Source: Ministeria vibrans ATCC 50519 (Eukaryota; Protista; Filasterea). Taken from it: a DNA stretch of 34,603 bases. The translations under genes and the position numbers were made by a program. The notes beneath the pieces were generated by a model that ran no database searches, was not told the origin of the DNA, and saw only the letters and a list, made by a program, of their open reading frames with translations. Positions 1-34,603 of this stretch are shown one piece after another. How positions within the stretch are numbered: the first letter of the stretch is position 1; each line of letters starts with the position of its first letter. The stretch lies in assembly GCA_943704425.1 (NCBI GenBank), contig CALSCP010001679.1, positions 1 to 34,603 of the forward strand, given 5' to 3'.

Positions 1-3468
<3,468 letters not shown>

Positions 3469-4066
3469 AATCAAAATGTCTCTAAAAAAAAACGAAAAAA
3501 AAAAACAGACTATAAGCAACTGCTCCACACCACCACCACAAAGGGACACTCTGACATGTAAATACAGTCTGAATAACAGCCACAACTCCTTCAAGGGCAC
3601 GACACGCTCTGATTTCGATCGAGTGTGCGGAATTTCGGCGAATGGTGAAAGTCCGGTGAAAGCGGAAATCTTCCGGAAAGCGAAACTCACCTGATACTAG
3701 AACGACGGACTAACTGCTATCACACTGTTGCTACTTGGTACTTCTCAACCAAAAGCTTTCAAGCTATCAAGTAGAATAAAAACGATGATGAGGAAGCGGG
3801 GGAGTAAGAAGGGAGTAATCGAGTTGTGATCGAGTTTCAACTCCATAATAGTTATTCCATCTCTCCTGTGGGTGTCATGCTGAAGAGACTGGAAGGGCAG
3901 GCCGTGTCTTATTGCCAGGTGGTGAACGGGCGGGAGATACGAGAACATCTCTCGTCGATTTTTAACAATATTTTAGCCGGACTTTACTTCCCGACTGTAA
4001 ACAATGAGGAATAGTTATTTTCATCCTTGGTGTTCGTGGTGTGTCTGTGTTAATTCGATTTATTGG

Positions 4067-6536
4067 TTATACAGGAGGGGGTAGCACGGACGATTCGTGA
4101 ATGCGATTCAGAAAGAGATTAATAAGAACAATGAGGAAAAGAGCACAGTCGAAAATAAGAATGGTCACTGTGACAAGGGAGAAGATGAAGGAAAAGGGAC
4201 GATAGTGACCGACAGTGGACGGGAAGCATAGTCGTGCACGGAGTGGACGGGACACGGGAGTAGATGCTAAGACAGAAAAAGAGTGGGTGTATGAGAGATT
4301 GAAATTGACAGACACAGAGTTTGCGAGAGTGAAAAAAAAAAAAGGTGACAGAAACAGGAAAAGAACAAATTGCACTTACGATTGCGGAGAGGAGTGCGCT
4401 CTGAAAGCAGCGCAGACTGCTCGTCCATCATATCGTCCTCATAATACTCATCCGTGTCACTATCGTTGCTGTTGATCCTTATGTTGTTATTGAGTGTGTT
4501 TGTGTTGTTGTTGGAGTGCGTGCTTGTCTTGTCGTCCCAATACTGATCAAAGGCAGACGAGATGACATTGGAATTTGAGCCGGAGTTAAGTCGTTTTTTT
4601 GCTTTGGGCTGTTTCGAGAGCGAAGAGCTCTTCTTTTGTAACGGTCTTCGAGTGGGCGACGCAATGAGGGCGGCAGTGAGAGGAGAGAGACTCTGATTGA
4701 TTGAAGTGGCGTTGTTATTCAGCGTGGTGGAGGAACGAGTGAGCTCGTTCGTGTTCACATTGGCATTTCTTGTTGACTGCGTGTGAAACTGAGTAGAAGA
4801 CGAGCGTAAAACGTGTTCTTCGTCGCACAGAGAACAGCAACATGACACGCTCTCCTTGAGGTGCTCTATTGCTTCACTGCGCGTTTCCCAGTGTGTCGTG
4901 CGCCGTCTGAGGGGAGCAATAGTGAAAGAAAATGAGTAAATAAAAAGTAAGAGTGAGAAGAAGACAGAGAGTGCGTAAAATTGGAGTGGGTGAATGGGAA
5001 CGTAAAGAGCGAGAGTGAGTTTGAGTAAGTGAGTAATAAGAATGAGGTAAGAAAAGCTAGAAAAATTTAAATATAAGCTCGAGTGAGGTGTGTGACTCGG
5101 CTCAGTTTGAGTGTCGTTGATCCTCTCCTTGCTTTTCTTACTGAAGAATGCAGTACTCAACGAGCAACGCCACAAGTTGAAGGACAATCAGAGCGACAGT
5201 GGCAACGGCAGTGCCAATGACGGACTGGAGCCAATTGCGATGGTCTGTCTGTTGCACCTGCGTCGCATACCACACGAGCGAGATGAGAAAGAGAGTGGTA
5301 AGAACCATAGTAAAGGCATGGAAGAGCCGATAGGCCAGCGACCACACAGGCGAGATGGGACCAGCTTCCGTGTGCGACTGTGACAGTGAGTGATCGCGAA
5401 TGCCAAACGACGACGCATAGTAGCTAAAGGTGCGCCGTCGACACGGATGAAACGCATTCGCAATGCCCCGGAAACTCACTATTGACACAATCAGCACAAA
5501 CCACAGCCAGGTGCCCCACAGCATCTCTCCAAGTGCCGTCCCTTGGCTGAAATTCGCCGTCGTGATAGGAAGATCATACGCCAATTCGTACACAAAGCCC
5601 TAAGCGACACGACGTGCAGTTTGTTTGATGTTGTTACCATTGTCACATACGCAATGCAACTTACCATCATTGCTCCGCTGAACATATACTGCCAACCATA
5701 CCCATAGTAGAAAAACGGAAGTCCAGACGGCACTAAGAGGAGAAATTTCTCTCAGAGAAGACACACACAGCTCACAAAGAGGAGAAATTTCCATCAGAGA
5801 AGACCCACACAACTCATAAAGAGAAGAAATTTCCATCAGGGAAGACACACACAACTCACAAAGAGGAGAAATTTCCATCAGAGAAGACCCAACTCATAAA
5901 AAGAAGAGACTTCCATCAGAGAAGACCCACACAACTCACAAAGCGTACTTGTCCACAGCAGACCCCTAAGTCCCATTCCCGAGATGTCACGGAGCCACCG
6001 CTGGCCATAGCTCCAGTCTTGCTCGCTTCGGCCAACGAGCCAGTCAAACACGCCTGAACGATGTGCAAAACGGTGAAAGAGTGAAAGTGCGGTTTTCTCG
6101 TTTACCTGCTCGCGAATTGTACGCATGGGCGTTACGGCCAATGTCAAAGTAGCACCCCCAGCCAACATAGAGGGTGAAAAAGGTCAGGACGGCAACAAGG
6201 AGGCCGAGAAGGGGTTTTCGCGCGAGGTAAGCAACGAGAACACCCGTTGGAATAGCAAAGACAAAGCGGTTGCAAGCATCGTGGCCCAGCACTGAGTCGT
6301 TGAACGACGTGCTGCAGTGCAGTGTCCCCCAGCCGCCTGTCGAAATAAGGCGGGGAGAGGGCGGAAAGTGTCGTGTTGAGCGGGAAGGGATGAGATCGCT
6401 TGATCTTGTGATTGGCGTTACCTCGAATACGGTTCAGCAGTCCTCCCATGCACGAGAGAAGCACGACAAAGGCCACGGAAAGAGTTCCTTCAACGACTTT
6501 GGCCCGACTCCACGGGCTGGGAGTGATCGTCTCCAT
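4067..6536 (-). CDS. Multi-pass membrane protein of unknown function (about 7 exons)
   Basis: Spliced frame METITPSPW...GGLLNRIRG|GWG...YVGWGCYFDIGR...GVFDWLVG...RDISGMGLRGLLWT|MPSGLPFF...LGEMLWGTWLWF. Further hydrophobic segments, an N/S/T-rich loop and a final hydrophobic segment end at TAA 4067. The GT-AG junctions I checked are phase-compatible. Confidence 0.7.
5735..5942. repeat. 42-bp minisatellite, 5 units, filling intron 5733-5948
   Basis: Unit ~AAGAGGAGAAATTTCCATCAGAGAAGACCCACACAACTCACA starts at 5735, 5777, 5819, 5861 (38 bp) and 5899. Confidence 0.95.
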
Positions 6537-6637
6537 TGCAGCGAGTGATGAAAAATGAATGAAATCTCAAAATTGAAAATGTGATCGAATTTGAGACAGT
6601 TTGGTGAAGAACAATTATTTAACCGCGTCGGTCAACA

Positions 6638-8231
6638 ATGAGCAATCGTGCGTCATCGACCCGCTTACCGGTTGTCAAAACGGCGACCGTCCGGAGAGGT
6701 GCGACAAAGATTGTCAATTTGATCGGTTTGTTTACTGAACTTTCTTTGATGTATCTACCTAGAAGGACCAGTGGCCGAGCCGCGCGAGTCCCTGAAGAAG
6801 CTGATACAGGGCAACACACAGCTTGTCGAGCAAAGAAGGCGGCGCGCGTCGATTATCGAATCAGAGGTAACCAATAATGAATGTTTATTTGGCAAAACAT
6901 TGCAAAATCACGCACTTTGCGGCTCTGTCAGCGGGAGATGTGGCCTTTGCTGGAAAGTGATGTGCGTACTTGGACGTGTGTGCTTGTATGTGTGTGTGCA
7001 CGTGGACTCATTTTGCTCTGAATGTGAATTAGGCGCTTGCTGACGTTGTCGAGCAGCGTCGAAGTGGTTCGGAACGTCCTACACTCGAAATACTGGAGGC
7101 TATGGTGCAGCTGGGCCGTCACCAGGTTGGAATGGGCGACAACGAGAGTCTGTGCAAGGCGCTTGAGGTCCTCAGCTCGGCACACGCGCTTGCCGGCGAA
7201 CTGATTGCCGAGGAAGGCTCCACCTCATTCGAACATCACCGTGAGCTTAGCCACGAAGCGGACTATCTGCTTGCCCGTGCCCACCAGGGTCTGGGCGACC
7301 TTGACCTTGCAGTGCGTATTCTCACCACTCTCGTGGCCTCACAGGAGGCGCTGCGCAAGGACACCGGCGCAATGAGTGCCATTGTTACCAATGCCGTCTA
7401 CTGCGACGCACTCGGCGACTCACTAGTGCTCGCAGGGAGACAACAGGTACCCGTTTGTGAGTGTATGTGATGGTGGTGTACCAGTTGTTTGTGCGAGTAA
7501 CATATTTTTTATTGTATGTGTGCGGCTTAGGAGGGAATAGTGTTTTTTACGCGGGCAATACGTCTACTGGAAGACCTATCTGAAGCATCCGCTCGTGCTC
7601 AAGTAAGACCTTTCTTAATCTCTGGGTGTGTGACTGTGTATATCTATTTCACCGATTGTTTTTCACACACACACATACACACACTCTTTCTATCTTTCTC
7701 TCTATCTGTCTCTCTCTCACTCTCTATCTTTCTCTTTCTCAGCTTGCAAGAACGTGTGTAAATCTGGCGCGAATGCTGACACACAGCCACAGCGAGAGCC
7801 CATACGCCCCTCAGTCGCTCTACAAACGTGCTCTTGTCATCCAGCGCTCTCTTGGTCTTTTTGCCGATGCCGCTGAAACCTGCCAGTCGCTCGCGTCAAT
7901 TGAACTCTCAGCTGGTACGACCTTATTACGTTAACCCCTAATCCTATACACTTCTTCTTTTGCTCCGATAGGACACGTCAGCGACGCATTACCATACTAC
8001 GATAATTCCCTGAGCATCATTGAAGAACAGCATCGCGACGACCCCTCACACCCCGACGTCTGCTTCACACTCTGCTTTGTCGCTCAAGTCCATCAGGAGA
8101 ACAAAAGCAATGCGCGCGCTCATTCTCTCTTCTCACGCGCCGTCACACTTCTAACGCAACGCTTTGGCGAAGATCATCCCGCTACCAAACAGGCTCAAGA
8201 GTCCCTTCGCTCCTCCAACTTTTACCAATGA
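6638..8231 (+). CDS. TPR-repeat protein (kinesin-light-chain-type TPRs)
   Basis: Spliced MSNRASSTRL...E|ALADVVEQRR...YLLARAHQGLGDLDLAVRIL...LYKRALVIQRSLG...HPDVCFTL...FGEDHPATKQAQESL, stop TGA 8229-8231. Confidence 0.75.
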
Positions 8232-8334
8232 GATTTTATTCTGTACATAGACACAAACCAAATCATTTTTGAATTTTGATCAGTTATTCACTTTCACAGT
8301 TTCACTTCACTTTTTTGTTGTTGTGATCGTCCCA

Positions 8335-8985
8335 ATGTCTGATCCTGTTACTGAACAAGACCCTGCTGTTGCGACGACCGCTGCTGACGACGACGAGGGC
8401 GACGAGGTTGACGTTGTGCTGTACATGTCAAGGTAAGTGTTAATCACTATGATCGTTCGTGTCCGCTTAATCTCATTCATTTTGGGGTTGTCGCTTCTTG
8501 TAGCGTCTCTGGCATGCAAGTGGTATGGGATTGAGGGCGTGCTGGCGTCTGATGATGGGCTGAAATTGGGTTTCATTCTTTGGTTGTTTTGCTTTTTTTG
8601 ACAGGTGAAAAAGCAAACGCAAAGCATGAAGTTTATGCTTGAAGGCCACCGTATCCCCTACCGTGAGGTGGACGTTTCCCTCAAGGAGAACGAAGAACTG
8701 AAGAAGTACGAATTTGAGATCGGAACGAACAGAACGGCTAATAGTTCATATAATGCATCTCATGTGTCGTTTCACTTCTAAGCGCCATGCACGAGAAGAG
8801 CGGAACACGAGTGATCCCTCAGCTGTTTGTAAACGGCGAATTCAAAGGGGTAAACATAGTTATTATTCACAGCAAAAAAATGGTTCTTAATCTTCTTATG
8901 TGTTTACGAATAGCACTTTAAAGAAATGCACGAGGCCAACGAAGACGGGAAGATTATGGAGTTCCTGGGTGTAGAATCGGAATAG
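8335..8985 (+). CDS. SH3BGR-like (thioredoxin/glutaredoxin-fold) protein, 5 exons
   Basis: Spliced ...VVLYMSSVSGMQVVKKQTQSMKFMLEGHRIPYREVDVS...IPQLFVNGEFKGHFKEMHEANEDGKIMEFLG, which matches the SH3BGRL pattern and has no CxxC. Confidence 0.85.
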
Positions 8986-9018
8986 AGTAACAACAACAAA
9001 GTCAATGGAAAAAAGGTT

Positions 9019-10483
9019 TTATTCACAGATTGAACACCAGTTGATCTCTTTCTTTCCTTCGGCCTATCAACAAGAGACACAACAATAATAATATAATTTT
9101 AGTGAGAGAATCGTAGAATGATGGTCATAAAACCATACCTTGAGAATATCATTGGCCTTTTTGAAGCAGGCGTTGCCAAACCAGCCACTGTGGGCAGAGA
9201 GGGGGCTCGGATGGACACACTCGAGCACATGGTGCTTGGTCTGCAGGGGACGCACAGGGTGAGATAGAGCACACGCGCACACAGAAAGAAATAACGAGAG
9301 AGTGTGTGAGAAATGATAGCACAAATACACACACACACATAGAGAGAAACTCTTTTATAGATTGTGCGTATTTGACGGTGAACATACGTTTGTTCTCTCT
9401 CTGCTTCTTACTGTGTCAATGAGCTTCTTCTTCTTCTTCGCTGGAGTTCCCCACCTGAACAAAAAAGAGAAACACTCTCAGATCGATCGTTCTCTTTTCG
9501 CTCTCTCTCTCTCTANNNNNNNNGCTCTCTCTCTCTCTACATATCACTTTGACTCTTTCTCCCTCCTCTCTCTCTCTCTGTCTCTCTTTCTCGTTACAGC
9601 AGAAAAACGACTCCTTTGAGTTTCTTGCTCAACAGTGCAATGGTTGCATCTGTAAAGGTCTCCCAGCCGTGTCCCTTGTGGCTGTTGCTCTTCCCGTGTT
9701 CCACCGTCAGCACTGCGTTGAGAAGAAGAACACCTTCGCGCGCCCACCCTACACACCAACACCCCTAGATTACTCTCCCTGCCCACCCCTCCTTCTCCTC
9801 TTCCACTCTATTACCGTCCAGATACCCATGAGAGGGAATCTTAAAGCCGGGAATGCAAGTGGCAAGCTCCTTGTACATGTTGGCAAGCGACGGGGGCGTT
9901 TTGACGCCGCGCTGGACGCTGAACGCCATTCCGTGCGCCTGATTTTCCTTGATGTAGGGATCCTGCCCCAAAATCACCACTCGCACGTCGCTGAACGCAC
10001 AGCTGCGAGTCCATGAGTACACATCGGCGTCTAACAAGCGAAAAGTAGGTCAAAAGGTAAACAAAGAAAAAGCGAGCACTGGAGTCAATCCCTCTCCGCA
10101 ACCGCTTGTATCTGCGCGTACCTGTCGGGTAAATGGTCTTGGAAGCCTTTTCCTTATCCCAAAATGCCTTGAGCTGCGAAAACAGAGAATGAGTTTTTTC
10201 CATCTCCAATTTCGTCCCATTTCACACAGTTTACCTCCTTAAAGTACGGCTTCTCCATCTCGGGGAGAAGCACATCTCTCCACGACGCACCCATAGTCTC
10301 AAATTCAAGCTTGAGCTTCCCTTTAGCGAGTGCCTTCTGTCGATTCGTTTCGATTTTGGCGCGCTCCTCATCTGACAGTCCGTCGTCCGCCTTTTGCTTC
10401 TTCGACGGGCCGTCGGACGCGTCGTCGTTGTCGTCCGCGGGTGCCCGTCGTTTGAAGAACTTGTCAATCGATTTCGATGCCAT
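9019..10483 (-). CDS. UNG: Uracil-DNA glycosylase (family 1)
   Basis: Motifs [46 protein letters not shown] and HPSPLSA. The N-terminus has a PIP-box-like SKSIDKFF and an RPA-binding-like helix [16 protein letters not shown]. Confidence 0.97.
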
Positions 10484-11001
10484 ATTGTCTGGGAACTGAG
10501 AGAGGGAATGAAAAAAAGTGACAAAAAGTAAAAGTCAAAAAGTTAAAACGCGTTTGAAACGCACGAAAACCGTTTGCTAAGCTCGCATTGGGGCATTTTC
10601 AGGCAAGGCGTGTATAAAATATGCCAAGGGATCTAATGGTGATGTGATTGCGCAGAAAAATGAGCCGTTTGCAAACACATTTAACCGTTCCACAAACAAT
10701 CAACCTGAAACACGTTTGAGTCGTGTTTGAGTCTTGATCAAGTTTTGACGAAGTCGCAATTACTTTCCAGAAACAATTGCTTATAATTATGCAACCAAGC
10801 TGAAGCACTAGTACTACACCTCCAGATGACACTTATTTATACGTATGGCATGTCGGCAATCGTCCACAATAGAACGTTAGACGGAGAAATATATTTTAAC
10901 CCCTCAAAAACGAATAATACAAAAGTCACATACTCACTCACGTCTCACTACTTAGTCACTATAATATGCTTTTATCTTTACAAGTGGTGTCTTACGTCGG
11001 C

Positions 11002-11836
11002 CTACAGCTCAATGCCATAGCGCGCAAAGTTGCGCAGCACAATCCCAAGGCTCAGATGCACTACACCCGTTGCCTGGGTGCGCAGCCGATAGCGATCGGC
11101 GCTGCTGTGGACCACGTCGGCCGTGCGCAGTTGTGGTCCGCCCCCGAGAAAGAAAGCTGAATGAGGGGAAAAAGAGGCAAAATATTCACAAAATTAAACA
11201 ACGATAGATATCGATCAAAATATTCATGCGACGTTTGACATTAATTCTTGTACCTGAAATTTGCTCAGTGAGCGATCCAACTGGTTTCCATGTTGGACAA
11301 TCAAATTCGTAGGTACCGGGCGCCGTTGGAACGTGACAAAATCCGTAGCCGTCTAATCATAATTCGAAGTCAATGTTAATACACAGAGAGAAGAAACGTG
11401 TTGCCAAAACATTATGAACTTGGGGCTTACACAGTTCATGTCTGCCAAACATGTCTTGGTGCCACACTTGAAAGTGGAGCTTGGGCCAGCCTTGAATGCC
11501 TTTGGTTGCGTAGTGTATGTCGATGGGATGCGACCATCGTGCTGTGAGTTCGTCCTGAAAATGACCGTTATGTGTCAAACAACGGATTCATTTTTTTTGG
11601 CTTGACAGAGATTGACTGGTGCAACACCAAAGAAACGAATTCGAAGGACCCGTGACCACTAGGCGCGACTTCAGCAAGTCCAGTACCTGTGGGTCGTCCA
11701 CTTGGGTCTGTCCAGAGTCGTGTCCTTCAAGTATTTTCCAAACGTTGCCACTGACAAAGGCCCATTTGCACAGTAGCCGAGACGAAGCGAATCCCGAGGC
11801 GCCGCTGATCTCACCAACTACGTGCACTTCGGCCAT
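11002..11836 (-). CDS. B9D2: B9 domain protein 2 (ciliary transition zone, MKS module)
   Basis: [16 protein letters not shown]...[49 protein letters not shown] and FLGGGPQL...[11 protein letters not shown]; 4 exons. Confidence 0.96.
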
Positions 11837-11998
11837 GTAGTCATATACTAACTGTAACTAAAAAAAAAAGACTAAAGGCAGATCACAGAAGAAAGAAAGA
11901 AAAAAAAACACACGAGAGTCAATCACTTCTCACACTCACTTCTCATTTCTTTTATTTTCTCAAAACAAAACACAAATTCAAATCAAATTGTTCTCTAG

Positions 11999-12827
11999 AT
12001 GGCGGTGAGCGCACCATTGGTCATATTCCTATCAATGGTGGCGGTTGGGGCGATCACTGGCACCACAGTGGGCGTGATTCTTGCCACAAGATCAACCGGT
12101 TCCACTGCGGTTCCCTCGTCCATTGAGGGGGAGTCGCTCGATTTTCGTTCGTACATTGGCTCCTACTCGTACATAGCAGAGGATTCGGACGGCTACATCC
12201 TGCCGACAGCCGCCGAATTGGCGTCGTTTGAGTCCGTTGCATTGAGTATGATTGCCGATGATTTCACCGTCGCCTATGCTGCCGCCTCCTCCATCTCGTA
12301 CACTGTCCGCAACATCAGTGACTCGGGAAACAATGGCACTCTCCTATACTGCCTTGAGCCGGTGTCTGGTGCTGACTTTGGTCGTGGCATTTTCTGTGTT
12401 TGTCCGTCGGCGTCTAAGCGACACCATGTCTCCGCGCCACATCCCATCAAGGACTTTAACACTGACCAGGTGGCCGTCGACGTCTTCCGCGGTGTCTCCC
12501 TTCGCTACTATTCCGTCTCGACAGCCAATCGCTGTGCCAACCTCGCTGCGTCACCGTGCTCGGGCACCACAAGCGTGTGCGGCGCCACCTCGCAGGCATA
12601 CCGCACCTCCGACGCTGCCCATCATGTTGACTCCTTCTTTGACCGCTTCTCCCGGCTCGTCAGTGACTCTACTGCCGCTCCGAATACCCTCCAAATTCAC
12701 GGCTGTGGCTCCACCACCTGCCCCTCTGGCACTGCATCCGATGTGGTCATCCGTGCCAGCTGCGGCGACTCGAATGTTCTCAATGCCTCTGCCCTTTCAA
12801 ATCAGCTCTACACCGCCGCAACGCGTA

Positions 12828-12862
<35 letters not shown>

Positions 12863-13229
12863 TACATACTTGTATATAACCACTAATAATCAATATTGGT
12901 GTCTCGCACAGCTCTAGTTGCAGTCAAATCAGGCGCAACCGTCCGCACTTGCAATCTCGCAGGACAGCCCGACTATCTATTATGGTAACCATTCACTCAC
13001 TCATCATCATACTCACACAAAACTCCCCACCAACAGCGCCTCAACCAACACACAAGGGCGCTACATCAACGGCCAGACGACCTCTCCCTGTCTCTCGTCC
13101 GTCTCTCCTCTCTCCCTCTCGTCATTTCTTCACATTGAGTGTAATTTGGACTTGCGTGTCGATTCCGGTCTCTCTGATCTTATTACCCCCAACACACTCG
13201 TTTCTGCGTTGAATGCGTTTCTCTTGTAA
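11999..13229 (+). CDS. Signal-anchored, Cys-rich putative Zn-dependent hydrolase of bacterial-like family (3 exons)
   Basis: N-terminal hydrophobic anchor, then motifs SAPHPIKDFNT, ANRC, SDAAH, LQIHG, LLC|ASTNTQGRYING and FLHIE. Two phase-compatible introns lie near 12825-12911 and 12985-13036. Confidence 0.65.
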
Positions 13230-13308
13230 AATAAAAATGAAAACTGTAATTAAAATTAAAGTGTTATGGTAGCACAAAACGTTATAATGGAAAACAGAAA
13301 TATTTTTA

Positions 13309-15920
13309 TTATTTTGTCGTCTTTTTCACTTGCTTTTTCTTTGTCTTCTCAATCACTTTCCGCTTTTCCTTCATTTCCTCCGCCTAAACAAAAGCAAAAA
13401 AAACACACGCAAAATGAGTAAAACATAATTATAGTTTTTTTTTCTTACCTTTTCCTTTCGGTGTTCGTCGCGACGAGTGATTCTCTTGTACAAGAAGAGT
13501 TTGCGCTTGTTCAGCATCATTTTGGCCATTTCCTTCTGATCCTCGTTAAGATCATCCGCACCGCTCTCAGTTGCTGCTGCTGCAACACTCTTCTTCCCCT
13601 TCTTCGTCTTCTTTGAGGGTCGTTCAATGATGGTTTCACCGCGCATTTCTGCTTCCAGTTCCTTTCGATGCACTGTCTCTTCATCGTCCTCCTCTTCCGT
13701 TCGCTTTCGCTTCTTCTTACTGCTCGTCTGCTTCTGCTTCACCTCCTCTTCCTCCTCACTCTCTTCTTCCTCTTCGCTCTCTTCTTCCTCCTCGCTCTCT
13801 TCTTCGTCCTCCTCCTCCATCGTCTCCTCTCTCAGTCCTCCTCCAATCTGGTCCGGAGGCACATAGTCTGCGCTTGCCTCATCCACAAACGGTGACAAGT
13901 GCGGCGGCAGCGGGGTCACTCCCATCGCATAAGGTGCAGTCGCCACGAGTCGCTAGAGGAACGACAACCAAAAGCGCATTAGATCTCAATCACACGTGAG
14001 ATAGTGCATCTCAGTCACACTGACATAACAGAACAGAACATAATATAATTATCACGTTTCACACACACACATACACACACCCATACACAATATCTCTTTC
14101 TCACCTGTGCGTTGATGCAATCGTAGACCCACTGAGGCTGGACATAGACACGACCATCGTACTTTGTCGAGACAAAGGGACGGTCGACAATCTCGTGGGT
14201 GACGGAACTGTCGTCCTCGGTAAAGGGACCCGCACCAGCGACAGTCGCGCACCACGAGACAGTACCACCCATTGCGCGCACCACAAAGACCAGTGACTGT
14301 CGTGGCACCTCTCGCGACACAAACATCCGACACCCATGGAACAACTTGGCCAGTGCCAGCTGTCGCGCCGTCTCCTCCGTCGCCGTTTCCATCAGTTGCA
14401 GTGTGCTGCTCTCCCCACTGTGCTCCGTCTCCTTCGCGGCAAACTCTGCCGTGTCCAGTTCGCCACTCTTGCTCTTCCCTCCAACACTATCAATCTCCAT
14501 CGCACTTGCTCCCTCCTCTGTCTCCTCCTCCTCCTCAATGTGTGTCATCGCCTCACTCAGCGACGCAAGTCGTTGTTCACTCTCCTACACACATATATAC
14601 ATACATACAGTATCAGTCGCACACTCTTACACACACGCAATATAGCATACCTTCTTCTGCTTGCGAATCTCCTTTGACTCGGCGGGCGTGAGTGCAGGCT
14701 GGGTCTGGCCGGCTGTCGTCGTGCCGTCGGTGCTCTTGAACACCAGCGCATCCATTCCGGCGGCGGCGTTGTCGCGGACCGTGTCAAGGATGGGCGGGTA
14801 GCGCAGGTTGAGCGAGTGAAACAGTCGAAAGTGGACAAAGCCCAGCAGACAGACGTACAGCTCGAGGAAGGTCTGCATCACACGGAAGTCCACGTCCTCT
14901 GGAATGGTCTGTGTAAACTCGTAGGGCGCCAGCCACGTGATGGTGTGTCCCAACACTTCTGCCTGATAGTAGATGCCCTTAACCGACAGGAACACTTTGC
15001 GCAGACTCCCCGAGCGCATCACGTAGTACTCCCACTCGTTGACCATGCGCTGGCATCGCTCGCTCGTCTCCGCTGCAACACCAAACTGCTTCGGCATGCG
15101 GGCAAACAAGTGCACCATACACAGGGCGTCGTCCACGTCCCGAACGGCGTCCGCAAATGTCGGGTATCTATACAAAAAAAACGTAGGAAAAAAAGAAAAA
15201 AAAACGAGTGTGCGTAAGTTGTTTTGTGTTGTGTGAGTGAGAGGAGAGAGAGACTGAAAGACGATTTTTTTTTCCTTCTGGTTTTGTTCCATCCTCTTTT
15301 CGTTGCGTACCGCTCCTTGATGATGTGATCGAGGCGGTAGACGGGTCGGTTGGAGTCGAGACGCACAGCGGTGGACTCCTGGCGCTTACCAATGGCCTTC
15401 TTGAGCCGACGCACAAACACTTTGAATTCACGAAACTTCTCCATGAGTGGCTCGTGAGCCAAGAATTTGATGTCCTAGAAAGGCAAATGGGAGTGAGCGG
15501 GGCGCAGGGAAGGAGGAAAGCGGCGGGTTTACCTTCACATAGTAGAATGTTCTGTACGACGAGTTGCCCTTGTTGACCTTCTTCTTGTTCTTGGGCTCGC
15601 GGGGGAAGATTCCCTTGAGAATGCACAGGCGACTACGCGACAAGACAAGGCAATTGCGCACGTGGATGTGGCGTGAGAAAGGGTGGAAATGAAAAATGCA
15701 ATTTGGCTCGCGTGTACCGGAAGTCTGCAAGCGACACCTGCAGTTTGCGGACTGCTTGCGCGCGGGACACATAGGCCACGGCGGCTCCAGACTTTCCCTA
15801 TCAATAGATGGCGGTTAGGAGGGCCCAGAGTGGGTTACACGTGGGAAGTAGTAAGTTCGGCGAAAGCCAGTCAAACCCCACTCCAGATGAATCTCTTACC
15901 TTCTTCTTACGGGTACCCAT
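13309..15920 (-). CDS. PES1: Pescadillo/Nop7 ribosome biogenesis factor (BRCT domain)
   Basis: [82 protein letters not shown]...[20 protein letters not shown] and an acidic tail. Confidence 0.97.
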
Positions 15921-16098
15921 ACTGTATGACTGAGTATAGAAAGATGTTACAAAAAGATTAAATGTAGAATGACGAGAATCAAACGATCAGATGTGAGATG
16001 GAATTATGATCGAGAAGATTAAAATCTCAAGAGACAACTCAAAAAAGTCTAAAATTTAAAAATTAATTAATTACATCTCTTCGTGGCTTCGAACACCA

Positions 16099-16551
16099 AT
16101 GTTGTCGGGTGGTAGCGTATTTGTGATTGTGTAAGACGACAGAAAAAAAAAACAAAAACAAAAAAAAAACGATTGCGAATGCGATTTTTACACTTTTCTT
16201 TTTTTGCGCTCGCACAGCCTTGTCGTGACGGTAGCCGTCTACTTTGTTGGTGGAATGGTGTACAAAAAGTACATGAAAGGGGCTCAAGGGTGGGAGGCGT
16301 GTCCCAACGTCGAGCTGTGGCGGTCGCTGCCCAGTTTGTTTGTCGCGGGATGTCGCGTCTGCGCAGCCGCTGGTGACTCCAACGACGGCTCTACGATCAG
16401 ATATCGCGGCTTAGATGATCCTGCTATTGATAATGTACGTGTTGACGCAAGAGGGGGGGGAGGGGGGGAAGCGTGTGTTGGCGACTGAGACTGAGACAGA
16501 CTGAGACTGTGTGTGTGTGTGTGTGTGTGTGTCTGTGTGTGTCTGACTGAG

Positions 16552-16587
<36 letters not shown>

Positions 16588-16718
16588 TGACTGAGACTGA
16601 GACTGTTGTGTGTGTGTGTGTGTGTGTGTAGCTTGCGGAAGACACCGACGACGACTTGTACAGCGTTGGGCCACGGCCTCTTGATGATTTGGACGACGAC
16701 GATCTGTTGTCGCCCTAG
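16099..16718 (+). CDS. 111-aa CD-M6PR/ATG27-like protein consisting of TM segment and cytoplasmic tail only
   Basis: Exons 16099-16130, 16218-16434 and 16632-16718 give MLSGGSVFVIVLVVTVAVYFVGGMVYKKYMKGAQGWEACPNVELWRSLPSLFVAGC...YRGLDD...DDDDLLSP*, which matches the CD-M6PR TM/tail pattern with a terminal acidic dileucine. Confidence 0.8.
16485..16629. repeat. Compound (GAGACT)n/(GT)n microsatellite in an intron
   Basis: Three blocks of GAGACT units each followed by a GT run. Confidence 0.9.
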
Positions 16719-16821
16719 TGCAGTGGTGGTGGAGACTCCGAGCGTCAACAAAGAGATGGAGGACAATGTACATAATATAGCAAACAAATTCACAACCGTT
16801 TGGACTTTGATGTATTGGAAA

Positions 16822-18697
16822 TTACTGTGGGGGTCTCTTCCAAAAGGTAAAGTTGAACGATTCCTTCTTGGGGGTACCATACGGCGACGTAGTTGCAGCA
16901 GCAGCAGAGGCAGCAGCAGAGACGGCAGCGGGCACAGCAGACGACCGTTTGACGGGAGTGGATGGGCCTGTTGATGATGATGTTGTTGTTGCGGTTGCTG
17001 CTGCTGCTGTAGTGGAGGTGGTGGTGGCGGAGGGCCGTAACGGTGAACTCACTGGCGTCGTACGTCCTTTGGCGCCCTAATAATGAACATAAATTTGAGA
17101 CGTGAAAGGGACGACAGTAAGGCGAAAAGCACCATACTTTGATTTTGTGTGCGATTGGGCTCTGCGAACAGGAACCGGGATTGCCCTGCACGACAGTCAC
17201 AATGCCCCTCAGAGAGGTGTTCAGAACCTGTGAGGTCTCTGAAAGTGAGTCGTGCTGCTCCATCAGATGACGAAACTGTTCGTTTTCGTGGTCGGTCAGT
17301 CGGGTGAGCAGTGCGAGTGTTGCGGTCAGCTCAACCAGTGTCATTCGCGCAGCAGTCGGACTGAACCAAATCAAAAATAAGAGAGAGAAACAAACAAACA
17401 AAAATGGAGAGAGAGAGAGAGAGAGGGACAAAGCGAGAGATGATTAGAAGGAGAGATAAAAAACAACAACAGAATTCGCTCTCATTTTTCGCACTTATTT
17501 TTCTCTCCCACCCAATCAATAATTATTATCACACACACACAGACACAGACATAATCAGTATACCGATCCACTAAAGGACGACCTCTGGATCCTAATGAGC
17601 GCACACATACTCCGGCTGCGCCCCGGTTGGGCGCACGGCCTTCCACATTGATTGCATTCACAGTTGCCCGTGCACACTCAATCAGTCGTTGTGCTTCAGT
17701 ATACGCGACATTAAACCTATGCAAAACACAGTTGTATACACTCATTCATCATAAAAAACAATACACAAAACAATACAAAACACAACTAGTAACTAATAAT
17801 GTGACACAATACATGAGATGAGACACATCAACACACAATAACAATATGAATTTATTATTATTGTTTCATACGTTGGCGCTCGTCTTGCTCTTGTTGGTGT
17901 TGCTTCAGTTGAGGAGTCAATAGCTTTTGTTCCTCTTCCGCTCATTTTTGACCTCACAAGATCCTCTTCAAAAAAAAAAAACACAATCAGATTTCAATTC
18001 CTGAACGCGAGCGTTGTACCAATCTCATCCACAAATGACCCCTTTACTCCATCTCCACCTGCGCTCAGTCCACTCGACTAAAAGAAAATACACACACACA
18101 CATTAATAATAATAATTATTATTATTAATATACGGTTCGTATTCGTTTGTTATGGGTACGTTTAGGTTTTGCTGCGCATTGAGAATTGTCTCTTCGAGTG
18201 TCGAACTCAAGCGTGCATTTTCGGCTCGCACCGCAGAAAGACTCTCTTTGAGCTCTGCCGAATGCATTGCAAGCGCACCCTGTTCGGCCTTCAACGATTC
18301 CACCAGAGCCAGTGCTTCGGTGAGTTTGCGCTGACTCTCTTCGCGTTCCAATTGCAACTCTGCGCTCTCGCGCTCACCACTCTTGTCCTTGCCACCCGCG
18401 CCCACTCCACCCGACCCCATCCCCGCACCACCCCCCATCACACTGCTATTGTTCCCATGTACACTGCTCCCACTCCGTCCTCGTGAGCCTCCACTGCTCG
18501 CATCACTCCCAAAGCTGCCGGTGCGTCCGCGCTGATGCGACGATGACTGGTCCAGCAGAATCTGCAGTGTGTGTGACCGCTCTTGCTGCTTCACACGGTC
18601 CGCCTCAACTTGTGCAAGTCGCCGCCGCGTTCTTTCGTCCGCTTCACGTAAACTCACAACCTATTGAACATCATTAATACGTCTTTATATAATAATA

Positions 18698-18777
<80 letters not shown>

Positions 18778-19570
18778 TTTTTCCATGGCGTACTTCGAGT
18801 CGTTGAGTGTTCAGTTCATCAATGAGATCTTCGTTTTGCGCCCGCACTGCCTCGGCCGCCTTGCACTCACGTCGTAGTACCTGCACTTCGGTGTCGGCCG
18901 CACGGAAATCGTCCAGCAACTGATTGTTGATGGTCTCCAGCGACGCGCATTTCGCCGTCAGCGCCGTCACTTGTTTACGCAGCGCATTCATCGCATTCAT
19001 CGTTGCCATGTCGTCATCGGCACTCTGTCCAGCCTCGGCTGTAGCCGAGAACGTCGTCTGTTCGTCGTCGTAGCCGGCGTTCTCCTTCGTCTTCTCCGAC
19101 ACAGTGCTGATGAGCGTGTCAAGAGTGTCCTCGCGAAACAGAGCCGATTCGCGCCGTCCGCTGCTTGTGCGCCGCACCGCCGACGGCCTCAGCCTGCGCG
19201 CACCGCCAAACGCAGCCTCGGTGCTGTCTTCGGCGGCCGACAACGACGCGTCTGCGGCGCGATCGGCTGCGGGAGACCCGTCGGCGTCGTTGGCGGTTTC
19301 TCCTTCTGCCAACTCACTCTCATGCGCGCCGCCCGCCTCGCTCTGCTGCCGTTGCTGCTCAAGATACTCGCCCGCCACACACTCAAAGTCTTGCAAGCTG
19401 ACGACGCCGTCGCCATCGCGATCGAGCAGCGTAAAGAGCTGATCAGCCATCGCCTCCACATCGTCCAGCTGCATACTCTGCGCCACAATGTCACGCAGTT
19501 CATCGCGCCCCAGACCCGCACTGCCGTCCGACAGCGACTGGTACAATGCCAGTAGGGCTGTCTGATCCAT
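16822..19570 (-). CDS. EF-hand plus long coiled-coil protein
   Basis: MDQTALLALY...; EF loop DRDGDGVVSLQDF; heptad-rich exons (LRKQVTALTAKCASLETINNQL, LKESLSAVRAENARL); Ser/Thr/Ala-rich last exon ending FWKRPPQ*. Confidence 0.75.
18688..18776. repeat. (TAA)n microsatellite in an intron
   Basis: Nearly pure TAA run; it produces the artefactual poly-Tyr in the ORF track. Confidence 0.95.
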
Positions 19571-20025
19571 GATTAAAAGTTTGACTTTTGATCTTGATTC
19601 TAAAATTTCTAAGTTCTTGGATTGATCATTGAACACTTCAATATTTGGTAATGCTGGTGACAACTGTTGATCAGTGTTTTCCCCTTGTTTTCCCCTTTCC
19701 TCATTCGCAGGTANNNNNNNNNNNNNNNNNNNNNNNNNNNNNNNNNNNNNNNNNNNNNNNNNNNNNNNNNNNNNNNNNNNNNNNNNNNNNNNNNNNNNNN
19801 NNNNNNNNNNNNNNNNNNNNNNNNNNNNNNNNNNNNNNNNNNNNNNNNNNNNNNNNNNNNNNNNNNNNNNNNNNNNNNNNNNNNNNNNNNNNNNNNNNNN
19901 NNNNNNNNNNNNNNNNCATTCGCAGGGGGAAATTCGGCGCAACGAGTCAGTATTTGATTATTATTATTGATAATTTTCTTTGTACAGATATACAGCAGGA
20001 TAGGCACAGCAACCAGACACAGCGG

Positions 20026-21944
20026 CTACCACAAGCGGCGTCTGCGCATCACACGATACAACACACTCGAAATACCCACAGACGACGCCAAAATGACACT
20101 CACCACAATGGCAAACGCATGGGGGTGGCTCTCAAAGTGATTGGCAAGATTCATCCCAAGGGCACCCGCCACAAGCGAACTCGACGCAACTGCAAAGGTC
20201 CCTACACACAAAAACCCAATATTTAATCTTAATTGTGTGTGGATTTGAAAAGTATAATGCCAATAATACTATATTCTTCTGACTGTGCATCAATAGATGC
20301 ACTTTTAATTGAAATATCTCGGAGTTTGTCTCATATTTTGATTTTTCGTTTGATTTCGTTTCTCCCCCCTCTCGCTTTTTCACAACCTCTTACCAATTGA
20401 GATCTGTAGATCATATTTCATCATTGCATTTCGATTCGCATCCAATTGGATGTTCAAAAAATCCTAAAAGAAACAAAAATTAGATGAACTATTTTTGTGT
20501 TGGGGTTCCTCACCTCAAATTCTTTAATTTCCGCCTTTAATTGTGCTGCTTCAGAAGCAATTTCAAACAACTAATAAAATCAAATGAAATAATATTATCA
20601 GCAAGAACAGGAAATTAATAAAACATTTCCAAACCTGTTTCAAGTACGTTTCAAGTACTATTTCAACTTCTTCGTGTTGGTCCAATCGTCTCTTGTGCCT
20701 ATTTTCAAGCACAATATGCAAAGTATAGTCCATTTCAGTGGCGACTCACTCATTCAACGCATTCTATTAATACGGTAGTTATGGTCATACCCAGTTTTGT
20801 GTTCGTCTGAAAGATACATTCTGGACATATCCTCATCACTGTTCAGAACGTCAGAGAGAGCGCGTGACGACTGTTTCACTCGACCCTCAAATAGTGTCAA
20901 ACTGTGTGCGTGTGTGGTGTGAAAGTGATTGATTGAGTGTTACAGAATGAATATTTATTATCACTTTACCTTTTGCTGCTTTGTAGGAGACTGAAGAGTT
21001 GAGAGCGGCCAATGTCGACTGCGCTTGTTTGACCCATTGTGGTGAGATCGCGTTTAACGCTCGGCGTGATAGCATTGAGAGTGGCTCGCAGATGATCGCA
21101 CTGGAGCCATTAGGGCAAGGGTTAGCGATATGCTTGTTGTTAGTTTGATTTTTCATACTGTGTTGCTGAGCATTTCCTCAACTGCACACAATTCGTAGGG
21201 TATTCCATCGCTGTTCGTAATGAGACGGTGACTCTGGTGCCATTCGCCAAGTCGAAACTATAACCCAGAGTGCAGTTACAACTCCCATTTGGTATATATA
21301 CATGTGTGTGTGTGTGTGTGTGTGTGTCGTTACCTCCAAATCAGAGATAACATCTTGCACTTGCTGTGAGTGATTGTCTGGTTGAAACAGCACGACACAA
21401 TTGTGCCGTACAATCGCTTTGATGACCTAACCACAAGAACAAAATATTTGTTATGGCAATTCCTTTTTCGATCATTAATAATAATGATTACTCCCAAATT
21501 GACAATGATCGACTTGTGTCGCACAAGAATGCCAGACTGGTCTTGCCATATGTCGAGCAGCCGCAAGTCACGATTCTGTGTAGGGTGAGGGTTAGAATGC
21601 GTCTTCACAAAATTTAATGATAGTAATAAGAAAAGAAACAGACATAATAAGAATAGAAATATATAATAGACTGCAGAGAGCTATACTCAAAAATCAATAT
21701 TATACAATTAATATTATAATTATTGTCATTGTCTGTTTCATGTGAACGTACTTGAACGTGAAGTTCTGATGTAATTTCTTGTCGCGTAAACTCTGCAAAA
21801 AATGAGAAAGAAGATTAGAAAGGATTTTAAGAAGAGGGGGATACGAGAGTGCAGTGCAGGGTTTACCGCGAGTGATGGGAGTACCACTGGTGTTGAATTC
21901 GATCTGTGTGTCAAGAAGCGAAAAAAAAGTTTCAGAGTCTCTCA

Positions 21945-21985
<41 letters not shown>

Positions 21986-22322
21986 CTCTCCTCATTCTTC
22001 GCTCGACATGACTACCGTTTTGAAGACAGATCTAGCCTTGTTCTCGTAGGCTGCAAGACGCGGCGGAATCGGGCGCACAACGGCTGTGGAGAGGGAAAGA
22101 GAGTGAGTGAGTGAGTATGTGTGTTCGCATGGCACAGTCAAAAAGACGGCCGTGGGTGGACTTACGAGGCGCTACGGCACCAGCCGCGGTGGTGCTCAGA
22201 AGCATGCGCTGTGAGCATAGCTGTCGGACAACCGGGAGGACTCCTGTGCGCGCAGAACGAATACAACAGAGTGAATGTTGGAACCAATGTGATCCAAGTG
22301 ACGAACTTGCGAAGGAAAGCAT
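20026..22322 (-). CDS. MRS2: Mitochondrial Mg2+ channel MRS2 (CorA family)
   Basis: S/R-rich transit-peptide-like N-terminus, RDLRLLD, ILVRHKSIIVNLG, LDANRNAMMKYDL, and AGALGMNL (GMN signature) followed by a second TM helix. Confidence 0.92.
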
Positions 22323-22509
22323 CGGCGCTTAGGCTCACAAACTAGGGGGTTCGGCAATCACTTGGGGAAGGTGGATGTGTAGCCAATAGTAATATATGGA
22401 AATAATGATGAATTATTAATGATGAAAAAGAAAAACGAAAAAAAAAATAGTCACTCAGTCACTCTGATAGAAATTTCCACAACAATACAATGTAAGATCT
22501 TTTTTTTTT

Positions 22510-24577
22510 CTACATGAGTTCCCAATCGTCCTCAATCTCAGCATCAGCCCCCACACTAACAGTCGAATTGTATGCTCCAGCATCACTCGCCACCCTGGCA
22601 CTCGAATCAGACGCCCCAGAAGCACCCACGCTAGTCTGGGACTGATACACCGCGGTGAGATCAGCTTCCTCATCGCACACCTCGGCTGTGTCAACCACCA
22701 TTCGCCTTGGCGCACGCGAACCCATCACTGCACCCGACGCAACTGTAATCGACGACCCAGACACTCCACCAGAGCTAGCAACAGCAGGAGAGGAAACATA
22801 CAAAGCCGCTCCGCCCACCATTGAATGCACTGAGCCCGACCCAGCCGTACTCGTTTCAGAGAGACTCAGATCATCCAACGCCGAATTGATCGAACCCACT
22901 CCGCCACTCACAGCCAGCACCCTTCCTCCTTCTCCTCCTTCGTATCTCCGCAGCATATCACTCCCATCACTTCCACTCAAATCGCCTCCTTTCCTCTTGG
23001 CCATTTCAGTCACAGAAAACAACGGACTCACTCCAACACGCGACACCTAACACATTGGGGATAGGATTAGAATAAAATCCACGCTTGGTTCGTATGCGGC
23101 TATTACCTTCTCCTTCTGTGCTTTCACTCGCTCCACCAAATCCAATACTTCTGCGTCATTCGCACAGTAGAACCCCAAACAGAGCGACGGATCAATATCA
23201 AAGATGTTCATACTTTTCGCTCCGTCACAATGAAACGTCTAAAACAAACAATAATAATATTATTATTAATATTAGAGTAAACAAAATTCATTATCATTAT
23301 TACTTCTCTGTCTTTGCTCTTTCGTCCACTCTGAGTCACAGCAATTTGTACAGAATGAGGGTCCAAGTAGAGGACACGATCACCTTTGAAACAAGAAACA
23401 CACAAGTTCAGTTGCGTTCAAGTTTGAAAAAATCTTTTTGTTTCTTTCTTCTTTCTTTCTCTCCCCTCTCCATCACTTTGTTTCTTTTTTCCTCCTCTCT
23501 CTCCATCACTTGTTTCTTTTTTCCTCCTCTCTCTCCATCACTTTGTTTCTTTTTTCCTCCTCTCTCTATCACTTTGTTTCTCTCTCTCTATCACTTTGTT
23601 TCTTTCCCTCCTTTCTCTCTCTCTCTCTCTCATTCTGATTTTTGTACCGTGAATGCCCATAAAATAATAGGCCGAGTTGGGTTTTCCTCCAATAAACCCA
23701 ATGCTCTGTGGCATTGCAAAGTGGTCCTGTCATGACAAAAAACAGAACCAATTTTAACGAAAGTGTTTACTCTGCCATCGTTCTTACTCTGAGATAGGGG
23801 ACATAACGATCGTTGAGCTCGGCAAGACCGAGTCTAAGAGGGACCAGAATGAGAACAGGTGAGAGCGTACGGTCGTCGTCGGAAGTGCACAGAGACGACG
23901 CAAGGAAGTCGGTGTCGGTTGAGGCAGCGCGGGAACGCGCAATGCGCGCAGACGCACGCGCACTCTGAATGGACGCTGCTAGGTCGCCCATATGAAGCAC
24001 GCTGTCCATGGCAACGTGGACTGCAAATCCAACAGGATGTGCTCCGACCAGCTGTCTATTATAAACACAAAAAATAAAATGCAGTAAGTAAAACACAAAC
24101 ACACACACACACACACACACACTATTGTCATGGGAACGCCTACTTGATGACTTGCGCCATTGTGTTTGGACCAAACCACTGGCCGATGCTCTTGCTCATC
24201 ATCTTTCCTTGCTCAGCAATGCGGTGAATCGAGAAAGGGCACAGCGGCGTGTCCAGGAAGTGCCGGAGAATCTGCGAGGCAAGTTCGGTTGCTTTGGCAT
24301 CGCCTTGCGCTCGCCACGCCCGTCCCAGCGTATGACACACCATGGCCTGCGCCAGAATCATTTGCCCACACCGTAGCATGCATCCCCAGCCGGCGTCGGA
24401 CGTGTACGATGTGTTCCCAATCGGAATAAAGCTAAACGTTGCAAAAAGTGCCAACGTTGCAGGGTCAGAAACGAACAGAAATAACGGTTGTTCAACCCAC
24501 TCTCGTCCATAAAGGGCGAAATGGGCTCAGCGGGAACGCCACAGCACGGAAAACGGGCCATCAAAGGGAAGGGAAGG

Positions 24578-24609
<32 letters not shown>

Positions 24610-24940
24610 AGCGCCACGAGTGCGTGCTTACTTGTTTCTGTAGGTGAACCAAAAGCGAGTGCGAACATGTCGTTTCATTGCTGCATCGTCTAAGTGATGA
24701 AAGTCGGATGAGAAGGCATTTCAAGGGGAGAACGGAGACGCGATACGATGCACAGCTGCACTGAGGCGGCGTGGAGGCGGCGTAGGCGGGCAGGGGCCCA
24801 CGCAATCCGGGACAGACGCGGGATGTTTTCGCAGCGGATGACGATCGAAGGGAGTCGTTACCTTCGGGCGCCTCATACTTGACACCGAGAAGCCAAAGGC
24901 TCTGGGTCGAATGCGACGACACCGACCTGAACATAGACAT
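22510..24940 (-). CDS. ATG4: ATG4 cysteine protease (peptidase C54), with an alternative first exon at 25266-25188
   Basis: LWLLGVKY, RFWFTYRNNF, TSDAGWGCMLRCGQM (catalytic Cys), IGQWFGP, LILVPLRLG, GFIGGKPNSAYYF, YLDPH, and a C-terminal LIR-like EDDWELM*. Confidence 0.96.
23455..23630. repeat. ~23-33-bp minisatellite with core ATCACTTTGTTTC in an ATG4 intron
   Basis: Five copies of (C/T)ATCACTT(T)GTTTC separated by CT-rich spacers. Confidence 0.85.
24581..24609. repeat. Poly-G run (29 nt) in an ATG4 intron
   Basis: Homopolymer seen directly; the length may be unreliable. Confidence 0.7.
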
Positions 24941-25187
24941 AAAGAACCGGGAAAATTTTGGAAGTTTTGATGACAGACTGACTTTTGTCTGTGCATTTGG
25001 ACGAAAATTGATCTCTGGCAAGAAAACAGCCGAGATTGACTTATGGTGCGACGCGATAGACAACTGCACTCAAACGGCGTAGACGGCATTCAGGCTTGCC
25101 ATACTGGACAGAGGATCATCTCCAGTGGATGACGATCGGTCGTTGTCATCTGGTTCTATGTTAGGTGTCATCTCGCCGTCATCATAC

Positions 25188-25266
25188 CTTGGGGTGCCTC
25201 GTACTTGAAGCCAAGAAGCCATAGGCTCTGGGTTGAATGCAACGACCTCGATCTGAATACAGACAT
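25188..25266 (-). CDS. ATG4: Duplicated, alternative ATG4 exon 1
   Basis: 79-nt ATG-initiated exon MSVFRSRSLHSTQSLWLLGFKYEAPQ with a phase-1 GTATGA donor, paralogous to 24940-24862. Confidence 0.7.
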
Positions 25267-25384
25267 GAAGCGGTCAAATAAAAAATTAAATATTATGATA
25301 ATTATTATTCATTTTACTTCTCTCCCTCTATTGAAACTTAAATCACATATTCACATTCATCACTGATTGGGAACACTGAAAAAG

Positions 25385-26692
25385 ATGCGTCTTAAGCGCC
25401 TCCTATTGAGATACTATCCTCCTGGTACATCCGATCTTCATTCGGTTGTCTCTGAGTAAACTGTCACTTCTGACTTCACACTTCAAAAACTGCTTAGCGG
25501 TCCAACTTGAATTCGAAAGAACCAGTGGCGAGATTCTTGTCAAAACTCACGACTTGCTTGGTTTGACAGCAAAGTATGTGCCAGCAAAAAACCCGAAAGT
25601 GGATCTGAAAAATGTATAGTTGCAATGCTCAAGAGGTCGCAGAGACAATATGTGCTGCCGAAAGCATGTCATCGTCGGCTCGAAGGACTCAGATCATCCG
25701 TTTGGTTGAACGTACGGCGGCGCTGTCGCGTCTTAGCTATTCGTTTTTGTGTGCACTGATTTTACTCATTTTGCTGACACACACCATAATCATAATAATT
25801 ATCTATCATGATCAGAGCTTCAAGCGCGACTCGCACAACATGAACAGAGCACCGATCGTCGCTTCTATCTCTTCAAAATCATTTTGGCACACTCGCTTCC
25901 TCTCACCAGCGTTGCCCTCAACAAAGACGGCAGTAGGTATGACAGATTTACTGCACGACGATTCAACCTCAAAGGTTTCGAGTGTTTTTTTTTGACGTAG
26001 ATTGGCATCCGCTTCGTATGACCGCACCTGTCGAGTGTGGGACAGCTCCTCTGGTGACGAACTGGGCTCTCTGGAAGGGCATCGCAATGTTGTCTTTGCA
26101 GTGGCCTTCAACAACCCATTTGGCGACAAGATCGCAACAGGGTCGTTTGATAAAACGTGTCGTGTCTGGAGTGCAGTACGTATTATACGTGTCGTAATAT
26201 TGCACACGAGATTATGTTCTTGAATGATCAATAATATAATTCTACTTTTTATAACACACGATGCAATATCGACGTTAGGAGACGATGCGGCTGCTGCATG
26301 TGTTTACAGGTCATACTGCTGAGGTGGTATGTGTGGCGTTCAGCCCGACAGGCGAGCAGGTCGCAACGGGCGGGATGGACAACGAGGCACGCGTGTGGGA
26401 TGTGCGAAGAGGAGTGTGTGTGCATGTGCTGGCGGGACATGCGGGCGAGCTCATTGCGCTTGATTGGGCTGCAAATGGGGCCTCTTTGCTGACTGGCTCT
26501 TTTGATATGACGGTCAATGTGTGGAATGTTCTATCTGGAAAGTATCGCGAAAATTTGTGTATTTTCTTGATGACTCGATAATTCCATGTCATTCTGATAT
26601 AATTATTAATATATAGACGCTCGCACGCGCTCATTGGGCATCGCGGAGAGATCAGCAGCTGCAAATTCTCTTTTCAGGGTGACTTTGTAAGC

Positions 26693-26779
<87 letters not shown>

Positions 26780-27492
26780 GATCGCGAGCTCGAAGAAAGA
26801 GATCACGTTTGATTCGTGGTCTTATATACATGAATTGCATTTCAATTTGTTTCGCGCAGATTGCGAGTGGGTCAATAGACAAAACAATGCGAGTGTGGTG
26901 CAGTCGGACGGGCGAGTGCACTTCGACACTGCGTGAACACACAGGGGAAGTACTGGATGTTGCAGTGGCACTGAGTGGGGAGCGACTGGCGAGTGCCGGC
27001 AGTGATGGAGTCGTGTTGGTATATCAAGTGCGGATAAACTCAAAAAGAATCTCTCATGATCACACGAGTCGGCGCGAGTGGGAATGTGTTGCTCGATTGG
27101 TTGGTCATAAGTTGGAAGTATCAAAGGTATAATAAATTATATATTTTTAGTTGATTATTTATGACTCACTCTGAAAAATTAATGTTATTAATTATTTTTA
27201 ATTTTTTTTTGCTCAGGTCGTTTTTAATTGTGCAGGAACCCTTTTACTGACAGTTGGAACAGATAAGACAGGTAAGGTGGATTCAAAGGTTACTATCGCG
27301 TGAGTGTCGACTTTCTCGTATCTTCCTCTTTTTCGGATTGGGCATTCAGCTCGCCTATGGAACGCACATACAGGCGATGCACTGCAAACACTGGATGGAC
27401 ACACAAGCGATGTGTTTACAGCGCTTTTCAACTATGAGGGAGATACCATTGTCACTGCGTCAAAGGACAACACTTGTCGTCTCTGGCACTAG
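25385..27492 (+). CDS. DAW1: Dynein assembly factor with WD repeats 1 (ODA16/WDR69)
   Basis: [66 protein letters not shown], and terminal [21 protein letters not shown]. Confidence 0.96.
26694..26776. repeat. (CA)n microsatellite in a DAW1 intron
   Basis: Pure CA run of about 40 units. Confidence 0.95.
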
Positions 27493-27695
27493 CTCTCTTC
27501 ACTTTCAGACTCACTCTCTCTGTGCGTTGCGATTTCATAAATAAAATCTGTCTATGAATCATTGTGTATTGTTAAATTAATAATAGTTAATATTATTCTC
27601 TCTCAACCCAATCCAACAACACAAAAAAAGAGTTCCATAAATAATCCCTCCCTTTTCTCTCTCTCTTTCCTTCCCCCCTATTCTGCGACACACAA

Positions 27696-27906
27696 TCAAC
27701 CATGAACAACCAGCGACGCCCAGTAGAGTGGCGATGCGTAAGGGCGAGCACCGCGTGTCGATAGCCGCTGTGCAATCGCCGAAGCCTCAGAGGGAGCCAC
27801 AGTCTGCACAATGGACATGGCCTCGTCCCTGGATAACTCCCGAAGCCACTTTTGTGCCCCCAACACTGCCTGTGCCACTGTCATCCCAGGTGTAGCCTAA
27901 ACACAC

Positions 27907-28002
<96 letters not shown>

Positions 28003-31000
28003 AAGAAAGAAGGGAGAAAAAAACAAAGTGATAGAGAGAGAGAAAGAAGGGAGAAAAAAACAAAGTGATAGAGTGAGAGAAGGGAGAAAAAAACAAAGTG
28101 ATAGAGAGAGAAAAGGGAGAAAAAAACAAAGTGATAGAGAAACATTAGATACCCGTCCGGAGAGGTACATACATACATATACACACTTACGTGAAGCAAC
28201 GAGTAAAGCCGCCCCACCAAGAGCATGCTCGATTCGTCGTTAAGCATCCACAGACTGTGCACCACCGAGTCCGCACCACTGTAGATCAAACTCATGGGCA
28301 ACAGAGAGGCCTCGGCACCCACCGCAGTGTCCACCACATTAGCCGTGTGGCCCGTCAGCAAAACCATCTTGGCATGGGGCAGTCGCACATGACTGAAAAT
28401 GTCCCCAATAGTCACACTCTCCTTGTTAGCCATCTCGAGGGTCCATCGCAGAGGATCGGGCGCAGTCACCACACTACGACATGCCAGGTGCAACGTCAAC
28501 GACGCCTCCAACGCCTCCTCAAACAGCTTCTCGGCAGTCGCCTCCTCCGTGGCGAACCGTGTCACCGCATCCCTCCCAAACGTCTCCGCAATCTGCACCG
28601 ACTCCGCATACGCCAAAGGCATGTCGCCGCGCGGGTTCTCGTACACCACAATAGGCGTAAACCCGTCCATTTGCGAGCGTGACGTGCGCGCCGCCGAGCG
28701 TCGGTACTTCCACACCACCATTTGCAGGTTGGCTGCAATGCGTAAACCGCCGGAGCGCGGCAGGTCGCTCAGACGACGTCCATCCACAAGAGGCAACGCC
28801 TGCAGGGGCACGGAGCAGAGTGCACGGTGGGGCACAAGCAGCAACTCAGAGGCACTCTCAAGCGACGGCACAAGCAGTTCAAGCTCAAGCAGCTGCGACA
28901 ATGCTCCAAGAGCCTGTTCGAGATCCGCCGCGTTTTGCGCACTCGCAGCCGTCCGCACGCGCAAACACATGGCAATAACCTGTTCCGTCGTGCATCGCAT
29001 CGTCTCCGCCATAATGTTCTCGCCCTGCAAAACCACCACGTACGGAGATCCGCCTGTCGGCAGGAACCACTCGACGCACGTCGTGTGCGGCAGAGTTCGT
29101 CGAACATCCGAAAGCGTCACACGTCGCACAGTTCGCGCCGCCGCAAAGTCCGAGTCGTTGATGGCCACAAAGTCCTCGAGACGCTGTAATGGCGCGCGCA
29201 TTTGTGTCGCCGCAAATTCACGGCTGTCGACGTCCCGCGACAGCGAATTTCTATCCTGCAGGTAGCGCTCAGCGTTTACCTGCTCGCGCGCCTGCTGCAC
29301 CGCCAACAACAAGTTGGTGTACTCGTCGGCAACGGAGTCGGGTAGGTGCGGCTGCAACATCTGCTTGGTGACCAACTCAACGGTGCGACGTGCCGCTGAT
29401 CGCTCCATGTAGCTCCAGGCCGCCTCGGGTCGCTTCAGCTGAATGCACGCGCCCACCAACTCCGCGTACATCTCGTAGTAGTTGACGTTGAGCGTCACAG
29501 GCGTCGCGTCTGAGCGCAACATCTCATCCTTGGACATCTTGCCTGCATACTGCGTCACGACGTCCGCACCAATGCGCCCGTGCACAACAATAGTCTCGGC
29601 CACGGACACACCGCCGTCCCACACGGAAATGGCGTCTTCCAGACGGCCCAGTCGTGCCAGATCCTTGCCCAGAAAGTAGCTCGTCTCGACAAACAACACG
29701 GGATGGCGGTCCTTTGTAAACACTTGCAGTGCCTCCTGGCGTCGCGCCACCGTCGTCTTGCGGTTCTCCGCTGTCTTGCCCTTCTTGCGGTCCCAAAAGG
29801 CATCCGCCAGTCGGTTGCACAACAGGCCCCAGGACTTGAGTCTCGTCGCCAAAATTGTCTTCTCGTTCTCCAAGTTCTCCTGGTACCTCTTCATCACTGC
29901 GTCGTTGTCGCCTGCATCCACACCCGCGCCGTTCGCCGCCGGCACCATACCAGCGGCGCCACTTGCGCCCGGAACACCGCTCGTCGAGTCGTCAGCGAGT
30001 GCCCCAAGCATTCGATTGCGGAACGACTTGGCCGCGTTACCCGACTGTCCGCCGCTAGCGGCCGTCGACGACGAACCAGCGCCCGACGCACCCCCTGTCG
30101 CACTGGCGCCCGGCGGTGGCACAGCGTTGCCCATCATGCTTGCCAGACTGGTGAGCGCCGCTAACTCAGTGCCACCACCTGGTTTGTTCTTCTTCGACTT
30201 GCTACCTTTGGGCTTCACCAGCATGCTGCGCACGTCAAAGGCCAGCTCGTATCGCTTGATCGCCTCCTCCACATGATGATCCTTCTTGTCGCGTGGTCGC
30301 TGCAAAAACAAATCTCCAATGCGCTCTTGCAGGGTCGCCCAGCGCTCCGGCTCGCGGTCCTTGCTCATCATCTTGAGCGCCACCTTGTACGCCTTGACCG
30401 CCTCGTCACGGTGAGCCTCGGCGTCAGACGGCGATCCAAGCGTGTGCGCCGCGTACGCATTGCCCAGACTCACCTGTACCGCCAAGTGCTGGTCCGGATA
30501 CGACTGCGACGTGTACACAATCAGCGACTCGCGCAGCATGCGCACCGCTTCGTCGAGATTCTTGGAGCGGTCACCACGCAGACGTGCCATGTACACGAGC
30601 GCAAGGTTGTGGCGCGTGAGAGCCCACTCTGGCGCAAAGTGTTCGCGAGTGTAAACCTCAAACGCGCTCTGATGGCGCCGAATGGACTCTTCAAGATTCT
30701 CGGCGCGGTCTCCACGAATACGCACCTGAAACGACGCCGCCAGGTTGTTCTGCGTGAGTGCCCACTTTTGCGGATTGGCCCCAATGGTGCGCACCTCGAG
30801 CGCCAGCATACACCGTCGAATCGCCTCCTCTTGATTCTCGGCCTTGTCGCCGCGCAGACGCTCCTCGTACACCAGCGAGATGTTGTTCTGCGTCGACGCC
30901 CAGTTCTCGGGGTCTGCCTCGCGCGTATACACATCCACTGTGGCACGGTAGCACTTGAGCGCCATTTCGAGGTTCTCGCCGCGGTCGCCCTTGACACGTT

Positions 31001-34000
31001 CCTGGTAGGCAGCCGCAATGTTGTTCACGGTGGCCGCCCATTTGCGTGGATTGCGGTCGCGTGTGCGCACCAGCAGTGCATTGTTGCAGCATTCAATGGC
31101 ACGCTCAATGTTCTCCGCGTGCACCCCGCGCATTCGCTGGTGATAGGCGCTTGCCAAGTTGTTCATGGTAGACGCCCAGTCGTCCGGCGTGTCGCGCATC
31201 GTGAACACCTTGAGAGCAAGTTCACAGCGTCGCACAGCCTCCTCAATGTTGTCGGCTCGCGAACCGACCACGCGCTCCTGATAGGCGGCCGCAAGGTTGT
31301 TCTGTGTCGCGGCCCACTTGAGAGGGTTGACCTCGCGCGTGCGTACTTCGAGAGCCTGGTTGCAGTAGCGAATTACCTCTTCGATGTTGTCGGCACGCAG
31401 ACCCTTGACGCGCTCCTGGTAGGCGCTCGCCAGATTGTTGAGGGTCGCAGCCCAGTCTTCGGGATGCCGATCGCGTGTGTACACATGCAGGGCCTGTTGA
31501 CAGCCGACAATCACCATTTCAATGTTGTCGGCGCGGTTTCCCTTGATGCGCACACGGTAGAGCTTGGCCATGTTGATTTGCAGCGCGGCCCACCAGAGGG
31601 GATCTTCGTTGCGCGTGCGCACCTTCATGCTCTCGAGGAAGCGACGAATAGCCTCCTCTTGATTCTCGGAGCGATCGCCCTCGCGACGGTCCGTGAACGC
31701 AATGGCCAGGTTGATTTGGGCCATGGACCAGAGCTCGGGGAAGCTCGCCTGGTTGTACACCTGGAGCGCACACGAGAAGTGCATGATGGCCTTCTCAACA
31801 TTAATGTCGTGGTCGCCCATCTGACGCTCCTGGTACGACATGGCAAGACTGTTGTGAATGTTGGCCCACGTTTCGACGTGAGGGTCGCGCGGCAGCAGTT
31901 GCAGTGCCCACTCAAAGTGACGAATGGCCAACTCAAGGTTCTCGCGACGCGTTCCGGTGCGTCGAGTGAATGCCTCGTACGCCTGGCTGTAATGCTCCTC
32001 GGCCTTGGTCGCGTCCGGCTCGCGAATGTCTGTCTGCGAGCCACCCACAATGGAGACAGCGGAAGCAGTCGTTGACGTGACCTGCGCACCCGATTGCGTA
32101 CGTTTAGTTGGCGTCAGTGTTGTCGAGCGTGGCGTGCGGTCGAGGGCCTGGAGACCGCGTGCGAGAGCGTCGGCGACGTCGGGTGCAGGCTCGTGCATGA
32201 GCGAGCCAGGACGCTCCGTCTTCTTCTTCTTCTTCTTGCCACTCGAACCGGGCGCGCTCGTAATCGTCGCACTCGGTGTTCCCATGCCATTGGTGTTGTC
32301 CTGAGAGGTCTTGGTGGTTGAGGCGGTCGACACAGCCGACGGTCGAGAGCGACCCGACGAGATGGCTAGGGCACCAAGCACAGCAAGTGCCGCATCACTG
32401 TCGTCCTCTTGGTCGTCAGGTCCCACCGCCGGCTCCGACGCCGCAAGTTTCGAACGTTCCATACGCTCACGGTCACGTTCGCGACGCAAATGATGTTGTT
32501 CCGCGACACGATCGGCTGTCTCACGCTTGTGACGCTCCTCGGCCTCAGCACGCGTCTGCTCCTCGGCCAACAGACGCGCCTTGTCCGCCTCGATTTGACG
32601 GGCCTCCGCCTCAGCCTTGTCGCGTGCTGCACGCTCAGCTGCCTCAGCCTTTTCGCGCGCAACACGCTCAATGGCCTCGCGCTCGGCTTCCTCCATGGCG
32701 GCAAGACGCGCCGCATTTTCCTTGGCAACACGAGCCTCTTCGGCCTTGCGCGCTTCCTCGGCGGCCTTGCGCGCTGCCTCCTCTGCCTTCTTCTTCTCGG
32801 CAGCCGCACGCTCGGCCGCTGCGAGTGTCGCAATGCGCTTCTGTTCGAGAGATTCTCGCGCGCGATGCAGTGCCGCCACGAGCGATCGATTGTACACGAC
32901 GGCAACACGCGCCGATCGATGAAACATGGACACGGCTGTGTCAATTTCGGCGCGTCGCAGACGATCGGCAATGCGTTTGCGCGCTTTCTCGAGCACACGA
33001 TGACGCCAGACACGCTGGATGCGCACGACGAGGCGCACGGCCCGACGGAAGCGGCGAACCCGCTCAAGCCGTTGGCGAGCGCGCACCAAAGCACCGTGTA
33101 CCCAAAAGTGTCGTATGTGGGCAACCATGACGGAGAAGCGCACGAACCAAGCAAGGGCGTGGGTACGACGCAGTTGGATCCGGGCGCGTGCGAGCGCAGG
33201 GTAGACGGTCTTTTGGATGACGGTGACGACGCGCACAGCCTTGATAAAGCGACGTGCCGCACGGTGGCGGTTGAGGATGCGTTTGAGGCGTGAGCAAGCA
33301 CGACAGGCATTGATGGCACTATGAAAACGGCGACGTGCAAGCCACGACTTGACACGCTTGACCACATCGGCCATTTGCGACTCGCTACCGTCGCCGATAA
33401 GGTCCTCGAGAATGGCCATTTTGCCGGGACGAAAGAACACTTTGGTAAGGCCAATCTGGAAGTCCTTGTCACCGCTGAGATTGAGCGCCACGAGAAGCGC
33501 CTCACAGAACATGGACGGCTTGAGCTTGGCAATGACTGGTGGCATGGCGGGCGCATAGCGTTCGTAGAGGGTCTCAAACGAGCAACGTGTGGGGAAACCC
33601 GCCTGCATGAGCTGCACGGCCGCACACATGCCCGAACAACGCAGTTGCAACATGACCATGTTGGAGTCAAAATCGTCGGCGATTTGCTTGCTGTTTGGCT
33701 TGATGCAACGGATAAAGTGGCTCGGGCTCTTGTTGAGACGCTCCAGCAGGTGATGAAGCTGCACCTTGAAGCGACTGGCCACACTCTTGGTACGTTTGGT
33801 CGCCCCTGTTGGGCTACCAATAGCGTTGCTCAGGGCCTTTTTGCATGGAGTGAGCTACGAAATGAGAGAAGAAAGAACAAAGTGTGTGTTTTAAGGAAGA
33901 TTAGGAAACGAAAAAACAAAAAAGAGAAATATGAGAGAAATGCTATTCAACATTTGTGTGCATACGGAAGAGTCGTTTAGAATGGCGACAAGAGAGTCGT

Positions 34001-34603
34001 GGAGTTGATCGTTGTTCTTCTCGAGGAAACCTTCGACTTCGTAGACGACTTCACCAGCAAAATGGACCACAATGAACCCTTGGTCTTGCTTCACCTTGGC
34101 CAGCCGTCCCATTTGCTTCAAACTGGAGCTCCCCTTGTTCATTTTGAGCACCTGTACAACAACAAAAGATAGAACGAGAGAGATGCAAGAGTAAGTGACA
34201 ACACCAAAATAAAAAGTTGATTACCTTTTCGCAGTAGGTGCGATCGGAAGCGTTGGGAAAGACACACTCTTCGTCAAGGAGCGCCAGGAGACCGACGCGA
34301 CGGTCTTCCACGAGCTCGATGGTTGAGGTGTTGTCGTGGAACTCGACCTTGCGGTAGCGCAAAGCCTCCATCTCGTAAATGTTCTGCTCCTGCATGAGAA
34401 TCTGGCGGTTAAAGTACTGCTGGAGCTGCTCGTTGACGTGGTTGATGCAGAGCTGCTCGAATCCGTTGCGTTTGAACACCTCAAAACCCGCAATGTCGAG
34501 AATGCCAATGAGTGTTTGGTCCGGAGAGTCATCACTTGAAGTGGTTGATTCCCTCGGCACAGATCCCACCGTTCTGGCACGGCGACGATGCACACTCGTC
34601 AAT
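27696..34603 (-). CDS. Myosin (class VI-like motor) - atypical IQ neck - SAH - 46-aa TPR array - CHAT domain fusion; 5' part lies outside the window
   Basis: Exons >34603-34225, 34151-33966, 33854-28191 and 27896-27696, all phase 0. Motor motifs: IGILDIAGFE, FEQLCINHVNEQLQQYFN, HFAGEVVY, FIRCIKPN, GLTKVFFRPGK. TPR consensus: WAxTxNNLAxAYxERxxGxRAxNxE. CHAT motifs: LLLVPHRALCSVPLQAL, SVVHSLW, PYASPLYWASLVVHG*. Confidence 0.92.
27911..28141. repeat. (AG)n run plus 4 copies of a ~34-37-bp unit with core AAACAAAGTGATAGAG in the last myosin intron
   Basis: AG run at 27911-27998, then four GGGAGAAAAAAACAAAGTGATAGAG units. Confidence 0.9.

What the first reader, a model, noticed from the sequence alone, without database searches (positions are those of the whole stretch)
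27696..34603. Myosin VI-like motor fused to a bacterial-type TPR-CHAT (caspase-family) module
Seen: one continuous reading frame joins a myosin motor C-terminus, a neck, an E/R/K/A-rich single-alpha-helix-like segment, about 14 TPR-like repeats and a complete CHAT domain ending in the YWAxxV.G motif. The junction lies inside one gap-free exon, so it is not a splicing guess. Established: TPR-CHAT proteins are mainly bacterial caspase-HetF-family proteins linked to conflict, cell-death and signalling systems. Myosin VI tails normally carry a cargo-binding domain instead. Inference: a horizontally acquired TPR-CHAT was recruited as the tail of an actin motor, giving an actin-transported sensor or scaffold. 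I know of no described myosin with this architecture, but cannot search to confirm.
Basis: partly seen in the sequence, partly recalled or inferred. Interest (0 to 1): 0.93.

Follow-up and report, generated by a model that had tools for sequence, protein, structure and literature searches.

The report
Myosin with bacterial-type TPR-CHAT tail
A marine single-celled eukaryote expresses one gene that joins a myosin VI-like actin motor to a whole bacterial-style TPR-CHAT (caspase-like) protein. The protease catalytic residues are lost, so the tail probably works as a binding scaffold; no myosin of this build was found elsewhere.

Summary
On the minus strand, one 5,664-base exon (33854-28191) reads without a stop through these parts:
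- the end of a myosin motor;
- a myosin VI-type insert-2-like neck;
- a 140-residue charged single-helix-like segment;
- a low-complexity linker;
- 13-14 repeats of a 46-residue TPR unit;
- most of a CHAT domain.

A 294-base GT-AG intron and a 66-codon last exon finish the CHAT domain (PLYWASLVVHG, stop at 27696).

Contigs from independent public runs span the motor-to-TPR junction, including one from a polyA RNA library. One contig shows the last intron spliced exactly as predicted.

The tail is collinear with whole cyanobacterial-type TPR-CHAT proteins. Its codon composition matches the host's.

- The CHAT His-Cys dyad is replaced by Arg and His, so it is probably a pseudoprotease.
- The motor is "VI-like". 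It groups with PH-tailed myosins of Capsaspora and choanoflagellates, not with animal class VI proper. Its core lies in a 1,209-base N-run.
- TPR-CHAT is not only bacterial: animals have TTC28.

I found no other myosin with a CHAT tail. Bacterial origin is likely but not proven.

The scan had noted another bacterial-style TPR-CHAT gene in this genome, but no second myosin fusion.

The parts
34225..34602 (-). Motor exon with the switch II region (LDIAGFE). Its 5' side abuts an N-run at 34604-35812 of the scaffold, outside the window.
   Evidence: Pfam Myosin_head 359-461, E 8.8e-40; tblastn to Capsaspora MYO6 residues 425-521, 64% identity
34152..34224 (-). Intron, 73 bases, GT..AG
   Evidence: sequence read
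33966..34151 (-). Motor exon
   Evidence: Pfam Myosin_head 471-519, E 1.4e-11
33855..33965 (-). Intron, 111 bases, GT..AG
   Evidence: sequence read; in-frame stop at 33857-33855
33429..33854 (-). Start of the 5,664-base exon: motor C-terminus and converter (exon residues 1-142)
   Evidence: Pfam Myosin_head 546-679; best solved relatives are myosin VI, 140 bits against 104 for myosin Va
32865..33428 (-). Neck (residues 143-330): insert-2-like stretch (VKRVKSWLARRRF...) followed by Arg-rich amphipathic repeats. No canonical IQ motif.
   Evidence: aligns almost without gaps to pig myosin VI residues 770-825; 21% Arg and no strict IQ match
32445..32864 (-). Charged single-alpha-helix-like segment (residues 331-470)
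   Evidence: 52% charged, 11% hydrophobic, no Pro/Gly; i/i+4 salt-bridge pairs 36 against 18.7 +/- 3.4 in shuffles
31935..32444 (-). Low-complexity S/T/A/G/P linker with a KKKKKK run (residues 471-640). This is the junction between the motor-derived and bacterial-type parts.
   Evidence: composition; covered without a break by an X1 contig (30391-33600) and a polyA-RNA contig of X12 (31229-32690)
30135..31934 (-). Array of about 12 TPR units of 46 residues (W-A-x-T-Q-N-N-L-A-x-A-Y ... R-A-x-N-x-E-x-A-I), residues 641-1240
   Evidence: TPR_12 at 69.7 bits and TPR_10 at 41.9 bits; lag-46 identity 0.374; same unit consensus as the bacterial relatives; 40-47% identity to cyanobacterial arrays
29865..30134 (-). 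Ala/Gly/Ser-rich insertion splitting the array (residues 1241-1330). It is exonic, not an intron.
   Evidence: composition; retained in the spliced contig of X11 and in the polyA-RNA contig of X12
29295..29864 (-). Last one or two degenerate TPR units and the helical linker that precedes CHAT in bacterial relatives (residues 1331-1520)
   Evidence: collinear BLASTP alignment to Nostoc protein P0004 residues 745-1266, E 7e-22
28191..29294 (-). CHAT domain, main part (residues 1521-1888). Arg at 28478-28476 replaces the catalytic His, and His at 28349-28347 replaces the catalytic Cys.
   Evidence: Pfam CHAT 10-248, 57 bits against a cut-off of 24; AlphaFold model pLDDT 82; Foldseek best match Craspase TPR-CHAT, E 4e-11; dyad columns
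27897..28190 (-). Intron, 294 bases, GTAAGT..AG, holding an (AG/CT) run of about 69 copies and a 33-base minisatellite
   Evidence: removed in X11 contig record 17, which joins 28190 to 27895 (one base of ambiguity)
27696..27896 (-). Last exon: CHAT C-terminus (66 codons, ...PLYWASLVVHG) and the TGA stop at 27698-27696
   Evidence: Pfam CHAT 252-288; sequence

Best explanation
This is a genuine, transcribed chimeric gene of a marine, non-photosynthetic unicellular eukaryote. It encodes roughly 2,500-2,600 residues.

Front half (shown). It is a myosin of the VI-like group: an N-terminal SH3-like exon, a motor, a converter, an insert-2-like neck and a single-alpha-helix-like spacer. A sister paralogue in the same genome has the same motor and neck but a coiled-coil plus ankyrin tail.

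Back half (shown). After the spacer, the ancestral tail is replaced by a module equal in length and order to a whole bacterial, cyanobacterial-type TPR-CHAT protein: 13-14 TPR units of 46 residues, a helical linker and a CHAT caspase-like domain.

Inferred origin. The module came from bacteria. The transfer is not recent, because the module has host codon composition, a spliceosomal intron and eukaryote-type low-complexity insertions.

Inferred function. Both catalytic residues are replaced (His to Arg, Cys to His), so the CHAT domain no longer cuts peptide bonds. The TPR solenoid and dead CHAT domain then act as the cargo- or partner-binding tail that the motor positions or pulls along actin. 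If the insert-2-like neck works as in myosin VI, movement would be toward minus ends.
For: Continuity and expression:
- A stop-free frame of 1,888 codons crosses the junction.
- All sampled 31-mers are present in runs of another study, and 10 studies hold the stretch.
- An X1 contig covers 30391-33600 and a polyA-RNA contig covers 31229-32690 with no differences. An X11 contig has the last intron spliced out.

Domains.

Motor affinity:
- Myosin VI is the best solved relative, and the alignment runs through insert 2.
- In the tree, this motor is sister to the C141 paralogue (support 100) inside the PH-tail VI-like clade (support 91).
- The paralogue's tail is a coiled coil plus ankyrin repeats.

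Tail affinity:
- The top 120 relatives are bacterial or metagenomic TPR-CHAT proteins, some covering 99% of the module.
- The nearest Atlas clusters with recorded taxa are all bacterial, mostly Cyanobacteriota.
- The best named CHAT relatives are Limnospira and Leptolyngbya.
- The alignment to a Nostoc protein is collinear, and the repeat consensus is the same.

Dead dyad: Arg and His where 146/149 and 145/149 relatives have His and Cys. The dyad is defined in PMC9729208.

Fold: pLDDT 82, with Craspase TPR-CHAT as the best match.

Host-like composition: GC3 is 0.73-0.75 in the tail against 0.65-0.70 in the motor.
Against: - No experiment or interaction prediction supports any binding partner or movement.
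- The motor core (P-loop, switch I, insert 1) lies in an N-run, so an intact ATPase is assumed, not seen.
- No single read or contig shown covers the whole mRNA. An internal start giving a stand-alone TPR-CHAT product cannot be excluded.
- Bacterial origin rests on similarity ranking. Animal TTC28-type and other eukaryotic TPR-CHAT proteins were not placed in a tree.
- The CHAT domain is only 29% identical to its best relative, so its placement would be weak in any case.
Confidence: 0.7

Rival explanations
1. The TPR-CHAT tail was inherited vertically from an old eukaryotic TPR-CHAT family (the one that gave animal TTC28 and the coral expansions) and was fused to the myosin by ordinary exon shuffling. 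No horizontal transfer was involved.
For: - TPR-CHAT architecture is conserved across animals (PMC12314368).
- The motor's nearest relatives are from Capsaspora and choanoflagellates, so the organism may be related to animals.
- The genome holds a small family of such genes: C1228, C1660 and C556.
- Codon composition is fully host-like.
Against: - All named best relatives are bacterial: the whole module among 5.8 billion sequences, the CHAT domain among 1.84 billion representatives, and the Atlas clusters with recorded taxa.
- No EukProt or MMETSP protein is among the top 120 hits.
- The 46-residue unit consensus equals the cyanobacterial one.
- The tail is closer to a Nostoc protein (88 bits) than to its own-genome paralogue (37 bits).
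Confidence: 0.2
2. The CHAT domain is still an active protease using non-canonical residues, for example His1836 together with the retained neighbouring Cys1792. The myosin would then carry a caspase-like effector along actin.
For: A Cys directly precedes the replaced His, and a His sits at the Cys position. The fold around the site is predicted with confidence.
Against: - That Cys is also conserved in active relatives, where it is not the nucleophile (consensus C-H-G).
- Both dyad positions are changed, which is seen in almost none of the 149 relatives.
- The loop after the site is predicted poorly (pLDDT below 50 at residues 319-330).
- The second CHAT gene of this genome has also lost both residues.
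Confidence: 0.07
3. The fusion is an artefact: a misassembly, bacterial contamination, or two adjacent genes read as one.
For: The scaffold has an N-run inside the same gene. No single shown contig covers the full gene.
Against: - A frame of 1,888 codons with no stop crosses the junction.
- Contigs from other studies, one from a polyA RNA library, cross 32450-32000 without a difference.
- All sampled words are present in runs X1-X4.
- The bacterial-type part has a spliced GT-AG intron carrying a microsatellite and minisatellite, and has host GC3.
Confidence: 0.03
4. The gene is a young, effectively neutral chimera on its way to decay. It is transcribed but has no selected function for the tail.
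For: The catalytic residues are lost, low-complexity insertions split the module, and the CHAT domain is very divergent at 29% identity to its best relative. No orthologue was found.
Against: - About 5.9 kb of tail-coding frame is intact.
- The TPR units still match the family consensus at 40-47% identity.
- The sequence is nearly identical in runs of several studies and organism labels.
Confidence: 0.1

Closest known systems
Myosin VI and the 'VI-like' PH-tailed myosins (Capsaspora 'MYO6 variant', choanoflagellates, Fonticula, some amoebozoans)
   Same: The converter is closest to solved myosin VI. An insert-2-like stretch follows it with almost no gaps, then a charged single-helix-like segment as in the myosin VI medial tail. 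In the tree the motor falls in the PH-tail clade next to animal class VI.
   Different: There is no myosin VI cargo-binding domain and no PH or RUN domain. The tail is TPR-CHAT instead. The neck has Arg-rich repeats and no canonical IQ motif. Insert 1 and the ATPase core are hidden in an N-run.
Cyanobacterial-type TPR-CHAT proteins (for example the Nostoc protein P0004 of 1,350 residues, and Microcystis and Leptolyngbya relatives)
   Same: Same order and similar total length (about 1,335 against 1,350 residues). The 46-residue TPR unit consensus, the helical linker (..ERS..R..VEL..), the CHAT domain and the closing P-x-Y-W-A motif are shared.
   Different: Here the module is fused behind a myosin, carries an intron and two low-complexity insertions, has host GC3, and has lost the His-Cys dyad.
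Craspase TPR-CHAT (Csx29) of type III-E CRISPR systems
   Same: It is the best solved structural match to the CHAT model (Foldseek E 4e-11, TM 0.54-0.61). It is also a TPR domain followed by a caspase-like CHAT domain.
   Different: Csx29 is an active protease with His585/Cys627 that is switched on by Cas7-11 (PMC9729208). Here there is no dyad, no CRISPR context and no PADLOC match. Sequence identity is 13-17%.
Animal TTC28 / TPRBK and coral TPR-CHAT domain proteins
   Same: These are eukaryotic proteins with a long TPR array followed by one CHAT domain (PMC12314368).
   Different: They are not linked to a motor. The relationship to this tail was not tested because no such sequence was at hand. 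None appeared among the best hits.
Sister paralogue in the same genome (scaffold C141, locus L009)
   Same: 60% identity over the converter and neck, the same VKRWLARRRF-type neck, and a charged helix after the neck.
   Different: Its tail is a long coiled coil plus ankyrin repeats, with no TPR-CHAT. This marks the point after the charged helix as the site of tail replacement.

Membership tests
Myosin superfamily (Pfam Myosin_head PF00063) | Motor domain matching the family model above its cut-off | tested here: met
   Three exon pieces match profile positions 359-461, 471-519 and 546-679, with 137, 43.9 and 103 bits against a cut-off of 33.3.
Myosin superfamily (Pfam Myosin_head PF00063) | Intact ATPase core (P-loop, switch I) | not testable with these tools
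   This part lies in the N-run at 34604-35812 of the scaffold. Switch II (LDIAGFE) is present.
Class VI myosin | Insert 2 ('reverse gear') between the converter and the first light-chain site | tested here: met
   The alignment to pig myosin VI (2bki) continues through chain residues 770-825 with almost no gaps. Myosin VI scores 140 bits against 104 for myosin Va. This is sequence level only; calmodulin binding and directionality are untested.
Class VI myosin | Insert 1 near the nucleotide pocket | not testable with these tools
   The region is hidden in the N-run.
Class VI myosin | Myosin VI cargo-binding domain in the tail (PF16521) | tested here: not met
   No such Pfam hit. The animal relatives carry it.
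Class VI myosin | Grouping with class VI in a motor tree | tested here: inconclusive
   A tree of 210 C-terminal motor and neck residues places it in the PH-tail clade (support 91), beside but not inside the animal class VI clade (support 99). The joined full motor was not used.
CHAT domain, caspase-like proteases (PF12770) | Match to the family model above its cut-off, and the closing P-x-Y-W-A-x-F/L..G motif | tested here: met
   57 bits against a cut-off of 24 for positions 10-248. The last exon matches 252-288 and ends PLYWASLVVHG.
CHAT domain, caspase-like proteases (PF12770) | Caspase/separase-like fold | tested here: met
   AlphaFold model with pLDDT 82.3. Foldseek matches: Craspase TPR-CHAT at E 4e-11, DdvA at 5e-6, separase at 6e-6.
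CHAT domain, caspase-like proteases (PF12770) | Catalytic His-Cys dyad | tested here: not met
   Arg1793 and His1836 occupy columns where 146/149 and 145/149 nearest representatives have His and Cys. The dyad is defined in PMC9729208.
Bacterial 46-residue-unit TPR-CHAT proteins | Array of 46-residue units with the W-A-x-T-Q-N-N-L-G-x-A-Y ... A-E-N-L-E-x-A-I consensus, then a helical linker, then CHAT, in that order | tested here: met
   Period 46; shared consensus; collinear alignment; 26-31% identity over 99% of the module and 40-47% over the array.
Craspase (type III-E CRISPR) Csx29 | Partnership with Cas7-11 (gRAMP) and membership of a defence locus | tested here: not met
   The gene is eukaryotic with introns. 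There is no PADLOC family match.
Animal TTC28 / TPRBK family | Orthology by tree to the metazoan TPR-CHAT proteins | not tested
   No TTC28 sequence was available from the tools. The family is known from PMC12314368.
Single alpha-helix (ER/K) domains | Long, highly charged helix with i/i+4 opposite charges and no hydrophobic heptad seam | tested here: met
   140 residues, 52% charged; 36 pairs against 18.7 +/- 3.4 in shuffles; only 7 of 15 L/I/V/M/F residues fit any single heptad register. This rests on composition only.

The most novel reading that the evidence does not exclude
A complete bacterial conflict-type TPR-CHAT protein was captured by a protist, lost its protease chemistry, and was re-used as the cargo-binding tail of a possibly minus-end-directed, myosin VI-like motor. 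This would be the first cytoskeletal motor whose tail is a domesticated prokaryotic caspase-like module. The bolder variant is that it still senses a ligand through its TPR array and triggers a response at actin-rich sites.
Probability: 0.45. Interest if true: 0.72.

Novelty: new variant of a known kind. Interest (0 to 1): 0.6.

Why it matters
Myosin tails decide what a motor carries. New tails usually come from shuffling of eukaryotic domains. Here the tail matches a whole bacterial-type protein of a family otherwise known from caspase-like proteases of bacterial defence and cell-differentiation systems, and its active site is erased.

If the bacterial origin holds, this is a clear case of a prokaryotic module being turned into a eukaryotic motor adaptor. 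It also adds a natural pseudo-CHAT domain to compare with separase, Craspase and TTC28, whose TPR and CHAT functions in animals are still poorly understood.

It is a single gene in one poorly sampled lineage, with no functional data. Its weight is mainly evolutionary for now.

Tried and rejected
- Bacterial contamination or misassembly: rejected.
- Alga with a cyanobacterial endosymbiont gene: no chlorophyll a/b-binding protein gene was found in the genome, so plastid-derived transfer is unlikely.
- Recent duplication from the other CHAT gene of this genome (C1228): rejected. The two share only 22% identity (37 bits), less than this tail shares with a Nostoc protein.
- Known defence-system or NCBI family membership: none. 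The TolA hits are compositional matches to the charged helix.
- PDB sequence search with the CHAT piece: no hit.
- Word-based search with the last 636 residues: one weak hit only, so there are no fragmentary orthologues.
- Papers: no paper holds both 'myosin' and 'CHAT domain'. Two myosin surveys do not mention CHAT or TPR.
It says nothing either way.
- The search for related loci with alignment A1 failed for lack of a conserved stretch.
Every exon was searched by reference on its own, so there is no whole-protein domain scan or full-motor tree.
Full report
**1. What is in the sequence**

The minus strand of 27696-34603 carries the 3' two-thirds of one gene. The window is G000 scaffold C1679:1-34603. 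The scaffold continues with an N-run at 34604-35812.

Beyond the N-run, at 36083-35907, lies a probable first exon (MVLAEGDKVW...VMLVN). It weakly resembles myosin VI N-termini.

Inside the window the parts are, in gene order:
- exon 34602-34225 (Myosin_head positions 359-461);
- a 73-base GT-AG intron;
- exon 34151-33966 (positions 471-519);
- a 111-base GT-AG intron;
- the large exon 33854-28191 (1,888 codons);
- a 294-base GT-AG intron that holds an (AG)n run and a 33-base minisatellite;
- the last exon 27896-27699, with the stop at 27698-27696.

**2. Domain content**

All domain searches were done exon by exon. The large exon holds:
- the end of the motor (Myosin_head 546-679, E 1.7e-29);
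- a neck;
- a 140-residue charged helix-like segment;
- a 170-residue low-complexity linker;
- about 12 TPR units;
- a 90-residue Ala/Gly/Ser insertion;
- one or two more degenerate TPR units and a helical linker;
- CHAT positions 10-248.

The last exon supplies CHAT positions 252-288 and the closing PLYWASLVVHG.

The TPR period is exactly 46 residues: identity at lag 46 is 0.374 against about 0.06 at other lags. The charged segment has twice the i/i+4 opposite-charge pairs of shuffled versions, and no Pro or Gly.

**3. Is the fusion real?**

- A stop-free frame of 5.7 kb across the junction cannot arise by chance or from a random misjoin.
- The stretch is held by 20 public runs of 10 studies. 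Four runs of a study other than the likely source hold all sampled 31-mers.
- Laid on 27696-33600, an X1 contig of 5,235 bases covers 30391-33600 without a difference.
- A contig from a polyA RNA-Seq library (X12) covers 31229-32690. That runs from the charged helix through the linker into the TPR array.
- An X11 contig joins 28190 to 27895. This removes the predicted intron, with one base of alignment ambiguity, while keeping the Ala/Gly/Ser insertion.

So the junction is not an assembly join, the low-complexity stretches are exonic, and the gene is transcribed and spliced.

No single contig shown covers the whole mRNA. A separate shorter product cannot be excluded.

**4. The motor half**

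- The nearest proteins among 5.8 billion are Capsaspora 'MYO6 variant' (60% identity), then choanoflagellate, Fonticula and amoebozoan myosins with PH-domain tails. RUN-tailed myosins and animal myosin VI follow.
- Among solved structures, myosin VI is the best match (140 bits against 104 for myosin Va). The alignment continues almost without gaps through the class VI insert 2.
- A tree of the 210 C-terminal motor and neck residues puts this gene as sister to a paralogue on scaffold C141 (support 100). Both lie inside the PH-tail clade (support 91), beside the animal class VI clade.
- The paralogue shares the motor, the unusual Arg-rich neck and a charged helix. It then continues into a long coiled coil and ankyrin repeats.

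The tail was therefore exchanged after the charged helix, following a duplication. 'Myosin VI-like' is fair; class VI proper is not shown. Insert 1 and the ATPase core are hidden in the N-run.

The genome has at least 25 myosin loci and no chlorophyll a/b-binding protein gene. The runs that hold the gene are marine. I could not name the organism; its own proteins are absent from the protein collections.

**5. The tail half**

- From about exon residue 620 to the end, the protein aligns over 99% of its length with whole bacterial proteins of 1,350-1,960 residues. Identity is 40-47% within the TPR array.
- All named relatives are bacteria, mostly filamentous cyanobacteria, plus Anaerolineae, Ktedonobacterales and one betaproteobacterium.
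- The unit consensus of those proteins is the same as here. Order and spacing of the last unit, helical linker and CHAT domain are collinear with a Nostoc protein.
- An exhaustive HMMER search of 1.84 billion representatives with the CHAT piece found nothing better than 29% identity (E 1.5e-22). The named best hits are Limnospira and Leptolyngbya.
- Nearest ESM Atlas clusters with recorded taxa are 100% bacterial.
- GC3 of the tail (0.73-0.75) matches the host genes, and the module has a spliced intron.

The module is therefore resident and not recent. A bacterial origin is the simplest reading, and I give it about 0.7.

It is not proven. TPR-CHAT proteins are conserved in animals (TTC28) and expanded in corals (PMC12314368), and I could not put those in a tree.

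The genome holds at least three more genes with this repeat type:
- C1228 (short TPR plus CHAT, also without the dyad);
- C1660 (TPR only);
- C556.

Earlier notes of this scan flagged similar genes in this genome.

**6. The CHAT domain is catalytically degenerate**

In alignments with 18 close relatives and with 149 representatives, the catalytic His column holds Arg here (codon 28478-28476). The catalytic Cys column holds His (codon 28349-28347). Among the relatives, 146/149 have His and 145/149 have Cys.

The His-Cys dyad is what makes TPR-CHAT and separase proteases (PMC9729208).

The fold itself is predicted well (pLDDT 82). It matches Craspase TPR-CHAT best (E 4e-11), then the anti-sigma factor DdvA and separase.

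The faster divergence of CHAT (29% identity) compared with the TPR units (40-47%) fits relaxed constraint on a former active site.

**7. Most likely mechanism**

Shown:
- a transcribed myosin-TPR-CHAT fusion;
- a VI-like converter and insert-2-like neck;
- a spacer helix;
- a bacterial-type TPR solenoid;
- a dead CHAT domain.

Inferred:
- The motor is active.
- The TPR solenoid and pseudo-CHAT domain form the partner-binding tail that replaces the PH or ankyrin tails of its relatives.
- The protein therefore anchors or moves an unknown partner on actin, possibly toward minus ends.
- The CHAT domain may contribute self-association.

**8. Novelty**

- None of the 120 nearest myosins contains a TPR-CHAT-like region, and none of the 269 nearest TPR-CHAT proteins contains a myosin-like region.
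- Two pan-eukaryotic myosin surveys do not mention CHAT or TPR tails (PMC3942036, PMC5583752).
- No paper in the library holds both 'myosin' and 'CHAT domain'.

Myosin tails are known to be shuffled often.

**9. Limits**

- The motor core is unseen.
- There are no functional data.
- The lineage is poorly sampled, so absence of orthologues is weak evidence of uniqueness.

Noticed in passing
scaffold C1679:34604-35812 (just past the window end; L003:805-2013): A 1,209-base N-run hides the P-loop, switch I and insert 1 part of the motor. An X1 contig that covers 30391-33600 runs on for 2,025 more bases beyond 33600, so it may hold the missing part.
   Followed up: partly
L009 (G000:C141:53500-63499), frames 1347-2867 and 2868-7793, + strand: Sister paralogue of the motor, 60% identical over the converter and neck. 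It has the same Arg-rich neck but a long coiled-coil plus ankyrin-repeat tail.
   Followed up: partly
L007 (G000:C1228:1-10000), frames 1377-3176 and 3475-3933, - strand: A second, short TPR-CHAT-like gene that ends SPYFWASQSVLG. It also lacks the dyad (Glu and Phe at the His and Cys columns) and is only 22% identical to the window's tail.
   Followed up: partly
G000:C1660:3617-4504 (+) and G000:C556:40613-41623 (+): Further genes with the same 46-residue TPR unit (38-41% and 29% identity) and no CHAT match. Together with C1228 they form a small family of bacterial-style TPR genes in this genome.
   Followed up: no
window 27911-28140: The last intron holds an (AG)n run of about 69 copies and 4.2 copies of a 33-base minisatellite. 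Public-run contigs pile up and break here, so the element is repeated in the genome.
   Followed up: no
window 30391: In run X1 two contigs meet here with a 30-base overlap. A third contig carries 255 unlike bases on the low-coordinate side, and the two matching contigs have different depths (481 against 121). This could be a shared word with a paralogous TPR unit or a second transcript form; it was not resolved.
   Followed up: no
window 32220-32240 (exon residues about 540-546): A KKKKKK run sits in the low-complexity linker between the charged helix and the TPR array. It could be a nuclear-localisation or lipid-binding patch.
   Followed up: no
L003:2419-2718, - strand (scaffold 36218-36517): A frame ending in a UBA-like C-terminus stops only about 135 bases upstream of the myosin's predicted start codon. 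Gene spacing here is very tight.
   Followed up: no
window 30987, 32333, 32910: These are the only differences seen between the window and four public runs (G>A, C>T, C>T). The gene is nearly identical across studies and organism labels.
   Followed up: no
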